Part shown: one piece after another, positions 1 to 64,000 of the stretch
Layout of the letters: each line of letters starts with the position of its first letter
Numbering within the stretch: the first letter of the stretch is position 1
From: Ranitomeya imitator
Lineage: Eukaryota
Reading direction: 5' to 3'
Assembly: GCF_032444005.1 (NCBI RefSeq)
Contig: NC_091283.1
Span: 833,776,001 to 833,840,000 of the forward strand
DNA length: 64,000 nucleotides
Notes under the pieces: generated by a model
Told to the model about the DNA's origin: nothing
Databases searched by the model: none
What the model saw: only the letters and a program-made list of their open reading frames with translations
Made by a program: the position numbers and the translations under genes

Positions 1-210
1 GTACTTCGGGCTGCGCATGTCCAGGAACTGATTTAGACACGCCCTCCTGGAAATATCGAACGCATGCGCATAAAAAACGCATGCAAACGCAGCATTGTTT
101 TCAGTCATGCGTAAGCTGATGCGGGTAAAAAACCGCAGCGTTATCATGCATTTTTCCATGCGTTTGCGGACGATACACTGCGGACTCAACCGCAAATGTG
201 AACCTAGCCC
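1..210. mobile_element. Right part of a Harbinger/PIF-like MITE, apparently inserted into a Tc1 transposase remnant
   Basis: Ends in a TIR-like atgtgaacctagcc resembling other MITE ends in this window; Tc1 coding sequence resumes immediately after. Confidence 0.45.
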
Positions 211-590
211 AAGTAGCATATGAAGGTCCTAGAGTGGCCTAGCCAGTCTCCAGATCTCAACCCCATAGAAAACCTTTGGCGGGAGTTGAAAGTCCGTGTT
301 TCCCAGGCCCAAAACATCACTGCTGTAGAGGAGATCTGCATGGAGGAATGGGCCAACATACCAACAACAGTGTGTGCCAACCTTGTGAAGACTTACAGAA
401 AACGTTTGACCTCTGTCATTGCCAACAAAGGATATATTACAAAGTATTGAGATGAACTTTTGTTAATGACCAAATACTTATTTTCCACCATAATTTGCAA
501 AATAAATCTTCCAAATCAGACAAGGTGATTTTCTGGATTTGTTTTCTCATTGTGACTCTCATAGTTGTGGTCTACCCTATGATGTCAATT
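211..590 (+). pseudogene. Tc1/mariner transposase C-terminal remnant plus part of the 3' terminal repeat
   Basis: ORF 220-450 [22 protein letters not shown]...KGYITKY is the Tc1 DD34E C-terminal signature ([12 protein letters not shown]); the N-terminal part is absent. Confidence 0.9.
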
Positions 591-1217
591 CCGTCAACGC
601 ACCATAGCCCACACCACATAGATACATCCTATATTGAAAACCATGGAGAAAAAAACAAAAACACATAAAAACAGCACGTTGATGCAGAAGAAAAAGAAAA
701 AAGTGTTTTTTTTTATTAATTTTTTAGATTTTTCAGCCATGAAAAAAAAAAATTCCAAGATAAACAACTCCATTTGAACAGACCCCAAGTCTGAATTTTG
801 CGTGTTTTGTGGATAGCACTCGTTCCCTTCATATTCTATGGGACATAAAATATCGGAGACTTGTCCCATTTTGGTCAAAAGCTCGGATCAAAATCAGCAA
901 GGCAAGTCAATTGGGGTCTCTGAAAAAAATCGTATTGCATTCAGATGACATTCAAGTGCAGTCCGTTATTCACGGAATGTCAAATGTAAAATTTTATTTT
1001 TGCTCTTAATTTCTCCGCGTATAAGAAAATTGGATGACACACATAGCAAACTCTGATCAGAATTATTGGTCCGATTTTCTCGCATGCGGAAAAAAAAAAA
1101 AAAAAAGACATCTCACTGAGCCCCGACAGCTGCATGACAAATGAACGCTCCGTCACCCGGCTGCCATATTGCTCATCACCCAGCTTTCCCAGATGTAACC
1201 AAGACACTGCTCCATAA

Positions 1218-1367
<150 letters not shown>

Positions 1368-1865
1368 ATTTTTTGCAAGATACTTCATGCAGCGGAGACA
1401 GGGGCACCTAAACTCACCTCCCCTGCCCCTCACAGTCCATTTATCAATGCCCCAGATTATACCCTAATTAGCGTCTCACCCCACCAGTGCAGGGCTGCAC
1501 CAGCATCCCCCCTCCATACCAGGCACCTCCTCGGATTTGCTGTGTGACACTTACTAGCTGAAGGAGCCCCATTTACAAGCAAAATGCAAACACTGCCACC
1601 TGGTGGCTGCTGTACACACTGCACCCATATGTCTGCTGCTAATTGGATCCAGACCCTAGATCACCCCCAATACAGCAGCTGTTACCCCCCAAATCAATCC
1701 TTTCTGATCAAACTCCCGCACCTCCCCACTTTTGTCCTCCACTCCTGCTGCATACAACGTTGACATCTGTGTGCATATCTACTTAATTTATTATGCTGAA
1801 GCCTCTCCCCCTTTTCTGTCACTTTTTTTTTTTTCAAACAGGTTTGTGTTTTATAGAAAGAGGAA

Positions 1866-1871
1866 AATAAA
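1866..1871 (+). terminator. Candidate GNB3 polyadenylation signal
   Basis: AATAAA about 500 nt downstream of the stop codon. Confidence 0.4.
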
Positions 1872-2140
1872 ATCTATTTTAGGTCATAGAAGCCGAAGAT
1901 TTTTGGCATCTTTCGGACATGTTACTGATTTTATTAAATCTCAGGTTTGCAGCTACTTTGGACTCAGTCTTTCTAGATCTCTCCATATACGTCAGTACGG
2001 CATACAACATGTGTGTGTGGATAACGTATTATAGCAGATATATTCCTGTACATAGGAGCAGTATTATAGTAGTTATATTCTTGTACATAGGGGCAGTATT
2101 ATAGTAGTTATATTCTTGTATATAGGGGCAGTATTATAGT

Positions 2141-2526
2141 AAAAAGCAGAAGTCCAGCGCGGGTGATGTCCATAAAAAATACCTTTTATTCCATATTCGT
2201 TAAAAGCACATAAATCCAAAGTCCATCTTCATATCCATAGACACAAAAACGGGTGATTCATACCAGTGACAGTCACAGGCTTAAGGTGCATTAATGCACT
2301 TTAAGCCTGTGACTGTCACTGGTATGAATCACCCGTTTTTGTGTCTATGGATATGAAGATGGACTTTGGATGTATGTGCTTTTAACGAATATGGAATAAA
2401 AGGTATTTTTTATGGACATCACCCGCGCTGGACTTCTGCTTTTTCCTTCAAACTACTTGCTGCACTGCATGATCCGTGCGCTTGGCCTGAGAGGAGGTGA
2501 GCTGATCTTCGTTGCTTTTTCTTTTC
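2141..2526. mobile_element. Insertion containing a 304-bp loopless palindrome (2141-2444); possibly a Penelope-like remnant
   Basis: Arms 2141-2292 and 2293-2444 are reverse complements with 2 mismatches; cagtattatagt flanks both sides (2129-2140, 2527-2538); family assignment is inference. Confidence 0.55.
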
Positions 2527-2601
2527 CAGTATTATAGTAGTTATATTCTTGTACATAGGGACAGTATTATAGTAGTTCTATTGTACATAGGAGCAGTGTT
2601 A

Positions 2602-2813
2602 GGCCGGGATCACACATGCGAGAAACAAGTCCATGTCTCGCATGTGAAATCCAAGCTCTGGCGCCGGCACTGTGGAGCGGAGCGTGCAGCCGCATAGCAA
2701 CACATGGAGCCGCACTCTCCGCTCCCAGGAGCCGCACTCTCCGCTTCTAAGTGCCAGAGCTTGGATTTCACATGCGAGACACGGACGTGTTTCTCACATG
2801 TGTGATCCCAGCC
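2602..2813. mobile_element. Harbinger/PIF-type MITE
   Basis: TIRs ggccgggatcacacatgcgagaaac / gtttctcacatgtgtgatcccagcc; TTA duplication at 2599-2601 and 2814-2816. Confidence 0.85.
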
Positions 2814-3807
2814 TTATAGTAGTTATATTCCTGTGCACTGGGAGCAGTATTATAGTGGCAGATATACACGGCACCATTATTTGAGTGTCTTCGTACTTCT
2901 AACAATACATTTTTTTTCTATCCTGCTGGGACCGCCAGAGGTTGGGGCTTTAAAGGGAATCTGTCACCCCCTTGGATATTTAAGCTATTACTATGGGCAT
3001 ACAGGTCATAGAATTGCTAATACTGTCTTAAGGTACCTTCACACTAAGCGACGCTGCAGCAATTTAGACAATGATGTCGATCGCTGCAGCGTCGCTGTTT
3101 GGTCGCTGGAGAGCTGTCACACAGACAGCTCTCCAGCGACCAACGATCCGAAGCCCCCGGGTAACCAGGGTAAACATTGGGTTACTAAGTGCAGGGCCGC
3201 GCTTAGTAACCCGATGTTTACCCTGGTTACCATCCTAAAAGTAAAAAAAAAACAAACGCTTCATACTTACCTTCCGCTGTCTGTCCCCGGCGCTCTGCTT
3301 CTCTGTACTGGCTGTGAGCACAGCGGTGACGTCACCGCTCTGCTTTCCGGCCGCTGTGCTCACAGTGAGTGCAGGAAAAATGATAATTACTTACGGGTAA
3401 TTTGATTTTCCAGAACCATGACAGCACCGTACGTGAGAGATGGCATCCACCCCCAGGAACAGGAAACCTGTAGCAGAGATATAAGAATGGGGCGGCCCCT
3501 CTCTCCTCAGTTTGTTTCAGAGTATGGAAGATGACCGCTTTGTTAGTACACAGTTATGTATTCTATTTACATTGTACAAGTTTCTATTAGTTTTTTATCT
3601 ATATACATATTTCCTTACACTTATTTACTTATATATAATAAGTTTTTTTTTTTTTTTTTTTTGTGAATCACACAACCATCACCAAGATAGGGCGGGAATT
3701 AATGCGGTGCTGTCATGGTTCTGGAAAATCAGATTACCCGTAAGTAATTATCATTTTTTCCCTTCACCATGACAGCACCGTACGTGAGAGGAAGAAATAG
3801 AAGACTC

Positions 3808-4101
3808 CTAGGGTGGGACAACAGCAGATAACACCTTTCTCCCAAAAGACAAGTCTGAAAGACCTAAGTCTAGTCTATAATGCCGGAAGAAGGTAGATGG
3901 TGAAGACCATACCGCTGCTTTACAAATCTGTTCCACCGAGGCGCATGCCCTTTCCGCCCAGGAAGTGGCAATAGCACGCGTGGAGTGAGCCGTGACACCT
4001 TGTGGGGGAACTTGACCAGAAGAGGAATATGAAAGTGAGATAGCTGTACGCAACCACCTTTGAGGCCTTTTTTCCCCTGTTTGTCCCCTGGAAGGTGACA
4101 A
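3808..4101 (-). pseudogene. DIRS tyrosine recombinase C-terminus, frameshifted off the main ORF
   Basis: RWLRTAISLSY...AHSTRAIATSWA...STFFRHYRLD carries the catalytic H-x-x-R and Y residues of YRs. Confidence 0.9.
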
Positions 4102-6961
4102 AAAGGGCCGATGACTGACGCCAAGATTTTGAGGCTTCTATGTATTGAAGCAGGCAACGTCTGACATCGAGACAATGGAAGGTTTGCTCCCCCTGGGATT
4201 TTGGTTGGGGACAAAATGAGGGAAGAATAATTTCCTGGTCTCTATGAAATTTTGAATTGACCTTCGGAAGGAAGGCAGGATCGGTTTTGATAACCACTTT
4301 GTCATCATGAAAGGTGGTGTAAGGAGGGTTCACCGACATAGCCTGTAATTCACAAGTACGACGGACAGAAGTTAGAGCAACCAGAAGGACCGTTTTTAGG
4401 GTCAAGGATTTTATTGATATAGAATCAAGAGGCTCAAAGGGGGAAACGGTTAGAGCATTTAACACTAAATTTAAATCCCAGGGAGCCACTTTAGGTAATA
4501 ATTTTGAGGGTCTGGATGTAAAAGAGGCTCGTATGAACCTATAGACCCAAGGGTGATCAGCAAGTTTATGATCAAACAGCTCACCCAGGGCAGAGACTTG
4601 CACTTTTAAGGTGCTAGTAGACAGACCCCTTTCCAACCCTTTTTGGAGAAATTCAAGAATTTCTTTTACCGGGACTTGCTGACTTGTTTCGGACAATTGT
4701 CGCCCCGAGAAATCTAGGAACTTTTGCCAGATGTTTTGGTATTTCTCTGAGGTGACCTTTTTCCTGCTGGCTAGCAACGTGGTTACCAAAGGGTTTGAGA
4801 ATCCTTTTGCTAACAGAAGTCCCCTCAAGTTCCAGGCGGTGAGGTGTAGCCTGTGTACTTGGGGATGTTGAACTGGTCCCTGGTGCAGGAGATCCGGGGC
4901 ATCCGGAAAGATCCATGGGTCCGAGATAGACATGCGTCTGAGCCACGTGAACCATGCCCTTTTCGGCCAAAACGGAGCTATGAGGATCACTCGTGCCTTG
5001 TCTTCCCGAATTTTCCTGAGGACTGTCGGGATTAATGGTATTGGGGGAAACGCGTATGCTAGATGGAAGTCCCACCGATATAGAAACGCGTCTACTCCCT
5101 CCGGGTGTTCTCTTGGGTTCAGAGAATAGAACTTCTTCACCTTCCGATTTTCTTTTGTGGCGAATAGGTCTATCTCTGGAACGCCCCAGCTGGCACATAT
5201 TTCGCCAAACACTCGCTGGTTCAGGGACCACTCCCCTTGACATAGCGTGTGACGGCTCAAGAAGTCGGCTACCTGATTCTCTGACCCTCTTAAGTATGTT
5301 CCGGTTAGTGAAAGAAGGTTGTTCTCGGCCCATGTAAAAAGTTCTTTGGCCTCTGCCATAAGGGATGGTGACCTTGTGCCCCCTTGGTGATTTATATAGG
5401 CTATCGTCGTGTTGTTGTCGGAGAGCACTACAACATGTCTTCCCCGAATCCTTTCTCCTATATGAAGAAGTGCCAGCCGTACTGCAGACAATTCCTTCCG
5501 ATTGGAGGATGCTGAGGTCATTGGGATCCCCCATTGACCCTGTAGGACCTGATCCTCCAAGTGTGCTCCCCACCCCCATGGACTCGCATCGGTAGTAACG
5601 ACTAATGGATCTTGTACTGACCATGGCACCGCGTTGCTTAAATTTTCTGTTTTCAGCCACCATTCTAGTGAGTCCTGAACTGTTGGAGATAGAAGAATCT
5701 TCCGATTTAGATTGTACGGACTCCTGTCCTGTTCGGCCAGAATCTGCCATTGTAACTCTCGTGTGTGGCTTTGTGCCCACCGAGTTGCTGGAATCGTTGC
5801 CGTCAGGACTCCTAAGAGCGACATTGCATTTCTCAGGGAGATAATCCGTTGTAGTTGAAACAATTGTATCTTCTGCCGAATAGATTGAATTTTTCTCTGT
5901 GGGAGGACACACTCTTGCTTGACTGAATCCAATAAGATTCCGAGGAATTCTTGAGTCTGTGTTGGGACGAGTCTTGATTTTTTCAGGTTTATCATCCATC
6001 CCAATCTGGTTAGTACTTCCAGTACTCTTGCGACTGCTTTCTCGCAATTTTCTTTGCTGTTTGCTATTACCAAAAAATTGTCCAAATATGGTACCAACAT
6101 TATGTCTTCTTTCCTGATGAAAGATGCCACCTCGGAAATAATTTTTGTGAATATGCGGGGCGCTATGGCTACCCCAAAGGGAAGACACTGATACTGTAGA
6201 TGGACGGGGGTCTTTGCAAGGTTTACCACTAATCTTAGATATTGTTGGTGTTGGACAGCGATTGGCACATGGTAGTAAGCATCTGTGAGATCGATCACTG
6301 CCATGTAACAGTATGGGTTGAGTACTTTCACTGCGGTTTTTAAGGTCTCCATCTTGAATTTTTCTATTTGAATATAATGGTTCAGGGCCTTCAGGTTGAA
6401 TATTACCCTCAGCGAGCCGTCTGGTTTTGGTGTTAAAAATAAGGTGCTGTAGAACCCTTTCCCTATCTCCTGATGAGGTACTTTTATTAATACCTCTTTT
6501 TGGATGAGGAGATGAATTTCTCTCTCTAGTGTGGCCTGATTTTTCCCCGCCACTTGGGTCATTTTTACCCGATTTGGTGGGAGGATGGAGAACTTGAGTT
6601 TTAGACCCTCTGACAATAAGTTGGTTACCCATTGAGAAGCCGGCAGTGCTGCCCAGTGATGGACAAACCGCCGGAGTCTTCCCCCCACCGGAAAGCTGGC
6701 GTCATTGAGGTCTGGGATCAGACTTGGGAGGAGGCTTGTTGAAAAGAAATCCTCTCTCTTTCCGGTCTCTCCAAGGTCTGCCTCGACTAGACCTGTCATC
6801 TGATCGGCCGCGGGTTCCTCTATATCCAGATCCACGAAAGGACGAACGAGAGGTTTCCCACCGGCGTCTGGGAAAGGAAGGAGGTGGAAACCGCTTTTTC
6901 TTGTCCGACGCTTTCTCAAGGATCTCGTCCAGAGCCTTGCCAAAAAGGTATTGCCCTTCAC
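3920..6961 (-). pseudogene. DIRS RT-RNaseH-DNA N6-methyltransferase-like region running into the N-terminal part of the tyrosine recombinase
   Basis: GFYSTLFLTPKPDG, IDLTDAYYHVPI, LPFG, YLDN (catalytic YLDD mutated), TTDASPWGWG, SDN, DLFAT...AYAFPP. Confidence 0.85.
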
Positions 6962-7727
6962 AGGGTACTCCGCAGAGTTTGACCTTCGACTGAAAGTCAG
7001 CTGTCCAATTCTTCAGCCACAATGCTCTACGTCCTGAATTGGATAAAGCACATGCACGTGCGGCACTCCTCACGGAGTCTATTGAGGCATCCGCCAGGAA
7101 CCTCGCGGCGCCCTGAAGAGAGGGCAATGCTTCCAGTAGTCTCTCTCTCGGGCATTTGTTTCTGATTTGGTCACTTAACTCCTCCAACCACTTGACCATA
7201 GCCCGTGCCGTGCAAGTGGCAGCAACCCCGGGTTTAAATGACCATGTTGCTGCTTCCCAGGCCGACTTTAGAAAAGCATCTGCTTTTTTGTCGAGGGGGT
7301 CTTTTAGGGCTCCCATGTCCTCAAATGGTAAAGCAACCCCCTTAGAGGTGCTGGCGATGGCTGCATCTAACTTAGGCGCCTTGTCCCACTTCTCACAGAC
7401 CTCCTCGTTAAAGGGGTATTTGCGTTTCAAAGCCTGAGGGATGGACATCTTTTTATTAGGCTTTTTCCACTCCCGTTTTATTAAATTGACTATGTTATCA
7501 TGGAAGGGAAAAAATTTCTTCTTTTCCTCCTCCAAATTACTAAACATAGTATCTTGGACTGTCCGCGGTTCCTTAGGAGTCTCTACTCCCATAGTCGTTC
7601 TGACTAGTTTGAGCAGCTTTCCAATATCTTCTGATTGAAAATAAGGGTGACCATACTCTTTCCCTAAAAAGAGCGAGGGGAGAAAACAGGCGCGCACAGA
7701 AGCCCCTTCACCCGGGCAGCACCGCAC
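6702..7727 (-). pseudogene. DIRS ORF1 (gag-like), probably 5'-damaged
   Basis: 341-aa ORF with KYPF, WDKAPKLDAAI, LKDPLDKKAD and LWLKNW motifs typical of vertebrate DIRS ORF1; ends CCT CAA TGA overlapping the RT frame; opens on GTG rather than ATG. Confidence 0.8.
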
Positions 7728-8999
7728 GCAGCGCCGCCGAGCATGGCTGCCCCCCCGCGGACCTCGGCCTCCGGACCGGACTCATCAGAGGGGGTATCCC
7801 TCCGGAGGTAGGAGCTCTGCAACAGGCGTCCACCTGCAGGAACAGGAAACCAAAACTGAGGAGAGAGGGGCCGCCCCATTCTTATATCTCTGCTACAGGT
7901 TTCCTGTTCCTGGGGGCGGATGCCATCTCTCACGTACGGTGCTGTCATGGTGAAGGGAAAAGCACAGCGCCGAGGACAGACAGCGGAAGGTAAGTATGAA
8001 GCGATTGCTTTTTTTACTTTTAGGATGGTAACCAGGGTAAACATCGGGTTACTAAGCGCGGCCCTGCGCTTAGTAACCCGATGTTTACCCTGGTTACCAG
8101 CGAAGACCTCGCTGAATCGGCGTCACACACGCCGATTCAGCGATGTCAGCGGGAGATCCAGCGACCAAAGAAAGTTCTGGCCTTCTAGCCCCGACCAACG
8201 ACATCACAGCAGGATCCTGATCGCCGCTGTGTGTCACACGGAATGATATCGCTAGCCAGGACGCTGCAACGTCACAGATCGCTAGCGATATCGTTTAGTG
8301 TGAAGGTACCTTTACCTGTACGTTCAATAGCTGCAGTCTAATTGTGGAGAAATAGATTTTAAGCGTTTATGCTAATTATTTCTTCCAGGCTCCAGGGCAT
8401 TCAGTGTTTGGCAAAAACCTGCCTCCTGACTTCATTCTAATACCAACCACACAAATGCTACTGTGCAAGTGACTCGCCGATGCAGCAGGATGGAGACACT
8501 GCCCATAGAAGGGACAAGTACCTAGAACAGCGCTGGTGCAGGTGCGGGATTACGGCACCACGAAAGCACGTCACAGGTCAGGGTTACGTGCATGGTAAGA
8601 GGGGGTTATTAAAATGAAGTCAGGAAGCAGAGATTTGTTCCAGGCACCGCACGCCCCGGAGCCTGGGAGAAATTAACACAAGACCCAATTTCTCCACAGC
8701 TAGACTGCAGCTATGGGGCATACAGGTAAGACTATTTTAACCATTTTATTACCTGTATGCCCATATTAACAGCTTAAAAGCATCCAGGGGGTGACAGATT
8801 CCCTTTAAAACCCAGAGATAAGGCCACATGTGTGCACCTCGGCTCCATTCAGGGGTAATAAACCCTTTACCTCCGGTTTGTCTTCTGTAGGGATCTGTGC
8901 TCCCTATAACGTTGTATAATGCAGAACACAGATTGCCTTCTCCTTACACCTGAACAACAATTGCTCTTAATCAGACATCGTCAATATTAAAAATTTACA

Positions 9000-9005
9000 T
9001 TTATT
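9000..9005 (-). terminator. CDCA3 polyadenylation signal
   Basis: AATAAA on the minus strand about 144 nt after the stop codon. Confidence 0.6.
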
Positions 9006-9148
9006 TGGTCCTACATACATCAGACAATTTACAATAGTAGTGTGCGAGTATAGCGGCAGCAGCGGTAGTAGAGGTGCGGGGGGCACGGTATGCCAAGTAC
9101 ACATATATACACCAAAGTTTGATAATGGGGGGGGATGTCGGCAGGGGC

Positions 9149-12147
9149 TCAGCTGTCGCTCTGCGTGTAGAGTGCGTTCTCCTTATTATGAGACATTTCC
9201 CAGCTGGTGTGCGAGATCTTCGTGGTCCTGAGAGACGACGGCTGCTCAGGCTGGAAGGGGAGGATTTTCACCTGCAAATGGGAAAGACGAACCAACGTCA
9301 GATCATCCCAAATACTGAACTTCAGAAACTGAGACCCAAGCTCACTAGAAAAATGTTGGTTCAATGTGACCTTACATAGAGCAGACAGCAGGGGTCCGGG
9401 CGACCAAATCAGACCCCAAACATTTAGCTCATGTTTCTATGCACAAAAGTTACTGTTCCCTTCCTCCCAGCTAAGTTTCTGCAGGTGCCGGCAAGTTTTG
9501 GAATGTGTCTGTCATGCAGAAATCACTGGGATTCTTCTTGGGCACCTCACAAAAGCCTATATGGAAAAACTGCATGACAAACGCACAGTGAGCACGAGGC
9601 TCTATGAAGTCACATCCAGTAACCCCCATCCCGAATGACTAGCAGCATTAACGCTAATGGAAACATGGCCTCTCCTGATTATATCGTTTTTGCTTGCTGC
9701 GCTCCCACCCTGAATTGTTGTCCCTCCTATCATGTACACAGCGAAAAAAAAAAACTAAAAGGAAATGGCCATTTGATCATGCTGGGATTTCCGACCTAGG
9801 GCACGGCAGAGCGGTTTCATTCAGTACACACAGAGCATGGCGTTAAATGAGATTTCCCCAAGATTCAACGTTATCCCCATCCATAGAATGGGTAATAACT
9901 ACCTAATCACCGGGGGACCGACTGCTGTGATCCCCCCGGATCCCGAGAGCGGGGCACCACCTAAATGTAGCATCACTCTCTATAGCGCTGGAGATTTAAC
10001 TACTCCATCTAGCCTTAGCATTGCAGAGCTTAACTATCAGGGTTATTTCAGGTCCCAGTGGTCAGACCTCCAACCCCATGGATGGAGAATACTTGTGAAT
10101 GCCCCTTTAGAGAGAATCTGCACCCCAAAATTTGAGTATAAGGCCACCGGCATCAGGGGCTTATCTAGAGCATTCTGTAATGCATTCTGTAATGCTGTAG
10201 ATAAGCACCCGATGTATCCTGCAAGATAAGAAAAAGAGGTTAGATTATACTCCCGTTCGGGTCCGATGTGCATCACGGTCTGGGGCCTCCCATCTTCATA
10301 CGATGACGTCCACTTCTTTTCTTCCTGCGCAGGCGTACTTTATCTGCCCTGTTGAGGGCAGAGCAAAGTACTGCAGTGCGCAGGAAAGGTCAGAGGCCCG
10401 GCAAATCAGTACCCCTGCACAGGAGTCGCAGCAGGAAGAAAAGAAGAGGACGTCATCGCATGAAGATGGGAGGCCCCAGACCGTGACGCCCATCGGACCC
10501 AAAACGAACCAGGACCGCCCCTAGGTGAGTAGAATATAACCTTTATTTCTCATCTTTCAGGTTACATCGGGGGCTTATCTACAGCATTACAGAATGCTGT
10601 AGATAAGCCCCTGATGCCGGTGGGCTTAACTTATACTCAAATTTTAGGGTGACAGATTCCCTTTAAGGAGGGCTTCCCAGAATCAAACCTGTTGATAAGC
10701 GATGGCTATGTGCTCCACGACACCCAGAGTTTTGATTCTGTGGCCATCACTTTAGGTGTAGCCTCCTAGGCGCACATGCTCTTAGGATGTAGGACGTCCC
10801 CTGGCTCAGACATCAGCCTGGTGGTCCCCATGTCACGTTGCACCATCAAGGGGCTCAGAGCGCCACAGACATAACATTAAGTGTCCGGTTCGTGCAGACC
10901 CCATCAGTGCTGGATTTCAGCGGTTTTGTATTTTTTGGTACTTTGTGCAATCACTGCCTTACCTGTCGGTTTTGCGCAGCCATGCTGGGTGAATAGTCTT
11001 CCTGCAGGACTTTCAGTGGTGACCGGCCATGGGCAGGGGAGGCCAACGCTTTCCTGGGTCGCTGGCGAACATTCTTAGTACCTATAACAGGAGAATACGC
11101 AGTGATATGAGAGCAGCAGAAACTCGTCGGCACGAGGCTGTAACTAAGGCTTTGCTCCGTGGCGTCACCTGCGGCACGTGGAGATTTGCTCCTTGGTTTC
11201 TGTTGCTGCAGGGTGGCCGGAGGCGGCTCTGGAGACGTCACAGGTTCCTCCGCAGGCTCCTTCTCTTCTTCCTCCGCGGGTGGAGGGAGCGCGTCACTCG
11301 CTGGTTGGTCGTCTGGGGACTCAGCCGTAGCTTCTTTATTGGCTTCCGGACTGGCCTCAATCCCAGAATCCTCGGAGACAAACACCTCGCTGAGCTGCTT
11401 AGCCAGAAGGTTCAAGGAAGCTGGAAAAGAAAAGACAATTAGAGGGTTAATGGCAGCTTAACCTATGGAGATCACTGAAAATAGAAGTCCTCAAGTCGTC
11501 CTCCGCCGCTCCATGGCCTAATTATCAAGCAATATGGCTGCTGTCACAGCCCCACTTTCCCAGAGCCCTGAATGACATATCTGGTCTAAGGCGCTAAGCT
11601 GGTTAACAGCTGACGGTGACTAAGGACCGTCTCCCCACACAGGGATGTGACGTGCCCCGATAAATCACCCGTTACTTCCTGAAACGTCTCTGCTTGCCAT
11701 CAATAAATGGAAACGATCGTTTCCTAGTCCCGAGTTTGCTGCATTGCATCAGTATAGATGGGTGCCATGAGCTGGGGAGTCTGGTACAGCGACCATGTAC
11801 TCACCATGTAAAGAGGGGCGCAGGGGGGTGCGTGCAATGCCCTGTGTGGGGGAGCGGGGGTCACTTGTGCTGGAGGGTTCCACCGTTTCCTCCTCTGCTG
11901 CCACTACATGGTGAGAACTCTGCGGAGACTCCACAACCTGCAGGAGCAGAAGGACGAGGTCAGAAGGACGAGGTCAGACATCTCCGGGTGAGAGACAACA
12001 GAAATCAGCATCACAAGCACCGACCTCAATAGGAGTCCTGGGGATCCCAGCCGTAGGGGAGCGGGGGTCAATCACACGCATCAGGTGGAGGTTTCGTAGA
12101 GGACGAGATGGAGTCACCTGCTGCTCTCTGGAATCTGCTGCCCCCAT
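9149..12147 (-). CDS. CDCA3: Cell division cycle associated 3 (Tome-1), 249 aa; coding exons 12147-12025, 11937-11805, 11420-11169, 11081-10963, 9271-9149
   Basis: All GT-AG boundaries are phase-compatible (750 nt total); motifs DPRSPTAGIPRTPI, DPRSPTQGIARTPL, LAKQLSEVF, GRSPLKVLQED and a C-terminal KEN box. Confidence 0.93.
10111..10662. mobile_element. T2/Kolobok-type MITE in the last CDCA3 intron
   Basis: Degenerate left TIR agagaatctgcacccc, right TIR gggtgacagattccct followed by TTAA; internal inverted repeats. Confidence 0.75.
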
Positions 12148-12462
12148 CGTGGAAAGGCCACAAACCAGAATCACTGACCTGGGGGGGGGTGAGATCATTA
12201 TTAGGACTACAACTCCCAAAATAACACTGTAGCAATACAGAAATACATGTTATCTATAAACCAGTCTCTGCAGCACCTTTTTACTTCTGTCCCCATGTCT
12301 GTGCAGCTCCCAGGCCCATCCAAACCCACCAGATCCCCTGAGCAGCTCCCCAGCCCCTCCAGACCTCTTGAGCAGACCCTCCAACCCACTGTACCCCCCT
12401 ACCCCAACAGCTCCCCAGGCCCCTCCAACCTGCCGTAACCCCCCTACCCCAACCCACCGTTT

Positions 12463-12555
12463 CACCCCACCCCTCCCAGGTCCCCCCAACCCGCCGTACC
12501 CACGCCCTCCCCCCAACCCGCCGTACCCACGCCCTCCCCCCAACCCGCCGTACCC
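12463..12555. repeat. 27-bp C-rich minisatellite (ccctccccccaacccgccgtacccacg), about 3 copies
   Basis: Direct tandem copies. Confidence 0.75.
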
Positions 12556-12576
12556 AATCAAATCCCACCAAGGACC

Positions 12577-12751
12577 ATATCTGCACGGCGTTTGTATGTT
12601 CTCCCCATGTTTGTGTGCGTGTTTACTCCAGTTTCCTCACACACTCCAAAGACATCCTGATAGGGGATGTAGACTTTGAGCCCCAATGGGGACAGTGATG
12701 TCTGTAAAGCGCTGCAGAATATGATGGCGCTATATAAGCAAAGCATAATAA
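12577..12751 (+). mobile_element. 5'-truncated tRNA-derived SINE (V-SINE-like with L2-type tail)
   Basis: gtttgtatgttctcccc...ccaaagacat...tgtaaagcgctgc...gcgctatataa matches the fuller copy at 45639-45948. Confidence 0.7.
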
Positions 12752-13193
12752 AGCATTTGCGCCACCATCAAAGTCCGAGTGTGCGGAGCGGAGCCCACTG
12801 CAGAGGGCAGGTGCCGGTCCTGTGCACGGTGGGGATTACGCCCTCCCCCACTGCCGCCATCTTGGCCTGAAGCTTATGGCCGGGCTCCAGCAGCCTCTCT
12901 ATAAGATCCAGCAACATACGGTGACCCGATGTCTGCCCGTCCCCTGGAGGGCGAGGTGTGAAGCCGCTGACCCCATACAGCGAGAATCAGGAATACATTA
13001 GAGACTTTACCCTCAAAATGATGATTAATAACAGCGCAACCCCCAACACCAGGTCCACATAAAGAAGATATGGATCCTGGAAGGGGGAAAACCAGCCCGG
13101 TCCTGAAAGGGTTACAATCCCCCCTAAAGTCCCTGCGTTCAGGCAGCGCCTCCTCAGCCCCACAGTAACCGGCGCTCCGGGCGCCATACTCAC

Positions 13194-13420
13194 ACACACG
13201 CGTCCCAGCTCCGCACCGAGTCTGTCCGCACTCCCGTTCTCCAGCACCGACTGAGCCAACTGCTTCCTAACCGCAACATTCAAACTAAGCGCCTCAGCCA
13301 ATCACAAAGCATTGCCATCGCTGATTGGCTGGAAAGCAATCATCCCGCCCCTCATCTCCATCGATTCACTTGGCTAAATGATTGGCTAATTTAGATGTCA
13401 TGGTGACAGCTTTGAATAAT
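13194..13420 (-). promoter_or_regulatory. CDCA3 promoter and putative non-coding first exon: CDE/CHR plus CCAAT boxes
   Basis: Minus strand GGCGC-4nt-TTTGAA (13293-13279); CCAAT/ATTGG at 13298, 13324, 13381 and 13412; donor GTGAGT at 13193-13188. Confidence 0.7.
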
Positions 13421-13488
13421 GATTGGTCGAATTTCATTGTCCATTGCCTCACATAAAGTAGAGCGCGCTTACTTCCTCCCAGGAGACG

Positions 13489-13590
13489 GCGGCCATTTTG
13501 GCAGAGACAATATTTAAAAGTATTTAAGGCAATAGTCAACAAAATGGCGGCTATAATGCAGACACGTGTAAAGAAAGATCTGCTCACGTG
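13489..13590. promoter_or_regulatory. Paired YY1-type and E-box motifs upstream of CDCA3
   Basis: gcggccattttg (13489-13500), caaaatggcggc (13540-13551), CACGTG at 13563 and 13585. Confidence 0.5.
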
Positions 13591-13932
13591 AATCCGTGTC
13601 ACATGATTGAGATTAACAAACAGCTGTGCTTAGTTTACTACTATGGACATTGGGCAATGGTGGGCTATAGACTGAACCCAGGGGGGCAATTCCCCTGCCC
13701 AGCTGATGGCCTCTTTATTCCTGTTCATAGGTCGTAAACATCATGGAAAGTTCCTCTGATTGCAGCGAATATAATTTATGTGAATCAATAGTCGCCTTTC
13801 CTGGGATTTTTGCCCTTTTCAAGATCTCTGCTTGCTGTCAGTGAAAGGATTAAAAAAAATGTTTAGAATGAAAAGTGCTGACAGACCCGAGGCTCAGCGA
13901 TGTGTCAGGGTAGTGGTGACGTGAGGCGGATA

Positions 13933-13933
<1 letters not shown>

Positions 13934-13964
<31 letters not shown>

Positions 13965-13965
13965 C
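13934..13965. repeat. (ACGC)n microsatellite
   Basis: acgcacgcacgc run. Confidence 0.85.
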
Positions 13966-14298
13966 ACTTCTTGCTCCTATTTAGCATCTTTCCACCTTTT
14001 CATGTGAGAATTAATGGAAACACCGAGGAATTTACATACAGATCAGGTGCAATCTACCGAACCAAACCCATCGGGTTGTCTCATGGTCATTAATGGTTAA
14101 TATTGCAAATTGCATGTACAGACTGGCAACTTTGTGACTTATTAAAAATCCTCTCTGCTTTCAAGAATGGAGATTTTTAACCCCTTCCTGACATCCTCAG
14201 TAATTAAACGGCACAAGTCAGGTGCTGGTATACAGAGCGGTGCAGCAGATACTGCCTATGTAACCGGCTGGGCTCCAACCACTGCTGTTAAACCCTTA

Positions 14299-14660
14299 GG
14301 CTATGTTCACACTTTGCAGATTCCACTGCGGATTTTTCCGCAGCAGAATTCCAAAATCCGCAGTGAAAACCCATCGCGGTTTTTACTGCGGATTTATCGT
14401 GGTTTTTACTGCGGTTTCTTCTGCGGATTTTCATCTGCAGTTTCCTATTGGAGCAGGTGAAAATCCGCAGAAAAGAAGTGACATGCTGCGGAATGTAATC
14501 CGCTGCGTTTCCGCGCGTTTTTTTCCGCAGCATGTGCACTGCGTTTTTTGTTTCCCATAGGTTTACATTGTACTCTAAACTCATGGGAAACTGCTGCAGA
14601 TCCGCAGCGGTCAAATCCGCTGTGGATCCGCAGCAAAATCCACAAAGTGTGAACATAGCC
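14299..14660. mobile_element. Harbinger/PIF-type MITE
   Basis: TIRs ggctatgttcacactttg / caaagtgtgaacatagcc; TTA duplication on both sides. Confidence 0.85.
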
Positions 14661-14664
14661 TTAA

Positions 14665-15032
14665 GGGTATGTTTCCACGGGCCGGATTACATCCGGATTA
14701 GCTGTGGATTGGATGCTGCGTACATCTGCAGCGTTCAACCGGCAGCGTCCAGATGTTACAGCATAGTGGAGGGGATCTGATGAAATCCCGTCTCCACTAT
14801 GCGTGCGAACACGCATCCAGCGGCCCTGCGTTTCCGGACATGCAGCGCATCTTTTTAGACCGCAGCATGTCTGTTTACCTTGTGGTGAATAACAGCATCA
14901 GTGCGGAGATGCTGGATGTGTTCAATGAACACATCTGGAATCACCGCGCGTGCAGAAGGGGCGGCGCTTTGGGCAGAGAGGTGTTTGCGCTCTGTCCAAA
15001 GCGCCGACAATGCGGCCCGTGGACACGCACCG
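14665..15032. mobile_element. Second Harbinger/PIF-type MITE abutting the first
   Basis: TIRs gggtatgtttccacggg / cccgtggacacgcaccg; TAA at 14662-14664 and 15033-15035. Confidence 0.7.
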
Positions 15033-15044
15033 TAAAATCTTGGG

Positions 15045-15146
15045 TTTTGGAGGAATTTTTCTCTTCCTGAGGAGTTTTGGAGGATTTTTTCTCTTCCTGA
15101 GGAGTTTTGGAGGATTTTTTCTCTTCCTGAGGAGTTTTGGAAGGAT
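15045..15146. repeat. 30-bp tandem repeat (ttttctcttcctgaggagttttggaggatt), about 3 copies
   Basis: Direct copies. Confidence 0.8.
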
Positions 15147-16179
15147 TTTTTTGGGCCTGCGTCATTCTTCGCAGCCTTTGGATTTGGAAAGTTCCTAATT
15201 TGGAGCAGATACCACCAGGATCCTCCTCACAGATGTGACACGCACTTTATGTTTCTTCATCAGGCATTTTTCAAAACCTCTTCAGGAATGAAAAAAAAAG
15301 CTCAATAAACTCCTCATATGAACAGCAAAGTGGCAAAGAAATATATATGGGGGGTCTTGCAGGAGATTTTGAAGTAGCTTGGGAGGAGGATTTTGGAGAA
15401 GTCCGGCTCCATGAAACTCCTCAGACGATGATGGAGGGGATTTATCATTGCCTATTTTGTCTTCTGGGCGTAGTAGGCCTCATCCTGACTGATCCGCCAT
15501 CATTTACTCCAGTAATTATCGAAACTATGGTGTGAATCTCCACATTAAAGCTGGCGTGCATCTGTTTCTGTGGCACGTGAGCGCCCCTAATATGCGCCAT
15601 ATAAACTAAATACATTTGATTATATCCGACTTTAACGCACCTTTTATTGATGATGGGAGTTTCATGCGACAATCCTGATACATTTACTTTTTTGTTATTA
15701 CTGCACCCGCATAAATTTGGATGATTCATATAGCTGTAAAAAAAAAACCAACTCATAGCAACCAATCACAACTCGTCTTTCATTTCCTACTATTCTTTTA
15801 ACAGGCTTAATAGAAAAATATTTAGAATTGAGAGTCCTCAATGTAGTCTCGATAGCTTGCAATTTGTTACCATCTTTTCAGTTAGCCATTAAAAGGTATC
15901 AACCAATGAGGACTCTCGATTCTAAATATTTTTATATCTACTGGCTAACACGGTACCAAGATATATTTCTTTCCTGTAACAGGCTTAATAGTACGCCATT
16001 GGTTGCTATCGGCAACATGTTTTAATTTCTTTTAGATTTGATAGATGAGGCTTTCAGTTCTGCTATCTCACATAAACTCTTATCTCTAGCAATAGTTATT
16101 TTAGATTTGACAAATTTTTAGGAGGTGAAACACTTTTTTTGCCCTAATCAATCATGGCCGACAGGTGACTGTCCGTCTG

Positions 16180-16359
16180 CCGCAGGATGGCGCCTGCGCA
16201 CTAGCCCATTCGAAGGCTTTGCGCTGTCATTGTTTCTTGCGCATGCGCCTTCCGTTCTCTCGCGCCCCGTTCACCAGTGAGACTGTGAGGCTAGAGGACA
16301 GATCGTCGCCGGAAGCGGAAACGGAGCCTTGTCACTGTCCTCCTCCAGGAACCGGAGTC
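16180..16359 (+). promoter_or_regulatory. USP5 GC-rich proximal promoter/5' UTR
   Basis: NRF1-type TGCGCATGCGC at 16238-16248; tandem ETS CCGGAAGCGGAA at 16309-16320; no TATA box. Confidence 0.6.
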
Positions 16360-19300
16360 ATGGTGGATGTGAAAGATACGCTGCTGTCTATCCTGCCGAC
16401 TATCCGGTTGCCCAGGGCCGGGGACCGAGTACACAAGGATGAGTGTGCCTTCTCCTTCCACACACCGGTATATGTGGTCCTCCCTCCTTTGTGCCTGTGC
16501 TTTGTCACCATCGTTGGTTGTGTCCCCCCCCCCCTGTATGAATATGGGGGGTTCTGGGGTCGCTCAACCCTGTGGGGGCCGTGTAACCCATCATGTCCGC
16601 TGCCCTGTGTGATGGAGCTTCATCGCCTTCTTTTATTGGTTGGTGAGGCTCAGGACATGTGACATGTAAAGTCCTTGGGGGTCCGACCACTGGGACCACC
16701 ATGCAAGAATCCGGACCCCCTGTCCATGTGATCACGGGGGTCCGAAAGTCCCATATGGGTCTGTAAGAGCAATGGCCGCTCATGCTCAGCACGCCCGCTC
16801 CATTCACAATCCGGACCCCCTGTCCATGTGATCACGGGGGTCCGAAAGTCCCGTATGGGTCTGTAAGAGCAATGGTCACACATGTGCAGCACACCTGCTC
16901 CATTCACAATCCGGACCCCCTGTCCATGTGATCACCGGGGTCCGAAAGTCCCATATGGGTCTGTAAGAGCAATGGTCGCACATGTGCAGCACGCCCGCTC
17001 CATTCACAATCTGGGCCCCCCTGTCCATGTGATCACGGGGGTCCGAAAGTCCCGTATGGGTCTGTAAGAGCAATGGTCGCACATGTGCAGCACACCTGCT
17101 CCATTCACAATCCGGACCCCCCTGTCCATGTGATCACCGGGGTCCGAAAGTCCCATATGGGTCTGTAAGAGCAATGGTCGCACATGTGCAGCACGCCCGC
17201 TCCATTCACAATCCGGGCCCCCCTGTCCATGTGATCACGGGGGTCCGAAAGTCCCATATGGGTCTGTAAGAGCAATGGTCGCACATGTGCAGCACGCCCG
17301 CTCCATTCACAATCCGGACCCCCCTGTCCATGTGATCACCGGGGCCCGAAAGTCCCGTATGGGTCTGTAAGAGCAATGGCCGCACATGCGCAGCACGCCC
17401 GCTCCATTCACAATCCGGGCCCCCCTGTCCATGTGATCACGGGGGTCCGAAAGTCCCGTATGGGTCTGTAAGAGCAATGGCCGCACATGCGCAGCACGCC
17501 CGCTCCATTCACAATCCGGTCCCCCCTGTCCATGTGATCACGGGGGTCCGAAAGTCCCGTATGGGTCTGTAAGAGCAATGGTCGCACATGTGCAGCACGC
17601 CCGCTCCATTCACAATCTGGGCCCCCCTGTCCATGTGATCACGGGGGTCCGAAAGTCCCGTATGGGTCTGTAAGAGCAATGGTCGCACATGTGCAGCACG
17701 CCCGCTCCATTCACAATCTGGGCCCCCCTGTCCATGTGATCACGGGGGTCCGAAAGTCCCATATGGGTCTGTAAGAGCAATGGTCGCGTGTGCGCAGCAC
17801 AATCATTCCATTCACAATCCGGACCCCTCTGTCCATGTGATCACGGGGGTCCGAAAGTCCCGTATGGGTCTGTAAGAGCAATGGTTGCACATGTGCAGCA
17901 CGCCCGCTCCATTCACAATCCAGACCCCCCTGTCCATGTGATCACCGGGGTCCGAAAGTCCCATATGGGTCTGTAAGAGCAATGGTCGCACATGCTCAGC
18001 ACGCCCGCTCCATTCACAATCTGGGCCCCCCTGTCCATGTGATCACGGGGGTCCGAAAGTCCCGTATGGGTCTGTAAGAGCAATGGTCGCACATGTGCAG
18101 CACGCCCGCTCCATTCACAATCTGGGCCCCCCTGTCCATGTGATCACGGGGGTCCGAAAGTCCCGTATGGGTCTGTAAGAGCAATGGTCGCACATGTGCA
18201 GCACGCCCGCTCCATTCACAATCCAGGCCCCCCTGTCCATGTGATCACGGGGGTCCGAAAGTCCCGTATGGGTCTGTAAGAGCAATGGTCGCACATGTGC
18301 AGCACGCCCGCTCCATTCACAATCTGGGCCCCCCTGTCCATGTGATCACGGGGGTCCGAAAGTCCCGTATGGGTCTGTAAGAGCAATGGTCGCACATGTG
18401 CAGCACGCCCGCTCCATTCACAATCTGGGCCCCCCTGTCCATGTGATCACGGGGGTCCGAAAGTCCCATATGGGTCTGTAAGAGCAATGGTCGCGTGTGC
18501 GCAGCACAATCATTCCATTCACAATCCGGACCCCTCTGTCCATGTGATCACGGGGGTCCGAAAGTCCCATATGGGTCTATAAGCGCAGTGGTCGCACATG
18601 TGCAGCACACCCGCTCCATTCACAATCCAGGCCCCCCTGTCCATGTGATCACGGGGGTCCGAAAGTCCCGTATGGGTCTGTAAGAGCAATGGTCGCACAT
18701 GTGCAGCACGCCCGCTCCATTCACAATCTGGGCCCCCCTGTCCATGTGATCACGGGGGTCCGAAAGTCCCATATGGGTCTGTAAGAGCAATGGTCGCGTG
18801 TGCGCAGCACAATCATTCCATTCACAATCCGGACCCCTCTGTCCATGTGATCACGGGGGTCCGAAAGTCCCATATGGGTCTATAAGCGCAGTGGTCGCAC
18901 ATGTGCAGCACGCCCGCTCCATTCACAATCCGGACCCCTCCGTCCATGTGATCACCGGGGTCCGAAAGTCCCATATGGGTCTGTAAGAGCAATGGTCGCA
19001 CATGTGCAGCACGCCCGCTCCATTCACAATCCGGACCCCTCTGTATGTCTGAGTGCACCTTTCTAGAAACAGGTATTGTCCACACACCAGCACCATGATT
19101 GCTGAGAATACAACAGTCGTGTGATGGGATGTCAGAAAACTAGATAAAAGGGGCACGGGGAGGTGAATATGGTGTTTTCTGAAACTTTTTTTTTTTTTAG
19201 TAGGTTAGTTTTTTTAGTAGGTTGTTTTTCTCTGCAGGGAAACTTGCAAAATTATCTGCCCAAATTGTTGCAGATTTATTGTGTTTTCCATTCCCAATCC

Positions 19301-22300
19301 AGGTAATGCGAACTCTCCTAAGAGTAATAAACATTATTATACACGAGCCTTAGGGTCTGTGACACGATAACATGACGCGCCCATTATTGGCTTGTTATAA
19401 AAAATGAAGAACTATTAAGCGATGACATAAGAGTACAATAGACTGTATGTGCAGGCGTGCGCCCCTCATGTCCCCAGGCTTATTATTGGCTGCTATGTGT
19501 GGACGTTGATGTGGATGGTAGTTTGGATCTTCATGACGGCCCTGACATCAGAAGTCATCAGAATCTCTCTGTGGGGCCCGTGACTTCCAGCAAATAGATC
19601 TGGGCATGAAGAAACTTAAATTTTTTTCTAATCTACATGTTATAGCTTCCTTCCGGTCTTTCTATCTTGTAATAGGCGCTCAAGAGATTTGGTGTATGTA
19701 ACGACACAGGAAACCCCCTAGTAAATGTAATCCTCCCCATAATGATGACATCTTGTGTTGCAGGAGACTGATGGCGGATTATATATCTGCATGTATACCT
19801 TCCTGGGGTTTGGCAGACCGTACGTAGAAAAACACTTTGAGAAGACTGGCCAGAGAGCATTCCTGCACCTGAAGAGGACCCCCAAACCGGTAATGGAAGT
19901 GCGTGCTTCTGTTTAAAGGGGAAATTTCTGTACATTAGGCCATCTGTGTGATGCATTAAAGGGAGTATGTCAGCACAGAATGACTGTTCACACCATGCCC
20001 AAAATGACTTCTCGCACCTTGCCCAGAGTGACCGCTCGCACCTTGCCCAGAGTGACCGCTCGCACCTTGCCCAGAGTGACCGCTCGCACCTTGCCCAGAG
20101 TGACCGCTCGCACCTTGCCCAGAGTGACCGCTCGCACCTTGCCCAGAGTGACCGCTCGCACCTTGCCCAGAGTGACCGCTCGCACCTTGCCCAGAGTGAC
20201 CGCTCGCACCTTGCCCAGAGTGACCGCCCGCACCTTGCCAAGGCGCTCGATGCACCGTGCCACCTACATATTTCCCATCTGTCTCAGTCTTCCTTGATTG
20301 ACAGCTGTGGAGTCAGAAGATCCGATAGAGGGGAAAACAACTTGGAGGAAAGTGCTCTGCACTGATTGGTCACGTCATGGGTGCTTTGGGCTCCTGTGCT
20401 TGGTTTGGATTGTCATTGTGCACTGATGTACTCCCTTTATACTAACCCAGTGGATTTGGGCAGGGACCAGAGCTGAATTACATGATCATCCCCTGACTGT
20501 GAATCTTGTTGTTTTTTTGTTTTTTTTACACAGAAATCCGAAGACTCCAGTTCCAATACAGGAGACCCCCCTCGTAAGAAGCCCACCCGTCTCGCCATAG
20601 GTATGATCCTCTAATTCATTCACCTGCCTGTAAGTAATGATTCCACCATAAGGGCTGCTCCGGATCTGCACCTCATACTTTGATAGCTTTTACATATTTT
20701 GTTGGTTTTAAACAAAGTAAAACTTCATGGATTTTTTTCATTTTGTTAATGTTTTTTTTTTTTTTTCGCTAAAATTCTTTTTGGTAGCTTATGTATTGTA
20801 GTGTTTTGCACAGTCCTATGGAAAAGGCAATGGAAAACCTCATAACCAGAGCGTGCTGGATTGGAAAAAAAAAAAGCATCACTGACCCTAAAATAAACCA
20901 CTAAATACACCAAGACGCTGTGTTGAGATTTTTTTATATTTTGCTAAAAACATTAAAGAGGGTTTTCCGGTCTCGGACTTCTACTGTCTTCTGGCTGCAG
21001 GTTATCAAGAAAGAAAAAATCCGTGGTGCTGAGTCTTTGTTGCTGCTCCCGGTGTTTATTCACTTGGACATCGCTGCAGCCAATCAGTGAGTTCAGCTGA
21101 GATGATTGCCTACAGTGGTGTCAACAAATCAAAGATACTGGGAGCAGTGGCATAGACTCAGTGCAGGACCTGGGGGAGAGTGAGTAAAACACTTTTTTTT
21201 TTTTCAGCCCAGGGACAGGATTTTTCCCAAACTGGAAAATTCCCTTTTAAAGACATATATATTTAATGATCTATGCAGATATCCCACTGAGACTTAGAAC
21301 ATCTCAGCTCTGTGCACCACGTAGTGGCCGTATTGGGTACTGCAGCTCAGACACATTCACTTCAATGGGAGCTGAGTTGCAGTACCCAAGAACGGCCACT
21401 ACACAGTCTTCGGCGCTGAGCTGTTCCATTTTGTCCATCCGGCTGTAACAGGAGCTGCAAACATCTGCCGTGTGTCGGAAAATTCCCCTCAGTGAAGGTG
21501 TCAGGGAAACAAGTGGAGCCAGACGACTCTGTATCTTGATAACCTCCACCATTTTCCTATCCTCTGTGTCTCTCCTCTTTTTTTAGGGATGGAGGGCGGA
21601 TTTGACATGTGTGACGAGCAGTGTGAGTATGAAGAAGAGGTGAAGTTGGTCATTCTGCCCGAGTTCCTGGAGATTCAGCGGGACGGACTGTTGGGTCTCC
21701 CAGAGATGGTCAGGGACCGGGTGGGTAATCTGAGGTGTGTGTGTGTGGGGTGGGGGGACAGATCTGTGAACTTTTGGGATGGTTTTTGTTGTGTTGCACC
21801 TTTCCTGCTGCCCATCGTCATCGTCTTCTTGTTCACCTCACTCCATCTTACTCCATCTCTCAGGTGTCTTCTGCCATCGATGCCATCTTAGCTGCTGACT
21901 CTGCGTCCCGGAAGCAGGAGATTCAGGCGTGGGACGGGGAGGTCAGACAGGTCTCTAAACACGCGTTCAGTCTCCAGCAGCTTGAGGGGGTCCCCCGTAT
22001 CCCTCCTTGGTAAGTGATTTTTCTCCTAGGAAGACTGACAAGTCGTCCAGAATTTGCCATCTTGCATCTGTTCCACTGCAAACTTTGCAGCCGAGGGTCT
22101 GAATCCAGGCGCCCTGTTTATTAAAAAGTTACTGTCTAATACTACCCTTAATGCAGGTTGTGCCCTTAAAACTTGCCCCTTCTTTTATCCCCTTGCTGGG
22201 GGTCTCATCAGCTTCCACCTTTTCCTGCAGGGGATATGTTTACTTGACCATGTGGCATATGGACGTTGCAGACATCTCACATTTATTGATATTGTATCCC

Positions 22301-25300
22301 GTGGCAGTGATGTATGTCACAAAACATAGAGGAGCCCATTGGGGAGGGAATTAAAGGGGCTTTTCATCCAGAAATATCTGCCTCCTCTGCACTGGATAGG
22401 TACTAGGTTCATCTGTGATCATCTGCGTCCTAAGACCCCCACCTATTGCTCAAATCAAGGGGCAGAAGTGCTCAGATTATTGATCGTGAGTGCACAACCA
22501 CAGACTTTCTATTGAGTCTGCACACTACTCGTTAATATGCTGAATGTTAAATTGTTGGTGGTCTCAGGACGTCCGGGAGCAGCAGCTCTGAACGGGAACT
22601 ATAACATATCAGGATGACATCAGAGATCATTTTTCGGCCCTTCTCTTACAAAACCTTTTGAATCCTGATATTTAAGATTTGCTTTCATTCCCTTTCCTGC
22701 CTGTTGACTGTTTCCACCAGTGGTTGGAAGTGCAGCGTGTGCGATCTGCGGGAGAACCTGTGGCTCAATATGACAGACGGAGCGATCCTCTGCGGCAGAC
22801 GATACTTTGACGGCAGCGGAGGGAATAACCACGCGGTGCAGCATTACAGAGAGACCGGGTATCCGCTGGCTGTCAAACTTGGCACGATCACTCCAGATGG
22901 AGGAGGTGAGTTGGTACTTTTTGCACAAGCTCAATCAATCACTTTGCAGAAGTTAGGCCGGGCTCAGAATATTAAGACCTGAACAACCGTAGGCTTAGCG
23001 TAGGCTTCACTACATATCTTCTCCCGTTTTGTGTATGCAGCGCTTATGAAGACTTGCTTGCCACTGGTCCCATCCTGTAGTCATGTATCGCTACTCGGCT
23101 ACTGTACATCTATCTTCACTGTCTGATACATTGAGCTGCATTGAACCTGTGTACACAAAACGGTAGAAGATATTATCTGTAGCCTACGTGCAAAGTTTCT
23201 TCATTGATATGGATTCCACCATCTTATAATCAGGTCAGGCTAAACCCGCACAAAATACAATTCTGACTCCGGCCAAAATGCTGTGATATTTAATGCTGAC
23301 TATTTGCAAATTTGCTTCATTTTTTTCCCTTTCCTATATATTGGAGCAAATAAAAGAAAAGAAAATATATATTGAAAGCTTTTATACCCTCAAATGCTGT
23401 AGAATTGACACTTTTGCTCCTCATTGTCCCCTGTTCCCCAATCAGATGTCTACTCCTACGATGAAGATGACATGGTCCTGGACCCCAACCTGGCCGAACA
23501 TTTATCGCACTTTGGTATCGACATGATGAAAATGCAGAAGGTGAGCGCGGCCGTACTAAGATAATCCCCATTGACCTGTGGTCCCTTCCGTACACACATA
23601 ACATCTCTTCCCGTTCCTAGACGGACAAGACGATGACTGAGCTGGAAATTGATATGAACCAGAGGATCGGAGAATGGGAGCTGATCCAGGAATCGGGGGT
23701 ACAGCTGCAGCCCCTGTATGGACCCGGGTACACGGGGATCCGCAATCTGGGCAACAGCTGCTATCTCAACTCCACCATGCAGGTCGTGTTCAGTATTCCT
23801 GCCTTCCAGCGCAAGTAAGTGTCTGCTACACATGGTCCTCACCACCATTGTGAACGTGCAGCATGTAAAGCCCTGCAATCAGGAGCAGATCAGCTGCAAT
23901 CCTCCCTGGGAGGATGACCGACTATATCCCACATCTCCTTTGAAGTCCTTATTGCACTCTGTTAGTGCCCGTAGTGAAAAGGAGCGGTGGCAACGTCTTT
24001 CCCTATTCTGCTCCCCAGCATGGCGGTCATTTGACATGTTACACACTATATACGCAAATGTATGAGCTCATCACAAGGGTTAAAGTGGAACATAACTCTC
24101 AGCATTGATGGCTTACAGATATGTGGAACGAATGGAGCAAATATTTCATAAGTCGCCAGCTGATCCCACGCAGGATTTCAACACCCAAGTGTAAGCAGTG
24201 TGGCGAGAAAATGGCTGGACTAGAGGGAGGGAGGGGGCGCCATGAGTCTATGTGTTGGAAGGTATCAAGTGAATATTCTTGGTGATGTTTCCACAGAGCG
24301 AAACTGGGCAATGGCCTGTCATCTGGTGAATACTCCAAGCCGGCGACTGAGAAAGAAGGCGAGGAGCAGAAGGTGAGACTTCAGATTGCAAAGAAATAAA
24401 TACCTGGGGTCCGATTCATCAAGACCAGCATTGTTCATACTGGTCTTGATGAGGGGTGTGCTGGAGTCAGACCTCCTGATTTATGAGGAGGTGACACATT
24501 GTAACAAACCCCGCAGATGTGAGGACAGGTTTTCAGCTTCGGACTGTGAACAGAGATGGGTCCGAAGAGCAAGCAGATGTATAGGGAACGTGATGAATTG
24601 AAGCACAAAGTATATTAGAAAGTTGCAGAATTTGTCCATTGCATATTGGTTTCCTGGGACCCCCGACAATTTTTATTTGAATTCCCCTCTACCCTTTGTG
24701 TTTTTTGCAGGGTTTGCAGGACGGCATCGCACCACGTATGTTTAAAGCACTTATAGGGAAGGGACACCCGGAGTTTTCCACCAACAGGCAGCAGGACGCC
24801 CAGGAGTTCTTCCTTCACTTCATAAACATGGTGGAGGTGAGTGGCGGTGGTATACATCTGTGTGCAGCTCTGTTCATTTTCGGAGGTAACGACCCTCTTT
24901 ACGCCTCCACAGAGAAATTGCCGCAGCTCTTCTAATCCCAATGAAGTTTTCCGGTTTTTGGTGGAGGAGAAGATTAAATGTCTGGTGTCCCAGAAAGTGA
25001 AGTACACGCAGAGGGTGGAGTACATCCTGCAGCTGCCTGTCCCCATGGAGGCCGCATTAAATAAAGGTCGGGAAAAGAGCCAGTCCTACGTGGGGTCATA
25101 CGGGGACTGGTCGTCTGCTCAGCTCACCTGTGCTTTGTATGTCGTGCAGAGGAGCTCACTGCCTATGAACAGGCCCGACAGCAAGCAGAGCAGGACCACC
25201 GGCCCCCTCCCGAACTCGTCCGGGCACGAATTCCATTCACATCTTGTCTAGAAGCTTTTGCTGCTCCTGAGCAACTGGACGAATTCTGGAGCGCCGCTCT

Positions 25301-28128
25301 GCAGGCCAAATCCACTGCACTTAAGTAAGGAAGGAAGGGTTTGTCTCACAATACTCATACTTGTTCCAGTTCTCTGCTTGCAGTCTGTGAATGAAAGCAT
25401 TTTTCTCTTAACTTTCTGCTCTAGTAACTTAGCTGAGGGCAAATATATCAAGTGTCCTCCTCCTACCCTCACTGATGCATAAACAAGGACTTGCTCAGGA
25501 CAGTTATCTGACTATGAAAGTTCACACTCAATGACTCCAAGCACTGGTGGGGCGCTGTTTCCCCGCACTGGTGGGGCGCTGTTTCCCCGCACTGGTGGGG
25601 CGCTGTTTCCCCGCACTGGTGGGGCGCTGTTTCCCCGCACTGGTGGGGCGCTGTTTCCCCACACTGGTGCCGCGCGGTTTCCGCACAAGCACAGCTCTCT
25701 CCATTTATTTGGATTGTGGGTTTAGAAAATCTCAATGCAGACCTGTGCGGTAATTTCTAGGACGCCTATGGGTGGGCGGCCATCTCTCCACCAGCATCAG
25801 CTTGCAATGCAGTTTTATTCGCATCTATCATATATGGAGCTGAGCGAAAAATATTCCCCAGAGCCTTGTACATTTTAATCTGTCATTTACCAGAGCTGCT
25901 ACCCTGCTCCTAGCTGCTGACATCCCTGATGCCGCCCATGATTAGCAGGTCCCAACATGTCATTACATTGCGGCACTCACACAGCGCCTACTAATCAGGA
26001 GGCTCCGGTGATGCCGCAGGTATTAAACGCTTCACATAGTTCTGGTCTCGTTGGTCACAGACTGCACCAGGGTCCTATAAATCTTTTTCCTGAATTGTTA
26101 TCTTATTCGGCACATTCTGTACATTCACTGTAAGTCTGAGATCCCTCTAAATATATGTAAACCCGTGCCATTGTTTCCTTGTCCTAGGACATCCCGCTTT
26201 GCCTCATTCCCTGACTACTTGGTCATCCAAATTAAGAAATTCACCTTCGGTCTGGACTGGGTTCCAAAGAAATTAGGTAAGGACTCAAGATTTCACCATT
26301 GTGGTTGATAGCAGGGCAGATACATAAGGCCACGTCCAATTCCTCCAGTGGATGCCGGCTGTGTTACACTGCCGACACTTGTCTCTAATAATGAAGACCG
26401 GAGCTGCCGCTGGTTCCTGCAGTTTAACCATGTAGATGTCGCTGTCAATCACAGCAGCGTTTATAGGGTTGCATTAGGCCTGTGTGCCGCTGATTGCCGA
26501 TGGGCTGCCATGGCATCCAGGGGTCCTACTAAAAGCCCCTGCCATCTTTATACTGCCTTATGGCTGGGCTTCATAGCAGGGTGTTAATTTCACAGTATAC
26601 TGCAAGACTAATATGATAGCGAGGTCAGGTCCTCTAGACGAAGGGGATAAAAAAAAATGTAAACATAGTTTGTTTTTGTTTTTATATAAAATAACAATTA
26701 TTTTTTAAAGAAATAAAAAATAAGCTGTAATAATCCGATGCAGGAAAATACAAACGGTAAACTGCGTAAAGAGAAAAAATGGTGTTTTATTGCCATACGT
26801 CCCCTCTAAAAATGCAGTAAAAGAGTGATCGGAAGTCCTGCGGACCCCAAAGTGGTAACCATTAGAAGTGGAGCTCATCAAGCAAAAAAAAAAAAAACAT
26901 TCCCCACGCAGCCTCTATGCAAAAAAAAAAAATATATATATATGGGTCTCGGAAAATGGCAACACAAAATCGTTTTTATTTTATTTTTTACCTCTAAATC
27001 CTAAAAGTTTGGTGTCGCCGTAATCGCACTGACCTGGAGAATCACCATGAACGATGGTGGGATCACAGTTTTTATTTTACCATTTCACTCCATTTTTTTC
27101 CCATTTTTTCAGTGCATCATACGGTAAATTGAGCGGCGCCATTGCTACGACTCATCCCGCAATAAGTCCCCGTACGGCGATAGGGAGGGGAAAATAAAAA
27201 AGTCATGGCTTTTACAGAAAAAAAAAAAAAAAAATGGAAGCGCAAATATTAAAATTAGCTTATTAGAATGGGTTAAAAAAAAGCCCTTTAACCTTTTCAG
27301 TCCTGGTTGTATTTCCTCTGTCTCGCTCCCTGACCTCTCTCCATCTGGTTTATCCGCAGACGTCTCCATCGATGTCCCGGAGGAGCTGGACCTGTCTCAT
27401 TTTCGGGGCGGGGGTCTGCAAGGGGATGAAGAAGAACTTCCGGATGTTGCTCCCCCGTTGGTGACCCCAGATGAGCCCAAAGGTAGCCTTGGTTTCTATG
27501 GCAACGACGATGACGACTCGTACTGCTCCCCTCACTTCTCCTCTCCGACATGTTAGTGTTTCTGTCTCTTGGGGGCCATGTGAATGTCGGGTGAGCGGAT
27601 GTGTGACGTCGGGGCGCCCCCATTATTTCCCCACCCACCCCTATAATCCATAACGTTCTTCACCGAGCAGCGTCCCTAATATATAAAGCCGATTTCCAGA
27701 TAATTCTGCCAGATCTCACGTAACTAAAATTTAAAGGGATGTCACGGAATCAGAAAACATTGGGCTTAAAGGGGAATTCTGGCTCCTAACACTTGAGTCA
27801 GGATGGTAACATCATGTCCGCGGATACCTTCCGGGCTGCGAGCGATGGTGGGAGGTATCGTGCACCTGTCTCTTTATCTGGCGGCCATCTGCTCCTACTT
27901 AGAGAGCGGTGGGACCCTACTGCTATGTAGTCAGTGGTCCTGCCGGGCTCCACAAGAGATTAGTGGACCCCAAGAGCTCTGGGGTCTGTTGTAAAGCGCT
28001 TTAGTTAAAAAAGAAATCCCTCTAAAAGTCACATTCCTTCTGTAAGAGCCAAACACATTGTACCGGAGCTGCAGGCACAAAGGAGCAACTGTGTTTGTGG
28101 CTTGGCTTGTATTAAAAGGGTTGACCAG

Positions 28129-28165
<37 letters not shown>

Positions 28166-31100
28166 TCTTATACAAAGAGCGTCATCCCTGTTTGTGAGCG
28201 GTACTGCAGCTTTGCTCCATTTACTCCATGCCAGACACCAAACTTGTGCAAGAGAACATGCTCTTATCTCGGAGAAGGAGGTCAGCGGCAGCGTTGCCTG
28301 CTGCGGATGTCTTCTCCACTGTCGTCCTATGGGGGGCAGTATTGTACCGCATGACGGCCGTGCATGACATGAGTGACTGTGTCGGGGGAGGAGGGTCGGC
28401 CTCTGGGCTCCCTGCTCCTGGGATTTCTGTCTCTGTGTCCCTGCTCTCCCATTTGGGGCGATCACTGAACCCCATTAATTGTAGGCCGCCACATCCCGGC
28501 TTTTCTCTATTCACTTCCCTACCTCCCCCTGTCCGCACAGCGCCCATGCTGGATGACTCGGTGGTCACGCAGCTGGTGGAGATGGGATTCCCGACTGAAG
28601 CGTGTCGCAAAGCCGTCTACTACACCGGCAACAGCGGCGCAGAAGCCGCCATGACGTGGGTGATGTCACACATGGACGACCCTGGTAATATTAAGTTGGC
28701 TTAAAGGGATATTCCGATCTCATAGAATAAGGACATATTGCTAGGATATCGGTGGGAGTAAAACCTCTGAGCCCCCCACTAATCCTGAGAATAACTGGGG
28801 CTCACTGCTGATTAATCGATGTGGTCCCCGCACGGAGCCCCCCGAACTCCTGCAAAGCGGGAGACACAGGGCGTCCTGCACAATAAGTGCGGTGACCCCC
28901 ATTAACTATTGATGATCGCCCCCATAGTGAAGGCTTATCCTAGCGATATCCCGTCACATTAGATGTAATAACCCTTTAACCCCTTCATGACACGGCGAAT
29001 TTCTGTGTCTTTGTTTCTTCCTCCCCTTCTTCCAAGAGCCATAACGTTTTATGTTTTTGTGTCCACATAGACATACGGGGGCTCGTTTATAGCGGGATGA
29101 GTTGTACCTTTGATTGACACCATTCATTATACACGTAGAGTGCTGGAAAAAAAATTGAAATTGCAAAAAAAAGTGCAATTCCACAATTGTTTTTTGAGTT
29201 TATTATTTACCGTGTTCATTATATGGTAAAGCTGACCTGGCAATATAATTCCCCAGGTCAGCATGAGTACACAGATGCCAAATATGCATAGTTTTTTTTA
29301 AATTTATTTAAGTAGTGATTTTTTTTTAATTAATTTGTGAAAATAAAAATAATAAAAATTTTGCTTTTGTCACCATTTTCCGAGACCCGTAATTCTTTCT
29401 ATTCCCTGGATCTGGGGCTGGGTGAGGGCTTATTTTTTGCGCCCTGAGGTGACATTTTTACTGATACTATTTTGGGGTAGATAGAATTTTTTTTTTATCG
29501 CCTTTTATTGCAATGTTGCTGTGGCAAAAAACCCCGTAATTTTAGCGTTTTTTAATATTTTTTTTTTCTTGTTACGCCGTTTACCAATTGGATTAATTTA
29601 CATTTATATTTTGATGGATCAGGGAATTTTGTAAATTTTTTTTTTTTTTAATGGAAAAGGGGGTGATTTGAAATTTTTGTGGTTTTATTTTTTCATATTT
29701 TTACTAGATTTAATAGTGTCCTTAGGGGACTATAAGCTGCGATCATCCAAACGCCTGTGCGACATGTAACAGCGCTCCAGCACTATGTACAGCAAAAATC
29801 CCGATCTCCTATGAACTCTGGCCACGGGCTGACATTTACAGGAGTATCCTACTAACGGGCACGGGGGTCTTATAAATAACAACATAACTGCACGATGAAA
29901 AGTCCTGCAGGTTCTATTATACTTTGCTTTTCATCTACTCACCATTATCAAGATCTCTGCTTGCTGTCAATGATTGATAATTGTTGCCTTACTTTTCAGA
30001 GCTGAGGGTTTGGTACCATTACCAGGAAAAAAGAGGTTAACGCTTGTAATAACCTGACCATGTCCCTTCTCTCCGCAGACTTTGCTCATCCTTTAGTGTT
30101 ATCCGGGGTCAGCGCTCCACCTTCAGTCCCCACAGGAGGAGACCCCCCGTCCGAGGAGCACATAGCCACCATTATATCCATGGGCTTCTCCCAGGAGCAA
30201 GCAGTTCGGGCGCTCCGCTCTACAGTAAGTGCTCCGCCGGCGCTCAGTCTCTGTCCTAAGACACCGGACCCCTGTCTGTGCCCCTTACATATGGCCAAGA
30301 TTCCTACAGGATGATGGGGTGGTATCGCATCATGTAGGGGCTGGACCCCGATAACTTGCTGATTTCCAACCCCTATAGAACAACAGTCTGGAGCGAGCTG
30401 TGGACTGGATCTTCTCGCACATCGATGACCTGGACGCCGAGGCGGCCATGGACCTGTCAGAAGGACGTTCGGCTGCAGAGTCCGTGTCTGAGAGCCTCCC
30501 CGCTGCCGGACCTCGTGTCAAAGATGGGAATGGCCGTAAGTGCTAAATACAGAGAGAGGGTAGGGTGGAAAACCAGAATTAGGGGTGAGAGCCCCCCGTA
30601 CAGGAAACCACCCATCCTTCTTCAAAGAGCGAGATCACATGCTCGGGTACGGTCACATAGTGCCATTCAGTCATAGCTGCTCCTACTGAATGGAGGGTCC
30701 GACCTGATGGCACGTACCCCTCAATGATGACTTTCCAAACTGGACATATTATATTGGTAGATAATCGTACTTGGTGTTAGTTCAGGCTCAGCCAATAAAT
30801 TCTACATTGTATAATGAAAAGTTTACATTTCTCCAATGATTTTTCCAATGATACATTCACTGTGCATGGGACTGCTGGAGATAGCAGCGCTGCAGTCCCA
30901 TGGTCAATGAATGGAGCTGTGCCATTTCAGAGACCCGCCCAGAGATCAGCAGGATTGCCCACCGACTCTCCACAGAAGGCAGGTCTCGGGGAAGATCCCA
31001 TTTATTCCCATTGAGTACGCATGCATGTGTGTGAGGAGCCAGGAGGAATGGCCGTCTGATGTGTAGAGCCGGCCTTAGTCGCTGAATCTCTGATCTAATT

Positions 31101-34100
31101 TCCTATGCTCAGGCTTCCTCTGCCGATCTCGGTGTTGGCGGCACATATTCACACATCGGGGTTCTGATTGTATGTTCTGTATCTTTTTTTTTTTTTTTTT
31201 ACTCGCAGGATACGAGCTGTTCGCATTCGTCAGTCACATGGGAACGTCCACCATGTGCGGTCACTACGTATGTCATATAAAGAAAGATGGACGGTGAGAT
31301 CTTCGTGTGCTCGTCACTTAGATGCGACTGACGTCACCTCATCCTCGTTGTCACCTCATCCTTGTCTTTGTATCTAGAGCCCAATCTTCTTTCTATACTT
31401 TACTATCCAGAATGAACGTTATCTGTTCAGGGGTGTAACCCCTGCATGCCATAAGCAGATAGCCTCATGCATTGTGCTCGCCTTCGTCCCCAGTGCGTTG
31501 TGCTCGCCTTCGTCCCCAGTGCGTTGTGCTCGCCTTCGTCCCCAGTGCGTTGTGCTCGCCATCGTCCCCGGTGCGTTGTGCTCGCCTTCGTCCCCGGTGC
31601 GTTGTGCTCGCCTTCGTCCCCGGTGCGTTGTGCTCGCCTTCGTCCCCGGTGCGTTGTGCTCGCCTTCGTCCCCGGTGCGTTGTGCTCGCCTTCGTCCCCG
31701 GTGCGTTGTGCTCGCCTTCGTCCCCGGTGCGTTGTGCTCGCCTTCGTCCCCGGTGCGTTGTGCTCGCCTTCGTCCCCGGTGCGTTGTGCTCGCCTTCGTC
31801 CCCGGTGCGTTGTGCTCGCCTTCGTCCCCGGTGCGTTGTGCTCGCCTTCGTCCCCGGTGCGTTGTGCTCGCCTTCGTCCCCGGTGCGTTGTGCTCGCCTT
31901 CGTCCCCGGTGCGTTGTGCTCGCCTTCGTCCCCGGTGCGTTGTGCTCGCCTTCGTCCCCGGTGCGTTGTGCTCGCCTTCGTCCCCGGTGCGTTGTGCTCG
32001 CCTTCGTCCCCGGTGCGTTGTGCTCGCCTTCGTCCCCGGTGCGTTGTGCTCGCCTTCGTCCCCGGTGCGTTGTGCTCGCCTTCGTCCCCGGTGCGTTGTG
32101 CTCGCCTTCGTCCCCGGTGCGTTGTGCTCGCCTTCGTCCCCGGTGCGTTGTGCTCGCCTTCGTCCCCGGTGCGTTGTGCTCGCCTTCGTCCCCGGTGCGT
32201 TGTGCTCGCCTTCGTCCCCGGTGCGTTGTGCTCGCCTTCGTCCCCGGTGCGTTGTGCTCGCCTTCGTCCCCGGTGCGTTGTGCTCGCCTTCGTCCCCGGT
32301 GCGTTGTGCTCGCCTTCGTCCCCGGTGCGTTGTGCTCGCCTTCGTCCCCGGTGCGTTGTGCTCGCCTTCGTCCCCGGTGCGTTGTGCTCGCCTTCGTCCC
32401 CGGTGCGTTGTGCTCGCCTTCGTCCCCGGTGCGTTGTGCTCGCCTTCGTCCCCGGTGCGTTGTGCTCGCCTTCGTCCCCGGTGCGTTGTGCTCGCCTTCG
32501 TCCCCGGTGCGTTGTGCTCGCCTTCGTCCCCGGTGCGTTGTGCTCGCCTTCGTCCCCGGTGCGTTGTGCTCGCCTTCGTCCCCGGTGCGTTGTGCTCGCC
32601 TTCGTCCCCGGTGCGTTGTGCTCGCCTTCGTCCCCGGTGCGTTGTGCTCGCCTTCGTCCCCGGTGCGTTGTGCTCGCCTTCGTCCCCGGTGCGTTGTGCT
32701 CGCCTTCGTCCCCGGTGCGTTGTGCTCGCCTTCGTCCCCGGTGCGTTGTGCTCGCCTTCGTCCCCGGTGCGTTGTGCTCGCCTTCGTCCCCGGTGCGTTG
32801 TGCTCGCCTTCGTCCCCGGTGCGTTGTGCTCGCCTTCGTCCCCGGTGCGTTGTGCTCGCCTTCGTCCCCGGTGCGTTGTGCTCGCCTTCGTCCCCGGTGC
32901 GTTGTGCTCGCCTTCGTCCCCGGTGCGTTGTGCTCGCCTTCGTCCCCGGTGCGTTGTGCTCGCCTTCGTCCCCGGTGCGTTGTGCTCGCCTTCGTCCCCG
33001 GTGCGTTGTGCTCGCCTTCGTCCCCGGTGCGTTGTGCTCGCCTTCGTCCCCGGTGCGTTGTGCTCGCCTTCGTCCCCGGTGCGTTGTGCTCGCCTTCGTC
33101 CCCGGTGCGTTGTGCTCGCCTTCGTCCCCGGTGCGTTGTGCTCGCCTTCGTCCCCGGTGCGTTGTGCTCGCCTTCGTCCCCGGTGCGTTGTGCTCGCCTT
33201 CGTCCCCGGTGCGTTGTGCTCGCCTTCGTCCCCGGTGCGTTGTGCTCGCCTTCGTCCCCGGTGCGTTGTGCTCGCCTTCGTCCCCGGTGCGTTGTGCTCG
33301 CCTTCGTCCCCGGTGCGTTGTGCTCGCCTTCGTCCCCGGTGCGTTGTGCTCGCCTTCGTCCCCGGTGCGTTGTGCTCGCCTTCGTCCCCGGTGCGTTGTG
33401 CTCGCCTTCGTCCCCGGTGCGTTGTGCTCGCCTTCGTCCCCGGTGCGTTGTGCTCGCCTTCGTCCCCGGTGCGTTGTGCTCGCCTTCGTCCCCGGTGCGT
33501 TGTGCTCGCCTTCGTCCCCGGTGCGTTGTGCTCGCCTTCGTCCCCGGTGCGTTGTGCTCGCCTTCGTCCCCGGTGCGTTGTGCTCGCCTTCGTCCCCGGT
33601 GCGTTGTGCTCGCCTTCGTCCCCGGTGCGTTGTGCTCGCCTTCGTCCCCGGTGCGTTGTGCTCGCCTTCGTCCCCGGTGCGTTGTGCTCGCCTTCGTCCC
33701 CGGTGCGTTGTGCTCGCCTTCGTCCCCGGTGCGTTGTGCTCGCCTTCGTCCCCGGTGCGTTGTGCTCGCCTTCGTCCCCGGTGCGTTGTGCTCGCCTTCG
33801 TCCCCGGTGCGTTGTGCTCGCCTTCGTCCCCGGTGCGTTGTGCTCGCCTTCGTCCCCGGTGCGTTGTGCTCGCCTTCGTCCCCGGTGCGTTGTGCTCGCC
33901 TTCGTCCCCGGTGCGTTGTGCTCGCCTTCGTCCCCGGTGCGTTGTGCTCGCCTTCGTCCCCGGTGCGTTGTGCTCGCCTTCGTCCCCGGTGCGTTGTGCT
34001 CGCCTTCGTCCCCGGTGCGTTGTGCTCGCCTTCGTCCCCGGTGCGTTGTGCTCGCCTTCGTCCCCGGTGCGTTGTGCTCGCCTTCGTCCCCGGTGCGTTG

Positions 34101-37100
34101 TGCTCGCCTTCGTCCCCGGTGCGTTGTGCTCGCCTTCGTCCCCGGTGCGTTGTGCTCGCCTTCGTCCCCGGTGCGTTGTGCTCGCCTTCGTCCCCGGTGC
34201 GTTGTGCTCGCCTTCGTCCCCGGTGCGTTGTGCTCGCCTTCGTCCCCGGTGCGTTGTGCTCGCCTTCGTCCCCGGTGCGTTGTGCTCGCCTTCGTCCCCG
34301 GTGCGTTGTGCTCGCCTTCGTCCCCGGTGCGTTGTGCTCGCCTTCGTCCCCGGTGCGTTGTGCTCGCCTTCGTCCCCGGTGCGTTGTGCTCGCCTTCGTC
34401 CCCGGTGCGTTGTGCTCGCCTTCGTCCCCGGTGCGTTGTGCTCGCCTTCGTCCCCGGTGCGTTGTGCTCGCCTTCGTCCCCGGTGCGTTGTGCTCGCCTT
34501 CGTCCCCGGTGCGTTGTGCTCGCCTTCGTCCCCGGTGCGTTGTGCTCGCCTTCGTCCCCGGTGCGTTGTGCTCGCCTTCGTCCCCGGTGCGTTGTGCTCG
34601 CCTTCGTCCCCGGTGCGTTGTGCTCGCCTTCGTCCCCGGTGCGTTGTGCTCGCCTTCGTCCCCGGTGCGTTGTGCTCGCCTTCGTCCCCGGTGCGTTGTG
34701 CTCGCCTTCGTCCCCGGTGCGTTGTGCTCGCCTTCGTCCCCGGTGCGTTGTGCTCGCCTTCGTCCCCGGTGCGTTGTGCTCGCCTTCGTCCCCGGTGCGT
34801 TGTGCTCGCCTTCGTCCCCGGTGCGTTGTGCTCGCCTTCGTCCCCGGTGCGTTGTGCTCGCCTTCGTCCCCGGTGCGTTGTGCTCGCCTTCGTCCCCGGT
34901 GCGTTGTGCTCGCCTTCGTCCCCGGTGCGTTGTGCTCGCCTTCGTCCCCGGTGCGTTGTGCTCGCCTTCGTCCCCGGTGCGTTGTGCTCGCCTTCGTCCC
35001 CGGTGCGTTGTGCTCGCCTTCGTCCCCGGTGCGTTGTGCTCGCCTTCGTCCCCGGTGCGTTGTGCTCGCCTTCGTCCCCGGTGCGTTGTGCTCGCCTTCG
35101 TCCCCGGTGCGTTGTGCTCGCCTTCGTCCCCGGTGCGTTGTGCTCGCCTTCGTCCCCGGTGCGTTGTGCTCGCCTTCGTCCCCGGTGCGTTGTGCTCGCC
35201 TTCGTCCCCGGTGCGTTGTGCTCGCCTTCGTCCCCGGTGCGTTGTGCTCGCCTTCGTCCCCGGTGCGTTGTGCTCGCCTTCGTCCCCGGTGCGTTGTGCT
35301 CGCCTTCGTCCCCGGTGCGTTGTGCTCGCCTTCGTCCCCGGTGCGTTGTGCTCGCCTTCGTCCCCGGTGCGTTGTGCTCGCCTTCGTCCCCGGTGCGTTG
35401 TGCTCGCCTTCGTCCCCGGTGCGTTGTGCTCGCCTTCGTCCCCGGTGCGTTGTGCTCGCCTTCGTCCCCGGTGCGTTGTGCTCGCCTTCGTCCCCGGTGC
35501 GTTGTGCTCGCCTTCGTCCCCGGTGCGTTGTGCTCGCCTTCGTCCCCGGTGCGTTGTGCTCGCCTTCGTCCCCGGTGCGTTGTGCTCGCCTTCGTCCCCG
35601 GTGCGTTGTGCTCGCCTTCGTCCCCGGTGCGTTGTGCTCGCCTTCGTCCCCGGTGCGTTGTGCTCGCCTTCGTCCCCGGTGCGTTGTGCTCGCCTTCGTC
35701 CCCGGTGCGTTGTGCTCGCCTTCGTCCCCGGTGCGTTGTGCTCGCCTTCGTCCCCGGTGCGTTGTGCTCGCCTTCGTCCCCGGTGCGTTGTGCTCGCCTT
35801 CGTCCCCGGTGCGTTGTGCTCGCCTTCGTCCCCGGTGCGTTGTGCTCGCCTTCGTCCCCGGTGCGTTGTGCTCGCCTTCGTCCCCGGTGCGTTGTGCTCG
35901 CCTTCGTCCCCGGTGCGTTGTGCTCGCCTTCGTCCCCGGTGCGTTGTGCTCGCCTTCGTCCCCGGTGCGTTGTGCTCGCCTTCGTCCCCGGTGCGTTGTG
36001 CTCGCCTTCGTCCCCGGTGCGTTGTGCTCGCCTTCGTCCCCGGTGCGTTGTGCTCGCCTTCGTCCCCGGTGCGTTGTGCTCGCCTTCGTCCCCGGTGCGT
36101 TGTGCTCGCCTTCGTCCCCGGTGCGTTGTGCTCGCCTTCGTCCCCGGTGCGTTGTGCTCGCCTTCGTCCCCGGTGCGTTGTGCTCGCCTTCGTCCCCGGT
36201 GCGTTGTGCTCGCCTTCGTCCCCGGTGCGTTGTGCTCGCCTTCGTCCCCGGTGCGTTGTGCTCGCCTTCGTCCCCGGTGCGTTGTGCTCGCCTTCGTCCC
36301 CGGTGCGTTGTGCTCGCCTTCGTCCCCGGTGCGTTGTGCTCGCCTTCGTCCCCGGTGCGTTGTGCTCGCCTTCGTCCCCGGTGCGTTGTGCTCGCCTCCG
36401 TCCCCGGTGCGTTGTGCTCGCCTCCGTCCCCGGTGCGTTGTGCTCGCCTCCGTCCCCGGTGCGTTGTGCTCGCCTCCGTCCCCGGTGCGTTGTGCTCGCC
36501 TCCGTCCCCGGTGCGTTGTGCTCGCCTCCGTCCCCGGTGCGTTGTGCTCGCCTCCGTCCCCGGTGCGTTGTGCTCGCCTCCGTCCCCGGTGCGTTGTGCT
36601 CGCCTTCGTCCCCGGTGCGTTGTGCTCGCCTTCGTCCCCGGTGCGTTGTGCTCGCCTTCGTCCCCGGTGCGTTGTGCTCGCCTTCGTCCCCGGTGCGTTG
36701 TGCTCGCCTTCGTCCCCGGTGCGTTGTGCTCGCCTTCGTCCCCGGTGCGTTGTGCTCGCCTTCGTCCCCGGTGCGTTGTGCTCGCCTTCGTCCCCGGTGC
36801 GTTGTGCTCGCCTTCGTCCCCGGTGCGTTGTGCTCGCCTTCGTCCCCAGTGCGTTGTGCTCGCCTTCGTCCCCAGTGCGTTGTGCTCGCCTTCAGAAGCA
36901 TGGGCCTACATTTTACAGCTTTATTATCCTTTTTTTTAATTGCCGGAGGGGTGTTATTATAGATTGAGATTGCTTAAGGCCCATGTGGGATCTCTATACC
37001 CATATAACCTCTCTCCTCTTCCTCGTCTGACTGACGCTTCTATTTTCTGTTGCTTCATGATGATGGCTTCCTTTCCTGCATACTGCCCTTACTTTTTGCC

Positions 37101-37688
37101 TCCATCCTCTCTGCTGCTAACAACTGCATTCGCCGGCCCCTTCGGTCCTGACCTCCCTCCCCGCCTCGGTCCTGGCCTCCCTCCCCGCCTCGGTCCTGGC
37201 CTCCCTCCCCGCCTCGGTCCTGGCCTCCCTCCCCTCCTCGGTCCTGGCCTCCCTCCCCGCCTCGGTCCTGGCCTCCCTCCCCGCCTCGGTCCTGGCCTCC
37301 CTCCCCGCCTCGGTCCTGGCCTCCCTCCCCGCCTCGGTCCTGGCCTCCCTCCCCGCCTCGGTCCTGGCCTCCCTCCCCGCCTCGGTCCTGGCCTCCCTCC
37401 CCGCCTCGGTCCTGGCCTCCCTCCCCGCCTCGGTCCTGGCCTCCCTCCCCGCCTCGGTCCTGGCCTCCCTCCCCGCCTCGGTCCTGGCCTCCCTCCCCGC
37501 CTCGGTCCTGGCCTCCCTCCCCGCCTCGGTCCTGGCCTCCTCCCTCCTGTTCCCTTTTGTTTCTGACTATTGTTCTTGTTTTTCTCTTCTGCAGGTGGGT
37601 GATCTACAATGACCAGAAGGTCTGCGCATCTGAGAAGCCTCCAAAAGATCTTGGTTATATTTACTTCTACCAGCGTGTGCAGAGCTAA
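16360..37688 (+). CDS. USP5: Ubiquitin carboxyl-terminal hydrolase 5 (isopeptidase T), 854 aa (831 aa short form); exons 16360-16467, 19764-19889, 20534-20600, 21587-21720, 21864-22009, 22721-22905, 23446-23540, 23621-23814, 24119-24190, 24297-24372, 24711-24836, 24913-25066, 25150-25324, 26188-26276, 27360-27551 (alt end 27482), 28541-28684, 30079-30224, 30379-30535, 31209-31293, 37595-37688
   Basis: 20 GT-AG exons join in frame (2565 nt); ZnF-UBP ([23 protein letters not shown]), Cys box [20 protein letters not shown], two UBA MGF motifs, His box GHY, YNDQKV. Confidence 0.97.
16709..19043. repeat. About 101-bp minisatellite, about 23 copies, USP5 intron 1
   Basis: Unit atccggaccccctgtccatgtgatcacgggggtccgaaagtcccgtatgggtctgtaagagcaatggtcgcacatgtgcagcacgcccgctccattcaca. 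Confidence 0.95.
20011..20239. repeat. 24-bp minisatellite (ctcgcaccttgcccagagtgaccg), about 9.5 copies, USP5 intron 2
   Basis: Near-perfect tandem copies. Confidence 0.95.
25541..25669. repeat. 24-bp minisatellite (gcactggtggggcgctgtttcccc), about 5 copies, USP5 intron 13
   Basis: Tandem copies. Confidence 0.9.
28975..29880. mobile_element. AT-rich non-autonomous DNA transposon fragment (TTAA/CCC end, piggyBac-like)
   Basis: Starts ttaaccccttcatgac; related sequence appears in reverse orientation at about 26590-27290. Confidence 0.45.
31468..36893. repeat. 26-bp GC-rich satellite (gtgcgttgtgctcgccttcgtccccg), about 208 copies, USP5 last intron
   Basis: Nearly invariant tandem array; the consensus unit has no A. 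Confidence 0.99.
37139..37541. repeat. 24-bp minisatellite (cctcggtcctggcctccctccccg), about 17 copies
   Basis: Tandem copies ending about 50 nt before the USP5 exon 20 acceptor. Confidence 0.95.
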
Positions 37689-38049
37689 TCTTCCCCCTCC
37701 TCTGTATGTGTTCTGTGTCCTTCCTTGGTGAGGATTATAAAATAGAGAGTTTTTTGGTTCACATCTTCAAGGCTTTGGGTCGGCTTTATTCCTGGGTTAT
37801 TGCTACAAGGCGTTCCTGTCCTTGGATCCTCCCAACCCTCCGGTTCCATCACTGCACTTCCCCAATATGTTCAGCAGAGATTGGATCTCGCGCAGGAGAC
37901 GGCCGGGCGATGTCCGCTTCTGCACTGGGGACTGGACTGGGGAAGGCTGCAGGGGCGGAGATCTGATGCAGGGACCTGTGTGCTCTGTCTCGGAGTACTG
38001 GGGTTCCTCTCGCAGTAGTAGGCTGGTTTATGTTTCCCAAAACCGTGTG

Positions 38050-38055
38050 AATAAA
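38050..38055 (+). terminator. USP5 polyadenylation signal
   Basis: AATAAA about 360 nt after the stop, followed by a GT/T-rich tract. Confidence 0.65.
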
Positions 38056-38439
38056 GGGTTTTTTTCTCCCCATAGTTCCGTTTCTGTGGTCTTTGTGTTT
38101 TGCCTGGGATCTAAAAATGTAGAACAAACCCTTCAATGAAAGGCGCCGTAAGCACCAAGCGCTGCACCCTAGAATGTTTCTGAAATGGTTGTCCAGGACC
38201 GATAACGTGATGGCGATGACATCCACAGTAGGAGGCGACTTGCATCGATAATATCTGTGGAGACACGAGGGTCAGTGGGTGCTCTCGTCCGCTGGCCCGA
38301 GACCAAATTGAGCAGGGCTCATCCCACTGAACGCCCGCTCTCCTTTCCCATGCACATAATACTACTGAGACAACACTCGGTGAGGGTAAAATCGCGTGGC
38401 AATACTTTATTGAACCACCAACAGACAAAAACATATAGA

Positions 38440-39440
38440 ACTACCCTAGATGGTGCAAAATTACAGGGTCTCTCCCTTCCTCTGAATCGATGAGCCGCGA
38501 CTTTGGGGCTTCCAGGGCTGACTACCCTCACCAGTGGCACCCTGCTTTTGGCAGGCACCTACAGAGAGGAGGGAACGACAAGCTTAGGACTATCTATTGA
38601 GGCACGTGACAAGGTGACCGGAGGGTTACAGCCTTGCTTCCCCAAGTGTCTCCATGGAGCCAGGTGTACGGAGGCTCACAACCCAACGTCTCCAAACATA
38701 TCCATGGGCCCAGGTGGCCGGAGGGTCCCAACCTGGCTTCCCCAAATGTCTCTGTGGATTCAGTAATGGTCAATGGAGCAGATCTGTATCCCTCCAGGTG
38801 GTGGCGAGGTCCCTTAAGCTGGCATCCTGTAGGTTAAATCTGTTTCCCCGCACGCGCGGACGGGTCTGCTAGTCAGACCAAAAACTTTATTTTTTTTATT
38901 TTCATTTTACATTTTTGATTTGACTTTTTACAATGGACGAAGGGGCGACTGATCCTTTCAAGGCTCCGATCTCCCTGAACCATCAACAGGCGAGCACAGA
39001 GAGTGTCGCCTCTCCGTATCCTCTCCTGCGACGTGGGATGCCAGGCCTGGACTGATTATTAGGGGCGACGGGTCCCTTCAAGGGCACCGATCTCCCTGCA
39101 ACCTGAACGGACGAGCACATGGAGTATCACCTCTACGTATTCTATTCCGCAGCCAGGCCTATTGCCGGACAACTGGCCCTGTCCCATCCTAGGGGATTAA
39201 CCCTTTGGGTATAGAGGCCCACCTTGTGGCGTCCGAGCAGCCCCCACTGCACCACCACTGTTAAAGCGGATGGTACAAGGAGGCGGACGGTCCCTCTCCA
39301 CCTCCCTAACAAAGGGATGAGGGATTGAGGTTTTTCTTTTAATCCCTGCACCGTCCAAACAGCAGCGACAGCAAAGGATCTTTTCTACTTTTCTGACCTG
39401 CTGAATAGAGCTGCGTACTCTGCCTTCCGGCAGCTTCTTG
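38440..39440 (-). mobile_element. Highly degenerate DIRS-like RT/RNaseH-region fragments
   Basis: Minus-strand LPEGRVRSSIQQVRKV...LIPLLGRWRGTV...VQWGLL resembles the DIRS thumb/connection region; similar sequence recurs at about 40610-41045. Confidence 0.45.
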
Positions 39441-39853
39441 GGTAAGTGCCGGGACTAGAGCGGCTGGAGGGCTCTGCGCAACCGGCGGATCCCCACTTTT
39501 TTTTTGAAGCAATGGCCGCCTTTCTTTTCCTGCTCGACGCCGACCGGTGCCAAAAATTTAGCCCCCCGGCTATGGATTTGTGTAGGCCGCAGCCAGTGAT
39601 ATGCCGCGTTTCCATGGCTCCGCCCCCCTATTCAGGCGTTTCTCGTTCAGGACGAGAGCACTCGCAGCATATTCTCAGTGGCCATCTTCATTCTTCTACC
39701 GCTTCCGGACACGAGCTGGCAAAGGACCCGGCGGTATCCAGCGCTGAAGACGGCGGTATCCAGCGCTGAAGACGGCGCTAATCCAACGTGCACTCGGGGG
39801 ATCCAGGTAAGGAGACGCCACTCTCCCCCTCCCCACACTACCTCCAACAGCAT

Positions 39854-40020
39854 AAAGGCCATGACCAGAATTCCCTGGTCTTAAAGGCACATGACCAGTA
39901 TTCCCTGGTCTTAAAGGCACTTGACCAGCATTTCCTGGTCTTAAAGGCACATGACCAATATTCCTTAGTCTTAAAGTCACATGACCAGTATTCCCTTGTC
40001 TTAAAGGCACATGACCAGTC
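39854..40020. repeat. 30-bp tandem repeat (aaaggcacatgaccagtattccctggtctt), about 5.5 copies
   Basis: Diverged tandem copies inside the DIRS gag remnant. Confidence 0.85.
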
Positions 40021-41356
40021 TGAAGCCGGTTACCCCAAATGAGCGCAGGAGCCCTCCACCGATCCTAGCTTATCCCAGAGTACCTAGTTCCCCTGAGTGG
40101 GCTTCGTCACTGCCGCAATCTATGGCTTCTCTGACCAAGACATTGAATCCCTCCGTGAACCCTCTGTGGCTCGGCGTGCTCGCAGGACCGATATACATGG
40201 TCCCTCTCCTACATGGGAGATGTCGGCAAGCAGGGGCTGCAAGTATTCTAGAAACGTACAGGCGTCTAGAAAACGGGAACTTCACTTCCTGAGCTCCCTC
40301 ACCAATGATTTGCTGAGAACAAGACTCTGAATATAGATCGGATATTGCATTGGATCTGGACTCGCCAGAGCTTCAGAAAAGGATGGATTCGCCTATTTAG
40401 ACCATCAACCAATCTCTGTAGATTGACGAAGACTCTGGTTCTGCTCTAGATCACGCAGTGTCCTTCAAAAGGAGACTAAACTCCCTCGTAGAGATTCACC
40501 CGGACAGGGAGGGTCCGGATAAGCGATTCACTGGACAGAAACCTCTGCAAGCGCGGTACCCTTTTTCAGCCAATATGCGAACACTTGAGGTGTCCCCTCC
40601 ACGTATACCCCCCCCTGCGACATGGGTTGCCATGCCTGGTCTGATTCTTAGGGGAGACGGGTCCTTTTGAAGGGCACCGATCTCCCAACACCATCAACAG
40701 ACGAGCACATGGAGTGTCGCCTCCATGTATCGTCTTCTGCATCCAGGCCTAACGCTGTACAACCAGCCCTGTCCACCAGGGGACCTGAACTCCGTGGATG
40801 TACAGAGTCACCCTTTTGGCGTCCGAACACCCCCCTCTGCATTACCACTATTTAGCGGATGATGCAAGAGGGCGGACGATCCCTCTCCACTTCCCTGTTA
40901 AGAGGATGGTGGATCGAGGGTTCATCATTTTAACTCTTCACCGTCAAAAGAGAGCGGCGATAGCAAGAGATGGCTTTTTCCTGACCTGCTGGATGTAGCC
41001 GCGCATTCTGCCACTTGGCAGATTAACCAGGTAGAATCTCTTGTGGTATACCTACCAGTATCCCTACTCGTTGGGTCATCAATGAAGAATACCACGGACT
41101 GTCCGATAGCAAATCATGGATTGCTAGAGCAATGGTCTCTTGGTCGGAGACCTTAACTACTTTGATTCACAACAGTAACCTTTTCCCCAAGACGTACAGC
41201 TGGCCAATCAAATCTCTTGAGCAGGAGACTATGTGGTTCACGCCTCTTGGATGCGGCTAGTTGAGCGGCGCTGTCAGCAGCAAATACCATTACATTCAGA
41301 AGGGCATTATGGCTCAGAGAATGGATGTGTACTCTGCTTTCAAAAATCCTCTGACA

Positions 41357-44100
41357 CAGTGGCGTAACTAGAAAGTTATGGACCCCGATGCGAACTTTCA
41401 AATGGGGCCCCACACCATGCAAAAATATTTTTCACCCAAATTCAGATTTTCCCTATTCATTTCGCACACTATAGCTTTATTGCAAAGTTGTATAGTGTGA
41501 CCTCAGTGGCGTAACTATCCGGTGCCCCATCCTGGTATATATCTGTCCCCCGTACTGCCATTGTTATGTAATTTATAAAAGAAAATAAACCATTATACTC
41601 ATCAGGGGCTTACATAGAAGTCATGGGGATCCATATAAGAAGTATAATGCACCCCCATAGTCCTCTATATAATATACTGCAAAGTTCATAGTCATCCATA
41701 TGGTATAATACACTCTCCATATAGTACAATAGTATAATACACTCCCCATAGTCCTCCATATAGTATTATACACTCCTCAGTCCTCCATATAGTATAATAC
41801 ACTCCTCATCGTCCTCCATATATTAAAATACATTCCTCATAGTGCTCCATATAGTGTAATACACTGCTCAGTCCTCCATATAGTAAACTACACTCCTCAG
41901 TCCTCCATATAGTATACTACACTGCTCATAGTGCTCCATATAGTATAATGCACCCCTCATAGTCCTCCATATATTATAATACACTCCTCAGTCCTCCATA
42001 TAGTATTATACACTCCTCATAGTCCTCCATATATTAAAATACAATGCTCAGTCCTCCATATAGTATAATACACTCCTCATAGTGTTCCATATAGTATCAT
42101 GCACCACCATCGTCATCCAAGTCGTACAATTCAATTCTCATAGTATAATACACCCCATAGTATTTCATATAGTATAATGTATTCCCCATAGTCCACAGCC
42201 CACATATGGTATAATGCAGCCACCCCACAGAGTATAATACAGCCACCCCACAAAAGTATAATGCAGCCTCACCATACAATATAATGTAACCCCCATAGAA
42301 TATAATGCAGCCCCTCCATACAGGTGCAGTGAGAAAGACACGGCAAATGGTGACTATGGGGCAGGGGAGAAGGACACAAGGGGGCTAGGGGAGACAGGCA
42401 CAATGGTGACAGGTGGGCTAGGGAGCAAGGAAGACAGGCACAAGGGGACACATGCAGGCTAGGAGGCAGGGGAGAAGGGCACAAGGGGACTAGTGGGCAA
42501 GGGAGACTGACACAAGGGGACACACGGGGACAAGGGACACAAGCACAAGGGGACAAAGGAGACAGGCACAAGGGGACACACGGGGACAAGGGACACAAGC
42601 ACAAGGGGACACACAGGGACTAGTGGGCAAGGGAGACTGACACAAGGCTACACATGGGAACAAGGGACACAAGCACAAGGGGACTCATGGGGACCAGGAA
42701 GAAGAGGAGAAGGGCACAAGGGGACACACGGGGACTAGGGGGCAAGGGAGACAGGCACAAGGGGACTCCGAGGGCAGAGTAGATAGGGACGCAAGTAGAC
42801 GGAGTTGCAAGGGGACAAGGAAAGATGGGGGGGAGACTTGGGAGCAGGGAAGAAGGGGGCACAGGGATTACGAGGACAGGGTAGATGGGGAACACACGGT
42901 GAGAAAAGGGACAGGGGAGACTTGAGAGCAGGGCAGATGGGTCACATGGGGACAAAGGGCTGGGAATGCATGGGGGGTGCAGGAGGACTCGGGGCATGGG
43001 AGATGGGGAGCATTGGGGGACCAGGGGAGGAGTGACAAGGCGCATACGGGGGCCTGGAGGAGCACAATGACCTGAACCTGGGGACCTACGAGGACACGGG
43101 AGATCAGGGAGGAAACGGGGCTGGTGTCACGGGGCCGGGGACGCTGGGAGCCAAAGACGGCGACACACTGGCAGCAAACACACTTCACTGCTGCCCGTCC
43201 CGTACACCTCCATGTTCGTCCCTGGATCCTCCACATGGCTGAGCGGCATGCCCCTCCTAGGCGGATCGGTCCACGTGCCCCCCGCCAGATCCGGAACCGA
43301 ATGCCAATATGGTGGCCGCCATCACCTGTGCAGATGCTGTACTGCCTGGGTCCTGCAGAGCGGGTGCGCGATGAAGTGATGTAATCACGCACCCTCAGTG
43401 TCAGGCAGAGGGGAATGATGGGAGAGGGAGCGTTAGCTGACGCTATCTCCTCCATCATTGCTTTGAACTGTACCGGCGTCATAGATGCCAGTATAGTTCA
43501 ATGCGGCGGCGGGGGGAGTCGGGTGCCTTTGACCTACCGGGCCCCTGACCTGCCAGGCCCAGTTGCAGCAGCGACCACTGGGACCGTGGCAGTTACGCCC
43601 CTGCCACACACGCACACACTACAGATCACACACACACACACACTACAGATCACACACATACTACAGATCACACACACACATACTACAGATCACACACACA
43701 CATACTACAGATCACACACACACATACTACAGATCACACACACACACACGATACCAGCTCATACACACATCTCACACTCTACTCTCTGGTACAGGGGAGG
43801 CTGATATAAATGTGCAGCTCCTCAGCATCTCCTGCTTACAGCCACTCTGTCCTGTTCCGCACCTCCCCCCTGCTCTCGCCTTCTGTCCCGGGGCTGCAGA
43901 GCAGGAGACGCTGTCTCACCGTGCTGACTGGAGCTGCATCCTATCTCTCACATGCCCTGGCTGCCCCCTCCCCCTAGATACACCTCTGACTGTTGCCGTG
44001 AGCCAGAAATCTCCTGCACTGCAACATGGTGTCGGGTGCCTCGGACCTGCCGGGCCCGGTCGCAGTGGCGACCGCTGCAACTGTGGTAATTACGCCCCTG
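41357..44100. mobile_element. Non-autonomous hAT-type DNA transposon (2.7 kb) with internal simple and tandem repeats
   Basis: TIRs cagtggcgtaact / aattacgcccctg; exact 8-bp TSD ctctgaca (41349-41356, 44101-44108). Confidence 0.85.
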
Positions 44101-45638
44101 CTCTGACATCACTCCCTTACCAGAGTGGTCGGTTATTCAGTGAGAAGTTGGATGCGTTCCCCACGCAGTAACAAACGATCGCATGTTTCCTATAAACCCA
44201 ACCAGCAGTGGAAGGGTTGCCCAAAAAAGTCTAGATCTGAGGGATCTTAGTCCCAAAAAGGGGAAGGAAAAGTAAGACTGATCCTGGACCTCAAACTGCT
44301 AACTAGGTTGACAAGGTCCTCCTTCTTTGGATGGAGTTCCTTCGTTCAGCCATTACCTCAATAGGAACAGGTGCAATTTTCTGGCATCCTAGACATTCGG
44401 GATGCTTACCTCCCGCATTTGTTTTAATTCCCCTCTCTGAAAAAAAAAATTCCTGTGCTTTTCCATTCACGAACAGCATTTTCAGGTCACGACCTTGCCC
44501 TTCGGCCTTGCTACCGCTCCCAGAGTGTTCACAAAGGTCATGGCGGCTGTCATGTCCATCCTGCACTCTCGGGGCGTGTTTGTCCTGCCCAATCCGGTCG
44601 ACTTTCTAGCCGTCCTTCTAGGACTGCGCTGAGTCCGACTATATCACTTGCGATACCCTTTCTTACCTGGGCTGGCAGATAAACTTCGACAAGTCTTCTT
44701 CATTTCCAGCCCAGCAAATCTCCTTTTTGAGGATGATCCTGGACACCTCAAGAGGGTTGGTAATTCTCCCTTGGGACAAGGCCTTGGCCCTTCAACAGGG
44801 AGCTTGCGCACTTGGTCACTCTTCCCCTCATTCAATTTGATTTGCTATGAGGGTTCTGAGGAAAAATGGTGGCGGCAATGGAAGCAGTTCCCTTCGCTCC
44901 TCTTGTTTTCTGCAATCGGATAACGCCACAGCTGTTCCGTACGTCAATCATCTAGGAGGTACCCGCCGCCAGGCGACCATGGCCGAGGTACCTCATATTC
45001 TCAGATGGACCGAGATCAATCACTCGGTGATCTCGGCAGTACACATCCCAGGAGTAGAACTCTGGGTGGCAGACTTCGGCCGTCAGGGTCTCGCCTCAAG
45101 TGAGTGGGAACTTCATCCGGAAGTCTTCCAACAGATCCGCCTTCACTGGAGTATTCCAGATGTAGATTGGATGGCGTTCAGACTGAATGCCAATGTACTC
45201 GAGTTCATAGTTCGGTCTCGAGATCCAAAAGCCATCGCAGTGCATGCTCTGGTTCTTCTGTGGTACCAGTTCCGTCACCCCTCTTCCACGACTTCCGAGA
45301 GTCTTTAGGAAGCGGAGAGGGTCCCAGTGATCCCTGGGCGATCTGCACTGACCACGTCCGATTTTGTTTGCGGGGCTAGTACAACTCGTCGACGATTTTC
45401 TCTGACGGTTGTTGGACCGTCCAGATCTCTCCAGGAACAGATTCTGACCCAGGCGGGACTCACAACAAGTTGTCAGCGACTAGTGCTTGTAAGCCCGCCT
45501 CAATACGAATTTTGCTTGGGGCAGAGATCACTGACTCCTTCCCCTTTGTTTTGAAGGAAAACTTAAAAAAAAAAAAAAAAGCTAGATTGAGGCCTGACAC
45601 TCGTCTTGCTGTAAGTCTAGATTTTAGCCTTTTCGGTC

Positions 45639-45948
45639 TTATTAATAATCTTTATTTTTATATAGCGCTAACATATTCCGCAGCGCTTTACAGTTTGTGC
45701 ACACATAATCATCACTGTCCCCGATGGGGCTCACAATCTAGAATCCCTATCAGTATGTCTTTGGAATGTGGGAGGAGACCGGAGTGCCCGGAAGAAACCC
45801 ACGCAAACACGGAGGAGTGTTTATATACAAACATACATACAAAAATTTACATACAAACTCTTTGCAGATGATGTCCTTGGTGGGATTTGAACCCAGGACC
45901 CCAGCGCTGCAAGGCTGCTGTGCTAACCACTGCGCCACCGTGCTGCCC
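45639..45948 (-). mobile_element. tRNA-derived SINE (V-SINE-like, L2-type 3' tail)
   Basis: Minus strand A-box GGTGGCGCAGTGG, B-box GGGTTCAAATCC, central ctccgtgtttgcgtgggtttc domain, tail tgtaaagcgctgcggaatatgttagcgctatataaaaataaagattatt. Confidence 0.85.
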
Positions 45949-47148
45949 ATACTTACTGCAACAAAACTGCAAGTAGGGACTTTCTTGCATAGAGTTTTCC
46001 CATGCAGTTCTTCCCTATCGCCTACCATTGGATCTTTGGGACCTTAATGGTCCTGGGGGGTCTTGCAGTAGACTCATTTTGATCCGGACAGACTTTAGTG
46101 TAATGAAAGGTCGCCTTTTTCTCTGTGGTCACTTCATTCAGGCGAGTCTTCGGAGCTAGTTGCTCTGTCCTTTCAGACTCATTTCCTTATTACCATCTAG
46201 GCAAGGTTGTCTTCATGCCGTCCTCGTCCCTTGTTACCAATGTGGTATCGTACTCCCTCTGTTACAAGGGCATCGCTCGTCCCTCGTCTTGTTCGGCACC
46301 AGTCCACATAACGGAACGGGTTCCCCATACTCTGGACCAGGTGAGTGCTCTAAGAAGGTATGTATCGAGGACGGCGTCCTTCCGAAGGTTGGACACTTTA
46401 TTTGCGCTTCCCGACGGTCACATGAAGGCTTCCTGATGGTTACAGCAAGAGTTTAGCCACTTCATCAGCCATGTTAGCCTGGTGGATTCGTTACACCACC
46501 CAGGGGTCCTTCCGCGTCAGGTCAGCCTATCCCGGAAGGGATCAGGGCACTCCCCACTTCGTCGATAGTGGCTTCTTGGGCCATTAGGCACCAGGTGTTG
46601 GCAGAGCAGGCCGACACGGTTGCGGTTTCATCCAGTCCGCACACGTTCTTGAAGCACTACAATTTTCACACCCAGACTTCCACAGATGTGAGTCTGGGCA
46701 GGTGGACTCTGCAGGCTGCGGTAACGCACTCTTAGGTAGCGGTTACGCAGGGCCTGATCTGATGTTGTCCCCACCCAGGGATACCCACATATTAATTTAA
46801 TAGTCAACTTTCATAAAATAGCCTGTCTCCTGGCATACTGAAAATATACGTCTGGCATAATTAAGATAAAATGCTGTGTCGTGACAACGTTCACATCAGG
46901 AGGTGAGCAGAGATGCAGAGATAGAGTATTTTAGGCGTGCTCGAAAAAAAAATGATCTAGTTCCTGAGGCTCCATGTCTCGTGTCTGTTTGACAGCCGCA
47001 ACGCATGCAGGGATTCCCTGTCAGCGGATATTTACGCACGGGAGCAGGGGCCGCGTAGCCGCTTATACCCCAATAATAACCGTGCTCTTCTTGTAGAGAT
47101 CCCATGCGCTAATCATGGGAAATCTAGTGTAGAAGTCGCATGCATTAA

Positions 47149-47476
47149 AGGGACACTGTCACCTGAATTTGGAGGGAACAATCTTCAGCCATGGAGGCGG
47201 GGTTTTGTGGTTTTTGATTCACCCTTTCCTTACCCGCTGGCTGCATGCTGGCTGCAATATTGGATTGAAGTTCATTTTCTGTCCTCCGTAGTACATGCCT
47301 GCACAAGACAATCTTGCCTTGTGCAGGCGTGTACTATGGAGGAAAGAGAATGAACTTCAATCCAATATTGCAGCCAGCATGCAGCCAGCGGGTAAGGAAA
47401 GGGTGAATCAAAAACCACAAAACCCCGCCTCCATGGCTGAAGATTGTTCCCTCCAAATTCAGGTGACAGTGTCCCT
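47149..47476. mobile_element. Almost fully palindromic T2/Kolobok-type MITE
   Basis: TTAA at 47145-47148 and 47477-47480; long near-perfect inverted arms starting agggacactgtcacctgaatttggagggaac. Confidence 0.9.
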
Positions 47477-47744
47477 TTAAATTACTGCTGCACGGGGCCC
47501 TATGAATAAGGGGGGCCCACACCACGGGAATTAGACCTTGCCTCACTAGATTTGCTGGAGTACTTACAGGAGCTCTTTGATGGTGACTGTACTGGTGAAC
47601 AGGGGCCAATGCTTCCATACAGGGAGAACTAGGGAAACAAAGACTTTCTGGCTCCATGTAAATAATAATTAGCGATTTTCAGGTCCTAAAGAACATTGTA
47701 AGCGCAGATTTCCCCTCTCAAATGGCAGAGAAATAATTTGCCCA

Positions 47745-48077
<333 letters not shown>

Positions 48078-48745
48078 TAATCCTTGCAGCTGCTCTTTAT
48101 CCCACAATGTGCCCCCCAGATGTGGCGCCATCCAGCGGCCCCTGTGGTCTGTGCGCCCATTGTCCGGAGTGTTCCGATGTAATCGATGACCTTTAAGCGA
48201 TCAGATCGGTGGTGATCAGATTGTATTGTGCAGACGAGAAGCATTGTGGGCACTGAGGAGCTTTAGATGATTGGTGCAGGGGCCCCTCCAGCTGCACCGG
48301 GGGCCCCAGACTTTGCCCCCAAGGATTTCCCCCAGTTGGACCTTTCCACGATCTATTGGTCCCGATTGTAGATCCTAAAAATAACCCTATAACTGCCAAC
48401 TGCATATTCTGCATCTCCGCAAACATTCAGCAGTGAAAGGTCAAACTGAGCATCGCTGAAGGGCAGGCGCCACTATTACTGGGCCTGGTATTGATCGGAT
48501 GATGGGGGGAGCATCATCCTGTAGATCTGCCGCCTGCTCAATGACACTACAACCCCCAGCATGCCCCGACTGTCGCAGGTTGCAGCATCTCCACTGTGCA
48601 GCCCAGATCCACATAGGTGTGATGGTTTATTGTAGGCTGGAGGGCGCTACAGGTGAATGGTTTAGTGGGTAGGTGCCATGCAGTGAAGGGGTTAATGCAT
48701 CATCACCCAGCGCCTAACTTCCTGTGACTGGTGCAAACCGTTAAC

Positions 48746-49713
48746 ATGTTTGGTGTAAGCCCCTCCCCCATGGGCATGCTTGGTGTAAGGTGTAAGCCCC
48801 CCCCCCCCATGCACTTGCTTGGTGTAAGCCCCCCCCCCCCATGCACTTGCTTGGTGTAAGCCCCCCCCCATATACACATGCTTGGTGTAAGCCCCCCCCC
48901 CCCCATGCACTTGCTTGGTGTAAGCCCCCCCCCCCTCCCCATGCTTGGTGTAAGCCCCCCCCCCCCATGCTTGGTGTAAGCCCCCCCCCTCCCCATGCTT
49001 GGTGTAAGCCCCCCCCCCCATATACACATGCTTGGTGTAAGCCCCCCCCCCCCCATGCACTTGCTTGGTGTAAGCCCCCCCCCCCATGCACTTGCTTGGT
49101 GTAAGCCCCCCCCCATATACACATGCTTGGTGTAAGCCCCCCCCCCCCCCCCCCATATACACATGCTTGGTGTAAGCCCCCCCCCCCCCCCATGCACTTG
49201 CTTGGTGTAAGCCCCCCCCCCCTCCCCATGCTTGGTGTAAGCCCCCCCCCCCCCTCCCCATGCTTGGTGTAAGCCCCCCCCCCATGCACTTGCTTGGTGT
49301 AAGCCCCCCCCTCCCCATGCTTGGTGTAAGCCCCCCCCCCCCCCCATGCTTGGTGTAAGCCCCCCCCCTCCCCATGCTTGGTGTAAGCCCCCCCCCCCTC
49401 CCCATGCTTGGTGTAAGCCCCCCCCCCCCCCTCCCCATGCTTGGTGTAAGCCCCCCCCCCCATGCACTTGCTTGGTGTAAGCCCCCCCCCCGTGCACTTG
49501 CTTGGTGTAAGCCCCCCCCATATACACATGCTTGGTGTAAGCCCCCCCCCCCCCCCATATACACATGCTTGGTGTAAGCCCCCCCCCCCCCATGCACTTG
49601 CTTGGTGTAAGCCCCCCCCCCCCTCCCCATGCTTGGTGTAAGCCCCCCCCCTCCCCATGCTTGGTGTAAGCCCCCCCCCCCCTCCCCATGCTTGGTGTAA
49701 GCCCCCCATGCAC
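48746..49713. repeat. Variable-length poly-C minisatellite (atgcttggtgtaag + C-run), roughly 30 units, TPI1 intron 1
   Basis: Repeated core with alternating catgcacttg / tatacac / ctcccc variants. Confidence 0.9.
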
Positions 49714-50858
49714 TATCCCTGTGTGTGGTCGGTTGGCAGTGCCCCCTTGTTCGGGCCTGGACGCCTCCTCTGTCCCCATCGCTCCTGACCTGCTGTCCTT
49801 GAACAGTGATGGAGCAGGGCGATGGGCACAGAGCGACAAGTGTGCAGTGCCCGGACCACCGGCTGGGCACGCTCCGTCCCCCACATGCCAGAGCTGGGGC
49901 TTCGTTGTAACCGTGGGGGAGGGGTGACCTAAAACCCAGTGAGAGGAAACCAAGGGGCCAGAGCCGAATACCCAGGGGCGTAACTGACTGCACCCAGGCC
50001 CTGGGGGCCCAGAAGGTCTTTGTCCCATATTAGAAGCCCTTTACTGCAATATTTGGGGACCCGCTAGATCTCTTGTAGCTTGGAGTAGCGCCACTGTCAA
50101 TAACCATGCACTTGACCTAGAACTACAAATCCCAGAAGATCCTGCAGAAGAACTACAAGGAGAACCCTGCAGGGCCGATACAGGGCATATACGGGGCGGC
50201 TGCATTACTGTGGTTCTTCCCCTTTGCTGCAGCCTCCTGGCTCTGTGCTCACAGGCACGTACTCGTCCTCTGCAGTGTCAGCCCTTAAAGAGACAGTACT
50301 AATGTGCCCACCGCTGGCTGCAGCCGTCTGGTTCTTCACGCTTTGAACCATTTTGCCATTTTTCGCCTCCAAGTCTCCTCTCCTCTTTGCCCCAGGGGGT
50401 TGCGGTCACAATGACGGAGGATCAGTTTGGTCCCTGGCTTTGACCTTTAACCCTTCATGCATTTGGCAGCTGAGTAGACCGACTAAAACGAGCTCTGACC
50501 TTTCGCTCTGTACTTGGTCTGATGTGAAGGTCACGACTTTTAACCTTTTCATTTGCCCAAAATAAACTGAGCGACTGTCCCAAAATAGCAGAGAGGTGGT
50601 AGGGGGCGGCGGTGAAGGGCCTGAGCTCCTCCAATATGTGCGCAGAGTGGGAACGTCCAATGATCTGGTGTCAAAACCAAATCTGATCTCTGCTTGCGGT
50701 CAGTGAATAGCAAACAATTCTATCCAAAAAGCTGCACCAATACCTGATTGTACCAAAACCCGCTGTGTGAATGCGTCCTTACCGTATTCCAGGTGCTCCT
50801 GTCAGCTGCACAGCAATGAACGCAGATTTGCCATAAAAATCGCCTTTAAAATTGAGGC

Positions 50859-53800
50859 TGTTGTGAATTCTGTGGCTGAGTTCACTTCTGTGGTCACAAG
50901 TGGTATTGCAGTCTCTGGGCTTCCTCCCTCAGGTGTTTTGGTGAGCTCGTTGGCTGCCTTGCTATTTAGCTCCACCTGAGTCTGTCTTCCTTGCTCCTTG
51001 TCAATGTTCCAGTGTTGGATCTGAGCTACTGCATCTTTCCTTGGGCCTGCTGCTCTGCTAGATAAGTGCTTCTAGTTTGTTTTCTGTTTTTTCTGTCCAG
51101 CTTGCTATTAACTTTTGCTGGAAGCTCTGAGAAGCAAAGGGGTGCACCGCCGTGCTGTTAGTTCGGCACGGTGGGTCTTTTTGCCCCTTTGCGTGGTTTT
51201 CGTTTTAGGGTTTTTTGTAGACTGCATAGTTCTCTTTGCTATCCTCGCTCTGTCTAGAATATCGGGCCTCACTTTGCTGAATCTATTTCATTCCTACGTT
51301 TGTCTTTTCATCTTGCTAACAGTCATTATATGTGGGGGCTGCCTATTCCTTTGGGGTATTTCTCTGAGGTAAGTCAGGCTTGTATTTCTATCTTCAGGCT
51401 AGTCAGCTCCTCAGGCAGTGCCGAGTTGCATAGGTAGTGATAGGCGCAATCCACTGCTGCTTCCAGTTGTGTGAGGATAGATCAGGTACTGCAGTCTACA
51501 GAGATTCCACGTCTCAGAGCTCGTCCTATTGTTTTTGGTTATTGCCAGATCTCTGTATGTGCGCTGATTACTGCACGCTGTGTTGCCTGATTGCCAGCCA
51601 TAACAGTACAAGGAGCCCTTCAATGATTTCCAATAGAGGGAAAAAAGAAATCCTGACATCATTTTTTTTTTCTTAGCTCTGTCTTCAGTCTTTTTTTTCC
51701 CCTAGACATTAGAGTGCTTCAGGACACAGCTGTGGACATGGATATTCAGGCTCTGTGCTCCTCAATGGATAATCTCGTTGTAAATGTACAAAAGATTCAA
51801 GATACTATTGATCAGAAATCGATGCTAGAACCAAGAATTCCGATTCCTGATTTGTTTTTTGGTGACAGAACTAAGTTCCTGAGCTTCAGAAATAATTGTA
51901 AGCTATTTTTGGCCTTGAAACCTCATTCTTCTGGTAATCCTATTCAACAGGTTTTGATTATTATTTCTTTTTTGCGCGGCGACCCACAGGACTGGGCGTT
52001 TTCTCTTGCACCAGGAGATTCTGCATTGAGTAATGTTGATGCATTTTTCCAGGCGCTGGGATTGCTTTACGATGAGCCTAATTCAGTGGATCAAGCTGAG
52101 AAAAATCTGCTGGCTTTATGCCAGGGTCAGGATGATGTAGAAGTATATTGTCAGAAATTTAGAAAATGGTCAGTACTCACTCTGTGGAATGAATCTGCAC
52201 TAGCGGCTTTGTTCAGAAAGGGTCTCTCTGAAGCTCTTAAGGATGTCATGGTGGGATTTCCTATGCCTGCTGGTTTGAATGAGTCTATGTCCTTGGCCAT
52301 TCAGATCGGTCGTCGCTTGCGCGAGCGTAAATCTGTGCACCATCTGGCGGTATTGTCTGAGAGTAAGCCTGAGCCTATGCAGTGCGACAGGACTATGACT
52401 AAAGTAGAACGGCACGAACACAGACGTCTGAACAGACTGTGTTTCTATTGTGGTGATTCTACTCATGCTATTTCTAATTGTCCTAAACGCACTAGGCGGT
52501 TCGATAGCTCTGCCGTTATTGGTACTGTACAGTCCAAATTCCTTTTGTCCATTACCTTAATGTGCTCTTTGTCATCGTATTCTGTCATGGCGTTTGTGGA
52601 TTCAGGCGCTGCCCTGAATCTGATGGATTTGGATTATGCTAAACGTTGTGGATTTTTCTTGGAGCCTTTGCGGTGTCCTATTCCGTTGAGAGGAATTGAT
52701 GCTACACCTTTGGCCAAGAATAAGCCTCAGTACTGGGCCCAGCTGACCATGTGCATGGCTCCTGCACATCAGGAAGTTATTCGCTTTTTGGTACTGCATA
52801 ATTTGCATGATGTGGTCGTGTTGGGGTTGCCATGGCTACAAACCCATAATCCAGTATTGGATTGGAACTCTATGTCGGTAACCAGCTGGGGTTGTCAGGG
52901 AGTACATGGTGATGTTCCATTTTTGTCTATTTCGTCATCCATTCCTTCTGACATCCCAGAGTTCTTGTCGGACTTTCAGGATGTATTTGAAGAGTCCAAG
53001 TCTGATGCCCTACCTCCGCATAGGAATTGTGATTGTGCTATCGATTTGATTCCTGGTAGTAAATTCCCTAAGGGTCGTTTATTTAATTTGTCCGTACCTG
53101 AACACACCGCTATGCGCAGTTATGTGAAGGAGTCCCTGGAGAAGGGACATATTCGCCCATCGTCGTCACCATTGGGAGCAGGGTTCTTTTTTGTAGCCAA
53201 GAAGGATGGTTCGCTAAGACCGTGTATTGATTACCGCCTTCTTAATAAGATCACTGTTAAGTTTCAGTATCCCTTGCCATTGATTTCTGACTTGTTTGCT
53301 CGGATTAAGGGGGCTAGTTGGTTTACTAAGATTGATCTTCGTGGTGCGTATAATCTGGTGAGAATCAGGCAGGGAGATGAATGGAAAACGGCATTTAATA
53401 CGCCCGAGGGTCATTTTGAGTATCTGGTGATGCCGTTCGGACTTGCCAATGCTCCATCTGTTTTTCAGTCTTTTATGCATGACATTTTCCGTGAGTATCT
53501 GGATAAATTCTTGATTGTTTACTTGGATGACATTTTGATCTTCTCAGATGATTGGGAGTCTCATGTGAAGCAAGTCAGAATGGTTTTCCAGGTACTGCGT
53601 GCTAATTCCTTGTTCGTGAAGGGATCAAAGTGTCTCTTCGGTGTGCAGAAAGTTTCATTTTTGGGGTTCATCTTTTCCCCTTCTACTATCGAGATGGATC
53701 CGGTTAAGGTTCAGGCCATCCAGGATTGGACTCAGCCGACATCTCTAAAAAGTTTGCAGAAATTCCTGGGCTTTGCTAATTTTTATCGTCGCTTCATCTG

Positions 53801-56545
53801 TAATTTTTCTAGCATTGCCAGACCATTGACCGATTTGACCAAGAAGGGTGCTGATTTGGTTAATTGGTCTTCTGCTGCCGTGGAAGCTTTTCAGGAGTTG
53901 AAGCGTCGTTTTTGCTGTGCCCCTGTGTTGTGTCAACCTGATGTTTCTCTTCCGTTCCAGGTCGAGGTTGATGCTTCTGAGATTGGTGCAGGGGCGGTTT
54001 TGTCACAGAGAGGTTCTGGTTGCTCAGTGTTCAAACCATGTGCTTTCTTTTCCAGGAAATTTTCTGCTGCTGAGCGTAATTATGATGTGGGCAACCGAGA
54101 GTTGCTGGCCATGAAGTGGGCATTCGAGGAGTGGCGTCATTGGCTTGAGGGTGCTAAGCATCGCGTGGTGGTTTTGACTGATCATAAGAACCTTACTTAT
54201 CTTGAGTCTGCCAAGCGCTTGAATCCTAGACAGGCCCGTTGGTCGTTATTTTTTGCTCGTTTTGATTTTGTGATTTCATACCTTCCGGGCTCTAAAAATG
54301 TGAAGGCGGATGCTCTGTCTAGGAGTTTTGTGCCCGACTCTCCGGGGTTATCTGAGCCGGCGAGTATCCTCAAGGAAGGAGTCATTGTGTCTGCCATCTC
54401 CCCTGATTTGCGGAGAGTGTTGCAGAAATTTCAGGCTAATAAACCTGATCGTTGTCCGGCCGAGAAACTGTTCGTCCCTGATAGGTGGACTAGTAAAGTT
54501 ATCTCTGAACTTCATTGTTCGGTGCTGGCTGGTCATCCAGGAATCTTTGGTACCAGGGAGTTGGTTGCTAGATCCTTCTGGTGGCCATCTCTGTCACGGG
54601 ATGTGCGTGCTTTTGTGCAGTCCTGTGGAATTTGTGCTAGGGCTAAGCCCTGCTGTTCACGTGCCAGTGGGTTGCTTTTGCCCTTGCCGGTCCCGAAGAG
54701 GCCTTGGACACATATTTCGATGGATTTCATTTCTGACCTTCCCGTTTCTCAAAAAATGTCTGTCATTTGGGTGGTCTGTGATCGCTTTTCTAAAATGGTC
54801 CATCTGGTGCCCTTGGTTAAATTGCCTTCCTCCTCTGATTTGGTGCCTTTGTTCTTCCAGCATGTGGTTCGTTTACATGGCATTCCTGAGAATATTGTTT
54901 CTGACAGAGGTTCCCAGTTTGTCTCGAGGTTCTGGCGAGCCTTTTGTGGTAGGATGGGCATTGACCTATCTTTTTCCTCGGCCTTCCATCCTCAGACTAA
55001 TGGCCAGACCGAACGAACCAATCAGACCTTGGAAACATATCTGAGATGTTTTGTTTCCGCTGACCAGGATGATTGGGTGTCATTTTTGCCGTTGGCTGAG
55101 TTCGCCCTTAATAATCGGGCCAGCTCGGCTACCTTGGTCTCTCCATTTTTCTGCAATTCTGGGTTCCATCCTCGTTTCTCTTCAGGACAGGTTGAGTCTT
55201 CGGACTGTCCTGGTGTGGATTATGTGGTGGACAGGTTGCAGCAGATCTGGACTCAGGTAGTGGACAATTTGACCTTGTCCCAGGAGAAGGCTCAGCTTTT
55301 CGCTAATCGCAGACGCCGTGTGGGACCCCGACTTCGTGTTGGGGATCTGGTTTGGTTATCTTCTCGTCATATACCTATGAAGGTTTCCTCTCCTAAATTT
55401 AAACCTCGTTTTATTGGTCCGTATAGGATTTCTGAGATTCTCAATCCGGTGTCTTTTCGTCTGACCCTCCCAGACTCCTTTTCCATACATAATGTATTCC
55501 ATAGGTCGTTGTTGAGGAGATACGTGGCACCTATGGTTCCATCTGTGGAGCCTCCTGCCCCTGTTTTGGTGGAGGGGGAATTGGAGTATATTGTGGAGAA
55601 GATTTTGGATTCTCGTGTCTCTAGACGGAAACTCCAGTATCTGGTCAAATGGAAGGGTTATGCTCAGGAAGATAATTCCTGGGTTTTTGCCTCTGATGTC
55701 CATGCCCCAGATCTTGTTCGTGCCTTTCATGTGGCTCATCCTGGTCGGCCTGGGGGTTCTGGTGAGGGTTCGGTGACCCCTCCTCAAGGGGGGGGTACTG
55801 TTGTGAATTCTGTGGCTGAGTTCACTTCTGTGGTCACAAGTGGTATTGCAGTCTCTGGGCTTCCTCCCTCAGGTGTTTTGGTGAGCTCGTTGGCTGCCTT
55901 GCTATTTAGCTCCACCTGAGTCTGTCTTCCTTGCTCCTTGTCAATGTTCCAGTGTTGGATCTGAGCTACTGCATCTTTCCTTGGGCCTGCTGCTCTGCTA
56001 GATAAGTGCTTCTAGTTTGTTTTCTGTTTTTTCTGTCCAGCTTGCTATTAACTTTTGCTGGAAGCTCTGAGAAGCAAAGGGGTGCACCGCCGTGCTGTTA
56101 GTTCGGCACGGTGGGTCTTTTTGCCCCTTTGCGTGGTTTTCGTTTTAGGGTTTTTTGTAGACTGCATAGTTCTCTTTGCTATCCTCGCTCTGTCTAGAAT
56201 ATCGGGCCTCACTTTGCTGAATCTATTTCATTCCTACGTTTGTCTTTTCATCTTGCTAACAGTCATTATATGTGGGGGCTGCCTATTCCTTTGGGGTATT
56301 TCTCTGAGGTAAGTCAGGCTTGTATTTCTATCTTCAGGCTAGTCAGCTCCTCAGGCAGTGCCGAGTTGCATAGGTAGTGATAGGCGCAATCCACTGCTGC
56401 TTACAGTTGTGTGAGGATAGATCAGGTACTGCAGTCTACAGAGATTCCACGTCTCAGAGCTCGTCCTATTGTTTTTGGTTATTGCCAGATCTCTGTATGT
56501 GCGCTGATTACTGCACGCTGTGTTGCCTGATTGCCAGCCATAACA
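50859..56545 (+). mobile_element. Full-length Ty3/Gypsy chromovirus (Tf1/sushi-like) LTR retrotransposon; LTRs 50859-51605 and 55799-56545
   Basis: 747-bp TG...CA LTRs with one mismatch seen (51463 c vs 56403 a); PPT aagggggggg before the 3' LTR; tgaggc flanks both ends. Confidence 0.97.
51738..55919 (+). CDS. Gypsy Gag-Pol polyprotein (gag, CCHC knuckle, protease, RT, RNase H, integrase, chromodomain), uninterrupted
   Basis: CFYCGDSTHAISNC; AFVDSGA; YLDDILI; HCSVLAGHPG..CGIC; DFISD/SDRG/ERTN; EYIVEKILDSR..YLVKWKGY; first ATG at 51738 within ORF 51714-55919. Confidence 0.95.
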   Translation: MDIQALCSSMDNLVVNVQKIQDTIDQKSMLEPRIPIPDLFFGDRTKFLSFRNNCKLFLALKPHSSGNPIQQVLIIISFLRGDPQDWAFSLAPGDSALSNVDAFFQALGLLYDEPNSVDQAEKNLLALCQGQDDVEVYCQKFRKWSVLTLWNESALAALFRKGLSEALKDVMVGFPMPAGLNESMSLAIQIGRRLRERKSVHHLAVLSESKPEPMQCDRTMTKVERHEHRRLNRLCFYCGDSTHAISNCPKRTRRFDSSAVIGTVQSKFLLSITLMCSLSSYSVMAFVDSGAALNLMDLDYAKRCGFFLEPLRCPIPLRGIDATPLAKNKPQYWAQLTMCMAPAHQEVIRFLVLHNLHDVVVLGLPWLQTHNPVLDWNSMSVTSWGCQGVHGDVPFLSISSSIPSDIPEFLSDFQDVFEESKSDALPPHRNCDCAIDLIPGSKFPKGRLFNLSVPEHTAMRSYVKESLEKGHIRPSSSPLGAGFFFVAKKDGSLRPCIDYRLLNKITVKFQYPLPLISDLFARIKGASWFTKIDLRGAYNLVRIRQGDEWKTAFNTPEGHFEYLVMPFGLANAPSVFQSFMHDIFREYLDKFLIVYLDDILIFSDDWESHVKQVRMVFQVLRANSLFVKGSKCLFGVQKVSFLGFIFSPSTIEMDPVKVQAIQDWTQPTSLKSLQKFLGFANFYRRFICNFSSIARPLTDLTKKGADLVNWSSAAVEAFQELKRRFCCAPVLCQPDVSLPFQVEVDASEIGAGAVLSQRGSGCSVFKPCAFFSRKFSAAERNYDVGNRELLAMKWAFEEWRHWLEGAKHRVVVLTDHKNLTYLESAKRLNPRQARWSLFFARFDFVISYLPGSKNVKADALSRSFVPDSPGLSEPASILKEGVIVSAISPDLRRVLQKFQANKPDRCPAEKLFVPDRWTSKVISELHCSVLAGHPGIFGTRELVARSFWWPSLSRDVRAFVQSCGICARAKPCCSRASGLLLPLPVPKRPWTHISMDFISDLPVSQKMSVIWVVCDRFSKMVHLVPLVKLPSSSDLVPLFFQHVVRLHGIPENIVSDRGSQFVSRFWRAFCGRMGIDLSFSSAFHPQTNGQTERTNQTLETYLRCFVSADQDDWVSFLPLAEFALNNRASSATLVSPFFCNSGFHPRFSSGQVESSDCPGVDYVVDRLQQIWTQVVDNLTLSQEKAQLFANRRRRVGPRLRVGDLVWLSSRHIPMKVSSPKFKPRFIGPYRISEILNPVSFRLTLPDSFSIHNVFHRSLLRRYVAPMVPSVEPPAPVLVEGELEYIVEKILDSRVSRRKLQYLVKWKGYAQEDNSWVFASDVHAPDLVRAFHVAHPGRPGGSGEGSVTPPQGGGTVVNSVAEFTSVVTSGIAVSGLPPSGVLVSSLAALLFSST

Positions 56546-59032
56546 TGAGGCGCTACATTAAGGTCACAGCGGCTGATTAATAAACTAATGGAGAGCGAGT
56601 AATGGGAGCCGGACTTATTAGGACGGAGCACGTCGCAGCATCCTCATGGGGGATACATGTATGCCAGGTGTTTCATAGACCATGAATTGGGTACAGCCAT
56701 TGTTTAGCAACGCCCCTTTAAGAGTCTGTGCCCCATTGGTTGCAATGTTGTCTTGCAGCTTCAGGGCTCTGGGCTTGAATCTAACCAAGGGCAACATCCA
56801 CACAGGGGCAGGGTCTTTTTGGGGGGTCTTAATTGCCTAGAGACTGAGCATTTCTGTACTGTTCTGCAGAAAAGGATTGCACTATAGAAATTAAAAAATA
56901 TTGTCCAGTTTTTGCAAAAAAAAAATCCCTTTTCTGATTTGCAATAGCTTTATTATGTGAATTGCTAATGTTTTCAAAATCTCTGCTTGCTGTCATTGGA
57001 CAAAAAAACCCTGTTTTATATAAAGAGGGACACCCCCCCCCTTCTCCTGGCTGTGGGACGGAAACCCTAAACCCCCCCCGGACTCCTGGCCACGGGACGG
57101 ACACCCCCCTCTCCTGGCCGTGGGACGGACCCCCCCTTCTTCTGGCCACGGGACGGGGACCACCGGTATCGCAGTCCTGCATTCTCACATACACAGCACA
57201 GATTTCCATCCTCTGGAGATTAGCAATAACATTTCTTATTCTATGATCACAGCAGCGGTCCTGGAAATCCTGCACAATAAGTACAGAAACTGTCAGAGCA
57301 TTGGGCGTCTTTTCTCTATACAACCATTCGGCTTTATTTCAGGAGATTGGAAGACCTGATTGATGCAATAAGAAGCAGATCAATGGAATCATTAATTACC
57401 CTTTAGAGAGAATGATTGAGCCGCTCCTGTAGCTGCAGAGCTCCATTTGTCCATTACCTGCCCATCACTCCACTGAACTGTAACTTTATCGACAACTTGT
57501 TGCTGCCACTAGGTGGCAGTATATATGCAGCTCTTGCTTGTGTATAGAGCGCCACCTTGTGGTGCCATCAAGCATAAAGTAACTTTACAAGGGAAGAGGA
57601 CAATGCCATGTATTAAAAGAAAATGTGATCTAATGGGTAATGTTTCTCCTTGTGGAGAGCGACAAGCCAGGCCTGGCATGTCAGAGTGAGGAGACTTATA
57701 AGCCATGCGTTCTCCTCTGGGAATACTTAAAAATAAATAAATGGGGCACTGTTCATAGAGAACTCTCCTTGGACCAGTAAGGGCACGTTTAGGGTACAGA
57801 TAGGGCTCCTGTGCATGGTGCGCTGTCACCCCCTGCTGGTGATGTGCAGCCTGCAAGCACCATCCTTGTATAAATGATTCATTATACTTAGTGCAGACCC
57901 TTAATGAACAATTACAATGTGACATTGCATCTTTTCCCTCCATGAAACCTTACATTTTACATGTGGTCGCAGTTCTCTTCCTTATTTCACTTTCACACGT
58001 GTCCATAGGAGTTAGTTAGCATGTAAAGTACATTGGCAAACAGCACCCCGCACCTCAGCACCCCCCGCATCTCGGCACCCCCCACACCTCTGCTTCCTTC
58101 GAAGCTGGATTTTAGGTCCTCTGGGGGAGACTTGTTTTGCATATGGGTGCACTTCCCCTGCCCACGGCACCTTACTATGGAGTCAGTTGCTCAATGTGCA
58201 GCCATTCGGATGCATCGTGTACTTCTATAGGTGCTGTAGTTAAAGGTGCATTCTCCTTTAAGATCATTAGGGAGTTGCTATTTATGCAATTCTCTAACAG
58301 ACTTCCTTTTTGCTGCAGGAGGTCGGTATAGTTGGATGATCTGATGGCTGCAGCTTCGTACTGGGTTATAATATTGCAAGTCGGGGAAAAAATCTTGTTC
58401 TTGCACATTGTGACGAGGCACCATGCTACCTCCAACCTCGCAGCCGGGGAGCGGACGGCTCCTTGACTGATATTAGTAAGACATGGGACCCTGCGCGGAG
58501 CAGCTGGCCGTGCAGAGGAGCTGGCACCTGTTGTCCCACCTCATGTCACCCCGGTGGATAGGTCAGCGCCGGGAATGTCGGGATAGTTTTACAGTAAACT
58601 TTCCAAACTGTATTTGCAGAAAGTGCAGAAGGCATACAGATCTAGAATTCTCCTTAGTGGGTGAAGATCCAGACTTCTAGAATTCTCCTTATTGTTATCT
58701 TCTATGTCTTTCCCTCTTAAAGGCAAATCTACCGACCTCCGCGTCTGACATACTGCGGCTGATCCACATCCTTCACAATTCAGTTCACCAAGGGTTCATG
58801 CACACACGGTGGATTTGATGCATATTTGCCACAGTAAAATCCATATGTTGCATCCGGATTTGTCACAAATTTCACCCAATGATTTCTAAAGCGGTGAAAC
58901 TGTGACAAAAACCATCAGACTTAACCTGCTGCCGATTTACAAATGAAACGTTGAAAATATCTGGAGAAAAGATGTCGTCAACTTGTCTGCACCGGATTTT
59001 CTGCAAGTAAATTTGTGCAAAAAATTAGAACA

Positions 59033-59828
59033 GGGTACAGCCGGGACCAGCTGCTTCGAAAGCATCACCAAACCAGGGATTCAAGCTTCAGGAGGCTAAT
59101 TTGCATATTCCAGGTGCCTTCTGGGAGAAGCGAAGTCTCCCTAAGCTAGAAGATCGTTGGGTACAGCCGGGACCAGCTGCTTCGAAAGCATCACCAAACC
59201 AGGGATTCAAGCTTCAGGAGGCTAATTTGCATATTCCAGGTGCCTTCTGGGAGAAGCGAAGTCTCCCTAAGCTAGAAGATCGTTGGGTACAGCCGGGACC
59301 AGCTGCTTCGAAAGCATCACCAAACCAGGGATTCAAGCTTCAGGAGGCTAATTTGCATATTCCAGGTGCCTTCTGGGAGAAGCGAAGTCTCTCTAAGCTA
59401 GAAGATCGTTGGGTACAGCCGGGACCAGCTGCTTCGAAAGCATCACCAAACCAGGGATTCAAGCTTCAGGAGGCTAATTTGCATATTCCAGGTGCCTTCT
59501 GGGAGAAGCGAAGTCTCCCTAAGCTAGAAGATCGTTGGGTACAGCCGGGACCAGCTGCTTCGAAAGCATCACCAAACCAGGGATTCAAGCTTCAGGAGGC
59601 TAATTTGCATATTCCAGGTGCCTTCTGGGAGAAGCGAAGTCTCCCTAAGCTAGAAGATCGTTGGGTACAGCCGGGACCAGCTGCTTCGAAAGCATCACCA
59701 AACCAGGGATTCAAGCTTCAGGAGGCTAATTTGCATATTCCAGGTGCCTTCTGGGAGAAGCGAAGTCTCCCTAAGCTAGAAGATCGTTGGGTACAGCCGG
59801 GACCAGCTGCTTCGAAAGCATCACCAAA
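59033..59828 (+). repeat. 126-bp tandem monomers, 6 full copies plus 40 bp, at the CR1 5' end
   Basis: Units start at 59033, 59159, 59285, 59411, 59537, 59663 and 59789; one substitution seen. Confidence 0.97.
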
Positions 59829-59921
59829 TTTTTGCCTGTAGGACATTATTGCAAGAGAGCTTGGCTGAGTAGATTACACAAGAAGGAAAAACACAGCAAG
59901 TCAGCAGGATCTAGGAGCAAC

Positions 59922-60875
59922 ATGGCAGATGTGACAACCTACATGGTGAGCTGCAGCATGTGCTACATGTTCACAGATCGACCAGAAGAAGAATCCAATT
60001 TCACCTGTCAGAAGTGTAGACTAGTGGCCCTTTTAGAAGAAAAGGTGCGGGGTCTGGAAGAAAGAATAGCAACTTTGAAACTCATCAAAGAGAATGAAGA
60101 CTTTCTAGACAGAACAGAAGCATCTCTACTGGTCACAGAAGGTGCAAAAAGTGTCAGAGAACCTCCAAAAGCAGATGAGTGGAAGCATGTGACCAAAAGA
60201 AGCAAGAAGACCATGGAGAAATCACCAACCACACAACTGAAGAACCGATATCAAATCTTTGTAGAGGATGAAGATGGCACACCTAAGAATGAAGCAATAC
60301 CAGCAAGCAAAAAAGAAAAGGGCACACAGCAACAAGTGACAGCAAAAAGTACAGCCAAGAAGCAACGAAGAGTGGTGGTGGTGGGAGACTCACTACTGAG
60401 AGGCACAGAAGCAGCCATCTGCAGACCGGACATAACTGCAAGAGAAGTATGCTGCCTTCCAGGTGCGATGATCAAGGATGTGACCGATAGGATACCAAAG
60501 CTCTTCAGCTCCAAGGACGTCCACCCATTTCTTCTGATACATGTTGGCACCAATGACACGGCAAGGAAGGACCTACCGACAATCTGCAAGGACTTTGAAG
60601 AGTTGGGGAAGAAAGTAAAGGAACTGGATGCACAGGTAGTTTTTTCTTCTATCCTTCCAGTAGATGGGCATGGCACCAGGAGATGGAACAGGATCCTTGA
60701 TGCAAACAACTGGCTAAGACGATGGTGCAGACAACAAGGATTCGGATTCCTGGACCACGGTGTGAATTACTTGTACGATGGACTCCTCGCCAGAGACGGA
60801 CTACACCTCAACAAACCTGGGAAACACACATTCGCCAGAAGACTCGCTACACTCATCAGGAGGGCGTTAAACTAG
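59922..60875 (+). CDS. CR1 ORF1p (317 aa): Cys-rich zinc-binding motif, coiled coil, SGNH/GDSL esterase-like domain
   Basis: CSMCYMF..FTCQKC; VVVGDSLLRG; IHVGTND; DGLHLN. Confidence 0.9.
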   Translation: MADVTTYMVSCSMCYMFTDRPEEESNFTCQKCRLVALLEEKVRGLEERIATLKLIKENEDFLDRTEASLLVTEGAKSVREPPKADEWKHVTKRSKKTMEKSPTTQLKNRYQIFVEDEDGTPKNEAIPASKKEKGTQQQVTAKSTAKKQRRVVVVGDSLLRGTEAAICRPDITAREVCCLPGAMIKDVTDRIPKLFSSKDVHPFLLIHVGTNDTARKDLPTICKDFEELGKKVKELDAQVVFSSILPVDGHGTRRWNRILDANNWLRRWCRQQGFGFLDHGVNYLYDGLLARDGLHLNKPGKHTFARRLATLIRRALN

Positions 60876-63793
60876 AAGAAGAGGGGACGGGAAGAAAAAC
60901 ATTAGACTCGAACAAAGACGACCCAGGAAAACATACTCAGAAGGGAGGTAAGAACATTTCTAAAACAATCCACAGCGAGGAGATTGGAACAAAACAAAAT
61001 CCTCTAAACTGCATGCTCGCAAACGCCAGAAGCCTGACAAACAAGATGGAAGAACTAGAAGCAGAAATATCTACAGGTAACTTTGACATAGTGGGAATAA
61101 CCGAGACATGGTTAGATGAAAGCTATGACTGGGCAGTTAACTTACAGGGTTACAGTCTGTTTAGAAAGGATCGTAAAAATCGGAGAGGAGGAGGGGTTTG
61201 TCTCTATGTAAAGTCTTGTCTAAAGTCCACTTTAAGGGAGGATATTAGCGAAGGGAATGAGGATGTCGAGTCCATATGGGTTGAAATTCATGGAGGGAAA
61301 AATGGTAACAAAATTCTCATTGGGGTCTGTTACAAACCCCCAAATATAACAGAAAGCATGGAAAGTCTACTTCTAAAGCAGATAGATGAAGCTGCAACCC
61401 ATAATGAGGTCCTGGTTATGGGGGACTTTAACTACCCGGATATTAACTGGGAAACAGAAACCTGTGAAACCCATAAAGGCAACAGGTTTCTGCTAATAAC
61501 CAAGAAAAATTATCTTTCACAATTGGTGCAGAATCCAACCAGAGGAGCAGCACTTTTAGACCTAATACTATCTAATAGACCTGACAGAATAACAAATCTG
61601 CAGGTGGTCGGGCATCTAGGAAATAGCGACCACAATATTGTACAGTTTCACCTGTCTTTCACTAGGGGGACTTGTCAGGGAGTCACAAAAACACTGAACT
61701 TTAGGAAGGCAAAGTTTGAACAGCTTAGAGATGCCCTTAATCTGGTAGACTGGGACAATATCCTCAGAAATGAGAATACAGATAATAAATGGGAAATGTT
61801 TAAGAACATCCTAAATAGGCAGTGTAAGCGGTTTATACCTTGTGGGAATAAAAGGACTAGAAATAGGAAAAACCCAATGTGGCTAAACAAAGAAGTAAGA
61901 CAGGCAATTAACAGTAAAAAGAAAGCATTTGCACTACTAAAGCAGGATGGCACCATTGAAGCTCTAAAAAACTATAGGGAGAAAAATACTTTATCTAAAA
62001 AACTAATTAAAGCTGCCAAAAAGGAAACAGAGAAGCACATTGCTAAGGAGAGTAAAACTAATCCCAAACTGTTCTTCAACTATATCAATAGTAAAAGAAT
62101 AAAAACTGAAAATGTAGGCCCCTTAAAAAATAGTGAGGAAAGAATGGTTGTAGATGACGAGGAAAAAGCTAACATATTAAACACCTTCTTCTCCACGGTA
62201 TTCACGGTGGAAAATGAAATGCTAGGTGAAATCCCAAGAAACAATGAAAACCCTATATTAAGAGTCACCAATCTAACCCAAGAAGAGGTGCGAAACCGGC
62301 TAAATAAGATTAAAATAGATAAATCTCCGGGTCCGGATGGCATACACCCACGAGTACTAAGAGAACTAAGTAATGTAATAGATAAACCATTATTTCTTAT
62401 TTTTAGTGACTCTATAGCGACAGGGTCTGTTCCGCAGGACTGGCGCATAGCAAATGTGGTGCCAATATTCAAAAAGGGCTCTAAAAGTGAACCTGGAAAT
62501 TATAGGCCAGTAAGTCTAACCTCTATTGTTGGTAAAATATTTGAAGGGTTTCTGAGGGATGTTATTCTGGATTATCTCAATGAGAATAACTGTTTAACTC
62601 CATATCAGCATGGGTTTATGAGAAATCGCTCCTGTCAAACCAATCTAATCAGTTTTTATGAAGAGGTAAGCTATAGGCTGGACCACGGTGAGTCATTGGA
62701 CGTGGTATATCTCGATTTTTCCAAAGCGTTTGATACCGTGCCGCACAAGAGGTTGGTACACAAAATGAGAATGCTTGGTCTGGGGGAAAATGTGTGTAAA
62801 TGGGTTAGTAACTGGCTTAGTGATAGAAAGCAGAGGGTGGTTATAAATGGTATAGTCTCTAACTGGGTCGCTGTGACCAGTGGGGTACCGCAGGGGTCAG
62901 TATTGGGACCTGTTCTCTTCAACATATTCATTAATGATCTGGTAGAAGGTTTACACAGTAAAATATCGATATTTGCAGATGATACAAAACTATGTAAAGC
63001 AGTTAATACAAGAGAAGATAGTATTCTGCTACAGATGGATCTGGATAAGTTGGAAACTTGGGCTGAAAGGTGGCAGATGAGGTTTAACAATGATAAATGT
63101 AAGGTTATACACATGGGAAGAGGGAATCAATATCACCATTACACACTGAACGGGAAACCACTGGGTAAATCTGACAGGGAGAAGGACTTGGGGATTCTAG
63201 TTAATGATAAACTTACCTGGAGCAGCCAGTGCCAGGCAGCAGCTGCCAAGGCAAACAGGATCATGGGGTGCATTAAAAGAGGTCTGGATACACATGATGA
63301 GAGCATTATACTGCCTCTGTACAAATCCCTAGTTAGACCGCACATGGAGTACTGTGTCCAGTTTTGGGCACCGGTGCTCAGGAAGGATATAATGGAACTA
63401 GAGAGAGTACAAAGGAGGGCAACAAAATTAATAAAGGGGATGGGAGAACTACAATACCCAGATAGATTAGCGAAATTAGGATTATTTAGTCTAGAAAAAA
63501 GACGACTGAGGGGCGATCTAATAACCATGTATAAGTATATAAGGGGACAATACAAATATCTCGCTGAGGATCTGTTTATACCAAGGAAGGTGACGGGCAC
63601 AAGGGGGCATTCTTTGCGTCTGGAGGAGAGAAGGTTTTTCCACCAACATAGAAGAGGATTCTTTACTGTTAGGGCAGTGAGAATCTGGAATTGCTTGCCT
63701 GAGGAGGTGGTGATGGCGAACTCAGTCGAGGGGTTCAAGAGAGGCCTGGATGTCTTCCTGGAGCAGAACAATATTGTATCATACAATTATTAG
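60722..63793 (+). CDS. CR1 ORF2p: apurinic endonuclease plus reverse transcriptase (first ATG at 61013)
   Basis: NARS, GITETWL, MGDFNYP, LDLIL, SDHN; GPDGIHP, YRPVSLTS, YLDFSKAFDTV, GVPQGSVLGP, FADDTKL; no stops or frameshifts. Confidence 0.95.
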   Translation: MVQTTRIRIPGPRCELLVRWTPRQRRTTPQQTWETHIRQKTRYTHQEGVKLEEEGTGRKTLDSNKDDPGKHTQKGGKNISKTIHSEEIGTKQNPLNCMLANARSLTNKMEELEAEISTGNFDIVGITETWLDESYDWAVNLQGYSLFRKDRKNRRGGGVCLYVKSCLKSTLREDISEGNEDVESIWVEIHGGKNGNKILIGVCYKPPNITESMESLLLKQIDEAATHNEVLVMGDFNYPDINWETETCETHKGNRFLLITKKNYLSQLVQNPTRGAALLDLILSNRPDRITNLQVVGHLGNSDHNIVQFHLSFTRGTCQGVTKTLNFRKAKFEQLRDALNLVDWDNILRNENTDNKWEMFKNILNRQCKRFIPCGNKRTRNRKNPMWLNKEVRQAINSKKKAFALLKQDGTIEALKNYREKNTLSKKLIKAAKKETEKHIAKESKTNPKLFFNYINSKRIKTENVGPLKNSEERMVVDDEEKANILNTFFSTVFTVENEMLGEIPRNNENPILRVTNLTQEEVRNRLNKIKIDKSPGPDGIHPRVLRELSNVIDKPLFLIFSDSIATGSVPQDWRIANVVPIFKKGSKSEPGNYRPVSLTSIVGKIFEGFLRDVILDYLNENNCLTPYQHGFMRNRSCQTNLISFYEEVSYRLDHGESLDVVYLDFSKAFDTVPHKRLVHKMRMLGLGENVCKWVSNWLSDRKQRVVINGIVSNWVAVTSGVPQGSVLGPVLFNIFINDLVEGLHSKISIFADDTKLCKAVNTREDSILLQMDLDKLETWAERWQMRFNNDKCKVIHMGRGNQYHHYTLNGKPLGKSDREKDLGILVNDKLTWSSQCQAAAAKANRIMGCIKRGLDTHDESIILPLYKSLVRPHMEYCVQFWAPVLRKDIMELERVQRRATKLIKGMGELQYPDRLAKLGLFSLEKRRLRGDLITMYKYIRGQYKYLAEDLFIPRKVTGTRGHSLRLEERRFFHQHRRGFFTVRAVRIWNCLPEEVVMANSVEGFKRGLDVFLEQNNIVSYNY

Positions 63794-64000
63794 GTTCTGT
63801 AGAAGGACGTAGATCTGGGGATTTATTATGATGGAATATAGGCTGAACTGGATGGACAAATGTCTTTTTTCGGCCTTACTAACTATGTTACTATGTAGAA
63901 CTAAATGTGCACCGTGTGAATTTACCCTTAATTAAAAATATTCTGCAAATACTGGAGTGTTGGCAGAAAAATCCTGCTTTAAAATATGTGCGCATTTGGT

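Follow-up and report, generated by a model that had tools for sequence, protein, structure and literature searches.

Tandem 126-bp units head a CR1-type retrotransposon of Ranitomeya imitator and carry candidate snRNA-type promoter motifs

A CR1-type LINE in the genome of Ranitomeya imitator begins with an array of near-identical 126-bp units, and the evidence from its flanks and from other loci supports the view that this array is a mobilised 5' part of the element, with an architecture similar to that of the L1 elements. The element was found in a window of 64,000 nucleotides (contig NC_091283.1, positions 833,776,001 to 833,840,000), which was analysed over its whole length and to which all coordinates below refer. 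LINEs must carry a promoter within their own RNA, a demand for which the tandem 5' monomers of rodent L1 are the classic solution. To our knowledge, the promoters of the CR1 clade are almost unstudied. We propose that the array consists of retrotransposed promoter cassettes of the snRNA/H1 type, each of which would fire into the next unit, and we put this reading at slightly better than an even chance. The promoter function of the units is predicted from their sequence.

Anatomy of the element and its leader

The first open reading frame of the element, ORF1 (59922-60875, plus strand), encodes 317 amino acids and starts with an ATG at 59922 that has an A at position -3 and a G at position +4. 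A CxxC...CxxC motif of the zinc-knuckle/PHD-like kind expected of CR1 is visible at its N-terminus, and the protein also contains a coiled-coil stretch with a heptad-like pattern and a GDSL/SGNH esterase domain (Lipase_GDSL_2, 1.9e-8, above the Pfam cut-off). ORF2 (60722-63793, plus strand) encodes 1023 amino acids with an apurinic-type endonuclease and a reverse transcriptase in which the FADD motif is present (Pfam Exo_endo_phos, 2.9e-16; RVT_1, 4.9e-34). The two genes overlap by 154 nt in different frames, and both are open. The 3' UTR (63794-63895, plus strand) has no poly(A) and contains a hairpin at about 63840-63876, for which the fold z-score was only -1.8, and a terminal 8-nt repeat, ACTATGTT, present in 1.9 copies at 63882-63896.

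The closest relatives of ORF1 were several proteins of Ranitomeya imitator itself (93-99% identity), next to which came Dendrobates tinctorius (64%), a tegu lizard (63%) and turtles (about 48%), while birds and crocodilians (35-42%) and Hyla (34%) were farther away. In a maximum-likelihood tree of ORF1, the sequence from the window was placed with two dendrobatids and the tegu within the reptile/bird ORF1 group. An atlas search with ORF2 yielded generic endonuclease-reverse transcriptase clusters and did not point to a particular clade. The esterase of ORF1, the endonuclease and reverse transcriptase of ORF2 and the tail with its hairpin and 8-nt repeat bear out the identification as a CR1 LINE made in an earlier note on this DNA and, judged from the sequence, support the assignment, with a tree that was built on ORF1 alone.

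Upstream of the intact ORF1, Tandem Repeats Finder identified an array at 59033-59828 with a period of 126, 6.3 copies and 99% matches. A unit-by-unit comparison resolved it into six full units (59033-59788, plus strand), identical to each other in all six cases except for one C>T substitution at 59392 (unit 3, unit position 108), and a seventh unit (59789-59828, plus strand) that is cut after position 40 and then diverges into a tether. Both methods thus agree with the 6.3 near-identical units that the earlier note had described. The tether is a unique, ATG-free sequence of 93 nt (59829-59921, plus strand) that extends up to the ATG of ORF1. Its first bases, TTTTT at the unit-tether junction (59829-59833), form the only run of four or more T residues in the leader.

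The plus strand of the 896-nt leader (59026-59921) contains no ATG, which upholds the statement in the earlier note that units and tether lack this codon, and the first ATG of the leader and body is that of ORF1 at 59922. The minus strand has two ATGs in each unit and two in the tether. The probability of an ATG-free leader was estimated to 0.016 by shuffles and to 0.11 by a first-order Markov model; because the leader is repetitive, the absence is only modestly unusual. Neither AATAAA nor ATTAAA poly(A) signals were present in the leader. The units did not qualify as CpG islands, with observed to expected CpG ratios of 0.48 for the unit, 0.40 for the body of the element and 0.52 for the flank. 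The Rfam comparison gave no match at the gathering threshold over the whole window and a single chance match for the array at E values up to 10, so the unit is no recognisable RNA gene or SINE head. A reading frame stays open through the array (126 bp being 42 codons), but a coding role was rejected because this frame lacks an ATG, is out of register with ORF1 and has database matches that are chimeric gene models.

Assemblers have difficulty with near-perfect tandem repeats and could in principle have made the length of the array or the perfect identity of its units. We consider such an artefact barely credible here since an array of 800 bp is well within the reach of single long reads, and the gene models of a second R. 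imitator assembly hold matching units. The window contains no N bases and no stretch that we took to be human DNA.

The array at the insertion site and at other loci

The earlier note had placed the array inside a duplicated TAGAAC, and this placement was confirmed. The left copy (59026-59031, plus strand), a putative target-site duplication, lies directly outside the start of the array, with one extra A (59032) before the first unit, and the right copy (63896-63901, plus strand) follows directly after the 3' repeat tail. By a rough estimate, the chance of a 6-mer match at both ends, allowing a slack of 2 nt in either direction, is about 0.6%. The bracket bears on the possibility that the array stands outside the transposed unit, either because it grew locally after the insertion or because the CR1 landed beside a 126-bp satellite. 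Six units that differ by one substitution could indeed be the product of a very recent local duplication, and a duplication of 6 bp is short; CR1 elements often have no clear target duplications. A TAGAAC that lies outside the array, rather than at the junction of array and tether, nevertheless argues against such an origin.

Sequences from elsewhere in the genome argue against it as well. Searching the protein collection with the open frame of the array retrieved gene models on five further R. imitator contigs, one on each, which contain one to 2.7 units as C-terminal exons. In one of them, P0122, two units run straight into the third frame of the tether and end at the stop that is also found in the window, with a unit-tether junction that is 8 nt longer, and the join of unit to tether is therefore present at another locus. 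Two others, P0124 and P0125, have a diverged variant of the unit in common, from which it follows that the units have a history within the species. Elsewhere in the window there was neither another copy of the unit or the element nor an empty-site paralogue. The earlier note had pointed to other genomic copies as the place to look; at least five further contigs of R. imitator have units, and P0122 has the tether join. A metagenome scan with a 25-nt pattern from the unit gave no match, and a metagenome scan for a JGI relative of ORF1, P0006, gave no confirmed locus.

Considering the bracket, the matching unit-to-tether join and the dispersal of the units over other contigs, we find an origin outside the transposed unit improbable. 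A change in the number of units at this locus after the insertion is possible and would be compatible with an array that was retrotransposed with the element.

Motifs of the unit and a model for its transcription

Each of the six full units contains a perfect octamer, ATGCAAAT, on the minus strand at unit positions 67-74 (59099-59106 in the first unit, and every 126 bp thereafter). In agreement with the earlier note, which had reported an octamer in every monomer, each full unit contains one ATTTGCAT, which gives six occurrences. At a distance of 6 bp from the octamer there is a ZNF143/Staf-like core (TCCCANNATGCAYY, one mismatch) on the minus strand at unit positions 81-94 (59113-59126), also in the six full units. 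A box resembling the proximal sequence element (PSE), TCTCCCTAAGCTAGAAGA, follows on the plus strand at unit positions 104-121 (59136-59153), again in the six full units; it is a weak match, agreeing at 11 of the 15 specified positions with a mammalian consensus, from which that of frogs may differ. An initiator-like CCAAA (in CCAAACC) has its A at unit position 38 and is also present in the seventh unit. A motif scan found no TATA box on either strand of the unit, and no snRNA 3' box was detected in the element.

To calibrate these matches, we used as background 53.1 kb of the window on both strands, with the satellite and the element left out; the letters of the Staf motif were taken from PMC7154149 and from the H1 oligonucleotides in PMC1942083. 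The octamer occurred once in this background and the Staf core, at the stringency applied, not at all, which makes the octamer-Staf pair the solid part of the motif reading. Per 126 bp, the background contained 0.07 PSE matches of equal quality and 2.1 initiator matches, which makes the latter uninformative. Taken alone, the PSE-like and initiator matches are weak indications of function, and the motif reading as a whole is post hoc. The earlier note had suggested that the array may be driven by POU/Oct factors in the germline or early embryo. Every full unit does have an octamer, which does not stand alone, however, but is accompanied by the ZNF143/Staf core and the weak PSE-like box. With the Staf core only 6 bp away and a PSE-like box downstream, a cassette of the snRNA type would be a better description than a POU-only element.

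The layout resembles that of the promoter of human H1 RNA (RPPH1). The minimal H1 promoter consists of ATTTGCAT, 11 nt, TTCTGGGAA, 1 nt, TCACCATAAACGTGAAAT, 19 nt and TTATAA (PMC1942083), and the frog unit of ATTTGCAT, 12 nt, TTCTGGGAG, 9 nt and the PSE-like box, with no TATA box. Order and orientation are equal in the two, with ATTTGCAT separated by 11 nt in H1 and 12 nt in the frog from TTCTGGGA, and then the PSE, and all sites are within about 100 bp in both. The frog unit differs in the absence of the TATA box, in a gap between Staf site and PSE that is 8 nt longer, and in the weakness of its PSE match. It also differs in being tandemly repeated and in sitting on a retrotransposon, and its start site and polymerase are predictions.

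The H1 promoter spans no more than 100 bp with all its elements, its octamer occupying -97 to -90 (PMC7949045). With position 38 (an A) of the following unit as the reference point, the frog octamer is at -97/-90, the Staf core at -83/-70 and the PSE-like box at -60/-43. If transcription started at position 38, the PSE-like box would fall inside the range of 40-70 bp upstream of the start that has been given for PSEs (PMC9652321). The last unit is cut 2 nt past this predicted start (position 40 versus 38), and about 8 bases later in P0122. Because of this cut point, the array can be interpreted as the head-to-tail duplication of an external cassette whose end coincides with its own start. The predicted start gains no support from the 5' end of the copy in the window since the array begins at unit position 1, the first unit base being located 37 nt upstream of the predicted start.

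An octamer, Staf site and PSE in this arrangement match the type 3 promoter of H1, and the units could therefore be taken for RNA polymerase III (type 3) or other small-RNA genes, in which case an RNA of the array only would end at the TTTTT of the junction, where the single T run of at least four residues in the leader is located. Against this, no position in the unit has a TATA box, and it is the TATA box that decides the use of Pol III at such promoters, Pol II being used in its absence (PMC1790723, PMC3499247). A 99-bp H1 core from which the TATA box is missing is specific for Pol II and drives a luciferase mRNA (PMC7949045). With no Rfam family matched, apart from the one chance hit, we judge small-RNA genes to be very improbable.

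The reading that we favour is hence one of Pol II cassettes. The element would belong to a young and probably active CR1 family of Ranitomeya, of which the array is a part and not a flanking satellite. Each unit would be a compact enhancer-promoter cassette with an octamer, a ZNF143/Staf site and a PSE-like box but no TATA box. A single copy of such a cassette could not travel in the RNA because the promoter is upstream of its own start. In a tandem array, the cassette of unit k would direct RNA polymerase II to a start about 40-70 bp further on, in unit k+1, with initiation predicted near position 38 of that unit. The transcript would carry the downstream cassettes, the AUG-free leader and both ORFs, and any start within the array would give a leader free of AUG. 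Every round of retrotransposition would cost roughly one unit, and since each cycle would have this cost, the loss would have to be made good by a gain of units through unequal recombination, slippage or template switching.

Several observations count against the promoter model, namely the weak PSE, the start of the window copy at unit position 1, the lack of a CpG island and the absence of the 3' box. To these may be added a limit on elongation, as snRNA-type Pol II promoters have been reported not to support long-range elongation (PMC3337830). The array might then have been retrotransposed with the element as a passenger, a minisatellite of the 5' UTR, with the promoter situated in the tether or at the start of ORF1, an internal promoter as in other LINEs of the Jockey superfamily, and with factor sites that are captured relics or due to chance. 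Tandem repeats are known to arise from the untranslated regions of transposable elements (PMC9659126). Units with no CpG enrichment, a weak PSE match beside an uninformative initiator match, and a 5' end that is off the predicted start would all be in line with a passenger. A perfect octamer 6 bp from a Staf core with a single mismatch, in an H1-like layout, is on the other hand very unlikely to have arisen by chance. The sense strand of the unit, with no ATG, poly(A) signals or T runs, is in keeping with selection for a leader that is transcribed, a constraint that a passenger repeat would face as well. On balance, we think it rather unlikely that the array is a passenger.

The cassette reading can be extended to an evolutionary proposal, which we offer tentatively and which may well prove wrong: that a CR1 element took over a compact external promoter of the snRNA/H1 type and made it portable by tandem repetition, thereby arriving at a second, independent version of the L1 monomer solution. 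The promoter machinery recruited in such a takeover would be one with very high activity in the oocytes and early embryos of amphibians, a suggestion that we hold just as tentatively.

Relation to known promoters and retrotransposons

An L1-like architecture in a CR1 element would show that the monomer solution has evolved repeatedly. If the units are truly snRNA-type cassettes, they would further show how a promoter that acts only from upstream becomes heritable for a retrotransposon, and, at about 126 bp, they would offer a small Pol II promoter module from a vertebrate as well as a handle on CR1 activity in the very large dendrobatid genomes. There is also a consequence for annotation since such arrays have already been drawn into chimeric R. 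imitator gene models.

The CR1 elements of birds, turtles, crocodilians and lizards likewise have an ORF1 with a zinc knuckle and an esterase, an ORF2 with an endonuclease and a reverse transcriptase, and a 3' end with a hairpin and an 8-nt repeat in place of poly(A). The tandem-unit 5' end sets the frog element apart. The earlier note knew of no CR1 with tandem monomers, and in the searchable papers we likewise found no description of tandem 5' units in CR1, be it of birds, turtles, crocodilians or lizards.

The monomers of mouse and rat L1 (A, Tf and Gf) are the closest parallel in layout. They are likewise tandem 5' units followed by a unique tether and ORF1, and in mouse L1 the order is monomers, a cut unit, the tether and a first ATG that is that of ORF1 (PMC5381506). 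The number of L1 units differs between copies (PMC5381506, PMC9022269, PMC6454616). The frog element belongs to the CR1 and not the L1 clade, its units are 126 bp as compared to about 200 bp, and they do not form CpG islands, whereas the L1 monomers are CpG-rich. The motif content of octamer, Staf and PSE-like sites is that of the frog units, and promoter activity has been demonstrated for L1 but is predicted for the frog. The convergence with L1 that the earlier note had put forward is thus a fair description of the architecture, and of the architecture only.

Two further systems share one aspect each with the proposed mechanism. Satellite 2 of newts is an amphibian tandem repeat with a snRNA-type Pol II promoter in every unit (Coats et al. 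1994, as cited in PMC2220036). As described there, it is non-coding, a satellite or retrozyme-like sequence with a hammerhead, while the frog array is the head of a protein-coding LINE. In the HeT-A and TART elements of Drosophila, the promoter is upstream of the transcript that it serves, and a head-to-tail neighbour is needed. In these telomeric arrays, an entire element plays the part of the neighbour, whereas in the frog it would be a 126-bp unit within one and the same element.

Array units and their occurrence in gene models

The tandem array of 126-bp units at the 5' end of the CR1 element contains a sole substitution, a C to T change at 59392 (position 108 of unit 3). It hits the TCTCC core of that unit's PSE-like box, a candidate promoter element. 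Since this is one substitution event only, we draw no inference from its location in the box.

On other contigs of R. imitator, 126-bp units form the terminal exons of five gene models (P0121-P0125) for unrelated proteins, including a GPCR and a bHLH protein, and these unit-derived exons are entered at TTCCAG|G within the unit. The models are probably annotation chimeras, while genuine splicing into 126-bp arrays is a possible alternative.

Other repeats in the window

A GC-rich satellite of 26-bp units (31468-36893) spans 5.4 kb and contains about 209 copies with 99% identity; a 24-bp array (37142-37544) lies beside it. A 101-bp tandem repeat (16708-19044) is present in 23 copies with 93% identity.

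Two near-perfect palindromes were also identified, one with arms of 167 nt that are 97% identical and separated by a 2 nt spacer (47145-47480), the other with arms of 155 nt that are 98% identical and without a spacer (2138-2447). Inverted repeats of 90-108 nt with 95-98% identity (3160-3513 and 7853-8098) flank a segment of about 4.3-4.8 kb and may represent the ends of a DNA transposon.

Relationships of the CR1 ORF1

ORF1 (59922-60875) and ORF2 share 154 nt (60722-60875), which are read in different frames. We inferred a tree from ORF1 alone, with a thinly sampled set of proteins that included P0001, P0005, P0006, P0008 and P0086. In this tree, the only other frog match, from Hyla, was placed far off beside a shark sequence. 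The dendrobatid ORF1 clustered with an ORF1 from the tegu lizard Salvator merianae and the JGI protein P0006 (support 98/97), and this cluster was surrounded by amniote CR1 ORF1s. As judged from these sequences, the grouping of the dendrobatid and tegu proteins could be due either to old lineage sorting or to horizontal transfer.
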